Assembly (NCBI GenBank): GCA_963841435.1
Contig: CAWJCS010000005.1
Span: forward strand, 320,001-384,000
Length of the DNA: 64,000 bases
Direction: 5' to 3'
From: an uncultured delta proteobacterium
Lineage (GTDB): Bacteria > Myxococcota_A > Polyangia > Polyangiales > Polyangiaceae
Under the pieces are notes generated by a model. That model was not told where the DNA came from. It ran no database searches and was given only the letters and a program-made list of their open reading frames with translations. Numbering within the stretch: the stretch's first letter is position 1; the number at the start of each line of letters is the position of its first letter. Below, piece by piece: positions 1-64,000 of this stretch. A program made the translations under genes and the position numbers.

Positions 1-175
1 GCGCGACCCGACCGGCGGGTGGCGCTTCTTGAAGACGGGGATCAGACCCCGATGATAGCGGATTGCGGCGCGACGTCTCGCCTGCCTCTCTGCGCGGTCG
101 CGGACATTGCTCATGATCCGCCGCGACGAAGCGCCCGGCGGCGCGGCGACCTGACCCGAGCTAAGCTCGGCGCGC

Positions 176-1096
176 ATGGAGATCGAAGGGCGACGCCGTT
201 CCAGCAATTTCGAGGATCGCGGCCGTGGCAGTGGGGGCGGCGGAGGCGGCGGGCTTCCCATCGGAGCGCTCCTCTCGGTGGCCCGGCTGCTCGGTCCGAA
301 GGGGATGCTCATCGCCGGTGTCGTCGCGGCGGGTGGCTACTTCCTACTGCCGTCGAGCCTCCGGCAGCAGCTGTTCGGTGCGGTTTCGGGTACAGAAGGC
401 TCGGGTCAGGGCGCACAGGGCGCCGGCAGCGTGTGCCAGGCGTCACCTGCGAACGGCAAGGCGTGCGATTTTTCTCGCGTCGTGCTCGCTTCGACCGAGG
501 ACGTCTGGACCGCCAAGTTCGCGAGCGGCGAGCTGCCGAGGTACGGCGCAGCGCCGGGCGCCTACGCTCCACCGACGCTCGCCGTGTTTTCCAACGCCGT
601 CTCGACTGGCGGCTGCGGCAGCGCGACCTCCGACGTGGGGCCGTTTTACTGCCCGGGCGACAAGAAGCTCTACATCGATCCGAGCTTTTACGGCGTGATG
701 GAACAGAAGCTCCGCGCGCCGGGCGACTTCGCCCAGGCCTACGTCATCGCGCACGAGGTCGGGCATCACGTGCAGAACCTGATCGGCTCGAGCAGGCTGC
801 CCGTGAGGGGCGAAACCAAGAACCAGGTCTCCGTGCGCGTCGAGCTCCAGGCAGATTGCTTCGCCGGAGTCTGGGGCCACAGCGCGCGCGCCTCGCTCGC
901 CATCACCGACGACGATCTCGCCGAAGCCCTGACGGCCGCTCACGCCATCGGCGACGACACGCTCGGTCATTCGAACGCCGACGACTACACGCACGGCACG
1001 AGCGCCCAGCGCATGAAATGGTTCCGCCGCGGCTTCTCGGAGGGCGACGCTCGCCAGTGCGACACGTTCGCCGTTACCAAGCACGCCGAGCTCTGA
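176..1096 (+). CDS. Neutral zinc metallopeptidase, YpfJ-like
   Basis: N-terminal RRSSNFEDR, GPFYCPGD, GDFAQAYVIAHEVGHHVQ (HExxH) and ELQADC motifs. Confidence 0.88.
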   Translation: MEIEGRRRSSNFEDRGRGSGGGGGGGLPIGALLSVARLLGPKGMLIAGVVAAGGYFLLPSSLRQQLFGAVSGTEGSGQGAQGAGSVCQASPANGKACDFSRVVLASTEDVWTAKFASGELPRYGAAPGAYAPPTLAVFSNAVSTGGCGSATSDVGPFYCPGDKKLYIDPSFYGVMEQKLRAPGDFAQAYVIAHEVGHHVQNLIGSSRLPVRGETKNQVSVRVELQADCFAGVWGHSARASLAITDDDLAEALTAAHAIGDDTLGHSNADDYTHGTSAQRMKWFRRGFSEGDARQCDTFAVTKHAEL

Positions 1097-1357
1097 TCGC
1101 GAGCGGCACCGCCGAGCGGCGCACCGGCCGCCCACGGCAGAGGTGCGATGGAGTCCTACACGGTCGCGGTAATGAGCTCCGAAGACGCCTCGTTCGGACG
1201 AGACACCTCGTGTTAGGATGAGGGCTTCTGGAATGTCGAAGTGGCGACCTCCTTCGACTGCGAGGCAGCCACTGCCTTGCCGACACTCCCGGGACTATCC
1301 GGGTCGTTTTGGACATGGGCGATCCCGAAGCGATTGGCCATTTTGGAGGATGAGGAA

Positions 1358-1786
1358 ATGACGAGCGAAGAAGCTGTCTGCGCGGCAGCGAAACGTTTCT
1401 ACGAGGGTATCGAGCAGATGGTGAGCGGCGGGGGCATCGGCCTCGTCGAGGAGTGCTGGGACCACTCCGATCGCGTCACCGGTGGCCATCCGAGCGGTGA
1501 ATGGTCACAGGGCTGGGACGAGGTGCGTGCCACCTGGGAAGTGTTCTCGGGGTTCGGCCGGCACGATCGGGGCGGAAGCCAGGTGAAGGGGATGCGGGCC
1601 CACGTTTACGGTGACATGGCCTACACCACCTGCCTGTTCGTGGCGTCGCCCGGGTTTGGCGGCGAGACCCTGGCGTGCACGAACGTGCTCGTGAAAAAGG
1701 ACGGTGCCTGGAAGGTCGTCCACCATCACGCCGACAAGTCGCCGGCCATGGGCGCAGCGCTGGAAAAGATCGCACACGGCGGTTGA
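1358..1786 (+). CDS. SnoaL/NTF2-like small protein
   Basis: GAGGA RBS before ATG 1358; ends TNVLVKKDGAWKVVHHHA, typical of the family. Confidence 0.75.
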   Translation: MTSEEAVCAAAKRFYEGIEQMVSGGGIGLVEECWDHSDRVTGGHPSGEWSQGWDEVRATWEVFSGFGRHDRGGSQVKGMRAHVYGDMAYTTCLFVASPGFGGETLACTNVLVKKDGAWKVVHHHADKSPAMGAALEKIAHGG

Positions 1787-1863
1787 TCCGGAGCGGCGCG
1801 ACGCGGGTCGCGTCTTTCGAATGTCACTTGCGCCCTTTGCTTCGAGAATATTAGAACAAGACC

Positions 1864-2178
1864 GTGGCCTCGAAGCTCGAGCGGTGTGCCGAGAAGCTGG
1901 CAGCGCTCGGGCACCCCGTTCGCCTCGCCATCCTCAGCTACGTCGTCCAGGCAGGCCGTGGCGGCAGCCCCGCAGGGGACATTCAGACGCACGTGGATTT
2001 GCCGGCCTCGACTCTGAGCCAACACCTCAAACGGCTGGTCGAGGCCGGCGTGCTCGTGAGCCGACCCGAGGGCACGTTTCGTTACTACAGCGCGGACTAC
2101 CGGGACCTGCGAGCGCTGACCGACTACGTCTGGGAAGACTGCTGCCAACGTGGGCAGGACAAAGAGGCCTGTTGCTGA
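1864..2178 (+). CDS. arsR: ArsR/SmtB family arsenic-responsive repressor
   Basis: ALGHPVRLAIL...STLSQHLKRL winged HTH; C-terminal Cys pairs EDCC...EACC; upstream of aquaporin and arsC. Confidence 0.85.
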   Translation: MASKLERCAEKLAALGHPVRLAILSYVVQAGRGGSPAGDIQTHVDLPASTLSQHLKRLVEAGVLVSRPEGTFRYYSADYRDLRALTDYVWEDCCQRGQDKEACC

Positions 2179-2850
2179 CGAAGCCGTCGCTCGCGCGCCG
2201 GTATGTCGCCGAAGGGCTGGGCACGGCGTTCCTGCTGGCTGCGGTGATCGGCTCCGGCGTGATGGGAGAGCGACTCTCGGGCGGGAGCGTCGGGCTCGCG
2301 CTGCTCGCGAACACGCTCGCCACGGGCGCAGCGCTCGTCACCCTCATCCTCACCTTCGGGCCCGTATCGGGCGCCCACTTCAATCCCGGCGGTCACGCTG
2401 GCGGAGGCGACGCAGGGTGGCATCGCTTGGCGTGACGTGCCGGGCTACCTGCTTTCGCAGGTGCTGGGAGCTCTTGCGGGGACCGCAGCGGCGCACGTGA
2501 TGTTCGGTGAGCCGCTGTTCTCGGCCTCGACGCACGTGAGGTCGGGGCCGGCGCAGCTCTTCAGTGAGCTCGTGGCGACCTTCGGGTTGCTGTCCGTGAT
2601 CTGGGGTTGTGCGCGGAGCCGGCCGTCGGCGGTGCCGTTCGCCGTCGGCGCGTACATCACTGCAGCGTATTGGTTTACCTCGTCAACGTCGTTCGCGAAC
2701 CCCGCGGTGACGCTCGCCCGTGCTCTGAGCAACACCTTCGCGGGTATTCGTCCGGTCAACGCGCCCGCCTTCATCGCCGCGCAGCTCGTTGGGGCCGGAG
2801 CTGCCACGGCGCTGTTCCGCTGGCTCGTGCCCGCTCCGCCGGAAGCATGA
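2172..2850 (+). CDS. MIP/aquaporin family channel (AqpS-like arsenite channel); frameshift near 2388
   Basis: SGAHFNP|AVT in the first frame and STSFANPAVT in the second give two NPA boxes split by a single indel. Confidence 0.85.
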
Positions 2851-3264
2851 AAGCCAACCCGCCGACGGTGCTCTTCGCCTGCGTGCACAACGCGGGGCGC
2901 TCGCAGATGGCGGCCGCCTGGTTCAACCGGCTGGTCGATCCGGACAGGGCCACGGCCGTGTCCGCCGGTACCGAGCCCGGAACGCGCGTCCACCCCGAGG
3001 TCCTCGCCGCCATGCGCGAGGTCGGCATCGAATCTCGCGGCAGCCACGCCGCGCTTCTTGTCGGACGAGCTCGCGCGGTCCGCATCGCTGCTCGTGACCA
3101 TGGGTTGCGGCGAGGCCTGCCCCTTCGTTCCCGGGCTGGAGCGGGACGACTGGCCTCTCGAGGATCCGAAGGGCAAGCCCGTCGAACGGGTTCGGGAGAT
3201 CAGGGACGAGATCCGGGACCGGGTCGCCGCGCTGCTCCGCGAGCGCGGCTGGCAGCGCCGCTGA
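2847..3264 (+). CDS. arsC: Arsenate reductase, LMW-PTP fold; frameshift near 3030
   Basis: VLFACVHNAGRSQMA P-loop, then TMGCGEACP and DWPLEDP in the next frame; ATGA overlap with the aquaporin gene. Confidence 0.88.
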
Positions 3265-3516
3265 CCCGACATTCCCCCGACGGCTCAGGTCGGGCCGCCC
3301 AGCGGGCACTCACTTTCGAGCCTCATGCGACTACCCGCCAGACTCCGTGGTGGAGGCGCTGCGTCCCCCGCGTTTCGCAGGGCTGAAGTCCATGGAGTTG
3401 CTGGGAAATGCCCGCCCTCGCGCCCGACCACCCATTGCGCGACCCGCCGACGACCTGCATCGTTGAACCGAGCTTACGAACGTGCCCGCGCCGCGGGCGC
3501 CCGTGGGCGACTCGCC

Positions 3517-4522
3517 ATGAAGGGTCCGCGAAACGCCCCCGCTCTGCTCTCGTCGGGGCTGCTCCTGCTCGCCCCCGCGGTGCGAGCGGCACCGACGATG
3601 TGCGCGGACACCCTCGAGGTCGACGCGCCGCCCGGGGCGGCTGCGGCGCTCCGCCAGGAGGTCGCCCGCGGGCGCCTTGCCTCGATTCCGAGCGTGGAGT
3701 GCCAGGACTCCGTCGCGGCGCTTTCCCCACGCGGTGGCGGTTGGAGGCTCACCCTCGACCGCGGTGGTCAGCAACTCAGCCGAGACGTCGACTCCATTCC
3801 ACTCGCTGCCGTGTGGCTCGAGAGCTGGCTCGACCCCGGCTTCGAGGCCGCCCGGCCCGCCCCGGAGCCGGCCCCGGCACTGCCTCCACCCGAAAAGGAT
3901 CGGGGAGCGCTCCCCACGACGACGTCCGTCAGGAAGCCCGGAGGGCCCGGTCTGGTCGTCCTCGCCGGCGGCGCCACGTCACTTGCGACGAACCGCGCCT
4001 CCTTCACGGGGCCCGAGCTCGTGGTGGGTCTGCGGCCAGCGCGCGCGCTGTTCTTGGGGCCGGAGCTCGGCGCTTCGTTCCGGCTGCCGGCGGCCCAAGG
4101 AGCCGGTGAGCGGCTGGTGCGTGGCGGCCTCGCGGTCGGCGTCATGGCGCCCCTGCCGGCAAAGCTGGCTCTGGTGGGCACCGTGGCGGGCGGCGTGGCC
4201 TCGTTCAGCGCGCCCGACACGGCGAAGGGAGTCTCGAGCACCGGCGGGTACGCTGGCTTCCGCGCCGCGCTCGCGCGAGAGATCGCCCGTCCGCTCTGGG
4301 TTTTTGCGGGGGTAGGCGGGACCTGGGTTGAACGCGCCGGCGGTGCGATCGGGTCCCGCAGCGAGCCCGGCGATGCCCGTGACGGCGGCCGACGGCGAGG
4401 TCGAGATGGACGGCGAGGACGGTACGACCGTTCCCGTCACCGCGCCCGAGACGACGGCCACCTTCCCTCGTCTTTCGGGAAGACTCGAGCTCGGTCTCGC
4501 ACTTTCGTTCGGGGGACCATGA
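3517..4522 (+). CDS. Hypothetical exported protein with a beta-barrel-like C-terminus; frameshift near 4330
   Basis: Signal peptide MKGPRNAPALL...; probable C-terminus GRLELGLALSFGGP* in ORF 4328-4522; its TGA overlaps the sigma ATG. Confidence 0.55.
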
Positions 4523-5109
4523 CCGCTCGCGTCGTGGCGCTACGGGCCCCGACCCGACAGGAGTCGAGCCTGAGCGACGAGGCGGTCGCGCTCGCGTGCG
4601 GCAGCGGGGATCCCGAAGCGATTGCCGAGCTCTACGATCGGTTCGAGCGCTCCGTCACTCGCTACGTCTCGAGGCATCTGCGCGACCTATCGGACTGCGA
4701 GGACGTCGTGCAAGCGACGTTCGTCGAGATCGCGCGCGGGCGGGCACGTTTCCAGCAGCATTCGAGCGCGAAGACGTGGGTCTTCGGGATCGCCACCAAC
4801 GTCATCCGCCACCACCTGCGGTCGGCCTCGCGGCGCCGCAAGCTCTCGCTCGCCTTCGGTTTTGCGCGCTCGGGTAGCACGGCGCCGCCGCAGAGCGCCG
4901 CCGTCGAGGCTCGCGCCGAGCTCGCGCGCGTCGAGCGGGCGCTTGCGGCGCTGCCCGAGGCGAGACGCCTGGCGTTCGTGCTGTGCGAGGTCGAGGGGCT
5001 CAGCGCTCGCGAGGCGGCCGAGGTGCTCGGCACCAGCGAGACCGCCGTCTGGCGCCGCGTCTGCGACGCTCGCCGAGCGCTATCGCTTGCAATCGCGGAG
5101 GACGCCTGA
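4519..5109 (+). CDS. ECF RNA polymerase sigma-70 factor
   Basis: DCEDVVQATF, KTWVFGIATN (region 2); RLAFVLCEVEGLSAREAAEVLG (region 4). Confidence 0.9.
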   Translation: MTARVVALRAPTRQESSLSDEAVALACGSGDPEAIAELYDRFERSVTRYVSRHLRDLSDCEDVVQATFVEIARGRARFQQHSSAKTWVFGIATNVIRHHLRSASRRRKLSLAFGFARSGSTAPPQSAAVEARAELARVERALAALPEARRLAFVLCEVEGLSAREAAEVLGTSETAVWRRVCDARRALSLAIAEDA

Positions 5110-6293
5110 TGGCCCGCTGCGCCGAGCTGCCGCGCATCGAGGCGTGGGCCAAGGCCGGCGCCGCCGCGGGCGCCCCGCCCCGCGAGCTTTCGGAGCACGC
5201 CGAAGGCTGCGCCGCCTGCGGACCGCTCTTGTCCGAGGTGCTCGCCGTGCGCGGTGCCGTCCGGGGCCTCGAGGCTCACACGATGAACGAAGAGCGTCGC
5301 GACGCCATTCGGTTCAGCGTCACTGCCGAGGCCAGGCGAGCTTCACAGGGACGCGCGGCCCGTCCGCTCACCGGGCTCTTTCGCCGTGTCGCCTGGGGTA
5401 TCGGCCTCGCCGCCTCCCTGGCGCTCGCCCTCTACGCCTTCCAAGCGCGACGCGAAGCAACGAGCGGGACACCCACGCGCGGGCGCTCGCTCGCGGCGAT
5501 CTCCCTTTTGCCGGGGGCCCTCGGTCACCACGAGCGCAGCGCTCCGGACGAGATTTATCGGCTCGAGCAGGGCGAGGCCACATTCCGAGTCACGAAGCTC
5601 GAGAAGGACCAGCGCTTTCGGGTTCTCGCCGGTGACGGGAGCATCGAGGTTCGAGGGACGCGCTTCCGCGTGCACGTCGAGCAAGGTCACCTCGAGCGCG
5701 TCGACGTCGACGAGGGTGAGGTTCTCGTCTGGCTCGGGAATCGCCCGGTCGCGGATCTTCTTCCAGGCGACGGCTGGGTCCGTCCCGCCGCCCCGCCCGC
5801 GGCGGCTTCGGCGAGCGGCGCCGAACCCGAGGGACCGGCCCCCGTACCGACCGTCGACGACCGCGTGACGCCACCGAGCACGCGAGCGACCACGACAGCG
5901 AGTGCTCCGGAAAGGCCAGCAGACGCCGCGTTCGCCCACGCCTGGAAGCTCCTCGGCTCCGGGCAACCAGCCGAGGCCGCCGCGGAGCTCGATGCGCTCG
6001 CGCTCTCCCCCGGTCTCGATCGCGCGCGCCTGGCCGATGTCCTTTATTGGACGAGCCAGGCGTACGCTCGATCGGGCAATCGTGCGGCGGCAGAGTCTCG
6101 GGCGCGCCGGCTGCTGCGCGATTTTCCGAGCTCGGTCCGGGCCCCCGACGCGGCACTGATCGTGGGGCAGACGGCGCGTGCGCGCGGTGACCGTGCGGAG
6201 GCAAAGTTCTGGCTCGACCGCGCCGTGACCTCGGTCCATCCGGCGGTCCGGTCGCGCGCTCTCGCAGAGCTTTCGGCGCTCGGCCCGCCCTGA
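5109..6293 (+). CDS. FecR-like anti-sigma factor with C-terminal TPR
   Basis: HAEGCAAC zinc-binding anti-sigma motif, one TM, IEVRGTRFRV...VDVDEGEV FecR motif, TPR-like tail. Confidence 0.82.
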   Translation: MARCAELPRIEAWAKAGAAAGAPPRELSEHAEGCAACGPLLSEVLAVRGAVRGLEAHTMNEERRDAIRFSVTAEARRASQGRAARPLTGLFRRVAWGIGLAASLALALYAFQARREATSGTPTRGRSLAAISLLPGALGHHERSAPDEIYRLEQGEATFRVTKLEKDQRFRVLAGDGSIEVRGTRFRVHVEQGHLERVDVDEGEVLVWLGNRPVADLLPGDGWVRPAAPPAAASASGAEPEGPAPVPTVDDRVTPPSTRATTTASAPERPADAAFAHAWKLLGSGQPAEAAAELDALALSPGLDRARLADVLYWTSQAYARSGNRAAAESRARRLLRDFPSSVRAPDAALIVGQTARARGDRAEAKFWLDRAVTSVHPAVRSRALAELSALGPP

Positions 6294-6435
6294 GGCAACA
6301 CGGCGCGGCCGACCAAGACCTCGACCTGCCAGCGAAATTTCGCGATGAGCGGCGTTCCCCTCAGGATCTCGGGGGGCGGGGCACCCACGAGAGAGCTGCT
6401 CCGGGTGACGAGCCCGGGTGTGGCCACCTCCCGTC

Positions 6436-8016
6436 ATGGACGACCCCCGCAGCCGGAAAGCTCTCATCGGTACGTTGGCCTTGCTGGCGATCGCGCTCGG
6501 CCTCGCCGGATACAAGCTTTTCGCGCTCGACTATCGCCTGAGCGACGTCCTGCCGCGCTCGAAATACACGGTCGAGTACCAGCTCTCGGTCGACGGCCAC
6601 GGCGACGAGGCCACGGTGCGCTCGTTCTTGCCGGTGACCGACCCCCGGCAGACGATCGGCGACGAAACCGATTCGTCGCCCGGGTTCGCGTTCGCATCGG
6701 ACGTTGATGCCCAAAATCGCAACGCGACCTGGAGCGGTGATTCGATCCGGGACGGCGCGGCGATCGTTCATCGCTTCTCGGTCCTCTCGCGCGCCGTGCG
6801 CTACGAGATCGATCCTGCTGTCACCGTTCCTGCAACGTACCCCGACGACGCGGCGATCGCCCTGCGCCCCGAAAAGGACATCCAGGTCGACGACCCGGCC
6901 ATCACGACGAAGCTCAAGGCACTCGGTGCCGAGCACGGCACGGTGCGCGAACGGCTCGAGCGCATCTACGCGTTCACGTCCAAGTTGCCGAGCCGGCCGT
7001 TCAAGGGAACGACGGACGCGCTCACGGCGCTCAGGCTGGGCGAGGCGAGCTGCAACGGCAAGAGTCGCCTCTTCGTGGCGCTGGCGCGCGCCGCCGGCAT
7101 CCCCGCGCGGCTCGTCGGCGGTCTGATCCTGGAGACAGCGACCAAGAAAACCTCGCACCAGTGGGTGGAAGCCTACGTCGCGGGTCACTGGGTTCCGTTC
7201 TGCCCGCTGAACCATCACTTCGCCGAGATCCCGCAGCACTACCTCACCCTCTATCGCGGTGACGAAGCGCTCTTCACGCACACCGCGAGCATCAACTTCC
7301 AATACGAATTCCGCATCAGCAAGGAGCAGGTCCCTTCGGAGCAGGCAAAGCACGTCTTTCAGGCCGTCAACGTGTGGGCGCTCTTCGAACGGCTGAAGCT
7401 CCCGTTCTCGTTGCTCGGCACGGTGCTGATGCTGCCCGTGGGCGCGCTCGTGGTCGTCTTGTTCAGGAACGTCGTCGGCCTGCCCACGTTCGGCACGTTC
7501 CTGCCCGCGCTGATCGCCGGTGCCGCCGCGGAGACCGGCGCCCTGTGGGGCCTCGTCGGAGTGGGCATCGTCGTAGCGGTCGTCGGCACGGTCCGCTTCG
7601 TGCTCGAGCGCTTCGAGCTGCTGCATTCACCCACGCTGGCGATCCTGCTCGCGGTCGTGACGACCACCCTACTCGCGACCAGCCTGCTCGCGGAGCGCGT
7701 GGGTCTCACCAACCTGTCGCACGTCACCTTTCTCCCGATCGCCGTCCTGGCCATCACGGCCGAACGCTTCTACCTGTCACTCACCGAGCGGGGGTCGGCC
7801 GTTGCCGCCGCGGAGCTCGGCGGCACGCTCGCCGTGATCCTCGCTTGCTACGTGGTGATGAGCTCGCTCGCGCTCCGCGTGCTCGTCGTCGGCTTTCCCG
7901 AGGTGCTCCTGGTCGTGGTGGCGCTCAATCTGTATCTCGGGCGCTGGACGGGCATTCGAATCTCGGAATACATCCGCTTCCGCGGCGTGCTGGGGCTCTC
8001 GAGGGCGCGCGCATGA
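6436..8016 (+). CDS. Transglutaminase-like domain fused to a 7TM domain
   Basis: ASCNGKSRLFVALARAAGIPARLVGG, HQWVEAYV, WVPFCP; membrane part with FRNVVGLPTFGTFLPAL, TAERF and YLGRWTGIRISEYIRF. Confidence 0.85.
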   Translation: MDDPRSRKALIGTLALLAIALGLAGYKLFALDYRLSDVLPRSKYTVEYQLSVDGHGDEATVRSFLPVTDPRQTIGDETDSSPGFAFASDVDAQNRNATWSGDSIRDGAAIVHRFSVLSRAVRYEIDPAVTVPATYPDDAAIALRPEKDIQVDDPAITTKLKALGAEHGTVRERLERIYAFTSKLPSRPFKGTTDALTALRLGEASCNGKSRLFVALARAAGIPARLVGGLILETATKKTSHQWVEAYVAGHWVPFCPLNHHFAEIPQHYLTLYRGDEALFTHTASINFQYEFRISKEQVPSEQAKHVFQAVNVWALFERLKLPFSLLGTVLMLPVGALVVVLFRNVVGLPTFGTFLPALIAGAAAETGALWGLVGVGIVVAVVGTVRFVLERFELLHSPTLAILLAVVTTTLLATSLLAERVGLTNLSHVTFLPIAVLAITAERFYLSLTERGSAVAAAELGGTLAVILACYVVMSSLALRVLVVGFPEVLLVVVALNLYLGRWTGIRISEYIRFRGVLGLSRARA

Positions 8017-8903
8017 ACCGCTTTTCGGCCGCGCTCGGCGAGGCGCTCGTCAGGCGCCGGCACCTCTTCGGCCTGAACCGCCGGAACCTCGAGCTCGTTC
8101 ACCACGAGAACCCACGGCGTTTCTATCCGTTGGCGGACGACAAGCTGCTCGCCAAGGAGCGCCTCGTCGAGGCGGGCGTGCGCGTGCCCGAAACGCTCTG
8201 CGTTTGCACGGGGCTCTTTTCCGTGGCGTCGGCGCTGCGCTCGCTCTCGGCCTGCGACGAGTTCGTCGTGAAGCCCGCGCGGGGCTCGGGCGGTGACGGC
8301 ATCCTCGTCGCGACGGAGCGCTTGCGAGACGGCGTGTGGCGGCGGGCAGGCGGCGGCGAGCTCGACCTCGGCCAGCTCAAGAAGCACTTCGCGGACATCG
8401 TCTTCGGTGCCTTTTCGAATCAGCTCGAAGACCGCGGTTTCGTCGAGCGACGGGTCAGCGGCCATCCGTCGCTCCACGAGCTCTGGCCCGACGGCCTGTG
8501 TGACATCCGCGTGCTCACCCGTCGTCGCGCGCCCTTCATGGCCATGCTCCGCGTGCCCACGCGCGCGTCTCGCGGTCGAGCGAACCTGCACAGCGGGGGC
8601 CTCGGGCTCGCCGTGGATCTCGCGACCGGCCGCGTCACCCGTGGCGTCAAAGATGGCCAGCCCATCGTTCGCCACCCCGACTCGGGCGCCGCGCTGCTCG
8701 GGCTCGAGCTGCCGGCGTGGGACGACATCCTTTCGCAAACCGCGCGTGCCGCGGCAAGCGTTCCGCTCGGGTACCTCGGTGTCGACCTCGTCGTCGATGC
8801 GTCGGCGAGCGCGCTCGTGCTCGAGATCAACGCGCGCCCGGGGCTGGAGATCCAGAACGTTCACGGCCTGGGGCTCGGCGAGATGTTGGCGAGGATCGGA
8901 TGA
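8013..8903 (+). CDS. ATP-grasp ligase, alpha-L-glutamate ligase-like (RimK-related)
   Basis: GLNRRNL, ADDKL, FVVKPARGSGGDGI, RANLHSGG, LGYLGVDLV, VLEINARPGLEIQ. Confidence 0.88.
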   Translation: MNRFSAALGEALVRRRHLFGLNRRNLELVHHENPRRFYPLADDKLLAKERLVEAGVRVPETLCVCTGLFSVASALRSLSACDEFVVKPARGSGGDGILVATERLRDGVWRRAGGGELDLGQLKKHFADIVFGAFSNQLEDRGFVERRVSGHPSLHELWPDGLCDIRVLTRRRAPFMAMLRVPTRASRGRANLHSGGLGLAVDLATGRVTRGVKDGQPIVRHPDSGAALLGLELPAWDDILSQTARAAASVPLGYLGVDLVVDASASALVLEINARPGLEIQNVHGLGLGEMLARIG

Positions 8904-10807
8904 TGGAGGCGACCGGCGATCGCCTCTGGCCCGTGCTCCTCATGGTCTCGGCGCTGTTGGGCGGTGGCGCGACCCTCGAGTGGTACGCGCGCCACAGCGA
9001 GACCGTCGCGAGCGTGATTCACATCACGCAAAGCTCGAAGAGCGGCGCCTCGAGCACCGAGGAAGACGAGACGGCGAGGGCTCCGGAGGTCGACCGAAGC
9101 GTTCCGGTCAACGACAATCACGCGCAGGCGCGCGTCGCGGCCAAGCGTGGAGAGCTCGGCGCCGCGCTCCAGCACTTCGGGCGCACCGTCACCGCGCATC
9201 CCGACGCAGCCCCCTTGCTTTCCGAATACGGCTACTGGCTGCTGCGCGGCGCGAAGGCCAAGGAAGCGGTCGCGACGTTGACGCGCGCGATCGAGCTCGC
9301 ACCCGACGCCTACGTCACTCGCTACAATCTCGGGGTAGCCGCCCGAAAGGCAGGCGACGCCGCGGCATCCGAGGCGGCTTTTCGCGCGACGTTGAAGGTC
9401 AACCCGGCCTTCTCACCGGCGAGCCAGGCGCTCGGCTCGTTGCTCCTGCGCCGCGGAGCGGTCGAGGAAAGCATCGCCGTGCTCGAGGCCGCGACGCGCT
9501 CGGGCAGCAACGAGGAGCGCGCGGCCAGCTGGGTCGCCTTGGGGCGCTCCTACCTCAAGGCGGGGCGTCGCCCCGACGCCGTCAAGGCGTTCGACGAAGC
9601 CATCTCTCGCGCGCCGTCGCTCGTTGACACGCGCGTCCGCATCGTGCAGGCCTGGCTTTCGACGGGGAAGGCCGAGGACGCGAAGCCCGCTCTCGAGGCG
9701 GCGGAGCTCGTCGCAAAGCTCGCCCCGGATCAGGCCTTTTCGCACATGACGCTGGCGAAGGCCCGAGAACGCTCCCAAGACTCCGGCGGAGCGCTCGACG
9801 AGTATCGCCAGGCGCTCGAGCTCGATCCGACCCTCGCGCTCGCCTTGCGGCGCATGCTGAGGATCACGCTAGGACGTCAGGAGTTCGAGCAGGCCCGAAG
9901 GTTCGCGAAGCAGCTCGTCAAGCTCGACCCCGAGGACCCCGAGCATCACTTCCTCGCCGGGCTCGTCGCGGCGCGGGAACGTCACTTGGACGACGCGCGA
10001 GCCTTCTACGGAGCGGCGATCGAGCACGCCAAGGGCGATTACCCTGAGGCCTACTTCAACCTGGGTCTCCTGGAGAAGCGCGCCGGAAACTACGACGCAG
10101 CGGTCCAAGCCTACCAGCGTGCCATCGAGCTTAGACCCAAGTACCTCGCCGCGCACAACAACCTCGGGTTGACGTTTTCCGCGATGGGGCGCGCAGCCGA
10201 CGCCGAGGAACGGTTCCGCGCCGCCGTCGCGATCGACGCGGGGTACGCACCCGCCTGGCTCAATCTGGCGGAGCTCTCGATCGCTCGTGACCAGAAGGAG
10301 GAGGCCGTGGCCGCGCTCGGCAAGGCGCTCGAGGCGCGACCCGACTATCCGGCCGCGAGCTTGATGCTGGCGCGCCTCGAAGGCGACCTCGGCCGCGCGA
10401 GCGACGGGCTCGCCAGGGCGATGAAGGTGGCGGCGGCACACCCGCGCCACGCGGAGGCGTTCCAGGCGGCGGCGTCACTCGCCGAAAAGGCAGGCAAGCT
10501 CACTGACGCCCGCTCGGCCTACGAGCATGCCATCACCCTCGACCCGGACAACGTCGCGTACCTCGCGGGCCGTGCGGCGCTGCTCGGCAAGGCCGGGGAT
10601 CTCGCGGCCGCGCGCACGGCGTACGAGGACGTTCTGGAGCGCGCCCCGGCGGATCGCGACGCCCGGCTCGCGCTCGCCGAGCTCGCGCGCCAGAGCGGCC
10701 AGCTGGACGAGTGCCTGCGGGAGGCGGAACGCGTGCTCGAGATCGCGGCCGGTGACGCGCGCGCCGCCGAGCTTCGCGGCCTTTGCGGACGGAAGGCGAC
10801 GAATTGA
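8900..10807 (+). CDS. Membrane-anchored multi-TPR protein
   Basis: N-terminal TM then many TPRs (AYFNLGL, AHNNLGL, AWLNLA); ATGA overlap. Confidence 0.85.
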   Translation: MMEATGDRLWPVLLMVSALLGGGATLEWYARHSETVASVIHITQSSKSGASSTEEDETARAPEVDRSVPVNDNHAQARVAAKRGELGAALQHFGRTVTAHPDAAPLLSEYGYWLLRGAKAKEAVATLTRAIELAPDAYVTRYNLGVAARKAGDAAASEAAFRATLKVNPAFSPASQALGSLLLRRGAVEESIAVLEAATRSGSNEERAASWVALGRSYLKAGRRPDAVKAFDEAISRAPSLVDTRVRIVQAWLSTGKAEDAKPALEAAELVAKLAPDQAFSHMTLAKARERSQDSGGALDEYRQALELDPTLALALRRMLRITLGRQEFEQARRFAKQLVKLDPEDPEHHFLAGLVAARERHLDDARAFYGAAIEHAKGDYPEAYFNLGLLEKRAGNYDAAVQAYQRAIELRPKYLAAHNNLGLTFSAMGRAADAEERFRAAVAIDAGYAPAWLNLAELSIARDQKEEAVAALGKALEARPDYPAASLMLARLEGDLGRASDGLARAMKVAAAHPRHAEAFQAAASLAEKAGKLTDARSAYEHAITLDPDNVAYLAGRAALLGKAGDLAAARTAYEDVLERAPADRDARLALAELARQSGQLDECLREAERVLEIAAGDARAAELRGLCGRKATN

Positions 10808-10830
10808 GTCGCGTTCATCACGGAGACCTC

Positions 10831-11784
10831 ATGCATCGCTCGATCACCACGACGATACCCAGCCCGCTCGACCTCACCTCGCGACTGCTCGCTGCATTCG
10901 TGCTCGCCCTACTGGCGGCGCCGGCGTGTGGCCACTCCGAATCTCCGCTCGCGGGGTCGAACCAATCGCTGGCGCCGGACGAGCGGCTCTTCCAGGACGG
11001 TCTCGCGCTCTACGACCAGAAAAGCTACGCGCCGGCTCAAGCCAAGTTCGACGAGCTGCTCGCCACGTACCCCTCCTCCAAGCGCCGGGACAACGCGGGC
11101 TACCTCGCGGGCCGGTGCCGCTACGAGCTCGGCGCCTATCAGGACGCCATCGTCGTGCTCGAAAGCATGCTCGTCGAGGCGCCAGGCTCACCCTTCGCCG
11201 ACGCCGCGCACTATTTCGTCGGTCGTTCGCGCTACCAGCTCGGTGCGTACGCGGCGTCAACGGCCGATTTTCGAGCCTCTTTGAGCGCGGATCCCCAGGG
11301 GGTCTTCGCCGACAACGCGCAGTATTACGTCGGCCGGTCGCTCTACGAAGCGATGGACTACGTGACGGCCAAGGCCGAGCTCGCCAAGGTCGAGGTCGCC
11401 TACCCCCAGAGCTCGTACGTCAACAACGCGCGCTACTACCTCGGTCGCTGCGACTACGATCAGCACAGCTATCAAAGCGCGGCGACGGCGCTCGCGCGAG
11501 TGCTGGAAGTCCCGGGGTCGAGCTACGCGGACGACGCGAGCTACTACATCGGCCGCTCGCACTACGCGCTCGGGGACCTCGCGACGGCTCTCGCTGACTT
11601 CGAAAAGCTCCTCGGCGACTTCGCCTCCAGCCAGTATCGCGACAACACCGAGTACTACCTGGTCCGCATTCACGTCGATCGGGGCGACTGCGCTGCGGTG
11701 GACGGCCTCGTGCAGACGCTCGCATCCGAGGGCAGCCCCTACGAACAACAGGCTCAGGACTACGCGGCGGTGAACGGGTGCTGA
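10831..11784 (+). CDS. TPR lipoprotein (BamD/CpoB-like 37-aa repeats), paralog 1
   Basis: Lipobox-like LAAPAC; repeats of YPxSxxxDNAxYYxGRxxY. Confidence 0.8.
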   Translation: MHRSITTTIPSPLDLTSRLLAAFVLALLAAPACGHSESPLAGSNQSLAPDERLFQDGLALYDQKSYAPAQAKFDELLATYPSSKRRDNAGYLAGRCRYELGAYQDAIVVLESMLVEAPGSPFADAAHYFVGRSRYQLGAYAASTADFRASLSADPQGVFADNAQYYVGRSLYEAMDYVTAKAELAKVEVAYPQSSYVNNARYYLGRCDYDQHSYQSAATALARVLEVPGSSYADDASYYIGRSHYALGDLATALADFEKLLGDFASSQYRDNTEYYLVRIHVDRGDCAAVDGLVQTLASEGSPYEQQAQDYAAVNGC

Positions 11785-11839
11785 CCCGAACCGTCGCCAA
11801 CCAACGTTTCACATCGACCTTGTCTTCGGAGGAATCTTC

Positions 11840-12967
11840 ATGAAAACCACCATCAATACGAGCTCGGTCATCATCTTGGGCCTCGCGCTGCTTCGCTGCG
11901 GCGGCGACGGCTCGGGCGGCGGTGCCTTCTCGAACCCGGTCGCAAGCGGCTCGGGTGCCAGCGCGGGCGCCGGGGGCACGGGCGGAGCCGGCGGCAGTCA
12001 GGCAGGCAACGCCGGGAGCGGCAACGCGGGCTCGTCCGGTCAGGCGAGCGGCGGCGCTTCCGGCTCCGGCGGCGGGGGAGCCGGCGGCACCGCGGGAACG
12101 GGTGCTGCAGCGGGAACGGGTGCGGCCGCAGGCGCGGCGGGGAGCACCGCAACGACGCCCGACGAAGCGCTGTTCCAGGAAGGGCTCGCGCTCTACAACG
12201 CCGGTGACTACGCCGGCGCGCAGGCCAAGTTCGACGAGCTCCTCGCCACCTACCCGGATTCCATCCGACACGACAACGCCGGGTATCTCGCCGGACGCTG
12301 TCGCTACGAGCTCGGCGCCTATGCGGACGCCATCACGGCGCTCGAGGCCATGATAGCCGCCCATCCGACCTCGCCTTTCGTGGATCAGGCAGACTACATC
12401 ATCGGTCGATCGCGCTTTCAGCTCGGCCAGTACGCCGAAAGCACGGCTGACTTTCGGGCGAGCCTCGCCGCCGACCCGGCGGGCGTGTTCGCCGACAACG
12501 CACAGTACTACGTCGGTCGCTCGCTCTACGAGGCCATGGACTACGCGGGCGCGAAAACCGAGCTCGCAAAAGTAGAAACCGACTTTCCGACGAGCAGCTA
12601 CGTGGACAACGCTCGCTACTACATCGGACGTTCCGACTTCGATCAGCAAAACTACGCGGCCGCGGCGACCGAGCTCGCGCTGGTGCTCGATATCGCGGGC
12701 TCCAGCTACCTCGACGACGCCTCTTACTACATTGCGCGCTCGCACTACGCCCTCGGCGACCTCGGAACGGCGCTCACCGAGCTCGAGGCGCTCGTGTCCG
12801 ACTACCCGACGAGTCAGTACGTTGACAACTCGCAGTACTACCAAGTTCGCATTCACGTGGACCAGAATGCCTGCTCCGCCGCGGACCCCCTGATCAGCAC
12901 CCTCACGAGCTCGGGAAGCTCGCTCGCCGCGAACGCGCAGAGTTACTACACGGCCGGTGGCTGCTAG
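11840..12967 (+). CDS. TPR lipoprotein with Gly-rich linker, paralog 2
   Basis: GGAGGA RBS; LALLRC; Gly/Ser linker; TPR block colinear with the previous gene. Confidence 0.82.
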   Translation: MKTTINTSSVIILGLALLRCGGDGSGGGAFSNPVASGSGASAGAGGTGGAGGSQAGNAGSGNAGSSGQASGGASGSGGGGAGGTAGTGAAAGTGAAAGAAGSTATTPDEALFQEGLALYNAGDYAGAQAKFDELLATYPDSIRHDNAGYLAGRCRYELGAYADAITALEAMIAAHPTSPFVDQADYIIGRSRFQLGQYAESTADFRASLAADPAGVFADNAQYYVGRSLYEAMDYAGAKTELAKVETDFPTSSYVDNARYYIGRSDFDQQNYAAAATELALVLDIAGSSYLDDASYYIARSHYALGDLGTALTELEALVSDYPTSQYVDNSQYYQVRIHVDQNACSAADPLISTLTSSGSSLAANAQSYYTAGGC

Positions 12968-14333
12968 CTCGCGCCACGCGCGGCTCTTCGGCCTCGCGGT
13001 CGCGGTGCTGCTCGTGACGGGGAGCGCGCGGGCCGAAACAGCCGAGCCTGCGTCCGCCGAGAGCCCGGCCGGCCAAGCCGCACCCACGGCATCGGACACG
13101 AAGACCCACTCCAGCAAGAAACCGCATCACAAGCCGCACCGTGGGAAGAAAAAAAAGCCGACCTCGGCCAAGCCGCACCGCGTCCGCCGCAAGCGTCAGA
13201 CACTCGGATTCGTCGTGCGGACACGCGTGACGAGCGGATGGCTCCACGGTCGCGGGATCCGGCGCTTCGACGCGGCGTTCCTCGAGACGAGGCTCTTCGC
13301 CATGCCGAAGTTGCGTTTGAAGAACGTCTCGTTGTGGGCGCCGCTCGCTTACAGTCAGCGCACGACGGCCCCGTCCGTCGTGCCGGAGACGCGTGGCAGC
13401 GCCGGGTTGGAAGGACAATGGCGAGTGGTTCCCAGCGTCGCGCTATCGGGCGGGGCCGGCGCGCACGGCGCCTTCCGACCGAGCTGGCCCGACCCCTATC
13501 AGCCGCTTCTGGACGGCAAGCTCGGGACGAGCAACCGCGCCAGCTACTTCGCGAGGGACCTCGAGGTCGGCACGGCGCTCGGACGACGCCGTACGGTCGA
13601 GCTTCACTACGAGTACACCCTGATCGACGGCACCGACGACCCGACCTTCGAGCCCATCGAGCGACCTTCCCACCTGGTTCCCGCGGACCGCGACGAGCAT
13701 CGGGCGGGAGCGGAGCTGCATCTCCGCGTCGGCGCGTGCACGCTGGAGCCGTCGTTCGAGTTTTCGCGGCGACACTACTTCTTCGAGTTTGCGCGCGACC
13801 GCTTCACGGGTGCGACGCACGCCGCCGCGGGTGGCCCGCCTCCGAACCCCCTGCTCGTCCTCGATCGCTTGCAACCCGCCGCCGAGGCCACCTGCGGCGA
13901 GCGCTCCCGAGAGCTCGCCGTGCGCTTCGTGTACGACGTGATGATCGACGAGTTCGAGGGCTACGCGTCGTACCAGGGGCCACGCGCCACCCTCCGGGGC
14001 AGCACGCGCGTCACCCACCGACTCGAGCTCGAGGGCACCGTCAACGCAAGCTACTGGCGCTACGGGGCAGGCAGCTACCGCCCCGAGCCCCACGAGCCCC
14101 CACTCGAATACGGCTCTCGGCGTAGCGATCGACGACTGCGCGCGTCGCTCGACACGGCCCTCGATCTAGGTGCAGGTTTCACTGCGTTTTTCGAAGCGAA
14201 CGTCAGCGCTCGACGAACGAACTTTCCGGACTACGTTCCCGGCGTGTTCCCGCGCGGCGCCGCGTATCGCATCGACTGGGACTACGTCAACTACGGCCTC
14301 GGCATCGGCCTCCGCTACCGCGCGGCTCGCTAG
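12957..14333 (+). CDS. Putative outer-membrane beta-barrel protein
   Basis: Signal peptide, amphipathic beta-strand pattern, C-terminal YGLGIGLRY. Confidence 0.6.
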   Translation: MAASSRHARLFGLAVAVLLVTGSARAETAEPASAESPAGQAAPTASDTKTHSSKKPHHKPHRGKKKKPTSAKPHRVRRKRQTLGFVVRTRVTSGWLHGRGIRRFDAAFLETRLFAMPKLRLKNVSLWAPLAYSQRTTAPSVVPETRGSAGLEGQWRVVPSVALSGGAGAHGAFRPSWPDPYQPLLDGKLGTSNRASYFARDLEVGTALGRRRTVELHYEYTLIDGTDDPTFEPIERPSHLVPADRDEHRAGAELHLRVGACTLEPSFEFSRRHYFFEFARDRFTGATHAAAGGPPPNPLLVLDRLQPAAEATCGERSRELAVRFVYDVMIDEFEGYASYQGPRATLRGSTRVTHRLELEGTVNASYWRYGAGSYRPEPHEPPLEYGSRRSDRRLRASLDTALDLGAGFTAFFEANVSARRTNFPDYVPGVFPRGAAYRIDWDYVNYGLGIGLRYRAAR

Positions 14334-14356
14334 CGAGGCAATCCGATAATCGGCGC

Positions 14357-14557
14357 TCAGAAGAGCTTGCCGGCGAGGCCCTTGATCTGGTCGACGGCGC
14401 CGGAGACGGCGTTGCCGGTGAGAGCACCTTCGACGGGGCCCTTGAGAGGCTCGGGGAGCTTCTCCGCCAGAAAGCCACGGACCACGTCCGCGACCTTCTT
14501 GGCCTGGTCCTCGTTCAGATTGGCCTGAGAAATCAACCGCGTGATGAGCTCGCTCAT
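14357..14557 (-). CDS. Small hypothetical protein (66 aa)
   Basis: Protein-like helical ORF MSELITRLISQANL...GLAGKLF. Confidence 0.7.
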   Translation of the reverse strand: MSELITRLISQANLNEDQAKKVADVVRGFLAEKLPEPLKGPVEGALTGNAVSGAVDQIKGLAGKLF

Positions 14558-14678
14558 GCGTCGGGCCTACGCGCGTCTCGCGTCGCGGGCAACCCACTTT
14601 CGAAAGGCACCCACGACCCGGTCGTCACGTGTGCGTCAAGTGAGGCCCGCGCGGCGCTTTCAGCCGCCCCGTGCGCCG

Positions 14679-14930
14679 CTACGAATCTTCACGCTCGTGC
14701 GCGTGACGAACCGCTTCGAGCAGCGCCGGGGCGAGCTTCTTTTTTTCGAGCACGAGCTTGCCGTCGTGAGCCGAGTGGATCTCGGGAGCGGAGAGAGTGA
14801 AGTCTCCCGTGCCCTCGACGTAGACGACGACGTAGTCGGCCCCCACCTCGCGCACCGCGCCAACCTCCTCGCCGCCCTCGTCGAGGTAGACCTGGGAGCC
14901 GACTGCAACCTGAAATTTCGCGTGTGGCAT
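14679..14930 (-). CDS. Small hypothetical protein (83 aa)
   Basis: GGAGA RBS before MPHAKFQVAVG; protein-like composition. Confidence 0.65.
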   Translation of the reverse strand: MPHAKFQVAVGSQVYLDEGGEEVGAVREVGADYVVVYVEGTGDFTLSAPEIHSAHDGKLVLEKKKLAPALLEAVRHAHEREDS

Positions 14931-15064
14931 GCTTCTCCGTCGATGAAGGGGGATCGTCGCCTCACTCGCGCGGGGCGTTGGCGGCAGACAAGCGCGGCGG
15001 CGGCACGAAGGGAAGCGCCAAGCACCGCGAGCGAGACGGCCGCTCCCATCTCGCGAGACTTGGG

Positions 15065-17876
15065 CTAAGGGGCCGTTCCCTCGAAGTAGAGTCGCGCGCG
15101 GTCGAGCGCCTCCGTGCCGACCTCGGCGCCCACACGCCGTCCGTCGAAGTCGTCGGGGCGTACGTGGATGCCACCCCAGAGCCGCGACTGCCCGGCCTGG
15201 TCGGAGGCGTCGAAGTAGGTGGCCCACCGAAGGTCGAGCGGGGCGCTCGGACCGCTCTCGAAGTAGAGGTAGCCGGGCTCGAAGTGGTAGCTGCCGAGCC
15301 CGCCCGGAAAGGCGTCCGAGCCCGTGATGCCCGCGAGGACGACGGCGGCCGCACGGCTGAAGGTGCTGTGCCCCGAGATGTAGCCGGGGAAGGCAGGGGT
15401 AACGAAGGTGCGGCGCTGATACGGGATCCACTCCAGGGCACGCACCCAGCCGACGCCGCCGATTTCGGTGTTGCGATCGCCGGGCTCCCCGCGCCACGAG
15501 CGCACGGCGATCTCCCCGACGTAGCGCCGGAGTGCCGCGTGGCGCTCACCGGGCGCCGAGCTTTCGTCGGTGATGACCTCGATCAAGCCATCGATGAGCG
15601 GGAGGCCTTCGGGGTCGTAGGAGGGGCCGCCCGGGTCGGTGCGCTGCCCGCGCTCGGCCATGTAGCGGATCAGCGTGATGGGGCGCGACGACAGGTACGT
15701 GCGCTTGAGCTCCCAGGCCGCGATCGCGGCGTCGTGCACCGCGCCGTTGAGCGCGAGGTAGACGTGCACGTCCCAGCTCAGCGCGTCGACCTCGTCGCCT
15801 TTCCCGAACAATCGCCGGTGAAGCTCGGGCGAATCGGCGACCAGGTTCGCGATGGTGTTCCAGTGCCCTGGCGGGGTCTCCGAGGTGGGACCGTCCGCCC
15901 AGAACTCGGCCATCACGCGGCCGAAGTCACTGCGGGGCACGAGCTCGGGCGGGTAGGGCTCGCCCGTGACGGGGTTTTCGGCACGGCCGTGGCCGTCGTT
16001 CTGGCCGAGGGAGTTGTTGCCGAGAGCACCGGGCGAGATGTCGATCTCGGTCGGGTCTTCGGTGTCGAGCTCGGAGGAACGGCGGATGGTTTCGACGGCG
16101 GCGTCCACGAGCGTGTCGTCCAGCTCGAGCGGCGGCGTGCCGATGTCGAGGTAAGGCTCGCCCTCGGCGGGGCGCTGCATCGCGAAGGGAGTGACGCTTC
16201 GCCAGTGCGCTCCGATGTACGGCTGCGCGCCCGCGTCGGCCGGGATCCCGTTCTGGGTCTCGGCCTTCGCGAGCACGAGCCGCTGCCAAACGCTCGGATC
16301 GACCGCGTCCGTCCCGGGGCGATCGATCACCAGGTTCGGCGTGTCGGGGAAGTAGTCGTCGGGATCGGCGTAGTCGTTCGCCTCGTTCGCGCCGTCGTCC
16401 GCGAAGGCATCGATGACGGCGAGCCCGACGCGATTGCCGAGCGCGCGCGGCGTGTCGCCCTGGTCCTCGAGGTCCGACGGGTCGTAGCCGAGGCGCCGCA
16501 TGAAGGCGTCGAAGCAAGCCTCGGAAACGGCGCCGCCGACGGCCGTGGCGTAGCGGTGCGAAAGAACGCGGTACGCGGCGTAGGAAATCGCCTCGCGCCG
16601 CGCGGCGTCGAGGTCGCCGGCGTCCGCGTGCTCGTCGACGACGTAGCCCGAGGCCTGCGAGTCGTAGGCGGCCCACGCGTCCCACATGGCCACGGAAGAG
16701 TGAAACAGATTGCGGGCATGAACCGTCGGGCGTGGGGTGTCGCGACGGATCGCGTTCAGGACCTGCTCGTTCCAGCGCCGAGCGATGGAGCCCTGCGGCG
16801 CCGGGTCAACCGCTTCTTCGGGGCACGTCGGCGGCGCCGGGGGATCGGGCTCGATGACGATGGCGCCCACCGCTTTTCCGAAGTGCAGAGCGACCCCCTC
16901 GTCGAGCTCGGGCGTCAGAACGTCGCCGCCGACGGTCCACACGCCTCCCGAGGGGTCGACCCAGACGCTGTGCAGCGACTGCGCGGCCGTGAAATCGATG
17001 CCGGTGTCGAGCGGCTCGAAGGCGCCGCCTTGGCCCCTGTAGACGCTGCCGCCATAACCGACGGCCCACACCTCGCCGTCACCCGCCACCGACACGCCCT
17101 GCAAGAGCGGGGCTCGCTCGGGCGTCTCGTCGGTCAGCGTGTCGCCGGTCGCCTCGAAGAGCACGCCCCCGCTCTCACCGCCGACAATCGCCACCTTGCC
17201 GTCGGCGCAGTGCACCGTGAAGAGCGTCGCGTCGGTGCCCGATTCCACGCGCTCGAAGCCGTCGGCTGCGTTGCCCCGCAGCACGACCCCGCGCGCTCCC
17301 ACGACCCAGAACGTCAGCCGGTGACTCGCCGGATACCTTGAAGAGGCCGGGCGTGTCGCGATATTCGTCGAGCGGCAGAGAATCGGGCAGCGGCACGTCA
17401 ACGAACTTTTCGCCGTCGTAGTGCCAGACGAAACCATTTCGCGCCGCGACCGAGCCCACGAGGTAAACGTCGTCCGGCGCCGCCGCCCAGACGCCGTACA
17501 CCGTGTACCTACCGAGCCCCGGCGTGTGCACGCGCTCGAACTGCCCGTCCTCGTAGCGTAGCAGCGTGGCCCCCGACCCGCCGAAGAACACCGGCCCACC
17601 CTCGACCGCGTGGACCCACCAGAGGTCGCCGCGCATCCCGGTGTCGCGTCGCTCCCAGCGCCGCCCGTCGTAGTGGAGCACCACGGGCCCCTTGCCGTCG
17701 TCGCCGCCGCTGACCCACACGTCGTTCGGCCCCGTGCCGTGAACGCCGAGCAGCGCGGCACCCTCGGCGCGACCGACCACGCTCCAGCTCGCGGTGGCGG
17801 GCGACGACGCAGGCTCACCGTCGCCACAACCCGCCGTGGCGAGGGCCACGATCAACCCCACAAAAAGCTTCTGCAT
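15065..17876 (-). CDS. Vanadium-dependent haloperoxidase/PAP2-family lipoprotein with N-terminal repeat (propeller-like) domain; frameshift near 17310
   Basis: Three vanadate motifs KRTYLSSRP, PAFPGYISGHS and SRLWGGIHVRPDD; lipobox LATAGC; repeated LxxVWxxxxxxVWxVG units. Confidence 0.85.
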
Positions 17877-17886
17877 CGCATCCTCC

Positions 17887-18447
17887 TCAAAGATCAGCCG
17901 TGCTGAGCACGACCTGGCTCGTGTCACTCCCCGTGACCCCGTCCTGATTTTCCACCGTGACGGCGAGCAGCACGTGCAGGCCGTCGCGTTCCTCGTCGGG
18001 TCCGGTGAGCCCGCCGGTCATGACCGTCACGGGCACCAAATCGCACACCCCGTTGTCGTCGCAGAAGAACAGCTGTGGGCGAACCGGCGGCGGCGCCACA
18101 ATCTCGATGCCCGTCGTCTCGTTCGTGAGCGAGAAGCCAACGAAAGCGCGTGAGCCGAACCCCACGGTGTGCACGCCGAGCAGCACGTGCGTGCCGCCCT
18201 GCCCGAAGGTCTTCAGGCGAAGCTCGGCGCCGTCCTCGAGGGGTGCGAAGTCGAGGCCGTCGGGCCCCGCCGGGACTCCCAGCCTGACGCTCGTCAGCTC
18301 GCCTTCTCCGCCCGCACCGCCCGTGTCCTGCATTTGGGGCGCGGCCTCAGGCGGCGCGCCCGCACAACCGACGAGCAGCCAAGAGAGAAGAAGGGTGCGA
18401 GCGTGCAACACGGCAGCAGCCCAGAGCAGCAGCAGAAACCGTACCAC
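17887..18447 (-). CDS. Hypothetical lipoprotein
   Basis: LLVGC lipobox; 10 bp upstream of the haloperoxidase gene; start codon uncertain. Confidence 0.6.
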   Translation of the reverse strand: MVRFLLLLWAAAVLHARTLLLSWLLVGCAGAPPEAAPQMQDTGGAGGEGELTSVRLGVPAGPDGLDFAPLEDGAELRLKTFGQGGTHVLLGVHTVGFGSRAFVGFSLTNETTGIEIVAPPPVRPQLFFCDDNGVCDLVPVTVMTGGLTGPDEERDGLHVLLAVTVENQDGVTGSDTSQVVLSTADL

Positions 18448-18448
18448 C

Positions 18449-18464
18449 TGGCACCTTCCTTGCT
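18449..18464 (+). promoter_or_regulatory. Putative sigma54 -24/-12 promoter
   Basis: TGGCACCTTCCTTGCT matches TGGCAC-N5-TTGC exactly, about 110 bp upstream of ATG 18577. Confidence 0.55.
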
Positions 18465-18576
18465 CCTAGAGCCAAGCGTGGGTTTTTCGAGCGGATCCTG
18501 TGCCGCAATGTGCCAAACGCGGCAGGTCCGCGCCTTGGATGTCCGGGTGGATCCGGTTTCTGGAAGGACTTGAGTC

Positions 18577-20449
18577 ATGAACCTCGGAGTCAAATCGCTC
18601 TTGGTCGGCTCGGCGCTCGCCGGTGTCCTTTCGAGCGGCACGACCGCCTCTGCTTGCGGCGGATTTTTCTGCAATCAGGCCCAACCCGTGAATCAGGCGG
18701 CCGAGCGCATCATTTTCGCCGACAACGGGAACGACACGCAGACGGCCGTCATCGAGATCATGTACGAGGGCCCCTCGGAGAGCTTCTCGTGGCTGCTCCC
18801 GATCTCGTCCGTGCCCATGGGCGACCAGATCGGCGTCGCCTCGAGCGCAGCGTTCCAGAGGCTACAGAACGCGACCAACCCACAATACACGCTGACCGTG
18901 CGCGTCGAAGGCACGTGCCTGACTCCGGGGGCGCCATCGGGGTCCGGAGGCAGCGGCGGCAGCGCGGCCATCGGTGGCAGCGCCGGTATCGGGCGGTATG
19001 AGCGGCGGCCCGCCCCCGGTCACCGTCGAAGCGAGCGGCATCGTCGGCGCGTTCGACTGGGTGGTCATCTCGCTCGACGATACCCTGACGAACCCAGCCG
19101 ACGCGGCCGCCACCTGGCTCAACGACAACGGCTACGACGTCCCCTCCGGCGCTCCCGCCCTGCTCCGCCCCTACCTCGAAGACGGGCTCTATCTGCTCGC
19201 GCTCAAGCTCACCAAGGGCTCCGACGTGGGCTCGATTCGCCCCATCATGCTCACCTACGACGCCACGCGGCCGATGATCCCCGTGAAGCTCACCGCCGTC
19301 GCCGCCAACGACGACATGGGCGTCATGACGTGGGTGCTCGGTGAAACGCGCTCGGTGCCGCAGAACTACCTCGCGCTCGAGCTCAACGAGGCGCGCATCA
19401 ACTGGTTCAACGCCTCGCAGAACTACAACTCGGTCGTGACGGCCGCGGCCGACGACGCCGGCGGGCAGGGCTTCGTCACCGAGTACGCCGAGCCGACCAC
19501 GGCGCTCGCCAACCTCATCTGGTCAACCGGCGAGGACGCTCAGTGGACGGCGTTCAGGACGGCGATTTACTCGAGCTTCAGCGAGCTCTTTCTGGCTTCC
19601 TACTACGCTTACGGCCCGTACGAAGGCTACTGGGACGCTGTGCGCACGGCGGTCACCCTGCCGGACGGCGTGCTCTTCGAGGATTTCAAGCTCTGCCCGA
19701 GCTGTTACGCCGACAACATCCAGTTCAGTCCCTCCGCGTTCATGGACTCGCTCGAGAGCGGCGTGATCGAGCCGATGCGCGCGGTCCAGAAGCTCATCGA
19801 CGCACACCCGATGATCACGCGCCTCTACACGACGATGTCCGCCGATGAGATGACGCTCGATCCCCTCTTCACGTTCAATCCCGACTTGCCCCCGGTGAGC
19901 AATTTTCACACCGCCGAGCGCATCATCGAATGCAATGCGAACGTGACGCAGTTCGAAGCTCCGTGGCGCATCGAGCTCCCCCAGGGTGGCGTGGTGCGCG
20001 GGACGGGCGCCACCGTGGGCACCTGGCCGGCGGAGTTCGCGGATCAGCCGCCGAACCGCACCATTTTGCGTCTCGGTGAGAGCGGCGAGGGCAAGGTGAT
20101 CGAAGACAACGGCGACGAGATCGACGCAGCCATCGATGCCTACAACGGCACGCTGCCGGACCCGACCGGCGAAGCGGGAGCGCCGGGGACGGGCGGCTCG
20201 ACCGCGGGGACGGGCGGCTCGAGCGGAGGCAGCGGTGGCACCACCTCGAGCGGCGGCTCCGTGAGCAAGGGCGGCTCGAGCGGCTCTAGCACCGGTGGGT
20301 CGAGCACGGGCGGCGCCGGGACGGACGTCGTCGCAGGGCCGTCCGGAGACGGCTGCTCTTGCCGGACCACGTCGCGGGGCGGCTCGAGCGGCTGGCTCGC
20401 GGCGGCTCTCGCGCTCGTCGCCGTGGCGCGCCGCCGACGTCGGCGGTGA
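18577..20449 (+). CDS. DUF2330-like surface protein with MYXO-CTERM-type tail; frameshift near 18985
   Basis: ASACGGFFC, VNQAAERIIF, MIPVKLTAVAA, ITRLYTTMS; tail GCSC...WLAAALALVAVARRRRR. Confidence 0.8.
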
Positions 20450-20451
20450 GC

Positions 20452-21204
20452 ATGCGGACGAGCGAAGGTTCGGACGAGCAGCGTTTTCGCAGCGTTGGTT
20501 CCGTCGCTCGGCTCGGGCTGTCCCTGGCGACCGCTTGCCTTGCGGTCGCCACGGCGTGCGGTGGTGGAGGTCGAGCCGTCGAGAATTCGCCCGCTCCGGG
20601 GGATGGGGGCTCCGGAGGATCCGGCGGGGGCAGCGCAGGTCACGGTGGCGTTGGTGGCACGACGGGTGGCGCCGGAGCCACCGGAGGGACGGCGGGCGGG
20701 GGAAGCGGGGGAAGCTCGGGGAGCAACACGGGCGCGTGCCCGAGCACAGCACCAGCGGTGGGTGCGGCATGCGACCCCCAAGCGCTCGTGTGCACCTTCG
20801 GGGCATCACCCTTTCCAGAATGCCGCGACCAGCGCGTCTGCTTCGCAGGGAAATGGTCGGACGGAGTCGCTCCCGGCACCTGTCGGGAGACGCCCGTCAG
20901 CGTTTGCCCGCCGTCGGTTCCGTCAGGCAACCCCGCGTGCGAAAGCGAAGAGCTCGGCGCGCGGTGCGCTTACGACCCGGGCACGCTCTGTACTTGCGTG
21001 AGTGAGCTCTGCGGTGGCACGGGATGCACCCAGCTCCCCTCACCTCAATGGTACTGCCAGAGCGTCTCCGCGGGTTGCCCGCCCCTCGCGCCCAACGCTG
21101 GCACGGTCTGCGACGGCACGCATCCAACCTGCGAGTACGAGTACTGCGGGCTCACGGCGCGGTGCGTCGACGGAGCTTGGATCTGGCTGTTCGGCTGCGC
21201 TTGA
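20452..21204 (+). CDS. Cys-rich lipoprotein with Gly linker and three CP-x-P-x-C repeats
   Basis: VATAC lipobox; modules CPSTAPAVGAAC, CPPSVPSGNPAC, CPPLAPNAGTVC. Confidence 0.7.
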   Translation: MRTSEGSDEQRFRSVGSVARLGLSLATACLAVATACGGGGRAVENSPAPGDGGSGGSGGGSAGHGGVGGTTGGAGATGGTAGGGSGGSSGSNTGACPSTAPAVGAACDPQALVCTFGASPFPECRDQRVCFAGKWSDGVAPGTCRETPVSVCPPSVPSGNPACESEELGARCAYDPGTLCTCVSELCGGTGCTQLPSPQWYCQSVSAGCPPLAPNAGTVCDGTHPTCEYEYCGLTARCVDGAWIWLFGCA

Positions 21205-21237
21205 GTCCCGCGCTCGGCGGCGGCTCTGGCGCAATTT

Positions 21238-21660
21238 TCAGGGCGGTGGAGCGAGCTCGACCGCCGCGCGGACGAGATCGCTGCTCGTGACGATGCCGAC
21301 CAAGCGGTTGGAGGCGTCGACGACCGGCAGGCATCCGATGCGCTTCTCCAGCATCAATCGACCGGCATCGCGAATCGACGTGCCGGGTGCCACGGTGGCC
21401 ACGTCGCGCTGCATGACGTCGCGGACGTGAAAGCGCTGCTGCAGCGTGCGGTCGGCCTCCTCGCGGTGAGGGAGCAGGTTGCTGGCGGAAAATCCGAGCA
21501 CGTCGCGCTCGGTGAGCAGCCCGACCAAGGCGCCGTCGTCGGCGACCGGCAGGTGGCGGTAACGCAAGGTGTGCATTGCCTGCAAGAGGTGCCAGAGATC
21601 CTCGTCCTCGCCAACGGTCACCACATCGCGAGTCATGATGTCTTCGACGGTCCGAGGCAT
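21238..21660 (-). CDS. CBS-domain pair protein
   Basis: VEDIMTRDVVTV...RHLPV...VGLLTERD and VRDVMQRDV...GCLPVVD...VGIVTSSD. Confidence 0.88.
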   Translation of the reverse strand: MPRTVEDIMTRDVVTVGEDEDLWHLLQAMHTLRYRHLPVADDGALVGLLTERDVLGFSASNLLPHREEADRTLQQRFHVRDVMQRDVATVAPGTSIRDAGRLMLEKRIGCLPVVDASNRLVGIVTSSDLVRAAVELAPPP

Positions 21661-21686
21661 TGCTTGAGCCATCACGCTACGAGCCA

Positions 21687-21702
21687 TGCAAGCCGCGCAC
21701 CA
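21687..21702 (-). promoter_or_regulatory. Possible sigma54 promoter for the CBS gene
   Basis: Minus strand TGGTGCGCGGCTTGCA, GG-N10-GC spacing, imperfect -24 box. Confidence 0.3.
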
Positions 21703-21803
21703 ATGCAGGGGGCGGCTACGGTGGGGGGCGACCTCGCTCGACAGAGCTCCCGCGCGCAAGCGATGCACCCTGGCCCGGATGCGCCGCAAGCTCTGCGCGC
21801 GGC

Positions 21804-22737
21804 TCAGTTTCGCTGATCCAGGTTGCCACCCGACAGCAGGATGTCAGCAAGCGCGTTGACGACCGTGACGTCGTCGATGTCCGTGTTCCTGTCGAAGTCG
21901 CGGTAGAGCGGCACGAACGCGAAACCCCCGAAGCGATTGTTCTGAAAGACCAGCGGGTCCGCATTCGCGCTCGGCTCGGAGACGTGCACGGTGCGGCCGA
22001 CGCGGATCAGGTTGTCGAGGTAGATCCCCCCGCCGAGGACGATGCCGTAGCCGACGTTGGAAAAGCCGGACCACGCGATGTCGATGACGTTGCCGTCAAC
22101 GTATTGAGCGCCCGTGATGCCGGTCTCGAGGTTCACGGGCGGGCGCGGCGGAAAGTTGCCTGGCGCGAAGAGCGGGCAGGTCGCCTCGTCGTAACCGGAC
22201 ACCCTGTTCAAAGAGACGCGACCACCGTTGGCGATGCCCGTGGAGGTCGGCGTGCAGGAGCCGCTGATCGTATTGCGATCGACGTACCTCCCGCCGACAA
22301 CGCCGGTTCCCCTGCGAGAGCAGGCGAACTCACAGTACGTGGCAGGGCTCAGTGGCCGCGCGTAAATCGTGTTGCGACTGACCCGGGCGCAGGTCGTGGA
22401 GGAGCACTCTACCCCGTAGAGCTTCGGCCGCGACGGGACCAGAGGGTTCAACACCTCGGCGCTGATGGAGCCATTCTCGGATACCGTGCAGCGACTCGGT
22501 GTCCCGCCGTAAGATTCGCAAACGATACCCACCGTCGGAAAGTCGATCTGGGCGGAAGCCCAGGCCGAGATCACCGCATTCGAATCCCGCTTCGCCGCCA
22601 TCCGGTCCCTTACCGGCACCGCCAGCGACGGCCGAGGGCGCGGCGGGGCCCGTGACCTGGTCGTCACCGCAGCCGAGCGCGAGCGCCAGGCATACGGCCC
22701 CAAAGGCGACCAGCCTGCCAGGCGGACTCAACCTCAC
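21804..22737 (-). CDS. Hypothetical Cys-containing lipoprotein; frameshift near 22560
   Basis: LALGC lipobox in ORF 22330-22737, continuing in ORF 21804-22703. Confidence 0.5.
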
Positions 22738-22934
22738 GAATACTCAATTGTACGCCCGCGTCGCGCATGATCACAGTGGGTTTCGGGAGCCGGGCCAGGC
22801 TGGTGCTCGACCGCGGTGGCGCCCCCTGGGACAGTCCCATGGGACAGACGCGCCGGGCCTCCCCGATCCGTTGAATTTCAGGGCGAATTCGTGCGGCGGC
22901 GGGCGGCGCGGGACTTGCACCGAGCTCGGTCGCC

Positions 22935-24425
22935 ATGAGTCATCCCACTCTGATTGAAAGCGAGCCCCTGACACCGCGCAGGCGAACGTACCGAGAAATC
23001 GAGAGCGACGGCATCGACGTCCAAGCGGTTCGACGGCACTTCCCGTTCGTCGAGCGGGGCCGCATCGCGACGAACAACGCCGCGAGCACGCAGGTACCTC
23101 TCGAGCTCGTCGAGCTCCTGCAGTCGCTCGCGCCCGGCTACGAGAACGTCCACCGCGGTCAGTCGGCGGCGTCACGAAACATGAGCGCGCTGCTCGACGA
23201 TGCGTACGAGACGATGGCGCAGTTCGTCAACGCGGAGAGCCGCAAGAGCATCGCCATTTATCGCAACACCACCGAGGCCATCAACGCGGTCATGTACTCC
23301 CTGCTCGGCGAGCTCCGCGATGGAGACAACATCGTTACCACCTTGCTCGAGCACAACTCGAACTACGTGCCGTGGTACGCCCTCTGCCGCGAAATTCTGC
23401 CGCGTTTCGGCATCCGGGTCGAATGTCGGCTCGCGCGCTTCGATCAGCGAGGCAAGCTCGATCTTTCGCATCTCGCCGAGCTAATCGATTCGCGAACGAA
23501 GCTCGTCAGTGTCACGGGGGCGTCGAACTTCTTCGGCAGCAAGACGCCGCTTCACAGCGCCGGCGAGCTCGCACGCGGCAGCGGCTATCGCCAGCCGAGC
23601 GGCGTCCGGGGATCGCTGTTCGTCGTGGACGGCGCGCAGCTCGCACCGAGCTCGGCCGTCGACGTGCGAGCGCTCGACGTCGACTACTTCGCCTTCTCGA
23701 TGCACAAGATGCTGGCACCGTTCGGCGTGGGCGTGCTCTACGGCAAGGAAGAGCTCTTGCGCGACGCTCGCCCGTTCTTGTACGGCGGCGACATGATCGC
23801 GGAGGGGCAGGTCTCGCCCGAGCGCGTGGAGTACGGCCCGCTACCGTGGAAGTTCAGCGCAGGCACCCCCAACATCCTCGGTTCCATCGTTTCCGCAGAA
23901 GCGGTGCGGCTCTTGCTCGATCTTTCGCTCCACCCCACCGAGCATCGCTACTTCGGCACACGGGCCCGCCTCGAGCGCGCCGCCGTGGAGCGCGCCATGG
24001 ACCGCATCGGCAAACACACGCGCGCCCTCACCGCGCTTGCGTTGACCGAGCTCGGAAAGATCCCGGGTCTCACGGTGTACGGCCCGGCCGATGCGTCGCA
24101 ACGCACGCCGCTCGTGGCGTTCAATGTGTCGGGCCTCGATCCGATCCGGCTCTCCGAGGCCCTCGATGCGCGTGGCGTCGAGGCGCGCGGCGGCTGCCAC
24201 TGTGCAACGCTCGCCCACCGCGAGCTCGGGCTCGATCCGCCGGCGAGCTGCCGCCTGAGCTTCTATCTTTACAACACGACGAGGGACGTGGAGCTCGCGG
24301 TCGAGGCGGTGCGCGACGCCGTGGCCGAAGCCCGGCGCGGTTCGGGTCCGGTCAGGTCGCTCCGCCAGCACGGCACGCGGCAACGCCCGCCGTCCGTCGC
24401 CTTCGCTCGCGCGCAGGAACGCTGA
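22935..24425 (+). CDS. Cysteine desulfurase-like PLP enzyme (class V aminotransferase, SufS-like)
   Basis: NNAASTQ, NVHRG, EHNSN, VDGAQ, SMHKMLAP (PLP Lys), AGTPN, RGGCHCA. Confidence 0.88.
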   Translation: MSHPTLIESEPLTPRRRTYREIESDGIDVQAVRRHFPFVERGRIATNNAASTQVPLELVELLQSLAPGYENVHRGQSAASRNMSALLDDAYETMAQFVNAESRKSIAIYRNTTEAINAVMYSLLGELRDGDNIVTTLLEHNSNYVPWYALCREILPRFGIRVECRLARFDQRGKLDLSHLAELIDSRTKLVSVTGASNFFGSKTPLHSAGELARGSGYRQPSGVRGSLFVVDGAQLAPSSAVDVRALDVDYFAFSMHKMLAPFGVGVLYGKEELLRDARPFLYGGDMIAEGQVSPERVEYGPLPWKFSAGTPNILGSIVSAEAVRLLLDLSLHPTEHRYFGTRARLERAAVERAMDRIGKHTRALTALALTELGKIPGLTVYGPADASQRTPLVAFNVSGLDPIRLSEALDARGVEARGGCHCATLAHRELGLDPPASCRLSFYLYNTTRDVELAVEAVRDAVAEARRGSGPVRSLRQHGTRQRPPSVAFARAQER

Positions 24426-24467
24426 CACTTGTATCGGCAGGTCGGCGGCGGGAGACTCGCCCGAGCG

Positions 24468-25872
<1,405 letters not shown>

Positions 25873-25963
25873 GCTCGACCACCGACGGCCTTGCGGGCGA
25901 GCCTCCGTGAGGCGAGGTTGACGCGCCCGGTCCGCTCAGGTCCCCTGCCCTCGCCCTCGCTCC

Positions 25964-26719
25964 ATGCAAGAACCCGACGCTCCTTACGAGCTCATCTACT
26001 GGCCGGGCATCCCCGGGCGCGGCGAATTCGTGCGGCTCGCGTTCGAGCTCGCTGGCGTGCCGTACACCGATCTCGCGCGCCGCGGTGAGGATGAAGGTGG
26101 AGGTGTCGCCGCCGTGAGAAAGGCCCTCGCACCCTCGAGCGCGACCCTCACTCCGTTCGCCGTGCCCGCGTTGCGCCACGGCGAACGGCTGATCGCCCAC
26201 ACCGCCGCCATCTTGCAGTACCTCGGACCGCGTCTCGGCCTCGTGCCGGGCGACGAGGACAGCCGGCTCCGCGCCCATCAGCTGCAGCTCACCATCAGCG
26301 ATTTCGCCGCCGAAACGCACGACGTTCACCACCCGATCGCGGCGTCGCTTTACTACGAAGACCAGAAGAAAGAAGCGCTCCGCCGCGCGCCCATCTACGT
26401 GAACGAGCGGCTCCCGAAATTCCTTCGCTACTTCGAGCACGCGCTCGACTCCAACCCGGCGGGCGGCGGCGTGCGGCTCGTCGGGTCGAAGCCGAGCTAC
26501 CCGGATCTCTCGCTCTTTCACCTGATCGGGGGGCTTCGCTACGCGTTTCCCCGCGCCACGGCGCGCCACGAGGCAGCGTTGCCGCGTCTTCTGGCGCTCC
26601 ACTCCGCCGTCGCGGCGGAGCCGCGCATCAGGGCGTATCTCTCGGGGGAGCGGTGGCTCGGGTTCAATCAGCACGGCCTGTTTCGCTACTACCCCGAGCT
26701 CGACGCCGACCCCGCGTGA
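25964..26719 (+). CDS. Glutathione S-transferase
   Basis: YWPGIPGRGEFVRL, PFAVPAL, SYPDLSLF. Confidence 0.88.
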   Translation: MQEPDAPYELIYWPGIPGRGEFVRLAFELAGVPYTDLARRGEDEGGGVAAVRKALAPSSATLTPFAVPALRHGERLIAHTAAILQYLGPRLGLVPGDEDSRLRAHQLQLTISDFAAETHDVHHPIAASLYYEDQKKEALRRAPIYVNERLPKFLRYFEHALDSNPAGGGVRLVGSKPSYPDLSLFHLIGGLRYAFPRATARHEAALPRLLALHSAVAAEPRIRAYLSGERWLGFNQHGLFRYYPELDADPA

Positions 26720-26771
26720 CCCTGCTCGGCGGCGCGGGCGCGCGGAGCACCCGCGTGCGGCTCCACCGAGG

Positions 26772-27353
26772 CTAGCGCTTCGTTCGGACCGGCGGGGCAC
26801 GCGGGGGAAGGTCGCTGCGAATTGCGGCCAGCAGCGCGTGCCGCGTGACCTTTCCGGGCGCGCTGCGGCTCCGCTTGCCGGGCGCCGTGACGTCGTTGAC
26901 CGGGACGGACGCTGGAGCCTGCTTGGCTGGCGTGGGCTTCGCGGGCGGCTCGTCGAGCACGCTTTCTTCCACGAGCGAGGCCAGTGGGCCGACGGCCTCG
27001 TCCTCGCAAGGCGCGACGGATTGGCGGGGGCGTGTGCCCGACGCTGGCTCCGCGAGTGCTGTGCTCGATGGGGGGAGCGCCCCCGCCGTCGCCGTTACCT
27101 CGTCGATCGGCGAGCGATGAAACCACGCCGACGCGAACACGAGGGCCGACACCACCGCGAGAGCCGTGACGCCCATCGCCACGGGGGGCAAGAAGCGGGC
27201 ACGCCTGTCGGCGCGGAGGTCGTCAATCGCCGCGTCCGCGTGGTCCGCCTCACCCTCGAGCGTGACGGGGCGCAAGCTGTTGGCGCCCTCGAGCCCGTCG
27301 GTCCCGCGGAAGAAAGTCTCCTCCGTTTCGTCGAAGGCAGCGTCCGGCTTCAT
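26772..27353 (-). CDS. Hypothetical single-TM protein
   Basis: 193-aa ORF with one hydrophobic segment. Confidence 0.5.
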   Translation of the reverse strand: MKPDAAFDETEETFFRGTDGLEGANSLRPVTLEGEADHADAAIDDLRADRRARFLPPVAMGVTALAVVSALVFASAWFHRSPIDEVTATAGALPPSSTALAEPASGTRPRQSVAPCEDEAVGPLASLVEESVLDEPPAKPTPAKQAPASVPVNDVTAPGKRSRSAPGKVTRHALLAAIRSDLPPRAPPVRTKR

Positions 27354-27481
27354 CCCAAGGGAGTGCCCTCTTGGCGGCTCGAGCAGGCAGGCTCAGGCGC
27401 GTGCTGCTCGCCCGCCCAGTGCTCGGCGTCGGGAACCCATTCGTGACGCAAGCGCGACACGAGCGGCGACGACGCTTGCAT

Positions 27482-28012
27482 TCAGACGGTTGACGCGTCC
27501 GCTTGCCGATGTCGGCGCTCCAACCGCAGCGCATCGACCAGGCGGTCGACGAGCGCCGCCACCTCGCGCTCGAAGCCGGGACCCAGCGCGATGGGCTCGC
27601 CGCCGACAATCACCGCGCTCACGGCGCCGAGCGTCTGGGCCAGCGCCTGCAAGCCGCGGCGCCCTCGCTCGCTTGCAGGCACGGCGGCCGTGATGGCGAC
27701 GACCTTGCCCTCGAGCTCGCCGGAGCCGATCACCCAGTCGATCGCGTTCTTCAGCACACCCGGCAGGCTGTGACCGTATTCGGGACAGGCGATGAGGACC
27801 GCGTCGCTCGCGGCGAGCTCACGCCGCCAGGCGACGACTGGCTCGGGCGTTTCGCCCCGTGCTTCGAGGTCGGGATCGAAGTGCGGGAGCAAGCCGATGC
27901 CCTCGAACACTCGCACTTCGACGGAGCCTTTTCTTGATGCCGCCGCCACGCGCAAGAGCGCACGGTTCTTCGAGCCCTGTTGCAGGCTCCCGGAAAGAGC
28001 GAGCAGTCGCAT
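27482..28012 (-). CDS. NADPH-dependent FMN reductase
   Basis: ALSGSLQQGSKN and PEYGHSLPGVLKNAIDW. Confidence 0.88.
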   Translation of the reverse strand: MRLLALSGSLQQGSKNRALLRVAAASRKGSVEVRVFEGIGLLPHFDPDLEARGETPEPVVAWRRELAASDAVLIACPEYGHSLPGVLKNAIDWVIGSGELEGKVVAITAAVPASERGRRGLQALAQTLGAVSAVIVGGEPIALGPGFEREVAALVDRLVDALRLERRHRQADASTV

Positions 28013-28145
28013 GGGCAGAGGTGTTGGTCCCTGGGCGAGATTGTCAATCCATCTTGCCGTGAAACCAGCACCCGACGACCCGCGTAAACCACCTGAAGCA
28101 TCGTTCGCTCGGCCGACTTTCGTCTCGAGGAGCCCACGTGAAGTC

Positions 28146-29808
28146 ATGCTGAGCCGTTTGGCGCTGGTTCTGTCCCTCGGGGTGGTTCCGTTCGGTTGCG
28201 GTCAGGACCGACAGGACCACGGGGAACCGAGCACGGGTGGAAGCGGGGCGCGCGGCGGAACGTCCGGGGGCGACCGGAATTCGCAAGGGGGCGTCGCCGG
28301 GGGTGGCAAGGCGGGGGCTGCGGCAACGGCGGGCGGTGGCGATGCGGACGCAGGGATGGCGGGCGAGGGCGCGGCGGCAGCGGGAGGCACGGCAGGTAGC
28401 GCCGGCCGCGGCTCGTCCGGCGGGGGAACGGGTGGGAGCGATGGCGGTGCTTCCGGATCCGACGAGGGAGGGTCCGCCGGCGAGGATGTCGCCGATGCGG
28501 GAGCTTCCGGAAGCGCCGACAACGCGACCGCTCTGATCCCGGGTTGGTCCGTTCGTAAGATCGTGCGGACGGAGCGCGGGAAGGAGCTCGTGCTCGAAGA
28601 GGTGCTGCAGAGCTTCCTCGAGGCAGCCGCCGGCAAGACGCGCATGCGCGAGCTCGGCGTCAACCTGCAAGACGTGCACGTCTGGACGGCGCCGGAGGGC
28701 AGCTACATCTCCGATTTCGCGCGGCATCCCTCCGGTGACATTTCGGCGGTGCTCATCGCCGACGACAGGACCCTGGCGATCGTGAGGCTCGGTCCGGACC
28801 TGTCGCTGCGTTCGACCGCGGCTCTCCACGACCCCGACATGGCGGACGACCCTCACCACCTCGTGGACGTAACGGATATCGTGGCGAGCGGATTTCCGCC
28901 GGACGCGGCCCGAGTCGGCGCTGTCGGCGAAACGGCAGCGGTCGCGGTCCTCTCGTCCGAAAATTCCCTGATTCTCTACCGCTCGAGCTTCGACGGCCTC
29001 GGCTGGTCCGCGCCGGCACGCACCTTGATCGAGCCTGCGACTGGGCTCACGCCGTTCTTGCCGATCGGTGGCAGCTTCGACACCTTCAACGCGATCACGG
29101 ACTGGTTCCGCCCTGCGCTCAACGTCGACGAGGCGGGGAACGTCTACGTCGCGATCTGGGCCGGCCAGAAGCGGCTGCCGTCGCACGAGGACGTGTTCCA
29201 TGACGGGCTCGTGCCGCTGCCCCCTGACCCCGCGGCGCCGCTCTTACAGCATTCGGATCTCCTGCTCACCAAAACGACCCCGGAAGGAGAACGCCTCTTT
29301 TCGCGCGTCGTTGGCACGGAGCACGAGGACGAGCCCTACGCGATCCGCGCGCACGGCGGATTCGTCGCGGTCGTGGGGCGCGCGCGGCGGTTTCCCGGCC
29401 AGGACAACACGATCTGGGACGCGCTCTTCAGCGTGAGCACCGCCGACGGCAACCTCGTCGGCACGCGCACCATCCCACTGAACGCGTCGGGCATCCTGCT
29501 CGCCGTCGACGCGCTCCCGGAGGGCGGCTGGCTGCTCGGGGGGAGCGACGGCTGGTCGCAGAACCCGGACGGGCTCAGCGTGCTCACGAACGGAACCAAG
29601 CTCCTTCTGGAGCTCCCTGCCTTCGACGCCGTGCCGCTGCGAGACGGGCTCCCGGCGGGCCCGCGACACAACGAGAATCCGCGCCGTCGTCGCGGAGCCC
29701 GGGCGGCTCTTTTTCGGCGGCCACGAAGACGGTCCCATCATGCACACCGGCGACGGCGACCGGAGCCAGATCCACTCGACCGGCGTGCTTGGCTTTTCGT
29801 CACGGTAG
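28146..29808 (+). CDS. Hypothetical lipoprotein with Gly linker; frameshift near 29675
   Basis: VVPFGC lipobox, Gly-rich linker, globular domain; plausible C-terminus ...GVLGFSSR* in a shifted frame. Confidence 0.6.
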
Positions 29809-29835
29809 GTGCCGCGCGGCGGGTATAAGAGGCCC

Positions 29836-30333
29836 ATGGCCGACGCGGCGAACCGTCAGAAACCCGTCGTTCGGGGTGTGCTCGGCGCGAGTCACTTTGC
29901 GCTCGCTGCGGCGATTCCAGCGATGCGGGGCGCGCCGCTCGCCACGCTTGGCGCGCTGTCCTCGCGCTCGCTCGACAAGGCTCGGCAAGCGGCGGCTCGA
30001 GCCGGCGCCCCGCGTGCGTACGGCTCCTACGAAGAGCTCGTGGCCGATCCGGAGATCCCATTCAACGCCCCGCACGACCGGCCGTGTCGCGTGTTCGTCA
30101 ACGGCGGCGTCGCCGAAGCGCCGGACTTCACGGGCGCAAAGAGCTCGGACGAGCGGCGGGAGCTCTTGCCGCTCGAGCGTGCGAACCACTACACGCTGCA
30201 GTGGCAAGCCTTCTCGGAAGCGATCCGCAACGGCACGTCCGTCGAGAACGACATCGAGAGCGCCGTCGCCAACGCCCGCGTCACCGAGGCGGTCTTTCGT
30301 TCGGCCGATTCCCAGCGCTGGGAAGCCGTTTAG
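29836..30333 (+). pseudogene. Gfo/Idh/MocA oxidoreductase with a large internal deletion
   Basis: N-terminal YGSYEELVADPEI joined directly to C-terminal PFNAP...; the central EKP motif is absent. Confidence 0.7.
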
Positions 30334-30626
30334 GAGAACCGCTCGGGAAGCCAGGATGTCTCGCGACGAGCGACGCAAACCGGAACTTCGGCCTGCCGTT
30401 TTCGGACTTTCTTCGGGTCCGGGTCGCGATCGGCGGGAGTGGGGAGGCCTGACCCGTGCGGTGCGCCGCCCGTTGTTTTGCCGTCTGGTGATCGGCGGCT
30501 GACTTCTCGGGAATCGCGCTCTGTCCCGCTGTTCCGGGCGACAGTTGATCTCACTTCGCCGACCGGCGCAACTAGAAGACCATGCTGATCGGCACGCGGC
30601 GGCACCCGCCTCAGAGGAGCTCCTTC

Positions 30627-32150
30627 ATGAGTCAGGTTCGACGCCCTGCCTTCGGTGGCCTTGCCGCATCCATCGGTCTCCTTTCGGCGGCGCCCGCGCA
30701 GGCCGCCTCGTTGCAGAAGGTGAACAACTGGGGGGCCAGCGGGGTGCCGGCGACCGCCAGCATGTACATCTACGTGCCAGACCAGGTCGCCGCGAAGCCG
30801 CCCATTCTGGTGGTCGCGCACTATTGCGGCGGCACAGCATCTGCCGTTTTCGGTCAGGCGCAGGGCGGCGGCATCGTCAAGGCAGCCGACCAGTACGGCT
30901 TCATCATGGTCGTCCCACAGACGACCAACAACTGCTGGGACGTCGGTTCCACCAAATCCCTGACGCATGACGGCGGCGGCGAAACGCAGGCCGTCGCGCA
31001 AATGGTAAAATACGCGATCACGACGTACCAGGCGAACGCCGATCGCGTCTACATCACGGGTGACTCGTCGGGTGGCATGATGACGGAGGGGATGCTCGCC
31101 GTTTATCCGGACGTCTTCAAAGGCGGCTCCGAATTCGCGGGCGTGCCCGCCGGGTGCTGGGCGGTCGGCAACCCGGACGGCTCGTGGAGTGGCCAGTGCG
31201 CCGGCGGTCAGGTCACGCACACCGCTACGGAATGGGGCGACATGGTTCGCGCCATGTACCCGGGATACACCGGACATCGCCCGCGCGTGCAGCTCTTCCA
31301 CGGCGACGCCGACGGGACCATCAACTACAAGAACCATACGGAAGCCATCAAACAGTGGACGAACGTGCTCGGTCTGGGCACGGACCCGACTTCGACCGAC
31401 ACGGTCACTCTCGGGTCGCACCAAGCTACGCGACAGAGGTGGCAAAATTCGTGCGGCTACGTGGTTCTCGAGGCCTTCACGTCGATGGGTGGCGATCACG
31501 GGCCGTCCGACGCCATCTTCAACGCTTCGTTCGTCGTGCCCTTCCTGGGCCTCGACAAGACCGATGCCACGGACCCGGAAGTGGCAGCGTGCGACACGGG
31601 TGGAACGGGTGGCGCTGGAGGAACGGGCGGCGTGGCAGGCTCCGGAGGCGCCGGCAACGGCGGCGCGACGATGGGCGGCGCCACGAGCTCGGGTGGCACC
31701 GCCGGCAATGGCGGCGCGGCGACGGGAGGCGCCGCTGGAGCGGCTGGACTATCCGGCACGGGCGGCACCGTCGCGATGGGCGGCATGTCCGGCAACGGAG
31801 GCGCCGGCGCGATCGGCGGCAACCTCGGTGCGGGAGGAACTGCCGCCGCGGCTGGTGTCGGCGGTGTCGCGGGCACAACGTCCGGCGTGGGAGGAAGCAG
31901 CGGAAGTGGGTCCGGCGGCATGGCAACGGGCGGCTCGACCATGAACACGGGCGGCAGCAGCAATGCAGGCGGCCCCTCGGGAGCTGGTGCCGAAGGCAGC
32001 GGTGACGCGACGCCCGCGGACACGAGCGGTTGCTCCTGCACGGTCGTCGGCAAAAAGAGCACGCTCCCCGGCGCGCTCCCGCTCGCGCTCTCGCTCCTAC
32101 TCGTGCTTCGCAGGCGTCGCGCGTGTCGATCGCTGGATGTCGAGGGGTAG
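30627..32150 (+). CDS. PHB-depolymerase/acetyl xylan esterase-like (CE1) enzyme with MYXO-CTERM-type tail
   Basis: VAHYCGG, CWDV, ITGDSSGGMM (GxSxG), FHGDADGTI; Gly linker; GCSC + TM + RRRR. Confidence 0.85.
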   Translation: MSQVRRPAFGGLAASIGLLSAAPAQAASLQKVNNWGASGVPATASMYIYVPDQVAAKPPILVVAHYCGGTASAVFGQAQGGGIVKAADQYGFIMVVPQTTNNCWDVGSTKSLTHDGGGETQAVAQMVKYAITTYQANADRVYITGDSSGGMMTEGMLAVYPDVFKGGSEFAGVPAGCWAVGNPDGSWSGQCAGGQVTHTATEWGDMVRAMYPGYTGHRPRVQLFHGDADGTINYKNHTEAIKQWTNVLGLGTDPTSTDTVTLGSHQATRQRWQNSCGYVVLEAFTSMGGDHGPSDAIFNASFVVPFLGLDKTDATDPEVAACDTGGTGGAGGTGGVAGSGGAGNGGATMGGATSSGGTAGNGGAATGGAAGAAGLSGTGGTVAMGGMSGNGGAGAIGGNLGAGGTAAAAGVGGVAGTTSGVGGSSGSGSGGMATGGSTMNTGGSSNAGGPSGAGAEGSGDATPADTSGCSCTVVGKKSTLPGALPLALSLLLVLRRRRACRSLDVEG

Positions 32151-32882
32151 CCCGCAGAGGCTACCTCGGAACCTCTAGCGTATTCGCGGGAACAGTCCGA
32201 CCCAAAGCTCGGTCACGAGGTCGGCGTCGGACCGGCGAAAGCCGAGGGCCAAGCGCTCGTGCGCTAGGTCCGTCGTCACGTTCGGGTTGGACCGCACGTT
32301 GGCTCGTGGTACGCGATCGCGGAAACGGCGTAGCCGTCGAGCACGGCCTCGGCGTCCTCGGTCGGGGACCCCGAAACCGGCGGCAGCTTCAGCTCGAACC
32401 GCTCCAGCGTCGCGAGGTCGAGCGCGCTGACGGCGCTCCCGTCGTTCCACACCAGCGCTCCCGTCTGGGACTTCGACTTGAGCTGGCAGTCCGGCACCGA
32501 CACACGGGCGATGGCGGGCGCTGACACCGCCCCGTGCCGATCCGCAAACACCTCGAGCACTCCATCGCGGCAGACCCACGACTGCGCCGCACCGCCGGGT
32601 CCCGAGAAGAGCCCGTAGTCGTAGTGCCCGCCTGCGAGCGCAGCTCGGCGGTCCATCCGCAGCGATGAAGAGTCCGCGGGTGCCGGAGGGAGCTCCGGAG
32701 GAAGCGGCGCGACGGGTGGCTCCGGGCATCGATTGTGTCGCGCTCTGCCAAGACGATCCGTATTGCACCGGCGTCACCGACTACTTCTGGCTCGATGAGC
32801 CCGGCTTCGGCTGCTACCTCTACCGGTCGACGTGTGACGCGCCGACCATGCCGGATTGGGCCGAGGAGGACGGCGGCAAGGA

Positions 32883-33966
32883 CTACAAGAAGGTCTGTGA
32901 CGGCTGAGCTGGTAGGGCGTGCGTCGCGGGAGTGGTAGCCGGCGCGCGGGCGCTCCCGGATTGCTCCAAGCGATAGCGACCATGCGCGTCGAGATCGAGC
33001 GCATCCGGAGGCAGGTGAGCGAGTCCTTCCGCAGCGGCTTCGAGCAAGAGCTCGGGTGTCGGCAGGCGAAGCAAGCGTCGTGCGAGCATGCCACCGTCAG
33101 GCAGAGCGCGGCAGAGAAAGCCGAGGTGCTCCTTCAGTGGACCAGCGAGGCGCCCCGGAGGGCCGTCGAAATTGGCGCGCTGCACTCGTTCTAGTCGCTC
33201 GAGGTGTGAAACAACGTCCGCCCCGCTCGGAGCGAAGGGCTCGCGGCCGGCGCGCAAATCGTCAATCTGGCGAAAGATCCAGGGGTTTCTGAGCGCCGGC
33301 CGGCCGATCATCACCGCCGCACAGCCGGTCTCGTCGAGCATGCTGAGCGCATCGGCGGCGTACCAGAACGTCGCCGTTGCCGACGACCGGGATCGAGAGC
33401 TCACGCCGCAGCAACGCGATGATGCGCCAATCGGCGACGCCACGATAAAAGTCCACGCGGCGCCGCGGATGCACCGCGAGAAAATCCGCGCCCGAGCGTT
33501 CCACGGCGCGAGCATTCTCGAGCGCGCTGTCGGCGCTGTCGAAGCCGGCTCGAAGCTTTGCCGAGAACAGGCCGGGCACGGCCGCGCGAAGCGTCGTGAG
33601 CAGCGAAGCGAGCTCGCGAGGATCCTTGAGCAGCGCGGCGCCAACACCCTTCCTCGCCGCCGTCTTGGACGGACAGCCGAGGTTCACATCGACGACATCG
33701 GCCCCCGCAGCGGCCATCACCCCCGCGGCCTCCGCCATCAGCCCCGCATCGTTGCCCATGAGCTGCACGCTGAGCGCCACCCCCGGCGCCTTCTGCACCT
33801 GGCGCTCGAGGTGCCGGCGCGAAACCCGCTCACCCGAAACCCGCACGAACTCCGTGCACACGAGACCGAGCGGCCCGTACCCGGCAAGCAGGCCACGAAC
33901 CGGCTGGCTCGTTACCCCTTCCATCGGAGCGAGCACGAACGGCGGTTGGAAAGGGAAAGGGGCCAC
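32883..33966 (-). CDS. tRNA-dihydrouridine synthase family; frameshift near 33362
   Basis: LAPMEGVT, DVNLGCP, AVHPR, VVGNGD, VMIGR, NPWIF. Confidence 0.88.
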
Positions 33967-34094
33967 GGGAGACTCGATCCTGGCGCGACCTGTGCCGGGG
34001 GCCAAGCCCCACCGCGACGCGAGCACCAGGGTTGTGCCAAACGCCCGGTGGCACACGGACAAGATCGGCGAGCATTTGGTACGCTGCGTGCGGC

Positions 34095-34745
34095 ATGTCG
34101 CTTGCTGGTCGGATCGGTGTGGGCAAGAAGCTGCCGCTCGGGATTGCGTTCGCTTCGCTGATGGCGGGAGCGAGCTGTGGCGGCAAGGAGGTGCCCGGAA
34201 CGTCGCAGCAGGCAGGCGATAGCGGAGGTCCGAGCCGTGGTGGGGAGGGAGGCACCGCGACGGGCGGCGCCAGCGGGAGCGGCGGGTCGGCAGCCGCAGG
34301 GAGCGGAGCTGTCGGGGGTACTCCCGGCGTGGGGCAGGGCGGGCGGGGAGGAATGCTCGGCTCGGGCGCGCTCGGTGGTGCTGGAGTCGGTGGATTCGCG
34401 GGCGTGAGCGGAGCCGGGTACGCAGGCGTCGCCGGTACGGGGGGCTACAGTGGCAGCTACTTCTCGCAAGGATGCTACGGACCGGACGACACCACCGCCT
34501 GCATGCCGGCCTCGGCGACGCCTGGCCCGCAGGACTGCATGCCAGCGACGGCGGGCGCCGGGGGCGTCGCTGGTGTCAGCGGAACGCTGCCGGAAGCAGG
34601 GACGGCTGGTGAGGGCGGCGAAGCTGGCAGCCCTGCGCTCGACTGCCCCATGTGCGGGCCGTACATGTCGTTCTACACACAGGTAGGAGGCCCCACCAGC
34701 AGCGGCGACATGTGCTGCTACTCGTACCACTGCTTCATCCGCTGA
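34095..34745 (+). CDS. Gly-linker Cys-rich lipoprotein
   Basis: MAGASC lipobox, Gly-rich linker, C-terminal MCCYSYHC. Confidence 0.6.
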   Translation: MSLAGRIGVGKKLPLGIAFASLMAGASCGGKEVPGTSQQAGDSGGPSRGGEGGTATGGASGSGGSAAAGSGAVGGTPGVGQGGRGGMLGSGALGGAGVGGFAGVSGAGYAGVAGTGGYSGSYFSQGCYGPDDTTACMPASATPGPQDCMPATAGAGGVAGVSGTLPEAGTAGEGGEAGSPALDCPMCGPYMSFYTQVGGPTSSGDMCCYSYHCFIR

Positions 34746-35155
34746 CGCATCGGCGGGAGGCTCGCGCGTTCGCGCACGGAGGACAGCTTGCACCGCGCAG
34801 GCGGAGGGCGGGCAGAACGCGCCAGCAACTCGCGCACTCTGGTGGCCACGCGACAAGATGAATCGCGCCGGCGCAAAAAGCCGGAGCAATCGCGCTCGCC
34901 GCCGTCGACCTGGGCACTGGGTCGCCGCGCTGAGCAGTTGCTGGTGATCCTGCGAGCGGGGCAACGCTGAACTCGCTGGAGGCGTCGTCGGGTTGTGCGA
35001 GCACAGGTCCGCTGATGAGAGCGAGTCTGAGCGATCGCTTTGCGCGAGTGTGAAGTTGATGGTTGACGAGCAATCCACGCCGGGCGTAAGAGTCTGGCCC
35101 TAGTTTGCCAGTGAAGCGGGGCGAGGGCGCTCGCGAACGAAGTGAGGAGGTTGCC

Positions 35156-37272
35156 ATGCGGAGGTGGATGACGGGATTCGTTGGTGCTAAAAATGCTATT
35201 GTGATCGCTCTCTTGTTCCCAGCCGCGTGCGCGGGCCGGGGCGACGAGGTGGGGGGGGGTGAGACAACCTCCTACACGCAAGAGGCCCTGGTGGTTCCGT
35301 TCACCCTTCCGAGGAGTCGGTGACGGAGAAGGGCGAGATCGACACCAACACTCCGGGCCCCGCTGAAATTGCTGCCGCTGTGCTCACGCCGAGCCTCGCC
35401 TCCTGTGCGACGCCGGACCCCTACGTCTTCGTGAGCTACTCTTCGAGCTCGGTGCTTCGTGCGTCCCTTTCCTCCATGGGATACTCGGGAGGCCCCCTGG
35501 CGCTTCTCCCCGAGGGCTCCCTGCCGATCACCGCGAGCTGTATCGGCAGTCTTCTTCCCGGTTACCCGCCGTCGCCGTACGGCCCCCTCTACGGCTATCC
35601 GATCCAACCGGGTGGCATCCCGTACTTGCAGCACAGCTCGGGCACCGACAACGTCATGGCGCGGTTGCCGACGGGGAACTTGCTGGAAGTGGGGGGAATC
35701 GAGCGCGCCTGCCGGGACCCGATCTCCGAAACCCTGTCCGGATGCCCCACCACCGCCCCCGCTGAGGGCTCCGCCTGCAGCACCGGCACGAACCCGCCGC
35801 GCTGCTCGTACAAGCCCATCACCCCGCCGGGTGATGGCACGGATCGAGTCTGCGGTTGTTACTTCAACCCGGCAGCGGACATCCCCGCGGTCCGTAGCGG
35901 CATGGGGCCGGACGTGACCATCACGGGCACGGCCGTGTCTGCGGCGCTCGGGCTCATCACCGTCACGAACAGCGGCGCCCTCGGCACGGCGCTGATGAGC
36001 TGGTCGTACGGCGCCCAGTCCGGGACGTCCGTGCCGATCGCGACCACCGTCACGCTCGGCACGACGGGCCAGACCGCCAATTTCCCGGCGGGAAACTACG
36101 TTGCCGGGACGACGTACAGCTGGACGCACGACACCTGGCACTGCTTGCCGAGGCGGCTCGAGGCAGGCGGCCTCGGGGTCCGACTCTCCAACGACTGCGG
36201 CGGCAGCTGGGATGCCCGGACCATCTTCCCGTACGAGCTTGGGGTCACGGGCGGGCGCGCGGTCAACCGCTTCGAGATGTCCGTGGACCCGTACGAGGAC
36301 CGCTTTTTCATCACCAGCTACGCGGGGGCGGGCGCGGCCGCCAATCGGAACGTCATCATCAAGGGCTCGCCAAAAACGGCCACGAGTCTCGGAGCCATGA
36401 GCTTCACCTTGTACCGTGACGAGGAGCGCACCGGCCTGCCGGTGGCGCTCACCACCGTACTCGACGAGAAGGCGCGCCTGCCGGGCGGGACGTTCGGCAG
36501 GTGGGTGCACGTCGTAACGGCGAGGTGCCCGGATGACCCCACGAGCGGCGCATTGGTTGACATCGAAACGCCATTTGGTCGCCGCACGGTGAATCTCAGC
36601 ATGGGCCGCTCGGCGGATTTTCGTTGCGATAACGCCGTGTCACTCCCACTCTTCAACGGCTTCACGTATCAGCGGTCCCCCAATATCACCGCCGCCGGCA
36701 TCCCCTCCGTTCCACCACGTGTTCGCGTCGTCTACCACGGCGTTCGGCAATCGGACGGCGCGCAGGTCGTGCACAGCTTCCTCGTCACCCTGTCCAGCCG
36801 CAACGACTACGACGCCGCGGCCATCCAGGCCGAGCTCGTGCACGAATTCACCATCGAGGACACGGCGGGCAGCCGCCACGTGGCGCTGCCGGCGCTGCTG
36901 GGCGTCGATGGCCTCGCAGGCTCCGACGCTCTCACCGACACGCCGATGGTGCTTCGCTACGCGCTCGCCGATGCGACCACGGTCGATGCTCGAGCGACGG
37001 TCATCTACTCGGGCCTGCGCGCATCGACGGACCTCGACCTCGGGTCGTCCAACATGAACCAGATGTTCGGAGGCGGTTGCCCCGGCGTGCTCGATCCGGT
37101 CAACGGCTACTCCGACCCCTGCTTCTTCGGCGACTACCAGTATGGAGCGTTCTTCGACAAGAGCGCCTCGGGTGAGCTCAGGTTCTTTACGCCGTACGGT
37201 GGGCAATCGCTCGCCATGCCGCCAGCAGCTGGGATCTTTGCGATTGGGACGGTCGTCGATGTGGTGCCGTAG
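35156..37272 (+). CDS. Gene A: large Asp-box (BNR/sialidase-like) lipoprotein; frameshift near 35318
   Basis: GAGGAGG RBS, FPAAC lipobox, SNDCGGSW Asp-box, C-terminal FFGDY; 650-aa ORF 35320-37272. Confidence 0.7.
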
Positions 37273-37942
37273 CGCGTTGCTCACGGTTGCGCTCGCCGCC
37301 GCGACGGCGTCGGCCTGCGGGCGATCGATGTCGGGTGTGGAGCCAGCGGCCGGCGAGGGCGGGGAGCCCGCCGGTGCGACAATGGGCGGAGGGAGTCAGA
37401 GCGGCAGCGGCTCCGGCGCCGGCAATACCGCCGGCAGCTCCGAGAACAGTGGCCGGGGGGGTGCTGGCACTGCTGGAACTGGTGGCGGAGGCGGAGGAGG
37501 CTCTGCTGCCGGCGCCATGGGTGGCGGCGACGCGAGCGCAGGCTCGGCGATGAGCGGGGGCGCCGGAGCGGCGGGTGAGTCGAGTGCAGGCGAGAGCGGC
37601 GGCCTCGGTCCGCCGGGCTGCGTGCTCGGTAGCAGGTCATGTGGTTCAGGAAGCGTAGGCTTCGAGTGTCCGCCAGAGACCTACTACGATCTGCCCGAGA
37701 GCTGCTCCGGCTGCATCGACCCCACGACACAGGACCTTCAGTGTCCCACAAGGGGGTACGGCAACTGCACAGGATGTTGTTGCGAACCCACCCGCGGGGG
37801 CTGTGAAGCGCAAACCATCACTTGCGTTGGCTATCCGTCCACGCCAAACCGTTATCGATGCATCGGAGCGTACGACCCCCCTTCACCTGGCTGCGTCCTC
37901 GATACGACACTGAACGGTATCGACGCGCTCTGCTGTCCCTGA
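37259..37942 (+). CDS. Gene B1: Gly-linker lipoprotein with a 16-Cys C-terminal domain
   Basis: ATG overlaps the last codons of A; ASAC lipobox; ends CCP*. Confidence 0.8.
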   Translation: MWCRSALLTVALAAATASACGRSMSGVEPAAGEGGEPAGATMGGGSQSGSGSGAGNTAGSSENSGRGGAGTAGTGGGGGGGSAAGAMGGGDASAGSAMSGGAGAAGESSAGESGGLGPPGCVLGSRSCGSGSVGFECPPETYYDLPESCSGCIDPTTQDLQCPTRGYGNCTGCCCEPTRGGCEAQTITCVGYPSTPNRYRCIGAYDPPSPGCVLDTTLNGIDALCCP

Positions 37943-37948
37943 TGGGCA

Positions 37949-38297
37949 CGACGCTCTCACCGACACGCCGATGGTGCTTCGCTATGCGCTCGCCGATGCG
38001 ACCACGGTCGATGCTCGAGCGACGGTCATCTACTCGGGCCTGCGCGCATCGACGGACCTCGACCTCGGGTCGTCCAACATGAACCAGATGTTCGGAGGCG
38101 GTTGCCCCGGCGTGCTCGATCCGGTCAACGGCTACTCCGACCCCTGCTTCTTCGGCGACTACCAGTATGGAGCGTTCTTCGACAAGAGCGCCTCGGGTGA
38201 GCTCAGGTTCTTTACGCCGTACGGTGGGCAATCGCTCGCCATGCCGCCAGCAGCTGGGATCTTTGCGATTGGGACGGTCGTCGATGTCGCGCCGTAG
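37949..38297 (+). repeat. Orphan 3' copy of gene A (unit 2)
   Basis: Nearly identical to 36924-37272, only a few substitutions seen; open from ATG 37971. Confidence 0.9.
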
Positions 38298-38988
38298 CGT
38301 CGTCATCGCGCTCGTGCTCGCTGCTGCGACGGGCGCGGGTTGCGGGCGGTCGACGTCAGGCGCGCAGCCTGCGGCCGCAGAGGGAGGAGAGACCGCTGCT
38401 GGCGGCAGGGGCGGCAGTGGAGCACCAGGCTCGGGCGGGTCCGAGGCTGGTGCAGACGACGGCCGAGGGAATCAGAGCGGGAGCGACTCGGGCGCTGGCA
38501 GCTCGCAAATGGGCGGAAGCGGTGGTGACGGAGTCGCCGGCGCTGGCGAGAGCTCTGGAGACGCTGGAGGCGGGGCAACGGCGAGCGGCGGCACTGCAGG
38601 CTCGGAGACGGGTGGAAGCGCCGGCTCGACGGGGGGCTCCGGCGCCGGCGGGGACGCCTGTCTGGGCCCGCCGGGCTGTTGGCTGCGGGGCAAGTCTTGT
38701 GGCTCAGGGGCCGTGGGCTTCGAGTGTCCTGGCTGGGAGCCTCCCGACGGCTGCTTCAACTGTCTTGATTCGTCCACGGAAGACTTCCAGTGCCCTCATG
38801 GACCACCCTGCAACATCTGCTGCTGCGAGCCCTCGCGGGGGGGGTGTGAAGACGAGGTGCCGGGGGGATGCGTGGGCTATCCGTCCACTCCCAACGCCTA
38901 TTTCTGCATCACGCCGTACGACGTGCCAGAACCCGGCTGCATATTCATCAGGACGACCGATGGTATCGACAAGGTCTGCTGCCCCTGA
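38284..38988 (+). CDS. Gene B2: 16-Cys lipoprotein allele
   Basis: Same overlap, lipobox GAGC, same Cys framework, ends CCP*. Confidence 0.8.
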   Translation: MSRRSVVIALVLAAATGAGCGRSTSGAQPAAAEGGETAAGGRGGSGAPGSGGSEAGADDGRGNQSGSDSGAGSSQMGGSGGDGVAGAGESSGDAGGGATASGGTAGSETGGSAGSTGGSGAGGDACLGPPGCWLRGKSCGSGAVGFECPGWEPPDGCFNCLDSSTEDFQCPHGPPCNICCCEPSRGGCEDEVPGGCVGYPSTPNAYFCITPYDVPEPGCIFIRTTDGIDKVCCP

Positions 38989-39014
38989 CGCACGCCATTT
39001 GCGCAGCTGCTTCG

Positions 39015-39474
39015 CGCCGCGGCCATGCAGGCGCAGCTCGTGCACGAGTTCACGCTCGAGGATACCGCCGGCAGCCGGCACATGGCGCTTCCAGCGCTGA
39101 TGGGAGTCGACGGCCTCGCCGGCTCCGATGCCCTCACCGACACGCCGATGGTCCTCCGCTACGTGCGCGCCGACCCGACGACGGTCAACGCGCGGGCGAC
39201 GGTCGTCTACTCGGGCCTTCGCCGTTCGACGGATCTCGACCTCGGATCGTCCAACTTCAGCCAGATGTTTGTAGGCGCCTGCCCGGGGATGCTCACCCAG
39301 AGCAACGGCTGGACCAATCCGTGTGCCTTCGGCGACTATGAGTACGGCGCGTTCTTCGACAAGAGCGCCTCGGGCGAGCTCAGGTTCTTCACGCCGTACG
39401 GGGGGCAGTCGCTCGCCATGCCGCCCCCGTCCGGGATCTTCGCAATCGGGACCGTGGTCGATGTGGCGCCGTAG
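39015..39474 (+). repeat. Orphan 3' copy of gene A (unit 3, divergent allele)
   Basis: Homologous to about 36813-37272; open from ATG 39025. Confidence 0.88.
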
Positions 39475-40174
39475 CGCGGTCATCTCGCTCATGCTCGCCA
39501 CCGCGACGGGATCGGCCTGCGGGCGGTCAACGTCCGGAGTGGAGCCGGCGGCCGGCGAGGCAGGGGAGACGGCCAGTGGTGCGAGCGGCGGCAGAGGAGC
39601 AGCCTCCGGGGGATCCGCCGCGGGTGCGACGGGCGGTCGTGGAGGTCAAACCGGAGGCGGCTCCGGTGGCGGCGGCTCCGGGATAGGGGGGGGCTCGGGC
39701 GGTGATGGGCCCGGTGGGACTGGCGAAGTGTCCGGTTCTTCGGGAATCAGCGGGTCACCAAGTGGCGGCGGCGGTGGAGCCTCGGGCGCTGCTGCAAGTG
39801 GGGGCTCCGCGGCCGGCTCGAGTGCGGGTGAGGCTGGCGGCTTTGGTCCGCCGGGGTGCGTGCTGCGAAACAGGTCGTGTGGCTCGCAAGCGGTTGGCTT
39901 CGAATGTCCACCGGAGATCTACTACGACCCTCCCGATACTTGCACCAACTGCATCGACCCCACGATGGAGAACTTACAATGCTATCATGGGCAGCCCTGC
40001 ACACCGTGCTGTTGCGAGCCGTCCGGGGGAGGGTGTGAAGCCCAGACCGGGACCTGCGTTGGATACCCATCAACTCCGAACCTTTTGCTTTGCATCGAAC
40101 CATATGAGCCACCAGCGCAGGGGTGCATCACGCTCGGCTCCGACGATGGCGTCGAAACGGTCTGCTGCCCCTAA
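39461..40174 (+). CDS. Gene B3: 16-Cys lipoprotein allele
   Basis: Same overlap, lipobox GSAC, ends CCP*. Confidence 0.8.
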   Translation: MWRRSAVISLMLATATGSACGRSTSGVEPAAGEAGETASGASGGRGAASGGSAAGATGGRGGQTGGGSGGGGSGIGGGSGGDGPGGTGEVSGSSGISGSPSGGGGGASGAAASGGSAAGSSAGEAGGFGPPGCVLRNRSCGSQAVGFECPPEIYYDPPDTCTNCIDPTMENLQCYHGQPCTPCCCEPSGGGCEAQTGTCVGYPSTPNLLLCIEPYEPPAQGCITLGSDDGVETVCCP

Positions 40175-40185
40175 ACTGAGGAATG

Positions 40186-40805
40186 CCCTGATGTACGGCT
40201 TCACGTACGGGCGGTCCCCCAATATCACTGCCGTCGGCATCCCCTCCGTCCCGCCGCGCGTTCGCGTCGTCTACCACGGCATTCGTCCGGATGGCGCCCA
40301 GGTGGTTCACAGCTTCCTCGTCACCCTGTCGAGCCGCAACGGCTACGACGCCGCGGCCATGCAGGCGCAGCTCGTGCACGAGTTCACGCTCGAGGACACC
40401 GCCGGCAGCCGTGACATGGCGTTGCCAGCGTTGATGGGCGTGGACGGCCTCGCCGGCTCCGACGCTCTGACGGACACGCCGATGGTCCTCCGCTACGTGC
40501 GCGCCGACCCGACGACGGTCGACGCGCGGGCAACGGTCATCTACTCCGGCCTTCGCCGTTCGACGGATCTCGACCTCGGCTCGTCCAACCTGAGCCAGAT
40601 GTTCGGAGGTGCTTGCCCGGGGATGCTCACCCAAAGCAACGGCTGGACGAACCCCTGCGCCTTCGGCGACTACGAGTACGGCGCGTTCTTCGACAAGAGC
40701 GCCTCGGGTGAGCTCAGGTTCTTCACGCCGTACGGGGGGCAGTCGCTGACCATGGGCACGGCCGGTATCTATGCGATTGGGACGGTCGTCGATGTGGTGC
40801 CGTAG
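40186..40805 (+). repeat. Orphan 3' copy of gene A (unit 4, divergent allele)
   Basis: Homologous to about 36646-37272; GAGGA upstream of ATG 40191. Confidence 0.88.
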
Positions 40806-41500
40806 CGCTGTCATCACGCTCGCGCTCGCTGCTGCGACGGGGGCGGCTTGCGGCCGATCCACGTCAGGCGTGGAGCCTGCGGCCGCAGAGGGAGGGGAGA
40901 CCGGCTGCTGGCGGCAGGGGCGGCAGTGGAGCACCAGGCTCGGGCGGGTCCGATGCTGGCGCGAACGGCGGCCGAGGGAATCAGAGCGGGAGCGGCTCGG
41001 GCGCTGGCAGCTCGCAGATGGGCGGAAGCGGCGGTGGCGGAGTCGCTGGCGCCGGCGAGAGCTCTGGAGACGCTGGAGGCGGGGCAACGGCGAGCGGCGG
41101 AAATGCAGGCTCGCAGACGGGTGGAAGTGCCGGCGCGACGGGGGGCTCCGGCGCCGGCGGCGACGCCAGTCTTGGTCCGCCGGGCTGTTGGCTGCGGGGC
41201 AGGTCTTGTGGCTCAGGGGCCGTGGGCTTCGAGTGTCCTGGCTGGGAGCCTCCCGACGGCTGCTTCTACTGTCTTGATTCGTCCACGGAAGACTTCCAGT
41301 GCCCTCATGGACCACCCTGCAACATCTGCTGCTGCGAGCCATCGCGCAGTGGATGCGTGGCCGAGGGGGCTGGGGGGCCTTGCGTCGGATACCCGGCAGC
41401 GCAAAAATACTATTCCTGCATCGGGTCGTATGATCCACCTGCGTCCGGCTGCCTGGTCAGTTCGACCGTCGATGGCATCGACGCGGTCTGTTGCCCGTGA
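40792..41500 (+). CDS. Gene B4: 16-Cys lipoprotein allele; frameshift(s) near 40895-40965
   Basis: N-terminus in ORF 40771-41277, C-terminus in ORF 41018-41500; closely matches B2 up to CCCEPS. Confidence 0.75.
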
Positions 41501-41513
41501 CGAGCCGGGGCGA

Positions 41514-41660
41514 ACGGCCGGCAGCCGGCACATCGCGCTTCCAGCGTTGATGGGCGTGGACGGCCTCGCCGGCTCCGACGCTCTGACGGACACGCCCATG
41601 GTCCTCCGCTACGCGCGCGCCGACCCGACAACGGTCAACGCGCGGGCAACGGTCGTCTAC
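41514..41660 (+). repeat. Fifth gene A fragment, cut by an IS91-like remnant
   Basis: TAGSRHIALPALMGVDGLAGSDALTDTPMVLRY...ATVVY then IS sequence. Confidence 0.85.
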
Positions 41661-41984
41661 CGTCCTTTCGAGCCACTCGCGCTTGCGCAAAGAGGTCGTC
41701 CCGCTTCCGCCTCCCAGCGCATCGGTCCCGATTCGCCCTCCGCCGACTCCGCCACCGCGTCCGCGAGGTCAGCTCGAGCTGCCGCTCGTTCGGTGAGTCG
41801 CTATGCCCACCGAACGCCGCGGGCGTGTGCGCTGCGTTCGGCTACCAGCCGCAGAGGCCGGGTTCATCGACGATGCGTGCACTTTTCCCACGCGAACCTC
41901 ACCGCCCTGGGCCCCGCCTCCTCTAACGACCGCTTCGCCCGCCCAACGGCCCCGCCGTTTTCCCAGTTCGATTTTCCTTCGCGC
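41661..41984 (+). mobile_element. IS91-like 3' (oriIS-side) remnant with internal deletion
   Basis: 41661-41713 matches 46809-46861; 41733-41984 matches 47097-47372. Confidence 0.9.
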
Positions 41985-42000
41985 CGCCACAACTGGCCCG

Positions 42001-42657
42001 TCACCGCCCCAACGAGACGTAGTACCCCGCCCGCAAGACGACACCGGCCGACCACGAGGCGTAATCGCGCGCGTAGGCGGCCTCCGGTGGAGGGGTGGCG
42101 ACGGCTTGTGCCGACAGGCCCGGTACGAGCGCTAGGGTAAAGTCCGAGATGACCAGAGTCATCGGAGCCTCGACGCCAGCGAAGGGTGCGTACTGTTCCT
42201 GGGTTTCGAACCCCAGACCCGCGCGCGGGGTGTCGATCGCAACCAGCATTCCAGCGAAGATACCAATCGCAGGCTCGAAGATGCCGAACCTGAAGGTTCT
42301 AAGCCCGCCAATGCCGACGCGGAAGCGCCGGTGGCTCGTCACGTCCGTCTCGCCCGACCACCCATAGCCGCCGACGACCAAGAGCTCCCAGAGTGGCGCG
42401 AAGCGCCAAGCGGCACCCGCGTCGAGCCTCCAAAAGAAGAGATTCGAGCAGCTCCGCACGGTTTCGAATTCGCTACAGGAGGGCCGGAGCTCGACCTCGC
42501 CACCTGCGTCTGCCAGGATACCAATCGCAAGACGCTCGACGGCGCGCTGGCCCTGTCGTGGGTCGCTTTGAGCCCAGGCCCGCCCTGGCAGCCAGAGGAG
42601 CCCGGCGAGACCGGACAAGGCGGCCCGCGTCAGAAAGCACGCAAGGTCGCGAGGCAC
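42001..42657 (-). CDS. Hypothetical exported, small beta-barrel-like protein
   Basis: Signal peptide ...RAWA; amphipathic strands; C-terminal GVVLRAGYYV. Confidence 0.55.
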   Translation of the reverse strand: MPRDLACFLTRAALSGLAGLLWLPGRAWAQSDPRQGQRAVERLAIGILADAGGEVELRPSCSEFETVRSCSNLFFWRLDAGAAWRFAPLWELLVVGGYGWSGETDVTSHRRFRVGIGGLRTFRFGIFEPAIGIFAGMLVAIDTPRAGLGFETQEQYAPFAGVEAPMTLVISDFTLALVPGLSAQAVATPPPEAAYARDYASWSAGVVLRAGYYVSLGR

Positions 42658-42696
42658 GTGGGGCCTTCGGCTGCTAGGCGAGTAGTGCCACGCCCG

Positions 42697-43323
42697 TCAG
42701 GGGCCATACTCTTTATACTCCTCGCACTGCGGCGTGGTGAAGTGTTCGTCGAGTGCCATCGCGACGCCCTCCGAGGGTTGACCAGGCGTCTGCTCGCCTT
42801 CGTTCGAAACTTCTTGGGCGTTCACCCAGCACCTGACTTGGAACCTGGCACTGATACTGGCGGCCACGCTGTCGGCGTCTGTATCTACTGCAACGTCAAC
42901 TCGTTGTCCTTCGGCAAAGCTGTACATGAGTGTTCCAGAATCGGGTTGAGCTACGGGATAATCGCCGCGCTTCCGCTCCACGTTGGCGATGCCGACCTCC
43001 AGCGGGGCGCGCTTGATCGTTGCTGTCCCACCTCCGTTACCGAGAAAGTTTCGGTCTATCTGAACTTGCGCGGTCCACACCTCGTTGCCGTTGCCCGCCA
43101 AGAACACCATGACCGACTTGTCAACGTAGCCAGGAGTGCCATAGTTGTACACGTCAACGGCAACGTCATCGCCGAAGAACTTGGTACCATCTCGCGTCGA
43201 GATGACGGTCCCCCGGGCTTCTCCAGTCGTTTCCTCCGGAGTGGAGGTGGAGCGCTCCGATCGGCCGCAGGCGACGAGCCCCAGGGCCGCTATGACGACA
43301 CCGCAAATACCTGATTGGTGCAT
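42697..43323 (-). CDS. Hypothetical lipoprotein
   Basis: GAGGAG RBS, LVAC lipobox. Confidence 0.7.
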   Translation of the reverse strand: MHQSGICGVVIAALGLVACGRSERSTSTPEETTGEARGTVISTRDGTKFFGDDVAVDVYNYGTPGYVDKSVMVFLAGNGNEVWTAQVQIDRNFLGNGGGTATIKRAPLEVGIANVERKRGDYPVAQPDSGTLMYSFAEGQRVDVAVDTDADSVAASISARFQVRCWVNAQEVSNEGEQTPGQPSEGVAMALDEHFTTPQCEEYKEYGP

Positions 43324-43337
43324 TTGTGGGTTTCTCC

Positions 43338-44399
43338 TCAGATGCAGACTCTGCTGAGCGTGGTTGCATGATGAACAACGTTGTCGGTTTCGCGTGACTC
43401 AGCGTGGGCGCTGCCCGTGTCGACTGTGTGAAACGTCCAGAAGGTCGTATTGCATGCCATTGAGCCGACTGGCGCAGTCGTACTGTGTGCCGTAAACACT
43501 TGATTTCTATTGTTTACAATGGCCCCAGTCCAGTTGGTCCAGGTAATGCCGCCCGTCCCGCAGGTCGGGCAGGTGTTGATGTGTTCGCGCCAATTGAACG
43601 TCAAATTTTGCGTACCATGATTCACGAGCGCGTAGTTCATGTCGACCACCGTTGTGAGCGTCACGAAAATGGTCCCTGCAAACGACGTGGTGGTCACTGC
43701 GCCCCCGCTGAAGCGCTGACCAGATGCGAGGAGATTCTTGAAGGATGAGGGGCCGCCGTAGAGGGTTGCGGCGCCGTTTCGGTCGTCTCCCGAAGGGGTG
43801 GAGTGCGTGCCTGTTCCGCCGACGCGGGGTTTCAGACCCCCGGGGATCATCACGTCGTATCCGGTCTGATGCCCGAGGCCGAGGACATGCCCCCACTCGT
43901 GCACGAAGACGTCACGGCCGGAGAGAGGCCCACCCACGGCCACGTCCCAGCCGCTCTCATCCGGGTTGCCGAAGAGGAGGTCGCTCGCGACCATGGGGTC
44001 CGCCTCGTCCATGTCGTTGCATCCAATGAAGCAGGTGCCCCATTGAATGACGGTGAGTCCGTTGTTGCCTCCAATCGTGGAGCGCGCTACGACTCCTGCT
44101 TCCCATTGCCCGTCGCCGTGGGTGATCACCGTATCGCTTGTGGTGCCGCTGACGTTGACGGGTGATCGCGACATCACGCGCGTATTCCACTCGGTTGAAG
44201 CATTGAAAAGGTCGGACTCCCTAGCGCCTCCGGCCGCAATGCTAGAGAGATTTTGTCGAACGTGCTCTTGGCTCGACCCGATCTTGCCCGTGCAGCCATT
44301 GCACGTGTAAAGGAACGTGAACGCCTCAGCGCGAACCGCTACTGCCAGCGTCGCGAACCCAGCGGCCGCACCAGCGACCAGTTGCTTGAGCTCGATCAT
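43338..44399 (-). CDS. Secreted metzincin (matrixin/M10-like) metalloprotease
   Basis: HEWGHVLGLGH zinc motif, DVM Met-turn, signal peptide, C-terminal ESRETDN (CARDB-like). Confidence 0.82.
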   Translation of the reverse strand: MIELKQLVAGAAAGFATLAVAVRAEAFTFLYTCNGCTGKIGSSQEHVRQNLSSIAAGGARESDLFNASTEWNTRVMSRSPVNVSGTTSDTVITHGDGQWEAGVVARSTIGGNNGLTVIQWGTCFIGCNDMDEADPMVASDLLFGNPDESGWDVAVGGPLSGRDVFVHEWGHVLGLGHQTGYDVMIPGGLKPRVGGTGTHSTPSGDDRNGAATLYGGPSSFKNLLASGQRFSGGAVTTTSFAGTIFVTLTTVVDMNYALVNHGTQNLTFNWREHINTCPTCGTGGITWTNWTGAIVNNRNQVFTAHSTTAPVGSMACNTTFWTFHTVDTGSAHAESRETDNVVHHATTLSRVCI

Positions 44400-45166
44400 T
44401 GAAGCTCTCCTGACACGGGAGTTTCGTTCCAGCGCGACCAAGTTGGTTTCGTCGAGCCAAGCGCTCCGGCAAGCCGAACGCCATCGCTGCGCAAGACTGC
44501 GCGAATTGCGTCAACCGCTTCGGAAGTCTTCAGGGTACGCGTCGAGGGCGCGGCGGCAAGCCGCGTAGCACGTTGAAATGAGAAGCCATCGAATCGCGGG
44601 CTCTGGAAAAGCGCCTCGCTCCCAAACTTTGGGCCCAATACGCCGATCGACACGACAGCGCGACCCTCGTCGCCGATCAGCATGTCTTCCCCATCTACGG
44701 ACTCAATCGAGAACCCGTAGCCAGGCACGATGGGTGACCAGAATGCCGACTTGTTCGTCAGCAGCAACAAGCAGCGTTGACCTTCGGCAAAGACGGGTGT
44801 TTCGGAGGTCGTCATGAACTGGCCGCTAGGCAAGTACCCGCCGAACACCGACAGCGTGAGCTGGCTTGCAGGGATCGAGCCCTCATGGAGCTTGTCGACG
44901 AAGAAGTGGACGTTGGTCCGCGGCCCGGTAACGTCGTCGTAGGAAAACGTGATCGTCCCTACCGTTCCTTCGACCAGCGCGGCGCCATCGACCAATTGGC
45001 GCCCCGCCGGGCTGATTGACGTTGGAATCGCGACGGCCGAGCCGTTGAACGCTGCCTTCGCATCCCGGCTGGCCAGCGATGGCAAGCCCACAGCCGCGAA
45101 GCCAACAAAAGTAGCCCCGAGCGCGCCCAATGTGGCGCCGGTTTTCCCCAGTTTACCCATACCCAT
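44396..45166 (-). CDS. Hypothetical secreted protein coupled to the protease
   Basis: GGGAGG RBS, signal peptide, ATGA overlap. Confidence 0.7.
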   Translation of the reverse strand: MGMGKLGKTGATLGALGATFVGFAAVGLPSLASRDAKAAFNGSAVAIPTSISPAGRQLVDGAALVEGTVGTITFSYDDVTGPRTNVHFFVDKLHEGSIPASQLTLSVFGGYLPSGQFMTTSETPVFAEGQRCLLLLTNKSAFWSPIVPGYGFSIESVDGEDMLIGDEGRAVVSIGVLGPKFGSEALFQSPRFDGFSFQRATRLAAAPSTRTLKTSEAVDAIRAVLRSDGVRLAGALGSTKPTWSRWNETPVSGELQ

Positions 45167-45539
45167 GCTGCACCTCCCGCAGTTAGCTCTTTAGTTACGT
45201 CAAACCATGTTCGTCGTCAAGTGCTGAGTTCACGGGGACCAGCAAGTCATTGCGCAGCCCCTCACGAAAGTCTACCCCAGGATTCGTTGGGCAATTGCGA
45301 CGCTCGCCTCGCACGAGACAAGCGCAGTCCAACAGATGGCGTGGATGCCGCTAACCAATTGTGTCGAAACGGCCCACGGCGCTGGCAGGGCAGCGGAGTG
45401 AATCCGCGGTCCTTGCGCGGCGTGTGCCTGTCGTGGCTGAAAAGTGATCGCGCCGGCGCCAAGGTGAAACGAACTGGGAAATTCGTGCTGAGGGACGGCA
45501 GCGAGCCGGGGTAGGGACTCAACTCGAAACCGGGCCCAA

Positions 45540-47372
45540 GGGGTAGCCGGGCCGAATGGCCGCGTGATCACGCTGGGCACGTCTCTGGCCAGCGGACTTC
45601 GCCGTGGGACACCCGGCGCACAGTTTTGGCGACGCTCGACCCCACGTTCGAGCCGATGGCTACGCGCGGCGCCGGCCGGAGGAGAATGCGCTCTACCAGA
45701 CGGTTGCCCAGAGCTGGCCCGCGTTTCACGACCGCGTTCAGGACACTGGCGGCCTGCCGAAGTTCATCGTCAGGGAGTTCGAGGAGTATCTCAAGTGCGG
45801 GATCCTCGAGCACGGCGGCCTCCACCTCGTGTGCCGGAGCTGTGGCTACTCCGAAGTCGTGGCACTCAGCTGCAAGAAGCGCGGTTTTTGCCCGTCCTGC
45901 TTGGGCCGGCGCACGGCCGACACGGCCGTGCACCTGGAAGAGCGAGTGCTGCCGGCCGTGCCCATCCGGCATTGGATCTGCTCTTTGCCTTGGGGCCTCC
46001 GGGCCCTCGCGGGCTACGACCGGCGCTTGTGCGCGCTCATCGCGAGCGCCTTTGTCGGCGAGCTCAGCCGCTCACTCAAGAGGCGAGCGAAGAAGGAGCT
46101 CCGGCTGCCGAGCATCGCCGACGCGCATCCAGGTGCCGTCGCTGCCGTGCAGCGCACTGACGGCGCGCTCCGACTCAACGTGCACTTGCACGTGCTCGCG
46201 CTCGACGGCGTGTACGTGCGTCACCAAGGGAGCGGCGAGCTTCGTTTCCACGCGCTCCTCACGCCGACCCGAGCGGACGTCGAGGACGTGGCGCGCCGGA
46301 CGGCAGCTCGCATCGAGAAGATCCTCCGAGCGAGTGGGCGCACCTTCGGTCCTGAAGAGGACGACGCTCCGCCGCCGGAGCTGACGCTCGATGAGCCCGG
46401 GCTCGCCGCTTGCTACGCCGCTGCCGCGCAGGGCATTTCGGTCAGCGGCGACCGAGCGGGCCTGCCCACGCTCAGACTCGTCTTGCCGCCCGAGCGGCCA
46501 CCTCGCGGCGCTGACACCGGCCCTCTCGCTGATGAGCCCGTCGCCGAGGTGCGCGGCATCAACGTGCACGCTCGGCAACTCGTCGACGGCCGCGATCGGC
46601 GACAACTCGAGCGGCTGTGCCGCTACATCACGCGGCCTCCCGTTGCGCAGGAGCGCCTCGAGCGGCTCGCCGACGGCCGGCTCGAGCGCAGGCTCAAGCA
46701 CGCGTGGAAGGACGGCACGCGCGCCCTCGTCCTCGAGCCCGACGACTTGATGGTCCGGCTAGTCGCCGCGGTGCCCCCGCCGTATTTTCATTTACTGCGG
46801 TATTTTGGCGTCCTTTCGAGCCACTCGCGCTTGCGCAAAGAGGTCGTCCCGCTTCCGCCTCACGACCCGGGCGCCACCGCGCCGCCGCCGGCACCCGGCG
46901 ATCAGCTCGAGCTCGAACTCGACGCCGAGAGCGACGAGCCTCCGGCCGGACGCAAGCGCTGGGCCTGGCTGCTCAGGCATGTGTTTGCGGCCGACCTGGA
47001 TACTTGCCCCCGCTGCTCGGGACCGATGCGCTGGCTGCAGGCTGCCTCCACCCAGGAAGATGCCCGCCACCTGCTCGCCCGGCTCGGGCTCGCGCCTCGC
47101 CCTCCGCCGACTCCGCCACCGCGTCCGCGAGGTCAGCTCGAGCTGCCGCTCGTTCGGTGAGTCGCTATGCCCACCGAACGCCGCGGGCGTGTGCGCTGCG
47201 TTCGGCTACCAGCCGCAGAAGCCGGGTTCATCGACGATGCGTGCACTTTTCCCACGCGAACCTCACCGCCCTGGGCCCCGCCTCCTCTAACGACCGCTTC
47301 GCCCGCCCAACGGCCCCGCCGTTTTCCCGCCCAACGGCCCCGCCGTTTTCCCGGTTCGATTTTCCTTCGCGC
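45540..47372 (+). mobile_element. IS91/ISCR-like element; left end approximate
   Basis: Transposase plus a shared right end TTCGATTTTCCTTCGCGC resembling the IS91 oriIS; 24-bp tandem duplication at 47304-47351. Confidence 0.75.
45604..47160 (+). CDS. IS91-family rolling-circle (HUH, Y2) transposase
   Basis: Zn motif EFEEYLKCGIL...SCKKRGFCPSC, HUH NVHLHVLALDG, LCRYITRPP, LLRYFGV. Confidence 0.92.
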   Translation: MGHPAHSFGDARPHVRADGYARRRPEENALYQTVAQSWPAFHDRVQDTGGLPKFIVREFEEYLKCGILEHGGLHLVCRSCGYSEVVALSCKKRGFCPSCLGRRTADTAVHLEERVLPAVPIRHWICSLPWGLRALAGYDRRLCALIASAFVGELSRSLKRRAKKELRLPSIADAHPGAVAAVQRTDGALRLNVHLHVLALDGVYVRHQGSGELRFHALLTPTRADVEDVARRTAARIEKILRASGRTFGPEEDDAPPPELTLDEPGLAACYAAAAQGISVSGDRAGLPTLRLVLPPERPPRGADTGPLADEPVAEVRGINVHARQLVDGRDRRQLERLCRYITRPPVAQERLERLADGRLERRLKHAWKDGTRALVLEPDDLMVRLVAAVPPPYFHLLRYFGVLSSHSRLRKEVVPLPPHDPGATAPPPAPGDQLELELDAESDEPPAGRKRWAWLLRHVFAADLDTCPRCSGPMRWLQAASTQEDARHLLARLGLAPRPPPTPPPRPRGQLELPLVR

Positions 47373-48336
47373 GCAAACTGCCGGTCCGTCGTTCCGCTTC
47401 TGCCTCCTCCCTGCGTTCTCCGGTAGCGCCCCCCTCCGGCACCTCCAACTCAGCTCGCTCCGCCCAGCTTCTTCGCAGTTCGAATGCCCTTGGCGCTCGA
47501 CGTACATGGCGAGGCGTTCCCCGTGCGGGAGCCCGACCTCCAAGGGCTCGAGAACTTCATGTTCCAGCTCGACGCCCCGTATACGAAGAGCGTGACGAAG
47601 ACCGGTGGCGTCGAGATCGAAGCGCGAGGCCGGTCGGCAGTCGTGCTCGGGGAGTGGCTTGATGGCTTCCTTTCATCAGCAGACGAATGACAGAGGAATC
47701 TGGGCCGCCGTCCGGGCAAGCGCGATCGGCCGATTGGGCAGGCCGCTCTTGCTTGCCTACGCCGTGCTCCTCGTTGTCGGGATCGCGGCTGTCCTGGGCT
47801 GTGTGGCTTGGATGTTCCTGGGGGCGGGATGACCGACTCCGGACGGGGAGCGGGCATTCTGTTCGCGTCAGAAGGAGCTGTGAATATGGACCGTCGTTAC
47901 TTTGGCTGTGCCCCTCGCGGGGGCGATCGCAGTAGTCTCCCAAGACACGGACGCGCCGGCTGCGATGAGCGACGTCCCGACGAGCTGACCGATCCCGTCT
48001 AGGGCGAGCCCCCAGTGCGGCCGGACACCACGCACAAGGGCACCGAAGGGACCCACCACCGGAACGGCACACCACTCGCGCCCGTCGGAGAATCCCTTGC
48101 GCAGGGGAAGGCTGAGCGCGAGCCCGTAGGTCAAGCCCAGAATCAGGATGCCACCAACGCGCGCACGGGAGAGCCCGCTGGAGCGAGAAGCCGCGGGTGG
48201 ATGTACCGGAAGCGCCTGGGCAGCGTTGTGTTCTTCTGCCGCCGCCCGAGTGGACACAGCCATCATGACTAGCAAGACAGAAAGTGAAAGCGCCCACCCC
48301 CGCGCCAACCGGGCTGTCAGCGGCGGAAGGTCCACC

Positions 48337-48960
48337 CTAGGTCGTGCATTCGACCACCGCAACGCAGGTATTCCCTCCAATCTTGCAGGTGGCTGCCCCA
48401 GGAGCCCCGCAAGCGCAGGCGCACGCTTCCTCAATGGTCGTGAAACACGCGTGGGCCCAGGGCAAGCTGAATGGGCAGCTCTCGCATGATGGTGCGTCAT
48501 CGACCCGCGCGCCGGAACACTCCGCGCAGATCTCGACGCACTGCTCATGGTTGCTCGTGTAGCAGACGCACTCGCTGAGACAAGTGCCGCACGATCCACA
48601 GTCTGTGCCACCTCCGCAGCTACTCGGTAGGCCCGCGTCTAGGGGGGCTACAAGGTCGCACCGACACGGCTCGAACGACCCTTGGGGCGTGCAAACTTGC
48701 TGCCCGAACCCGCCGCCAGGACAACGGCAGTCGGCGACATCCCCCTCGGCGCACTCGGGCGATTCGACGGCTCCAGCGGAGCCACCGTTGGGCGACCCCG
48801 CTGCACCTGGCGAAGTGCCGTCGGCCCCGGCCGCCGCAGTGCGCCGTGTATCGGAACGCCCGCTACATCCAAGCGCGGCGCTGGCAGCGAGGATCGCACC
48901 CGCTGCCCAGACCTCAACTTGAACTTTGGTCAATGTCCTCGATGGACCCGCATACCACAC
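48337..48960 (-). CDS. Cys-rich lipoprotein
   Basis: ALGC lipobox, many Cys. Confidence 0.6.
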   Translation of the reverse strand: MWYAGPSRTLTKVQVEVWAAGAILAASAALGCSGRSDTRRTAAAGADGTSPGAAGSPNGGSAGAVESPECAEGDVADCRCPGGGFGQQVCTPQGSFEPCRCDLVAPLDAGLPSSCGGGTDCGSCGTCLSECVCYTSNHEQCVEICAECSGARVDDAPSCESCPFSLPWAHACFTTIEEACACACGAPGAATCKIGGNTCVAVVECTT

Positions 48961-48980
48961 GCTGTGCCTCGACGAGACGC

Positions 48981-49322
48981 CTACTCCGCCACGCCTTGGT
49001 CCTCTACGAAGCCACCGTTCCCGTTTCCGTCGCCCGTGGGACCCTCCCGGAGGTCTTCGTCGGTGAGTCGGCCCTCCTCCAGGTCCATCGCATCGGTGCG
49101 CACGGCCCCTTCGCCGTCCGCCTGTTGCGGAGCCGGCAACGCGGCAAGGTCTTCCGCCCGGGTCGGTCTGCCCGCGGTCCCATCATCCCGGAACCGACCG
49201 GACTTCTGCACGGCCGTTGCGTACGCGATTGCGGTGGTGCTCACCAACGCAGCCGCCACAACCACGCAAACCGCTTTCCAGCGCCCACTGTGAACTGGAG
49301 TACTTCTGCGCTTGCTCCACAT
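48981..49322 (-). CDS. Hypothetical exported acidic protein
   Basis: Signal-like AVCVVVAAALVSTTAIAYA; directly downstream of 49331-50245. Confidence 0.4.
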   Translation of the reverse strand: MWSKRRSTPVHSGRWKAVCVVVAAALVSTTAIAYATAVQKSGRFRDDGTAGRPTRAEDLAALPAPQQADGEGAVRTDAMDLEEGRLTDEDLREGPTGDGNGNGGFVEDQGVAE

Positions 49323-49330
49323 GAAAAGCC

Positions 49331-50245
49331 TCACTTGTTCCATTGGTTGTACCAAAAGCACTTCCCCTGGCCCTTGACGCCCGAACCGGAGCCGCCCTGG
49401 GTTGACTTCGCGTACCACTGATACCGATTGCCCGATGCCACCTGATATATCCGCACCGACTCCCCGGCGCCGGCAAACCTGCCGAAGATCCGCGTGAAGA
49501 AACACACTGCCTCATCAGAATAGATGCCAAGAGGAAGCGTATAGTTCCCCTGAACCCAGAAGTCCGAGCCGGTGAAGAGAGCGAGCTGGCCGCTGCTCGG
49601 AGTTCCGACGAACAGGGAAACGGCGCGACCAGTGATGAACCGGCCAAGGCCGTCGTGGTAGCAGTCCGCCGCATGAATGGCGGAGGCGCTGAACGCGTTG
49701 TTGGATTGCACGACCTGCGTATTCTCCCCGGAGCCGTTCGTCCCACCGGGGCCCGGCCACCACCGCAGCACCGTCGCGGCGTCGCCCCACCAGGCGGTGT
49801 AGTTGGTATCCGTGTCGCACGACCCATTCGCGGTCGCGATTGCGCTTATGTTGTGAGTCGAAATCCAGACTTCATCGTTCACGCCATCACCAGTGAAACA
49901 GGAACGGGCAACGCACCGTGCCTGCGCGACCCCGGCGCCTGAGTAGGCACGATTCACGACCCACCAATAGCCATCGGACTGAACCTCGACACCCAGGCCC
50001 GTGTCGTACCAAGAGTCAGGCTGCTCACCGTCGAAATTCCCAGATGCCATGGTCAGCCAGCAGAAGTGTGTGTCCAGAGGCTTCATCTTCTTGGGCAACC
50101 CCGCCTCATAGATGGTCTGCGTGGCCGTGATGCATGACGAAGGGAGCGCCTCCCGCGTTTGCGCAACGGACTCCTCGTTTCCAGGGTCAACGGCGCACCC
50201 GGAGAGCACCGCCGCGGCGACAATCCAGCCGTGTTCGAGCTTCAT
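49331..50245 (-). CDS. Secreted lipoprotein with internal repeats
   Basis: AGGAGGAGG RBS, VLSGC lipobox; repeats CWLTMASGNFDGE and CFFTRIFGRFAGAGE. Confidence 0.75.
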   Translation of the reverse strand: MKLEHGWIVAAAVLSGCAVDPGNEESVAQTREALPSSCITATQTIYEAGLPKKMKPLDTHFCWLTMASGNFDGEQPDSWYDTGLGVEVQSDGYWWVVNRAYSGAGVAQARCVARSCFTGDGVNDEVWISTHNISAIATANGSCDTDTNYTAWWGDAATVLRWWPGPGGTNGSGENTQVVQSNNAFSASAIHAADCYHDGLGRFITGRAVSLFVGTPSSGQLALFTGSDFWVQGNYTLPLGIYSDEAVCFFTRIFGRFAGAGESVRIYQVASGNRYQWYAKSTQGGSGSGVKGQGKCFWYNQWNK

Positions 50246-50518
50246 CTCATACCTCCTCCTGCCTGCCGGCACATGGCCTCAGGGTCTCGGGGAGTCTACT
50301 CAGCGTGCGATGGTCCGTCTGTTGGAAACGGGTGCGGCTCTTCCGCCAGCAGAAACCAGAGCAAATCCGGACCACTGAGCACCCAGTCCGATTCGATCGG
50401 GCGCCGTGGTCGGCGGCGTGCTGGTGGTGTCGGGTCTCACGGCGTTGCTCCAGCTCTAAGGGGGCGCGGTCCCGATACGCTCGAACACCCCGTCACCCTT
50501 GGTCACGAGGACGACGTC

Positions 50519-50832
50519 CCCAGGAAGATGCCCGCCACCTGCTCGCCCGGCTCGGGCTCGCGCCTCGCCCTCCGCCGACTCCGCCACCGCGTCCGCGAGG
50601 TCAGCTCGAGCTGCCGCTCGTTCGGTGAGTCGCTATGCCCACCGAACGCCGCGGGCGTGTGCGCTGCGTTCGGCTACCAGCCGCAGAGGCCGGGTTCATC
50701 GACGATGCGTGCACTTTTCCCACGCGAACCTCACCGCCCTGGGCCCCGCCTCACCGCTTCGCCCGCCCAACGGCCCCGCCGTTTTCCCGCCCAACGGCCC
50801 CGCCGTTTTCCCAGTTCGATTTTCCTTCGCGC
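50519..50832 (+). mobile_element. Third copy of the IS91-like 3' (oriIS-side) end
   Basis: Matches 47051-47372 apart from a small deletion. Confidence 0.9.
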
Positions 50833-51118
50833 CGCCCGGCGCCCGAACGCATTCTTACCTTCCGCACGGTCATGTCTTGAGCGCGATGTCTCGAAGTCGG
50901 CTGGCGAGGTCGTCGCGATACTGCTCGAACTCGGTTCGAGTCAGCGGCTTCAGCATCTCCTTCCGCGCAACCCGGGGCGAAGCATGGGGGCGCGGCCGCT
51001 GTTCCGGTACCGGCGTCGAACTTTCCAAGCAGGGGTGCTGGCTCGGTCGATGGGTTCATGCGAAACTGCCGACTACACCTCTGCTCATGGCGTTTGTCCT
51101 CCCGCACCGGCCAAGTCG

Positions 51119-51925
51119 ATGAACGTGAACGGAACCATACTCTTGACGCGCAAGGCGCTCGTGACCCGAAAGTTCGGTGCAGAGGCATGGCATGGGCTAT
51201 TTCGGGACACGGCCCTCAACCACCACTGCTTCCGCCGGCCGATCACCGGGAACAGCAACGTTCCGCTCGGCGATTTCCTCGCGTTCCACGACGAGCTCGT
51301 TCGGCGCTTCTACCCTGACGGCAAGCAGGGGCTGCTGGAGCTCGGCGCAGAGGCAGCGCGCTGGGTCCACGTTGACGGTCCGCTCAAGCACTACATCGCG
51401 GACCCTGACATCAATTCGTTGCTGGGGACCATGTTAACGCTTTGGCAGCAGTACTTTCCAGACGCCGGCGTTCGCTGCGAGGCGAGCCTCAGCGATGGCG
51501 GGCTGGAATACAGAGTTTACGATCTTCCAGCGTGGCACCCGTACTTCGAGCACCTCGTGGTCGGCTACCAAAAAGCGCTGCTGGAAATCTACTGCGCGAA
51601 CCCGGTCTCGACTCATCGCCTGACCGGGGGACGCGGGCGGGCCTATGGCTACTTGCTCGCGACGGATCCGCTGGCGGGCGCCGCGGTTTCCGAGCCCGGA
51701 GTCCGGAAACCGCGCCAGCTGCGAACACCGAAACGCATTACCGAGCGCGAGCTGGAAGTCTTGCGGTTCGTCGGCACCGGGAAGACCAACCGCGAGATCG
51801 CGTTCCTGCTCGGCATTTCCGAGAAGACCGTCGAGCACCACGTTACTCACGCCTACGACAAGCTCGGCCTCTACAGCCGCGTCGGGGCGGCGTCCTGGTT
51901 GGCAGAGCAAGGGCTCGCTGACTGA
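51119..51925 (+). CDS. LuxR-family regulator with an uncharacterised N-terminal domain
   Basis: ITERELEVL...GKTNREIAFLLGISEKTVEHHVTHAYDKLG. Confidence 0.85.
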   Translation: MNVNGTILLTRKALVTRKFGAEAWHGLFRDTALNHHCFRRPITGNSNVPLGDFLAFHDELVRRFYPDGKQGLLELGAEAARWVHVDGPLKHYIADPDINSLLGTMLTLWQQYFPDAGVRCEASLSDGGLEYRVYDLPAWHPYFEHLVVGYQKALLEIYCANPVSTHRLTGGRGRAYGYLLATDPLAGAAVSEPGVRKPRQLRTPKRITERELEVLRFVGTGKTNREIAFLLGISEKTVEHHVTHAYDKLGLYSRVGAASWLAEQGLAD

Positions 51926-51991
51926 AAGAGCGTCCGCCCGGCGTGGCGGCCCGTCGCCCGTTCTAAAACTGCTTGAAGGCGTCAACGACCA

Positions 51992-53088
51992 TCACTGAGC
52001 GATGCAGTGCTCCTGCATCACCGCCCAAACTGCTTGTCCCACCGCGTTGCCACCCTCGGTGGTCGGATGAATGCCATCTCCCTGCATGTACTCCGGATAG
52101 TGCCCTTCGAAGACGGGCCGGAGGTCGATGAAGTGGCACTGGGGTGCGGTCAGCCCGTCGCAGAGGGCTTTCATTTGCGGGCGTTCCTCGTCGAGGCACT
52201 TCCGAAGGGAAGTGCCCGCTCCGTAGCTGCCCTGCGTGTCGGGATAGAAGAAGTACACGACGTGCTCGGTGTCGTTCTCCGCCATGGTCTGGAAAAGCGA
52301 GGTTCCCGCGGTCACGGCTGCGTCCGGGTTGTTGTTCAGCAGGCAGTCGTTCCCGCCACCATTCATCAGCACCACTTTGATCGGACCCTGGTTGACGGCG
52401 CCCGTGTACTGGCTGGGGATCTGATTGTTGGCGAGCGTCGTGCCGCTTACAGACTTGTCTTGATAGTTTTCGTTTTGCTCGAGCGCCCCGGCAGCGCGAG
52501 CCAATCTCTCGACCTCGTTCGTGATCGCATGATTGATCGCGATGAACGAGTCGCCAATGACGAGCACCTCGTTACCCGCGACCAGACCCTTTTGACACGT
52601 TCCGCTCCCACCTGCCGCGCCGCCCGTCCCGCCGGAGCCGGAGGTCGCGCCCGAAGTGCCGCCGCCCGACGCGCCACCGGCTGGCATTCCGCCCGCCGGA
52701 GCACCTGCTCCGCCTTGGGAAGCTCCGCCGCCTTGGATCCCCCCGACGCGGAGGCGCCGCCAATACTGCCGCCTTGGCCTCCGGTGGCCGCGCCCGAGAC
52801 ACCTCCAGAGGTGGTACCTGCACTCCCGGAACCTCCTCCCTTACCGGCGGCTGAACTACCAGCGGCTGAACCACCGACGCCGACTGAGCCTCCCGCTCCC
52901 GCGGACCCGCCGGAATGGGTACCGGCGCTCGCATTGCCAGCACCGCTCCCGATGCCGGCGGATGCGCCTCCTGTCCCCGCCGAACCCGCGGTGCTCGCTC
53001 CTCCGCTTCCACCAGTTCCCGGGGGCTGATTGTCGCCACTGCAGGCCGAAGTGGTGAGCATCACCACGGCAGCGATAACGCGTTTCAT
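51992..53088 (-). CDS. SGNH/GDSL hydrolase lipoprotein with Gly linker; frameshift near 52700
   Basis: TSAC lipobox; IGDSF, GGGND and DGIHP blocks. Confidence 0.85.
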
Positions 53089-53555
53089 GTTGGCTCCTGA
53101 TGGGTACATCGGCATTGTGTGGTCGCGAGCCGCCCTGCGCGCCGGACCTACAGTGAGTCTGTACCCGCGCGCAGGATTCCCGGCATGGGGGAAGGTCCCT
53201 ACCGATGGCATCCACCGGCCCGCGTCCTCAGCGCGTCAGCCTCCCCTGGCCCGGGCGCAGCCTTGCTCGCCCAAAAGGTCGTCGATCCGCGCGCTGGATC
53301 AGAAAAGTGAAACGCTTCGGGACGTCTCAGGCGGATCGACTGACGCTGAGCTGGGGAGATCCCCCTATTGCAGAAGATATGTCTTCTTTCGGAGGACTCT
53401 ACCGCTCGGCCCGTTACCAACCCGTTGCAACCACCAAGCGATCTTCGAGTGCCTTCCCGTGCCGTCAGCGGCCACCCTCCTTGGCCGGGTGCGCGCGACC
53501 GGCGACAAGCTCTCCGTGAGCTGACATCGCGGCCACGCGAGGGTAGACTTGGGAG

Positions 53556-53858
53556 ATGCTTCCGCCCACGAGCTCCAAGCTTCTGGATCCGAACGCGGTG
53601 CCATACTTCTTGTGGGACGACCACATGACCGTAGCGCGGGCGCGGGCCATCCTTTCGGCCTCCGAAACACGACCCCGCGACGAGCTTATCGCTCGCATTC
53701 TACGCGAAGCGAACACGCGAGACGTGTGGGTCTTTTTGGATTGGAGCATGATCGACGAAGCATGGCCCCGCATTGAAATGCGCCTCGGTCGCGCCCGCGG
53801 GATGTGGACTCTGCTGCGGTCGCGTCACCTCGAGAATGTCCGTGTCCCGGCTGCCTAG
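53556..53858 (+). CDS. Putative antitoxin partner of the AbiEii-like gene
   Basis: 100 aa with PYFLWD...IARIL, overlapping the downstream nucleotidyltransferase gene. Confidence 0.65.
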   Translation: MLPPTSSKLLDPNAVPYFLWDDHMTVARARAILSASETRPRDELIARILREANTRDVWVFLDWSMIDEAWPRIEMRLGRARGMWTLLRSRHLENVRVPAA

Positions 53859-54483
53859 CCTCGTCGAACAGTTGGTGCTCGCTGCTCAGGCCGCGTGCCC
53901 GGATCTGCGGCTTGCCGGTGGCGCGGGACTGGCGCTGCTCCTTGAGCATAGGCGTTCGGACGATATCGACTTGTTCTGTTCGAACTCGGAGGACGTGGAG
54001 ATCGTTGCCCAGACGCTGGAAGCCGAAGCTCGCGCGCGAGGGGCGACGCTCGCTCGCGTGCGAAAGGGGCCCACCTTCGTCCGCTTTGAGGGCTACGGAG
54101 AGGGCGCGCCGCTTCGCGTCAACGTTGCCCAAGACGCTGCGCCCCGCATCACTGCCGGTGCCGTCGTGGTTGGGGGCATCAAAGTCGAGTCGCTCCAAGA
54201 TCAGCGCGCGAACAAGCTCTCGGCCGTTCTTGGCCGGTCGGCTCTCCGTGATCTCGTCGACCTTTACTTTCTTTCGAAGGCCGGCTGGCCGCCGCTCGAC
54301 GGGCTGTCCGAGGCAGCTACGAAGGAGGGTGGCATGGATCCGGGCTGGCTTGCTTGGGCGCTATCGCAGATCGAAATCACGCCACTTCCAGGCATGATCG
54401 TCGAACTCGACAGCGACGACCTGCGACAATTCCGCGACGATTTGGTGGGCAAGCTCCTCGACGCTGCGGGAGCACGAGTCTGA
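53836..54483 (+). CDS. AbiEii/AbiGii-family nucleotidyltransferase (type IV TA toxin-like)
   Basis: LAGGAGLAL...HRRSDDIDLF and NKLSAVLGR...RDLVDLY. Confidence 0.85.
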   Translation: MSVSRLPSLVEQLVLAAQAACPDLRLAGGAGLALLLEHRRSDDIDLFCSNSEDVEIVAQTLEAEARARGATLARVRKGPTFVRFEGYGEGAPLRVNVAQDAAPRITAGAVVVGGIKVESLQDQRANKLSAVLGRSALRDLVDLYFLSKAGWPPLDGLSEAATKEGGMDPGWLAWALSQIEITPLPGMIVELDSDDLRQFRDDLVGKLLDAAGARV

Positions 54484-54929
54484 GCTCGACGCTGCGATGG
54501 TGCGCGCATGTGGTGCTCGCAAGGAACGGCGGACACAAACTCCACCGCTCTTCCGCTGAGCTACGGGCGCGGAACTTCGAGTTCGCACGACATTTGGCAC
54601 AGTAGCGGGGGTGGTTCAAACGTGGGCGAGCGACGCCCCGTGGTTCTCGCGGCGGCGAGCCGCGAAGGGGCGGAAAATCGCGTGGGGAAGTGGCTCGCAC
54701 CCGGGCACAGCGTCGTGCTGCCGTCGCCGGTTCGGCTACGACGACCGAACGTCTCCTCCGACGTGATCAAGTTCTTTCGTTTCCGGGATCAGGTCCGCCT
54801 AGCGTCGGAGGGCAGTCGCGGGGACTTGTTTTTTGAGCGCTCCTTAGCGGGTGATCACGGGTCGACGTGTGTTGCGTACGAGCGTTGCACCGGCACACGC
54901 CCGTGGGCGCGTTCGACAGCGGCAGTGCG

Positions 54930-55091
54930 CTACCGGGCGGCGGGGAGATGGGGGAGCTGATTCGCGCGCTCGATTGGTCGCGTACGCCGATTGGCGCCGT
55001 CGAGACCTGGTCGCCGGCGTTGAAGATGATGGTGCGGTTCCTGCTGGCGAATCGCTTCCCGATGCTCCTCTGGTGGGGACCGCGGGGATGA
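54930..55091 (+). pseudogene. N-terminal remnant of a PAS sensor histidine kinase
   Basis: GGGEMGELIRALDWSRTPIGAVETWS...FPMLLWWGP, then stop. Confidence 0.7.
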
Positions 55092-55407
55092 TCGGATTTT
55101 CGATGTGTGCGCGCGACGTGATAGCCGGCTGGCGCCGGGTCGCCGGGCTGCCACCCGCGCGTGCGCTCCCGAGCGGCGGACTGCGCCGCGCCAACGCGCC
55201 CGAACGACGACACCAGGAGCAGCGCGCTCGCAGCGGCGAAAGACTGCGTCGCGATCCGTCGCCCGCATCTCGCCACCGGCGCTCTTCCCGTCAAGCCCGA
55301 AAAGCATAGCGCGCGCCGCCAACGCCTCCACGGGTTTCAGCCGGGCCTAGGCGCACACCTTGCGATTGTCGCGGCCGCCGTCCCCGTCCGGCAGCGGGAC
55401 CATCACG

Positions 55408-55500
55408 GACGCGGAAGACATGGAAGACGTGGCGCGCCGCACGGCCACCCGCATCGAGAAAGTCCTCCGAGCAACTGGCCGTATCTTCGAGCCGCCCGAC
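55408..55500 (+). mobile_element. Remnant of a second, diverged IS91-like transposase
   Basis: DMEDVARRTATRIEKVLRATGR versus DVEDVARRTAARIEKILRASGR at about 46275-46340. Confidence 0.75.
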
Positions 55501-55616
55501 GGCTGCGCTCGCGACGGAGCCGTACACGACGCTCGGCTGGTCTCGATGCGCGTCTCCGGCCCCGGCTTCGCCGAGGGCCGTGCTCGACTTGCGTCAGCGC
55601 GCCCTTTCGGGCGCGC

Positions 55617-55733
55617 CGGAGAGGGCGGGATGCGCGGCGGGGTTCGATGAGGGGCCGTCGGGTCGAACCCGCCTCGATGCAGCTCGACGAGCATGAGGCC
55701 CGACAGCGGGCCGCGACGGTTCGAATCCCGCCC
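55617..55733. repeat. Direct and inverted copies of the tRNA-Ser 3' end
   Basis: 55617-55631 equals 55785-55799; 55663-55672 equals 55800-55809; 55718-55733 is the reverse complement of 55791-55806. Confidence 0.8.
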
Positions 55734-55784
55734 GAGCGACGGGAGGCTTGGGGCGGGAACGGTGGGGGCTGTTTTGGAACGTTG

Positions 55785-55872
55785 CGGAGAGGGCGGGATT
55801 CGAACCCGCGGTAGGCTTTTGGCCTACGCCCGCTTAGCAAGCGGGTACCTTCGGCCACTCGGTCACCTCTCC
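55785..55872 (-). tRNA. tRNA-Ser(GCT), CCA not encoded
   Basis: Acceptor stem GGAGAGG/CCTCTCC, anticodon arm CCCGC-TTGCTAA-GCGGG, long variable arm, GGTTCGAATCC. Confidence 0.96.
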
Positions 55873-55967
55873 GGTTTCCGCCTGGCGGCTGCCGGAAGGT
55901 AGCCGGGCGTGCCCTCACGTCAAGCGGCAGGATCGCTTCGACCCGGGAGTTCCGCTATACGCCGCCG

Positions 55968-57530
55968 GTGCTGCTTGCCGCCGCCGTGGCCTTTGCTGCC
56001 GTCGGGCTCGGGCTGTTGCTCGGGCTTGCGCCGGCCGCCCGGGTGCAGCTTTCGGGGCCCCTCCGGACGTTTGCGCTGGCGGCAGCGCTCGGGGTCGTGG
56101 TTTCGCACCTCCTGCCCGAAGCGTTCGCCAAGCTCGGCGCGCCGGGGCTCTACATTTTCGCGGCAACCATCGCCGTCCCCGGCTGGATGCGTGTCGTTTC
56201 GCGGCTCGTCGGGAGCGCACCGCACGGCGGACACGGGCACGTGGGCTTGAAGGCCGGCTACCTCGGGCTCCTCGTGCACCACGTGGGCGACGGGCTCGGG
56301 CTCGGTGCCTACGGGTCACTCCCCGGGGGCGCTCTGGCCCACGCCGACGTGCTGCTCGCGCTCGCCGTGCACACCGTGCCGCTCGTCGCCGTCGTGACGC
56401 TGGCGTTCCGCGCGTGGGCGGGCACGCGGGCGGCAGTGATGGCGAGCGCGGGGCTCGCGGTCGCGAGCCTGGTGGGCGTGGGGGCCTCGGGCTTCGTGCC
56501 GGCGGACACCCTCGAGTCCATCTCGGGGTACGTCGCTGCCGGCGTCGCGGCGTTGCTCGTACACGTCGTGACGCACGATCTCAATCGCGATCTGCCGTCG
56601 GACACCCGCTCGCGCACCATCGACGCACTGGCAGCGGTGCTTGGCGTCGCAACGGCGCTCGTCGGTGGCGAGCCGGAGCTTTTCGCGCTGCGCGTGGAGC
56701 TCGGGCGACTCTTGCTCGACGAGCTCTTGCCGCTCGCGCCGGCACTCGTGCTGGCGGTTCTCGCGTCGACCCTGCTCGCGCGCACGTCGAGCGAAGCGGC
56801 GCTCCGGTGGCTCCGACCGATGCCGTCGCCGGCCTTCGGGCTCGATGGGGTGCTCGCCGCGTTCGCCCTGGGTGGTGCGCGCTTCGGAGCCCTGTTTTTC
56901 GTGGGGCTTTTGCTGGTGACGCGAGCCGTGGCGCTGCGCGGCGGCGGCGCTTCCAGTGCCTTCGTCGAGGCATCCGAGCCCTTCTCCACGGCGGCGCTCG
57001 GGCGCCTCGGACGGCTCGCGCCGGGGGTCGCGACAGGGCTGCTCGTGGCGGGTCTCGTGCGGCTCCTGCCGGACGCTGCGCTCGCCGACTTGCCGCGCGC
57101 CGTGGCGCTCGTCGCGGTGCTCGCCGTCGCGCTGCCCTCGGGAATGAATGCGGCCTCGGCCGTGCTCGTGACGCTCGCGCTCGTCAATCGCGGGCTCGCA
57201 CCGGGCGTCGCTCTCGGGTTCGCGCTCGTCGCCGCTGCGCCGACGCTCGCGGCGCTCGAGGCCGGGCACGGAGTGCGCGGGCGCGCGCTGTGGACGCTCG
57301 GCGCGACCCTGCTGGTCGGGCTCGGCGTCGGCTGGGGAAGCGCGGGGGCGTTCGCGCTGCCGCCGCCGTTGCCCGAGGCGGCGTCGTACGCGGCGCTCGC
57401 GGCGCTCGTGCCCGCGCTCGCTTTCGTCGCATTCCAGCGGGGCGTGCGAGGGCTCCTGCTCGCCGTCGTGCCGTCGCACGACTCGGCGGAGCCACCCGCG
57501 CGCCACGCGCACGACGTCAGCGCAGCGTGA
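55968..57530 (+). CDS. Multi-TM permease with a ZIP-like N-terminal half
   Basis: HLLPEA, LVHHVGDG, AVHTVP, His-rich loop; many TM segments. Confidence 0.6.
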   Translation: MLLAAAVAFAAVGLGLLLGLAPAARVQLSGPLRTFALAAALGVVVSHLLPEAFAKLGAPGLYIFAATIAVPGWMRVVSRLVGSAPHGGHGHVGLKAGYLGLLVHHVGDGLGLGAYGSLPGGALAHADVLLALAVHTVPLVAVVTLAFRAWAGTRAAVMASAGLAVASLVGVGASGFVPADTLESISGYVAAGVAALLVHVVTHDLNRDLPSDTRSRTIDALAAVLGVATALVGGEPELFALRVELGRLLLDELLPLAPALVLAVLASTLLARTSSEAALRWLRPMPSPAFGLDGVLAAFALGGARFGALFFVGLLLVTRAVALRGGGASSAFVEASEPFSTAALGRLGRLAPGVATGLLVAGLVRLLPDAALADLPRAVALVAVLAVALPSGMNAASAVLVTLALVNRGLAPGVALGFALVAAAPTLAALEAGHGVRGRALWTLGATLLVGLGVGWGSAGAFALPPPLPEAASYAALAALVPALAFVAFQRGVRGLLLAVVPSHDSAEPPARHAHDVSAA

Positions 57531-59325
57531 GCGCGAACGGCAGCGCGGCGACCACGGTTTCGCCCGCGAGCAGCGGACCGAGAGCGGCGGCGAACGGGCG
57601 GAGCTCGGCGGGAAGTGCCTCGAGCGAAAGGCTCGGCCGCGCGCGGAGATCGGCGAGCGCCGCGGCGATGTGGGATTCGTCGGCGCCTTCGTCGAGGTTC
57701 AACAGGTCGAGCAGCCCTTCGGCCGGGCCGACGACGGCGACCGGCGCCTTGTCCGGCAACCCCCCGAGCCTGCGCGCCGCTCGAATGGCGGCTTCGAGCC
57801 CGCCAATCTCGTCGACGAGGCCGCGCTCGAGACCCTGCGGTCCGCTCCAGATGCGGCCCTCCGCGCTCGCGCGCACGCGCTCGGCCGGCATCTTTCGCCC
57901 TTCGGCGACGCGCGCCACGAAGAGATCGTAGATACCCTGCATGAGCGCCCGCACGCGCCCGCGCGTCGGCTCGTCCCAGGCAATGAGCGGCGACAGGTAG
58001 GCCGCGCGCTCGGCGGCGCCCGGCGCCGTGCTCGCCGGAAACGTGACGTTGTTCACGCCGATTTGCTCGAGCGCCGGGCCGAGCACGACCTTGCCCCCGA
58101 ACACGCCGATCGACCCGACGATGCTCGAGTGCTCGGCGAAGATGCGCTGCGTGCCCGAGGCGATGTAGTACCCGCCACTCGCCGCCATGCCGCCGACCGA
58201 GGCGACCACGGGTTTCTTCTTCCTGAGCTCCATGAGCTCGTGCCAGATGAGATCGCTCGCGAGCGGCGAGCCGCCCGGCGAATCGATGCGCAGCACGACG
58301 GCCTTGGCGGCATCGTCATGCTGTAGCTTGCGCAGCACCTTCACGAAGGCATTCGACGTGATGCCGCTGGCGCCGAAAACACCCCCCGATGCCACTGAAA
58401 TGGCGCCCTGCGCGGGGACGACGGCAACGTGCGGGCGATTGCCCACACCGTCGTTCGCACCCGAGAGTACGCGCACCACCTCGGCGAAATCGAGACCATG
58501 GTCGGCGCCGCTCTTCGGTCCGAACGCCACCTCGAGGGCGTCGACCTTGGCGTGCTTCTTGGCGTCGGCGAGCGCGTCGGACTCGTAGCCCACCGCGTCG
58601 ACGAGACCGCGTGCCTTGGCTTCGACGGGGCTGAAAGGCCCGCTCTCGAGTGCTTCGAGCGCCGTCGGCGGCACCTTCGCGTCAACGGCGAGCCACCCTT
58701 CGCGGATCGAGCCGAGCGTGCTCTCGAGCGACTCGCGCGCCTCCTTACTCGGCCCCTCGTTGGTGAGCGGTTCGGGTCCGCTCTTGAAGCGCCCCACGTG
58801 CAAGAAATCCACTTCCACCTTGAGGCGATCGAAGAGCCCCTTCAGGTACACGACCTGCGCGGCGATACCCACGGTCTCCGCCTCGCCCGCCGCTCCGAGC
58901 CAACGCCGCGTGCAGCCCCTGAGCGCGAGCGACGCCGTGGCGTTCGACAGGCCCTCGGCATGGCAAACGACGGGCACCCCCTTCTTCGCGAATCGCGCGA
59001 GCATCCCGCCAATCTCCTCGGCCTGCGCAAGATCGAGCGTTGCGCCCGAGAGGCTCACGAACACGCCTTTCGTGGTGTCCTTGTCGAGGCCCTGCTCGAG
59101 CGCTCGAACGAGGCCCGTGTACGTGCGTGACGCCGGCAACTGGAAGAGGCCGCCCGAAAGGGCTTCGGGAGCGCCGGCCCCGAGATCGATCTGGAGGATG
59201 CGCGGATCACCGGTGCCGGGCGAAGGCGTGCTCGTGCCGTCCGCGCTCGCGTAGGAGCGCGGGCGCGGCGTGCACGCGATCGACACGACGACGAGCGCGG
59301 CAAGCGCGACCCGTTTTCGCTTCAC
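57517..59325 (-). CDS. sppA: Signal peptide peptidase SppA (S49), long form
   Basis: VLRIDSPGGS, MAASGGYY, VGSIGV, GLVDEIGG. Confidence 0.9.
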   Translation of the reverse strand: MKRKRVALAALVVVSIACTPRPRSYASADGTSTPSPGTGDPRILQIDLGAGAPEALSGGLFQLPASRTYTGLVRALEQGLDKDTTKGVFVSLSGATLDLAQAEEIGGMLARFAKKGVPVVCHAEGLSNATASLALRGCTRRWLGAAGEAETVGIAAQVVYLKGLFDRLKVEVDFLHVGRFKSGPEPLTNEGPSKEARESLESTLGSIREGWLAVDAKVPPTALEALESGPFSPVEAKARGLVDAVGYESDALADAKKHAKVDALEVAFGPKSGADHGLDFAEVVRVLSGANDGVGNRPHVAVVPAQGAISVASGGVFGASGITSNAFVKVLRKLQHDDAAKAVVLRIDSPGGSPLASDLIWHELMELRKKKPVVASVGGMAASGGYYIASGTQRIFAEHSSIVGSIGVFGGKVVLGPALEQIGVNNVTFPASTAPGAAERAAYLSPLIAWDEPTRGRVRALMQGIYDLFVARVAEGRKMPAERVRASAEGRIWSGPQGLERGLVDEIGGLEAAIRAARRLGGLPDKAPVAVVGPAEGLLDLLNLDEGADESHIAAALADLRARPSLSLEALPAELRPFAAALGPLLAGETVVAALPFALTLR

Positions 59326-61719
59326 GGCGGCGCGACCCCGGGCAGATCGGAGGTATCGATGTAGGGCGTGGGGCTCGGCGCGGGTGTCGTCGGCGCGCTC
59401 GTGGCCGTGGGCGCGCTCGTGGCCGTGGGCGCGGGCTTGCTCGAGCCGGATTCTTCCTTGCTCGCCGCCGACTCGGCCTTGCTAGCCTCGGCGATGCGTG
59501 CGGCGGCGCGCTGCCCGTAGTCCGTCGAGGGCCCGACCTGCTCGACGACCCTGCGGTAAAGCACGAGCGCGCCTTTGTGATCGCCCGAGTGCCACTTCTG
59601 GTCGGCAAGCGCCATCAAGGCAGGCAGGTAGCTCGGATTCGCGTCGAGCACCTGCGCGTAGAGGCGGCTCGCCGTCGCCGGATCGTTGCGCCGCCGCGCG
59701 ACGTCAGCGAGGCCGGACAGCGCCTCGGTGTTGCCAGGCTGCTCGTTCAGCACGCTCCGGTAGAGCTGGTCGGCGCGCGCGAGGTCGCCCGATTGCACGG
59801 CTTCTGACGCCTGGGCCAGACGCCTTCTGAAGTCGCCAGGCGCAGCCGGCTCCTCGGCCGAGGCACCCGAAGGCTCGGCGGGCTGTGCCTCGGTCGGGGG
59901 CGAAGCGGGGCCCGCGACCGGGCCCGGCTCGGTCACGGCGGCGTCAACACCGCCGTCGAGCGCGGCGCCGAACCTCGCGACGAACGCCGAAAGCTCCTCC
60001 ACGAGCGGGTGAGGGTGCTCGGCGTTCTTCACCTTCGCAAGCTCCGTCGCGGCCTCGACGACGCGGCCCGCGCGAACGAGCGCGTAGATGAGCGTCGCGC
60101 GCGCCCGCCCGAACGTCCTTACCGGACACAGCGGCTGCTCGCAGCCGCTCGATCACCGTGCTCCAGACGGGAGACGCCTCGGCGAGATCGAGCGCCGCGA
60201 GCACGAAAGCGTTGCGCGGATCGGTGGGGTTGGCCGCGATCGGCTGGATCCACTCGCGGGCCTTGGCCTCGTCGCCCGCCATGCGAAGCACGTCCACGCG
60301 CGCCCGGACCACGACCGGATCCTCGGGCGACACCGCGAACGCCGCGTCAACCGCCTGGCGCGCCTTGGCGACGCGCATGCCGAGCTCGCGTTGCGTCGCG
60401 AGCACGAGCTCGGTGGCCCCGGGGTCGAGCAGCCGCAGCTTGAGCCAGTACACGTCGGCCCGCAGCGTTTCGACCTGTGCGAAGCCGGCGAGCACGGCAG
60501 GGTCGCGCTCCACGAGCGCCTGAGCCTTCACGAGCTCCTCGCGAGCCTCGTCGTACCTCGACTGCTCGACGAGCTTGAGCCCTTCACCGAGAAAGCGGGC
60601 GGCGCGTTGATCGCGGGCGCTCGCCTCGGGTTTCGGTGCGTTCGTGAAGCGCGCGAGATACTTGTTGCCGACCGTCGCCGCGAGCAGCCCCGCGACCGCG
60701 AGGAACACGACGCCGGCAATCCAGCGCGAGCGAGCGCGCCGGCCGGCGTCGGGAGGTGGGCCGTAGTTGAGCTCGTCGTAGGAGGGCATGCGCCCGCGAG
60801 GCGTCGAGGGCGGCGGCGCGATTCTCGGCACGGAGCGGGGGGCCCGGCCGACCTCGAGCGTGGCGTCGAATGCGGCGCTCGACGGCGCGGGCCGCTCGCG
60901 GACGGGCTCGGCGGGGCGGCCGGCTGACGGTGTCGTCGCGGGCGCCGGCGGCTCGACGGGCGGCTCCGCTGCGGGCAGCGTGTTGTCGAAGAAAGCCGGT
61001 ACGGTCGGCTGCTCGTCCTTGCTCTCGTAGCGCAGGGTGCCGGTCGAGACGGCGACGGGCCTCGGGCCGCCGGCGGCGCTCCCGATATCGGGCGGGGACG
61101 CCGCGGCGAACGGCTGGTCGGGCGTGCGCTCGGTCGGCGCGAGCGCGCTCGGCACCTCGCTCGACTCGCTGCCCTGCACGAGCACGTGCGGTGCGGAGGT
61201 CTGCTGCTGGAAGCTTTGCGCTTCGGAATCCGTGACGGGCAACGTAAACGACAGGCCGGCGTCCTTTGGGGACGCCTGATGGGGGGCCGGCTGACCCAGG
61301 CCGGCTTGCGTCTTGCCGGCCGATGGGCGCGGCGCGCCGCTCGGGGGTGGTGCGACGCCGTGGATCGTCCGAGGCACGCTCATGAGCCCCCGCGCGACGC
61401 CCGCGGTCGAGGTGAAGAACGGCTCGAGCTCGGGAATGGACCCGAGCGGGCGCGGCGGCTCGGCCCCGCGCGAGAGAAGGTCGCGCGGGCCGACCTTGTG
61501 ATCGCCGATTGCCCGCTGCAGATCGCGGAGCGACGTGTACACGTGCTCCTTGCCCGACGCCGTCCTCACGAGCCAGCGCTCCGGTGAGCTCTTGCGACCC
61601 TCGGGGTAGATCTTGAACTGGAAGCCGCAGTTCGTGCACTGCACGGTGGTTCCCCGATCGGAGATCAACGTGTCGTCGAACTCGTAGTCGGTCCCGCAGC
61701 GCTGACAGCGAACGTCCAT
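59322..61719 (-). CDS. Zinc-ribbon (MJ0042-type) membrane protein with TPRs; frameshift near 60100
   Basis: CQRC...VQCTNCGFQF, Pro-rich linker, one TM, TPR-like C-terminus. Confidence 0.78.
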
Positions 61720-61876
61720 GCTCGTTGGGGCTCGAGGGACCAAGACGCTAGCACGATGGAGAGAGCAGACGGAGCCATCGAGCAAGGAGAGTCGAGCAAA
61801 ACGCCTTCTCGCCCCATTTGTGCGCACCCTTGCGCCTTGCTACGCTAGGGGTCGGAGCGCTTCGCGCCCCTTGCCC

Positions 61877-62263
61877 ATGTCGCGCTTCGCTTCGACGCTC
61901 ATGGTGGTTTCGGCGCTCGTCGTCGCGGGGTGCCCCGTGTACGGCGGCAGATGCGACGGAGACGCCGACTGCGGCCCCGGCTACTCGTGCCGGGCGCCGG
62001 CGGGCGTGTGCGTAGCGCCGTCCAACCCCGGACCCGAGCGTTGCGCGGCGCCGAGCGACTGCGCCGGGGACGGCACCTGCGACCGTTTCGGACGCTGCCG
62101 CACGGAAAGTTGCCGTGAGGTCGGCTGCATCGAGGGCTTCGTCTGCCATGTCGAGGCCCTCGGCGAGCGCTGCGTCGCAGGCCCGGCGAGCAGCGGCGGC
62201 GCGGCAGGCGAGGCTGGATCCTCCACCAATTCCGGCGCATCGGCCGAGGCCGGACGCGGCTGA
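61877..62263 (+). CDS. Small Cys-rich lipoprotein
   Basis: VAGC lipobox; CDGDADCGPGYSC-type repeats. Confidence 0.65.
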   Translation: MSRFASTLMVVSALVVAGCPVYGGRCDGDADCGPGYSCRAPAGVCVAPSNPGPERCAAPSDCAGDGTCDRFGRCRTESCREVGCIEGFVCHVEALGERCVAGPASSGGAAGEAGSSTNSGASAEAGRG

Positions 62264-62298
62264 GGCGTCGTGCGGTAGACCGCCTCGAGAATCGGCGC

Positions 62299-63000
62299 TT
62301 ACTTAACGACCCTGAGGTAGGGCGGGAGCGCGCGCTTCTTCTTCGACCCCGCGCCGGTCTGGGCGTTGCCGCCCGCGGCACGTGCCTTGGGGACGCGCTC
62401 GGCGACGGCTGGCTGCGCCGCGGCCTGGGGGCGCGGCGCGGTGACCTTCTCCGCTGCTGCGGGCTCGGGGTGCGGCTGCGCGCTCTTCTTTTGCGGGCGA
62501 GCCTTCTTGCTCTCCGCCTTCTTCGACGGCCGCGTCGGACGCGCGGCGCGCGCCTTGGCTCCCGAGCGGGCTTTCGCAGTGCTCGACTTCGCCGCAGCGG
62601 GCGCGTCCTTCTTTTCCTCCGCGGGGGCGGGCACGCGCGAGAGGCGCGGCTCCTGCTGCTTCTGCGCCTGTGCGGCCACCTCGGGCGGCACGTCATCGGG
62701 CCAGACCATGCCGCGGCCCGTCTCACCCACGAGGGCGAACACCGCGCCCCAGGGGATTTTGCACCAGTGCGGCGAACGGTTGAAGCTCAACGTGCACGAC
62801 AGCCCCTGGTCGGAGACCTCGAGGTCCGGAATCGGCACCGGCATGTTGAGGCCGATCTGTAGGACGAGCTGCGGCTGCCGCTTGAACCACGTCGGCACGA
62901 GCACTTCCGAAGGGCGCGGGTCGATGTGAACGAACACCGATGCCTGCTCGAGCAGCGCGAGCGCGACGTCCTTCTTGCGGGGGAGCTGCGTTGGCTGCAT
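62299..63000 (-). CDS. sspB: ClpXP specificity-enhancing factor SspB family
   Basis: LQIGLNMPVPIPDL, TLSFNR, IPWGAVFA, C-terminal PYLRVVK. Confidence 0.85.
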   Translation of the reverse strand: MQPTQLPRKKDVALALLEQASVFVHIDPRPSEVLVPTWFKRQPQLVLQIGLNMPVPIPDLEVSDQGLSCTLSFNRSPHWCKIPWGAVFALVGETGRGMVWPDDVPPEVAAQAQKQQEPRLSRVPAPAEEKKDAPAAAKSSTAKARSGAKARAARPTRPSKKAESKKARPQKKSAQPHPEPAAAEKVTAPRPQAAAQPAVAERVPKARAAGGNAQTGAGSKKKRALPPYLRVVK

Positions 63001-63065
63001 CAGGGTCCATAGCTAATAGCAGTCTCCGGATTTCGCAATCGCGAACTCGGCGACGGCGCTCGGCG

Positions 63066-63569
63066 TTAGTCGTCCTTTGGGCAAAACTTGCGGCGAAGAA
63101 CGCCCGGGCCGTGCTCCGAGATTTCCGCCCAGTCGCCGATGGAAAGCTCGCAGTAAAGGAGCGCCGCCGTCGGCAGCGCCACCCCTTCGCCGGTGAGCCC
63201 GTGCACGAGCGATTCGAGGCCGGGATTGTGGCCGATCACCATGACCGAGCGCGCATCGCCGCCGCGCTCGGCGAGCGCCGCGAGGTACGCTTGCCGCTCG
63301 GCGAGGTAGAGCTCGCGCATGATGTCGATCGGGCCGTCGAAACCCGAGGTCTCCTGCAGTAGCTCCAACGTTTCGCGCGTGCGCGCCGAGCTCGAGCAGA
63401 GCACGCGATCGGGCATCAGGCCCTCGGCGAGCACGATCTCGCCCGCGCGCCGCGCCGCGCGCCGCCCGCGCGACGTGAGCCGGCGCGCGTCGTCGGCAAC
63501 GCCATCGGCATGCTCGGCTTTGGCGTGCCGCAGAACGAGCAGCTTTCTCACGGGGAGATCATGGCCCAC
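63066..63569 (-). CDS. sixA: Phosphohistidine phosphatase SixA family
   Basis: LRHAKA, RRLTSRG, SSSARTRET, IGHNPG. Confidence 0.85.
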   Translation of the reverse strand: MGHDLPVRKLLVLRHAKAEHADGVADDARRLTSRGRRAARRAGEIVLAEGLMPDRVLCSSSARTRETLELLQETSGFDGPIDIMRELYLAERQAYLAALAERGGDARSVMVIGHNPGLESLVHGLTGEGVALPTAALLYCELSIGDWAEISEHGPGVLRRKFCPKDD

Positions 63570-63672
63570 GTGCGGTCGGGCGACAATCGCCGGCGCCCAG
63601 GGCGGGCGGGAAATGCCGACCTGGTTTGCGGCTGCGAGCGCGCGGCGTTAGAAATCACGGCGGACGAGTAGC

Positions 63673-64000
63673 ATGAGCGCAAGAGTGCTGGTGGTGGAGG
63701 ACGAGCCGGCGATTGCCGAGTCGGTGGCGTACGCGCTCCGCCGCGATGGCTACACGGTGACGCTCGCCGCCACGCTCGGTGAAGCGGAGGCGGCCCGCGA
63801 GCAAGCCGACCTCGTGATCCTGGATTTGATGCTGCCGGACGGCAGTGGCTTCGACTGGATTTCCGCGGTGCGGGCCGAAGGGCGCGGCAAGCCCGTGATC
63901 GTGCTGTCGAGCCGCGACGGCGAGGCGGATCGCGTGGCCGCGCTGGAAACGGGCGCCGACGACTACGTGACCAAACCGTTCTCGCCGCGCGAGATCGTCG
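63673..64000 (+). CDS. OmpR-type response regulator, cut by the window edge
   Basis: VLVVEDE, LDLMLPDGSG, GADDYVTKPFSPRE. Confidence 0.9.
   Translation, partial: MSARVLVVEDEPAIAESVAYALRRDGYTVTLAATLGEAEAAREQADLVILDLMLPDGSGFDWISAVRAEGRGKPVIVLSSRDGEADRVAALETGADDYVTKPFSPREIV

Follow-up and report, generated by a model that had tools for sequence, protein, structure and literature searches.

The array described here lies in a 64,000-nt stretch of DNA, referred to as the window, from an uncultured soil bacterium of the Polyangiaceae (a myxobacterium) with a genome of 7.78 Mb, known from a metagenome-type assembly with 2.7% contamination. The array sits within a contig of 1.85 Mb, and consists of a head gene, A, followed by a small gene, B1, and then by copies of the 3' end of A (the orphan tails A'2 to A'5), which lead into further small genes (B2 to B4) except for the last, which is cut. 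This layout, A-B1, A'2-B2, A'3-B3, A'4-B4, A'5(cut), is real and was found at the coordinates given by an earlier sequence-only reading. The features are, in order:

35156..35323, + strand: leader remnant, an ORF of 55 codons with a lipoprotein-type signal peptide and its Cys (…LLFPAAC)
35251..35259, + strand: poly-G9 tract after the lipobox, encoding V-G-G-G, present at the same codons in all five A-family genes
35320..37272, + strand: head gene A, a 650-codon ORF whose GTG start overlaps the TGA of the leader
36133..37269, + strand: C-terminal beta-propeller domain of A, 379 aa (AF2 model, pLDDT 87.1, pTM 0.87)
37226..37262, + strand: conserved A-end/B-start block …GCGATTGGGACGGTCGTCGATGT, found again at 38265, ~39448 and 40773
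37259..37942, + strand: B1, a predicted lipoprotein of 227 aa, its ATG overlapping the end of A by 14 nt
37943..37948, + strand: junction filler J1, 6 nt
37949..38297, + strand: orphan tail A'2 (A residues ~535-650), 100% identical to A over 302 nt
38284..38988, + strand: B2, 234 aa, whose protein matches at 100% the one encoded by the first B at the second locus (contig C6)
38989..39014, + strand: junction filler J2, 26 nt, with the same sequence at the C6 locus
39015..39474, + strand: orphan tail A'3 (A residues ~498-650)
39461..40174, + strand: B3, 237 aa
40175..40194, + strand: junction filler J3, 20 nt, containing GAGGA and an ATG in the frame of A'4
40195..40805, + strand: orphan tail A'4 (A residues ~446-650)
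40792..41500, + strand: B4, a relative of B2 with its frame broken by an extra G (+1) at 40903 relative to B2
41501..41513, + strand: junction filler J4, 13 nt
41514..41660, + strand: orphan tail A'5, cut after 49 codons (A residues ~515-563)
41733..41988, + strand: IS91-family remnant (3' end and downstream sequence) at the array boundary, 99.6% identical to 47097-47328

Organisation of the array

The tails are direct repeats of the end of A, with corresponding positions at 36924/37949/39126/40460 and at 36813/39015/40349 and a fifth copy, of 147 nt, at 41514-41660. When the region was compared by BLAST with its own genome, A'2 (37949) aligned with A from 36924 (92% over 477 nt, the first 300 of them at 100%), A'3 (39015) from 36813 (82%), A'4 (40195) from 36656 (84%) and A'5 (41514-41660) with 36862-37008 (82%). 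The pieces begin at different points in A, as had been claimed, and only the start corresponding to A'4 had been placed differently, at 36646. Repeats of 147-890 nt that are 82-100% identical rule out chance similarity.

A'2 to A'4 were correctly described as extending to a stop codon homologous to that of A and then into a B gene, whose start codon overlaps each of these tails, 14 nt before the end of the A-type stop codon. The distances from a B stop to the beginning of the next A' homology (6, 26, 20 and 13 nt) were also as reported. The four fillers share no common motif and there is no integrase among the 16 neighbouring ORFs scanned, which rejects integron-type gene cassettes. With tails at 82-100% nucleotide identity and B1 to B4 differing from one another, the proposed architecture of a conserved arm plus a variable downstream module is borne out. 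Upstream of A, on the opposite strand, lies a Dus gene. No promoter-like sites were found inside the array and the only two terminator-like sites are both at its left edge on the other strand, both observations being weak evidence.

The A-B family

Head gene A is not the full gene that the sequence-only reading took it for. Through an out-of-frame internal deletion it is without the signal peptide and the ~300-aa N-domain of its family, whose members are 892-977 aa long and have ~335 N-terminal residues beyond the window's A. The deletion leaves the leader ORF, which carries ~30 residues after its signal peptide that are homologous to the N-termini of full-length paralogs and which ends at the TGA at 35321-35323, in a frame differing from that of A. 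Full-length A, as found at the C3, C4 and C6a loci, is a predicted lipoprotein of ~900 aa, in which, after a lipobox and the poly-G9 tract, come a DUF7305/ice-binding-like N-domain, then a Cys-rich middle region and, at the C-terminus, an Asp-box beta-propeller. The N-domain is common to more than 600 other proteins and, among 16 N-domain-only matches scanned, also heads the Rhs-repeat proteins P0102, P0125 and P0152 and the TcA-like P0057.

The window's A contains 14 Cys and one Asp-box, SNDCGGSW, at 36187-36210 (S-x-D-x-G-x-x-W motif). A Foldseek search with the propeller model gave E values of ~4e-5 at a TM of ~0.4, its best rows including AofleA and AAL, which are six-bladed fucose lectins, and VIA Z-scores against propellers were 14-18, at which level many unrelated propellers score alike. 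The modelled domain resembles lectins, integrins and sialidases generically only. Like the Asp-box (BNR) propellers, such as sialidases and AAL/AofleA, A combines a propeller model with an Asp-box, but unlike them it has neither a Pfam BNR/sialidase match nor a PDB sequence match, and on these grounds membership of the BNR/sialidase sequence family was rejected. Neither A nor B, nor the full-length A paralogs, belong to any family in Pfam, NCBIfam or PADLOC, and the same searches found no Rhs, FHA or DUF1020 domain in A. The earlier remark that no toxin domain is recognisable agrees with this, since the three collections gave no match and the C-terminal domain is a generic beta-propeller.

The B proteins are predicted lipoproteins of ~200-240 aa in which a long Gly/Ser/Ala tether would carry a small Cys-rich knot; in B1, which contains 18 Cys, a Gly/Ser/Ala-rich linker is joined to a Cys-rich domain of ~110 aa. 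Amino acid identity to B2 is 53% for B1, 60% for B3 and 82% for B4. The view that each unit carries a different Cys-rich lipoprotein gene holds in that B1 to B4 differ, but B4 is frameshifted by 1 nt, and the last B of the C6 array is frameshifted too. The start codon of B lies inside the last codons of A.

The host genome contains five A-B loci: the window locus (C5), C6b, C3, C4 and C6a. A B-like lipoprotein gene follows A at all five, with an overlap of 14 nt at four and of 23 nt at the other; the overlap is likewise 14 nt on metagenome contig L025, and another metagenome contig has one full A homologue with no B downstream. Orphan tails occur at three of the five loci, namely C5, C6b and C3, of which the C3 locus is only ~40% identical, whilst C4 and C6a have plain B-B duplications without tails. 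At C3 a single junction type, in which tail homology begins ~10 nt past a B stop, has been amplified to give units that are 97.7% identical. Many IS91-family copies surround the A-B loci. No close A homologues were found among the 24 congeners searched, and 382 other Polyangiaceae genomes gave only four weak matches, close relatives being almost absent.

The nucleotides of the poly-G tract are conserved across five paralogs whose identity elsewhere is 35-90%, and these tracts represent 5 of the 32 runs of at least nine G or C in the 7.78 Mb. Homopolymer-tract contingency genes undergo phase variation through slipped-strand mispairing. As in those genes, the A family has a homopolymer tract early in the coding region, and its length changes the frame: four genes have G9 and the C6 twin has G11, which is out of frame, and G10 at the A tract gives an immediate TGA. 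The conserved poly-G9 just past the lipobox suggests phase variation, and the difference between G9 and G11 could be a homopolymer sequencing error.

Recombination at the A/B boundary

The window locus is ~100% identical to the C6 locus from 34865 to 36150 and only 63-90% identical beyond, so that in these two close A copies the pre-propeller part is ~100% identical and the propeller diverged throughout. A second block, ~38250-39400 (B2, J2 and A'3), is again ~100% identical to C6 in different contexts, with divergent sequence beyond. The longest identical runs of 613, 213, 302, 443 and 171 nt were each reached in 0 of 10000 permutations, and in a sixth comparison, C3 unit 2 against unit 3, the differences were not clustered (1547 of 10000 permutations). 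Clustering of differences could come partly from uneven constraint. The mosaic breakpoints lie in or adjoin the conserved block …GGGACGGTCGTCGATGT, and the crossovers between tail types and B types fall in or just upstream of 37226..37262, within the conserved last ~35-150 nt of A.

The suggestion that the A tail acts as a homology arm is upheld by these 100%-identity blocks breaking in the last ~35-150 nt of A, and A joined directly to B2, an arrangement that had been put forward as worth seeking, is present at the C6 locus. Judged from such comparisons, the A tail has demonstrably served as a recombination substrate, and the reading of a homology arm plus a variable B cassette is supported as an evolutionary mechanism. 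The tail in front of B2 is of type I at C5 and of type II at C6, and what follows the A'3-type tail is B3 at C5 and, at C6, a B4-like gene; cognate co-inheritance of the C-terminal fragment and the downstream gene is ruled out by these combinations. Since the crossovers lie at the A/B boundary, B moves between positions and loci independently of the preceding tail. The ages are also discordant, with a dS of 0.04 for A against A'2 and of 1.55 for B1 against B2, by which measure the B alleles are far older than the tails beside them.

A'2 to A'4 contain zero stops and zero frameshifts. Tail dN/dS is 0.06-0.43, with most values at 0.1-0.2 and 17 of 21 pairwise comparisons at or below 0.20, dS reaching 0.97. 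By these ratios the tails diverged under purifying selection and are therefore relics of once-functional A 3' ends. Tail lineages are apart by a dS of 0.2-0.7 and yet have low dN/dS, which points to diverged functional donors that are now absent here as full genes; alternatively, a selected head gene could have kept the values low by repeatedly converting the tails, and foreign alleles need not have been captured. As the C-terminal 379 aa of A form one propeller, and A'2 to A'4 span 6, 8 and 11 of its 21 predicted strands, the tails are pieces that could not fold and do not represent domains of their own. For the B alleles, B1 to B3 of which are intact, dS is 1.4-3 and dN/dS is 0.11-0.33. This comparison had been proposed with the idea of allele exchange for surface recognition, and it gives overall purifying selection with no gross diversifying selection.

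Origin of the array and its relation to known systems

Orphan-cassette arrays are known for toxin tips, and Rhs and MafB loci have the same orphan-module design as CDI. In silent-cassette systems, such as Neisseria pilE/pilS, Borrelia vlsE and Treponema tprK, partial segments are copied into one expression gene. The window array is similar in having one head position with promoterless downstream copies and in its mosaic conversion tracts bounded by conserved sequence, but differs in that each of its cassettes holds an entire B ORF that has a start and a signal peptide of its own. With CDI the array has its layout in common: downstream of a full-length gene stand 3' fragments in tandem that have lost their 5' part, every one of them paired with an entire small gene, and the fragments begin at different points close to the preceding small gene (PMC9086364). 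The orphans of the window are built in this way too. The cdiA-CT/cdiI orphan modules are read as displaced, with homologous recombination in the shared part (PMC9086364). CDI, Rhs and MafB loci have a conserved arm upstream of a variable toxin tip, with tip and immunity gene travelling together; in the window, by contrast, everything that is retained of A in a fragment is conserved (82-100% at the nucleotide level) and is a piece of beta-propeller rather than a toxin domain, the crossovers fall at the A/B boundary with B independent of the tail, and B is a predicted lipoprotein.

The SitA/SitI system of Myxococcus (PMC5562445) resembles A-B in being composed of polymorphic multi-copy lipoprotein operons of Myxococcota that lie on accessory DNA, their ORFs overlapping and a small partner gene standing downstream. 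In that system SitA ends in toxin domains of nuclease type, immunity is conferred by SUKH-like or other cytoplasmic proteins, and sitB lies upstream. A-B was rejected as a SitA/SitI system, because the A family has a lipobox but gave no match to a toxin or immunity family in the collections searched, and a Dus gene, not sitB, lies upstream.

Overall, we consider it somewhat probable that this is a genuine orphan-cassette array of a rare multi-copy A-B operon family, in which B has been shuffled by recombination and of which the window copy is decaying. Each unit is taken to be what is left of the 3' end of an A allele that once functioned, and it still carries the translation start region of a complete B. 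We regard it as shown that new units were joined by illegitimate events, each leaving its unique filler of 6-26 nt directly past a B stop, and that homologous recombination or gene conversion, crossing over within the conserved end of A, later shuffled and homogenised them. The array may form one transcription unit, in which the B adjoining the head gene would be best expressed; the poly-G tract would switch intact family members on and off, and the B alleles may have been kept because diversity of a tethered envelope protein is useful. No A' begins more than 26 nt from a B stop, putatively because only joints upstream of the operon terminator give an expressed new B.

As the head gene is truncated and frame-broken, the last B is frameshifted and an IS remnant stands at the array end, the window copy looks like a decaying locus (export signal and N-domain lost, B4 frameshifted, A'5 cut beside the IS91 remnant) rather than a working switch, and with a broken head gene its present-day function is doubtful. 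A bolder version, which we hold only tentatively and think unlikely as it stands, is that A-B is an undescribed phase-variable, recombination-driven diversity system of myxobacterial envelope lipoproteins: poly-G would turn the operon on or off, and whole B alleles would be brought by homologous exchange at the conserved A end into the expressed position, both out of a store of orphans and from one paralogous locus to another, altering the Cys-knot partner of a lectin-like propeller for kin, prey or phage recognition, or as a new toxin/immunity pair.

The state of the locus also fits a neutral by-product of ordinary tandem duplication through unequal crossing-over in an IS-rich accessory island, with concerted evolution of the tails, slow decay and no cassette function. 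The broken head gene, the frameshifts in B4 and the last C6 B, the cut A'5, the setting amid IS91-family copies, the simple amplification at C3 and the tailless duplications at C4 and C6a are all as expected from it. Against it stand the four distinct C5 junctions, all within 26 nt past a B stop, together with the fifth at C3; tail dS values of 0.2-0.7 with dN/dS mostly at 0.1-0.2; and B1 to B3 intact despite a dS above 1.4. We regard this reading as rather unlikely. An equally doubtful prospect to the phase-variable system is a polymorphic toxin-immunity locus, in which the propeller would be the variable 'CT' of an exported effector, A, with B a membrane-tethered immunity protein and the orphans displaced toxin fragments, retained as in CDI, Rhs and MafB loci since the attached immunity genes guard against non-kin toxins. 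The switch from ~100% identity before the propeller to divergence throughout it, the presence of the N-domain on Rhs-repeat and TcA-like proteins, the tight A/B overlap and the contrast between B1 to B3, intact under purifying selection, and the fragmentary A' pieces all favour such a locus. It is weakened by the lack of any toxin or immunity family in Pfam, NCBIfam or PADLOC, by the generic nature of the propeller's likeness to lectins, integrins and sialidases, by tail type and B type not being co-inherited as in cognate CT-immunity modules, and by the full A homologue without a downstream B on one metagenome contig.

Concatenation by the assembler of strain haplotypes from a single A-B locus is very improbable. 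The assembly is of metagenome type with some contamination, and none of the sparse short contigs from public runs spans the array. Yet every junction is unique and reading frames are kept, the array is placed inside a 1.85-Mb contig, the B2-J2-A'3 block is common to a second locus with different flanks, and the design recurs at the ~40%-identical paralog locus, which is on another contig. Moreover, a short public-run contig crosses B4|A'5 (41422-41596) with zero mismatches, although it may be from the same sample.

Under the favoured reading of a genuine orphan-cassette array, what is new is an orphan-cassette architecture in which conserved fragments of a beta-propeller gene would precede stored, whole alleles of a small envelope lipoprotein, within an unannotated family almost devoid of relatives. 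If functional, A-B would represent a new class of polymorphic surface or competition locus in the social, predatory Myxococcota, and a tractable case of short conserved gene ends serving as crossover sites that reshuffle their neighbours; if not, it would be a clean example of the origin and decay of an array. Within the host genome the C3 locus is intact, and is a better subject for study than the locus in the window.

Layout of the array and its paralogues

The 3' portion of the head gene A recurs at four sites downstream, as found with a repeat finder together with BLAST of window positions 25-52 kb against the whole genome, and the layout of orphan tails described in the sequence-only reading was thereby confirmed as essentially right. 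The tail copies, A'2 to A'5, are 82-100% identical to A at the nucleotide level and alternate with B1 to B4, small genes for Cys-rich lipoproteins.

Features of the array and the neighbouring transposase gene (window positions)
35320-37272: A, ORF whose tail recurs
37259-37942: B1, ATG overlaps the stop of A
37949-38297: A'2, copy starting at A position 36924
38284-38988: B2, ATG overlaps the stop of A'2
39015-39474: A'3, copy starting at A position 36813
39461-40174: B3, ATG overlaps the stop of A'3
40195-40805: A'4, copy starting at A position 36656
40792-41500: B4, ATG overlaps the stop of A'4
41514-41660: A'5 (cut), copy starting at A position 36862
45568-47160: IS91-family transposase gene, Pfam Y2_Tnp and Zn_Tnp_IS91

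The overlap between the B start codon and the preceding tail stop is 14 nt in every complete unit of the window, and the distances from each B stop to the next tail are 6, 26, 20 and 13 nt. The four junction fillers have no common motif, and no convincing shared motif or microhomology was found at the four junctions. In the filler between B3 and A'4 (40175-40194), GAGGA stands 8 nt ahead of an ATG that is in frame with A'4, so that A'4 could be translated as a 204-aa fragment.

The source genome (7.78 Mb, six contigs) contains five A loci, all of them (5/5) followed by B-like lipoprotein genes, with an overlap between B start and A end of 14 nt at four loci and 23 nt at one.

Gene order at the five A loci of the source genome
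Contig C5 (window): A-B1-A'2-B2-A'3-B3-A'4-B4-A'5(cut)
Contig C6, second array (C6b): A-B2-A'-B(B4-like)
Contig C3 (~40% identical to A): A-B-A'-B-A'-B-A'(cut)
Contig C4: A-B-B(cut)
Contig C6, other locus (C6a): A-B-B'

The C3 array consists of a single, amplified junction type, which is nested, an A fragment of ~20 codons starting ~10 nt past the B stop. Because the flanks of C6b are unrelated to those of the window, C6b is a paralogous locus rather than a haplotype.

State of the window locus and its surroundings

The locus departs in two points from the sequence-only reading, which had taken A for a full gene. A signal-peptide ORF at 35156 (…LLFPAAC…VGGGETTSYTQEALVVPFTLP) terminates at 35321-35323 in a different frame from A, and in an alignment that includes three full-length paralogues from the source genome and three homologues from metagenomes (825-977 aa), the first ~335 residues are missing from A and from its C6 twin, the head gene of C6b, through an out-of-frame internal deletion. 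The head gene has no export signal and its protein contains 14 Cys, its relatives being lipoproteins. Compared with B2, B4 has an additional G at 40903 that shifts its frame. A 1-nt insertion is likewise present in the B gene that closes the C6 array, at a different place than in B4, and in both arrays (C5 and C6) the intact B genes are proximal and the broken one distal, an order that fits proximal units being younger or better expressed, two arrays being no statistic. No promoter-like site was found within the array, which hints weakly that it may be a single transcription unit. The window copy of the A-B locus is degenerate.

Just after the lipobox, each of the five A-family genes has a run of nine G (GTG-G8-T) in identical codon positions (V-G-G-G-E), the paralogues sharing only 35-40% protein identity. 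The tracts (window 35251-35259; C6:172843, C4:553236, C3:388470, C6:193980) make up five of the 32 genome runs of at least nine G or C, and look like a putative phase-variation switch. In the C6 twin the tract is G11 and out of frame there; a homopolymer sequencing error is possible for the tract length in one copy. A change in poly-G length was also considered as a repair of the head gene and rejected, as at no tract length would the signal peptide be read through into the A ORF.

A gap of 73 nt separates the cut end of A'5 from a 232-nt stretch matching, at 99.6% identity, the 3' end of the IS91-family transposase gene and the sequence downstream of it. This end sequence occurs three times in the window (41733-41964, 47097-47328 and 50565-50836), and dozens of copies of the gene, 75-96% identical, lie on contigs C2-C6. 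Such copies lie no more than ~20 kb from four of the five A-B loci, which may therefore owe their spread to these elements. An isolated 59-codon A fragment with one internal TGA (C2:532656-532832; 59% identity to A residues 374-432) also lies a few kb from IS91-like repeats. A 364-codon ORF on the opposite strand (C6:197866-198960), which by eye reads like a putative transposase, starts right at the stop (TAG|TA) of the B gene that ends the C6 array, and two small overlapping ORFs (C3:381258-382078) that look by eye like a putative PIN-type toxin and antitoxin follow directly on the cut tail at the end of the C3 array. In the window, an ORF at 53752-54483 matches Pfam AbiEii (type IV toxin-antitoxin nucleotidyltransferase) and the GC content falls to 59-62% at 43-45 kb, which marks the neighbourhood of the array as accessory DNA.

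Proteins A and B and their relatives

No Pfam, NCBIfam or PADLOC family matched A, B or the full-length paralogues, and A has no sequence match in the PDB. The last 379 residues of A are predicted as one confident all-beta domain (pLDDT 87.1, pTM 0.87, 27-row alignment), which resembles beta-propellers (Foldseek E ~4e-5, TM ~0.4), the best matches being fucose lectins, sialidases and PL24 lyases, with VIA-align Z of 14-18 against CylK, integrin alpha, lectins and sialidases. Since the model matches many kinds of propeller, the predicted fold is clear and the function is not. A single Asp-box, SNDCGGSW, lies in A at 36187-36210. The tails A'2, A'3 and A'4 begin at model residues ~264, 227 and 175; out of 21 predicted strands they keep 6, 8 and 11 respectively, and are thus fragments of a domain rather than domains.

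Hundreds (>600) of otherwise different proteins of 250-3600 aa, including Rhs-repeat, SpvB/TcB-like and TcA-like ones, begin with the N-domain of the A family (profile positions ~10-300). Among 16 scanned proteins matching only the N-domain, three had Rhs repeats, one TcA-type domains and three a sub-threshold DUF7305. The protein atlas gave DUF7305 and ice-binding-like clusters, mostly from Myxococcota (scores 0.79-0.84), which are leads only; DUF7305 is mentioned in none of the papers searched. The N-domain may serve many Myxococcota surface proteins as a shared module for anchoring or presentation.

The B proteins start with a signal peptide whose last residue is Cys, read by eye as a putative lipobox, and continue with a linker that is 73-78% Gly/Ser/Ala and a C-terminal domain rich in Cys; the whole protein contains 17-18 Cys. 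No relatives of B were detectable outside the source genome: a word-based search with B2 residues 122-234 gave none (six candidates, none scored), a profile of five B Cys domains matched B1 and B3 of the window and nothing else, no usable match came from the protein atlas and none at all from a PDB profile search. The AlphaFold2 model of the B1 Cys domain is unusable (pLDDT 33.6, 5-row alignment), and prediction of its complex with the A propeller yielded no usable result (score 0.00 in two runs, the partner's fold being uncertain). Homology between the Cys domains of the C5 type and the C3/C4/C6a type is unsupported, at an hhalign probability of 5.7%.

Searched against 1.84 billion representatives, the family profile matched 1420 proteins at E<=0.001, of which 37 reached E<=1e-30. 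A was not found in 24 congeners and 16 genomes of the same order, save for two weak partial matches in one genome, and of the 382 further genomes of the family no more than four matched the A tail profile, each of them weakly (best E 1e-12). Plasmids and phages gave no match, and a pattern scan of genome contigs gave no relatives among 10 pattern matches. A metagenome scan gave two loci among 105 pattern matches, one contig with an A tail and overlapping B-like lipoprotein gene and one with a full A without B. Among the best 150 family profile matches, at least 15 are tail-only proteins of <=230 aa, two of them the source genome's own orphans. One, P0063, has 44 non-homologous N-terminal residues ahead of the tail, which favours a true orphan over a contig-end fragment.

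Recombination at the 3' end of A

The 21 tail pairs compared have dN/dS of 0.06-0.43 (<=0.20 in 17 of 21), with neither stops nor frameshifts, so the differences accumulated in, or were copied from, functional A genes, not decaying fragments. Tail dS is 0.04 for A and A'2, and 0.2-1.0 for other pairs. Between the Cys domains of the B1, B2/B4 and B3 classes dS is 1.4-3.1 (dN/dS 0.11-0.24), and among B2, B4 and the C6 B4-like gene ~0.4 (dN/dS 0.26-0.33). By these values, adjoining A' and B of one unit differ greatly in age, a gap that simple duplication does not predict. A neutral, decaying duplication is a rather unlikely reading of this degenerate locus.

The units are also mosaics. The stretch C5 34865-36150 matches C6 at ~100% identity, which falls to 63-90% in the propeller-coding half that comes next. 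A second stretch, C5 ~38250-39400 (B2, the 26-nt filler J2 that follows it and the greater part of A'3), likewise matches at ~100%, and beyond it the sequences diverge; A'3 and the C6 head gene have a 213-nt identical run in common. Of six comparisons, five showed clustered differences (0 of 10000 permutations in each case) and one, of two near-identical C3 units, did not. A block that nearly all units share without a difference (…GCGATTGGGACGGTCGTCGATGT) contains the B start codon, and the breakpoints fall inside it or a short way upstream. B2 stands behind one tail type (I) at C5 and another (II) at C6, and a tail of the A'3 type leads into B3 at C5 and into the B4-like gene at C6. Taken together, tail selection, B ages, mosaicism, breakpoints and B movement show that the 3' end of A acted as a crossover site reshuffling B genes within and between loci, and that the orphans are relics of earlier A 3' ends. 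The earlier proposal that the A tail serves as a homology arm is thus supported as evolutionary history, by mosaic blocks, breakpoints and B genes moving independently of the tail.

The direct joining of A to B2, which the sequence-only reading had proposed to look for among reads, is seen at the paralogous C6b locus; public data gave only sparse short contigs. Three DNA runs from one study yielded contigs of 123-905 nt over parts of the stretch, none spanning the array, and two joints in single low-depth run contigs probably come from the C6 paralogue or repeats. With a paralogous array between unrelated flanks, an assembly artefact is very improbable.

Orphan modules are likewise found at Rhs and MafB loci, and mosaic tracts are known from silent-cassette gene-conversion systems, which the A-B array resembles in this respect, whereas its cassettes are complete genes. 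Orphan toxin/immunity modules at CDI loci, as described in PMC9086364, have the same layout, but the window array keeps the conserved part of A and no toxin tip, its A' fragment and small B gene are not inherited together, and no toxin or immunity family is detectable in A-B; that it consists of toxin/immunity orphans is unlikely. With SitA/SitI, as covered in PMC5562445, it has phylum, lipoprotein nature and multi-copy accessory location in common but none of the domains described there. Because of these differences the array is filed as a new variant of the orphan-cassette kind, belonging to none of the three families; nothing on a comparable Myxococcota lipoprotein system was found among the literature matches listed. 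As to function, which we infer, we lean slightly towards a recombining store of envelope-lipoprotein alleles.

Within the otherwise ~100% identical 1.3-kb block of the C5 and C6 head genes, a patch directly behind the deletion joint (35313-35450) is 85-89% identical and looks like another short conversion tract.
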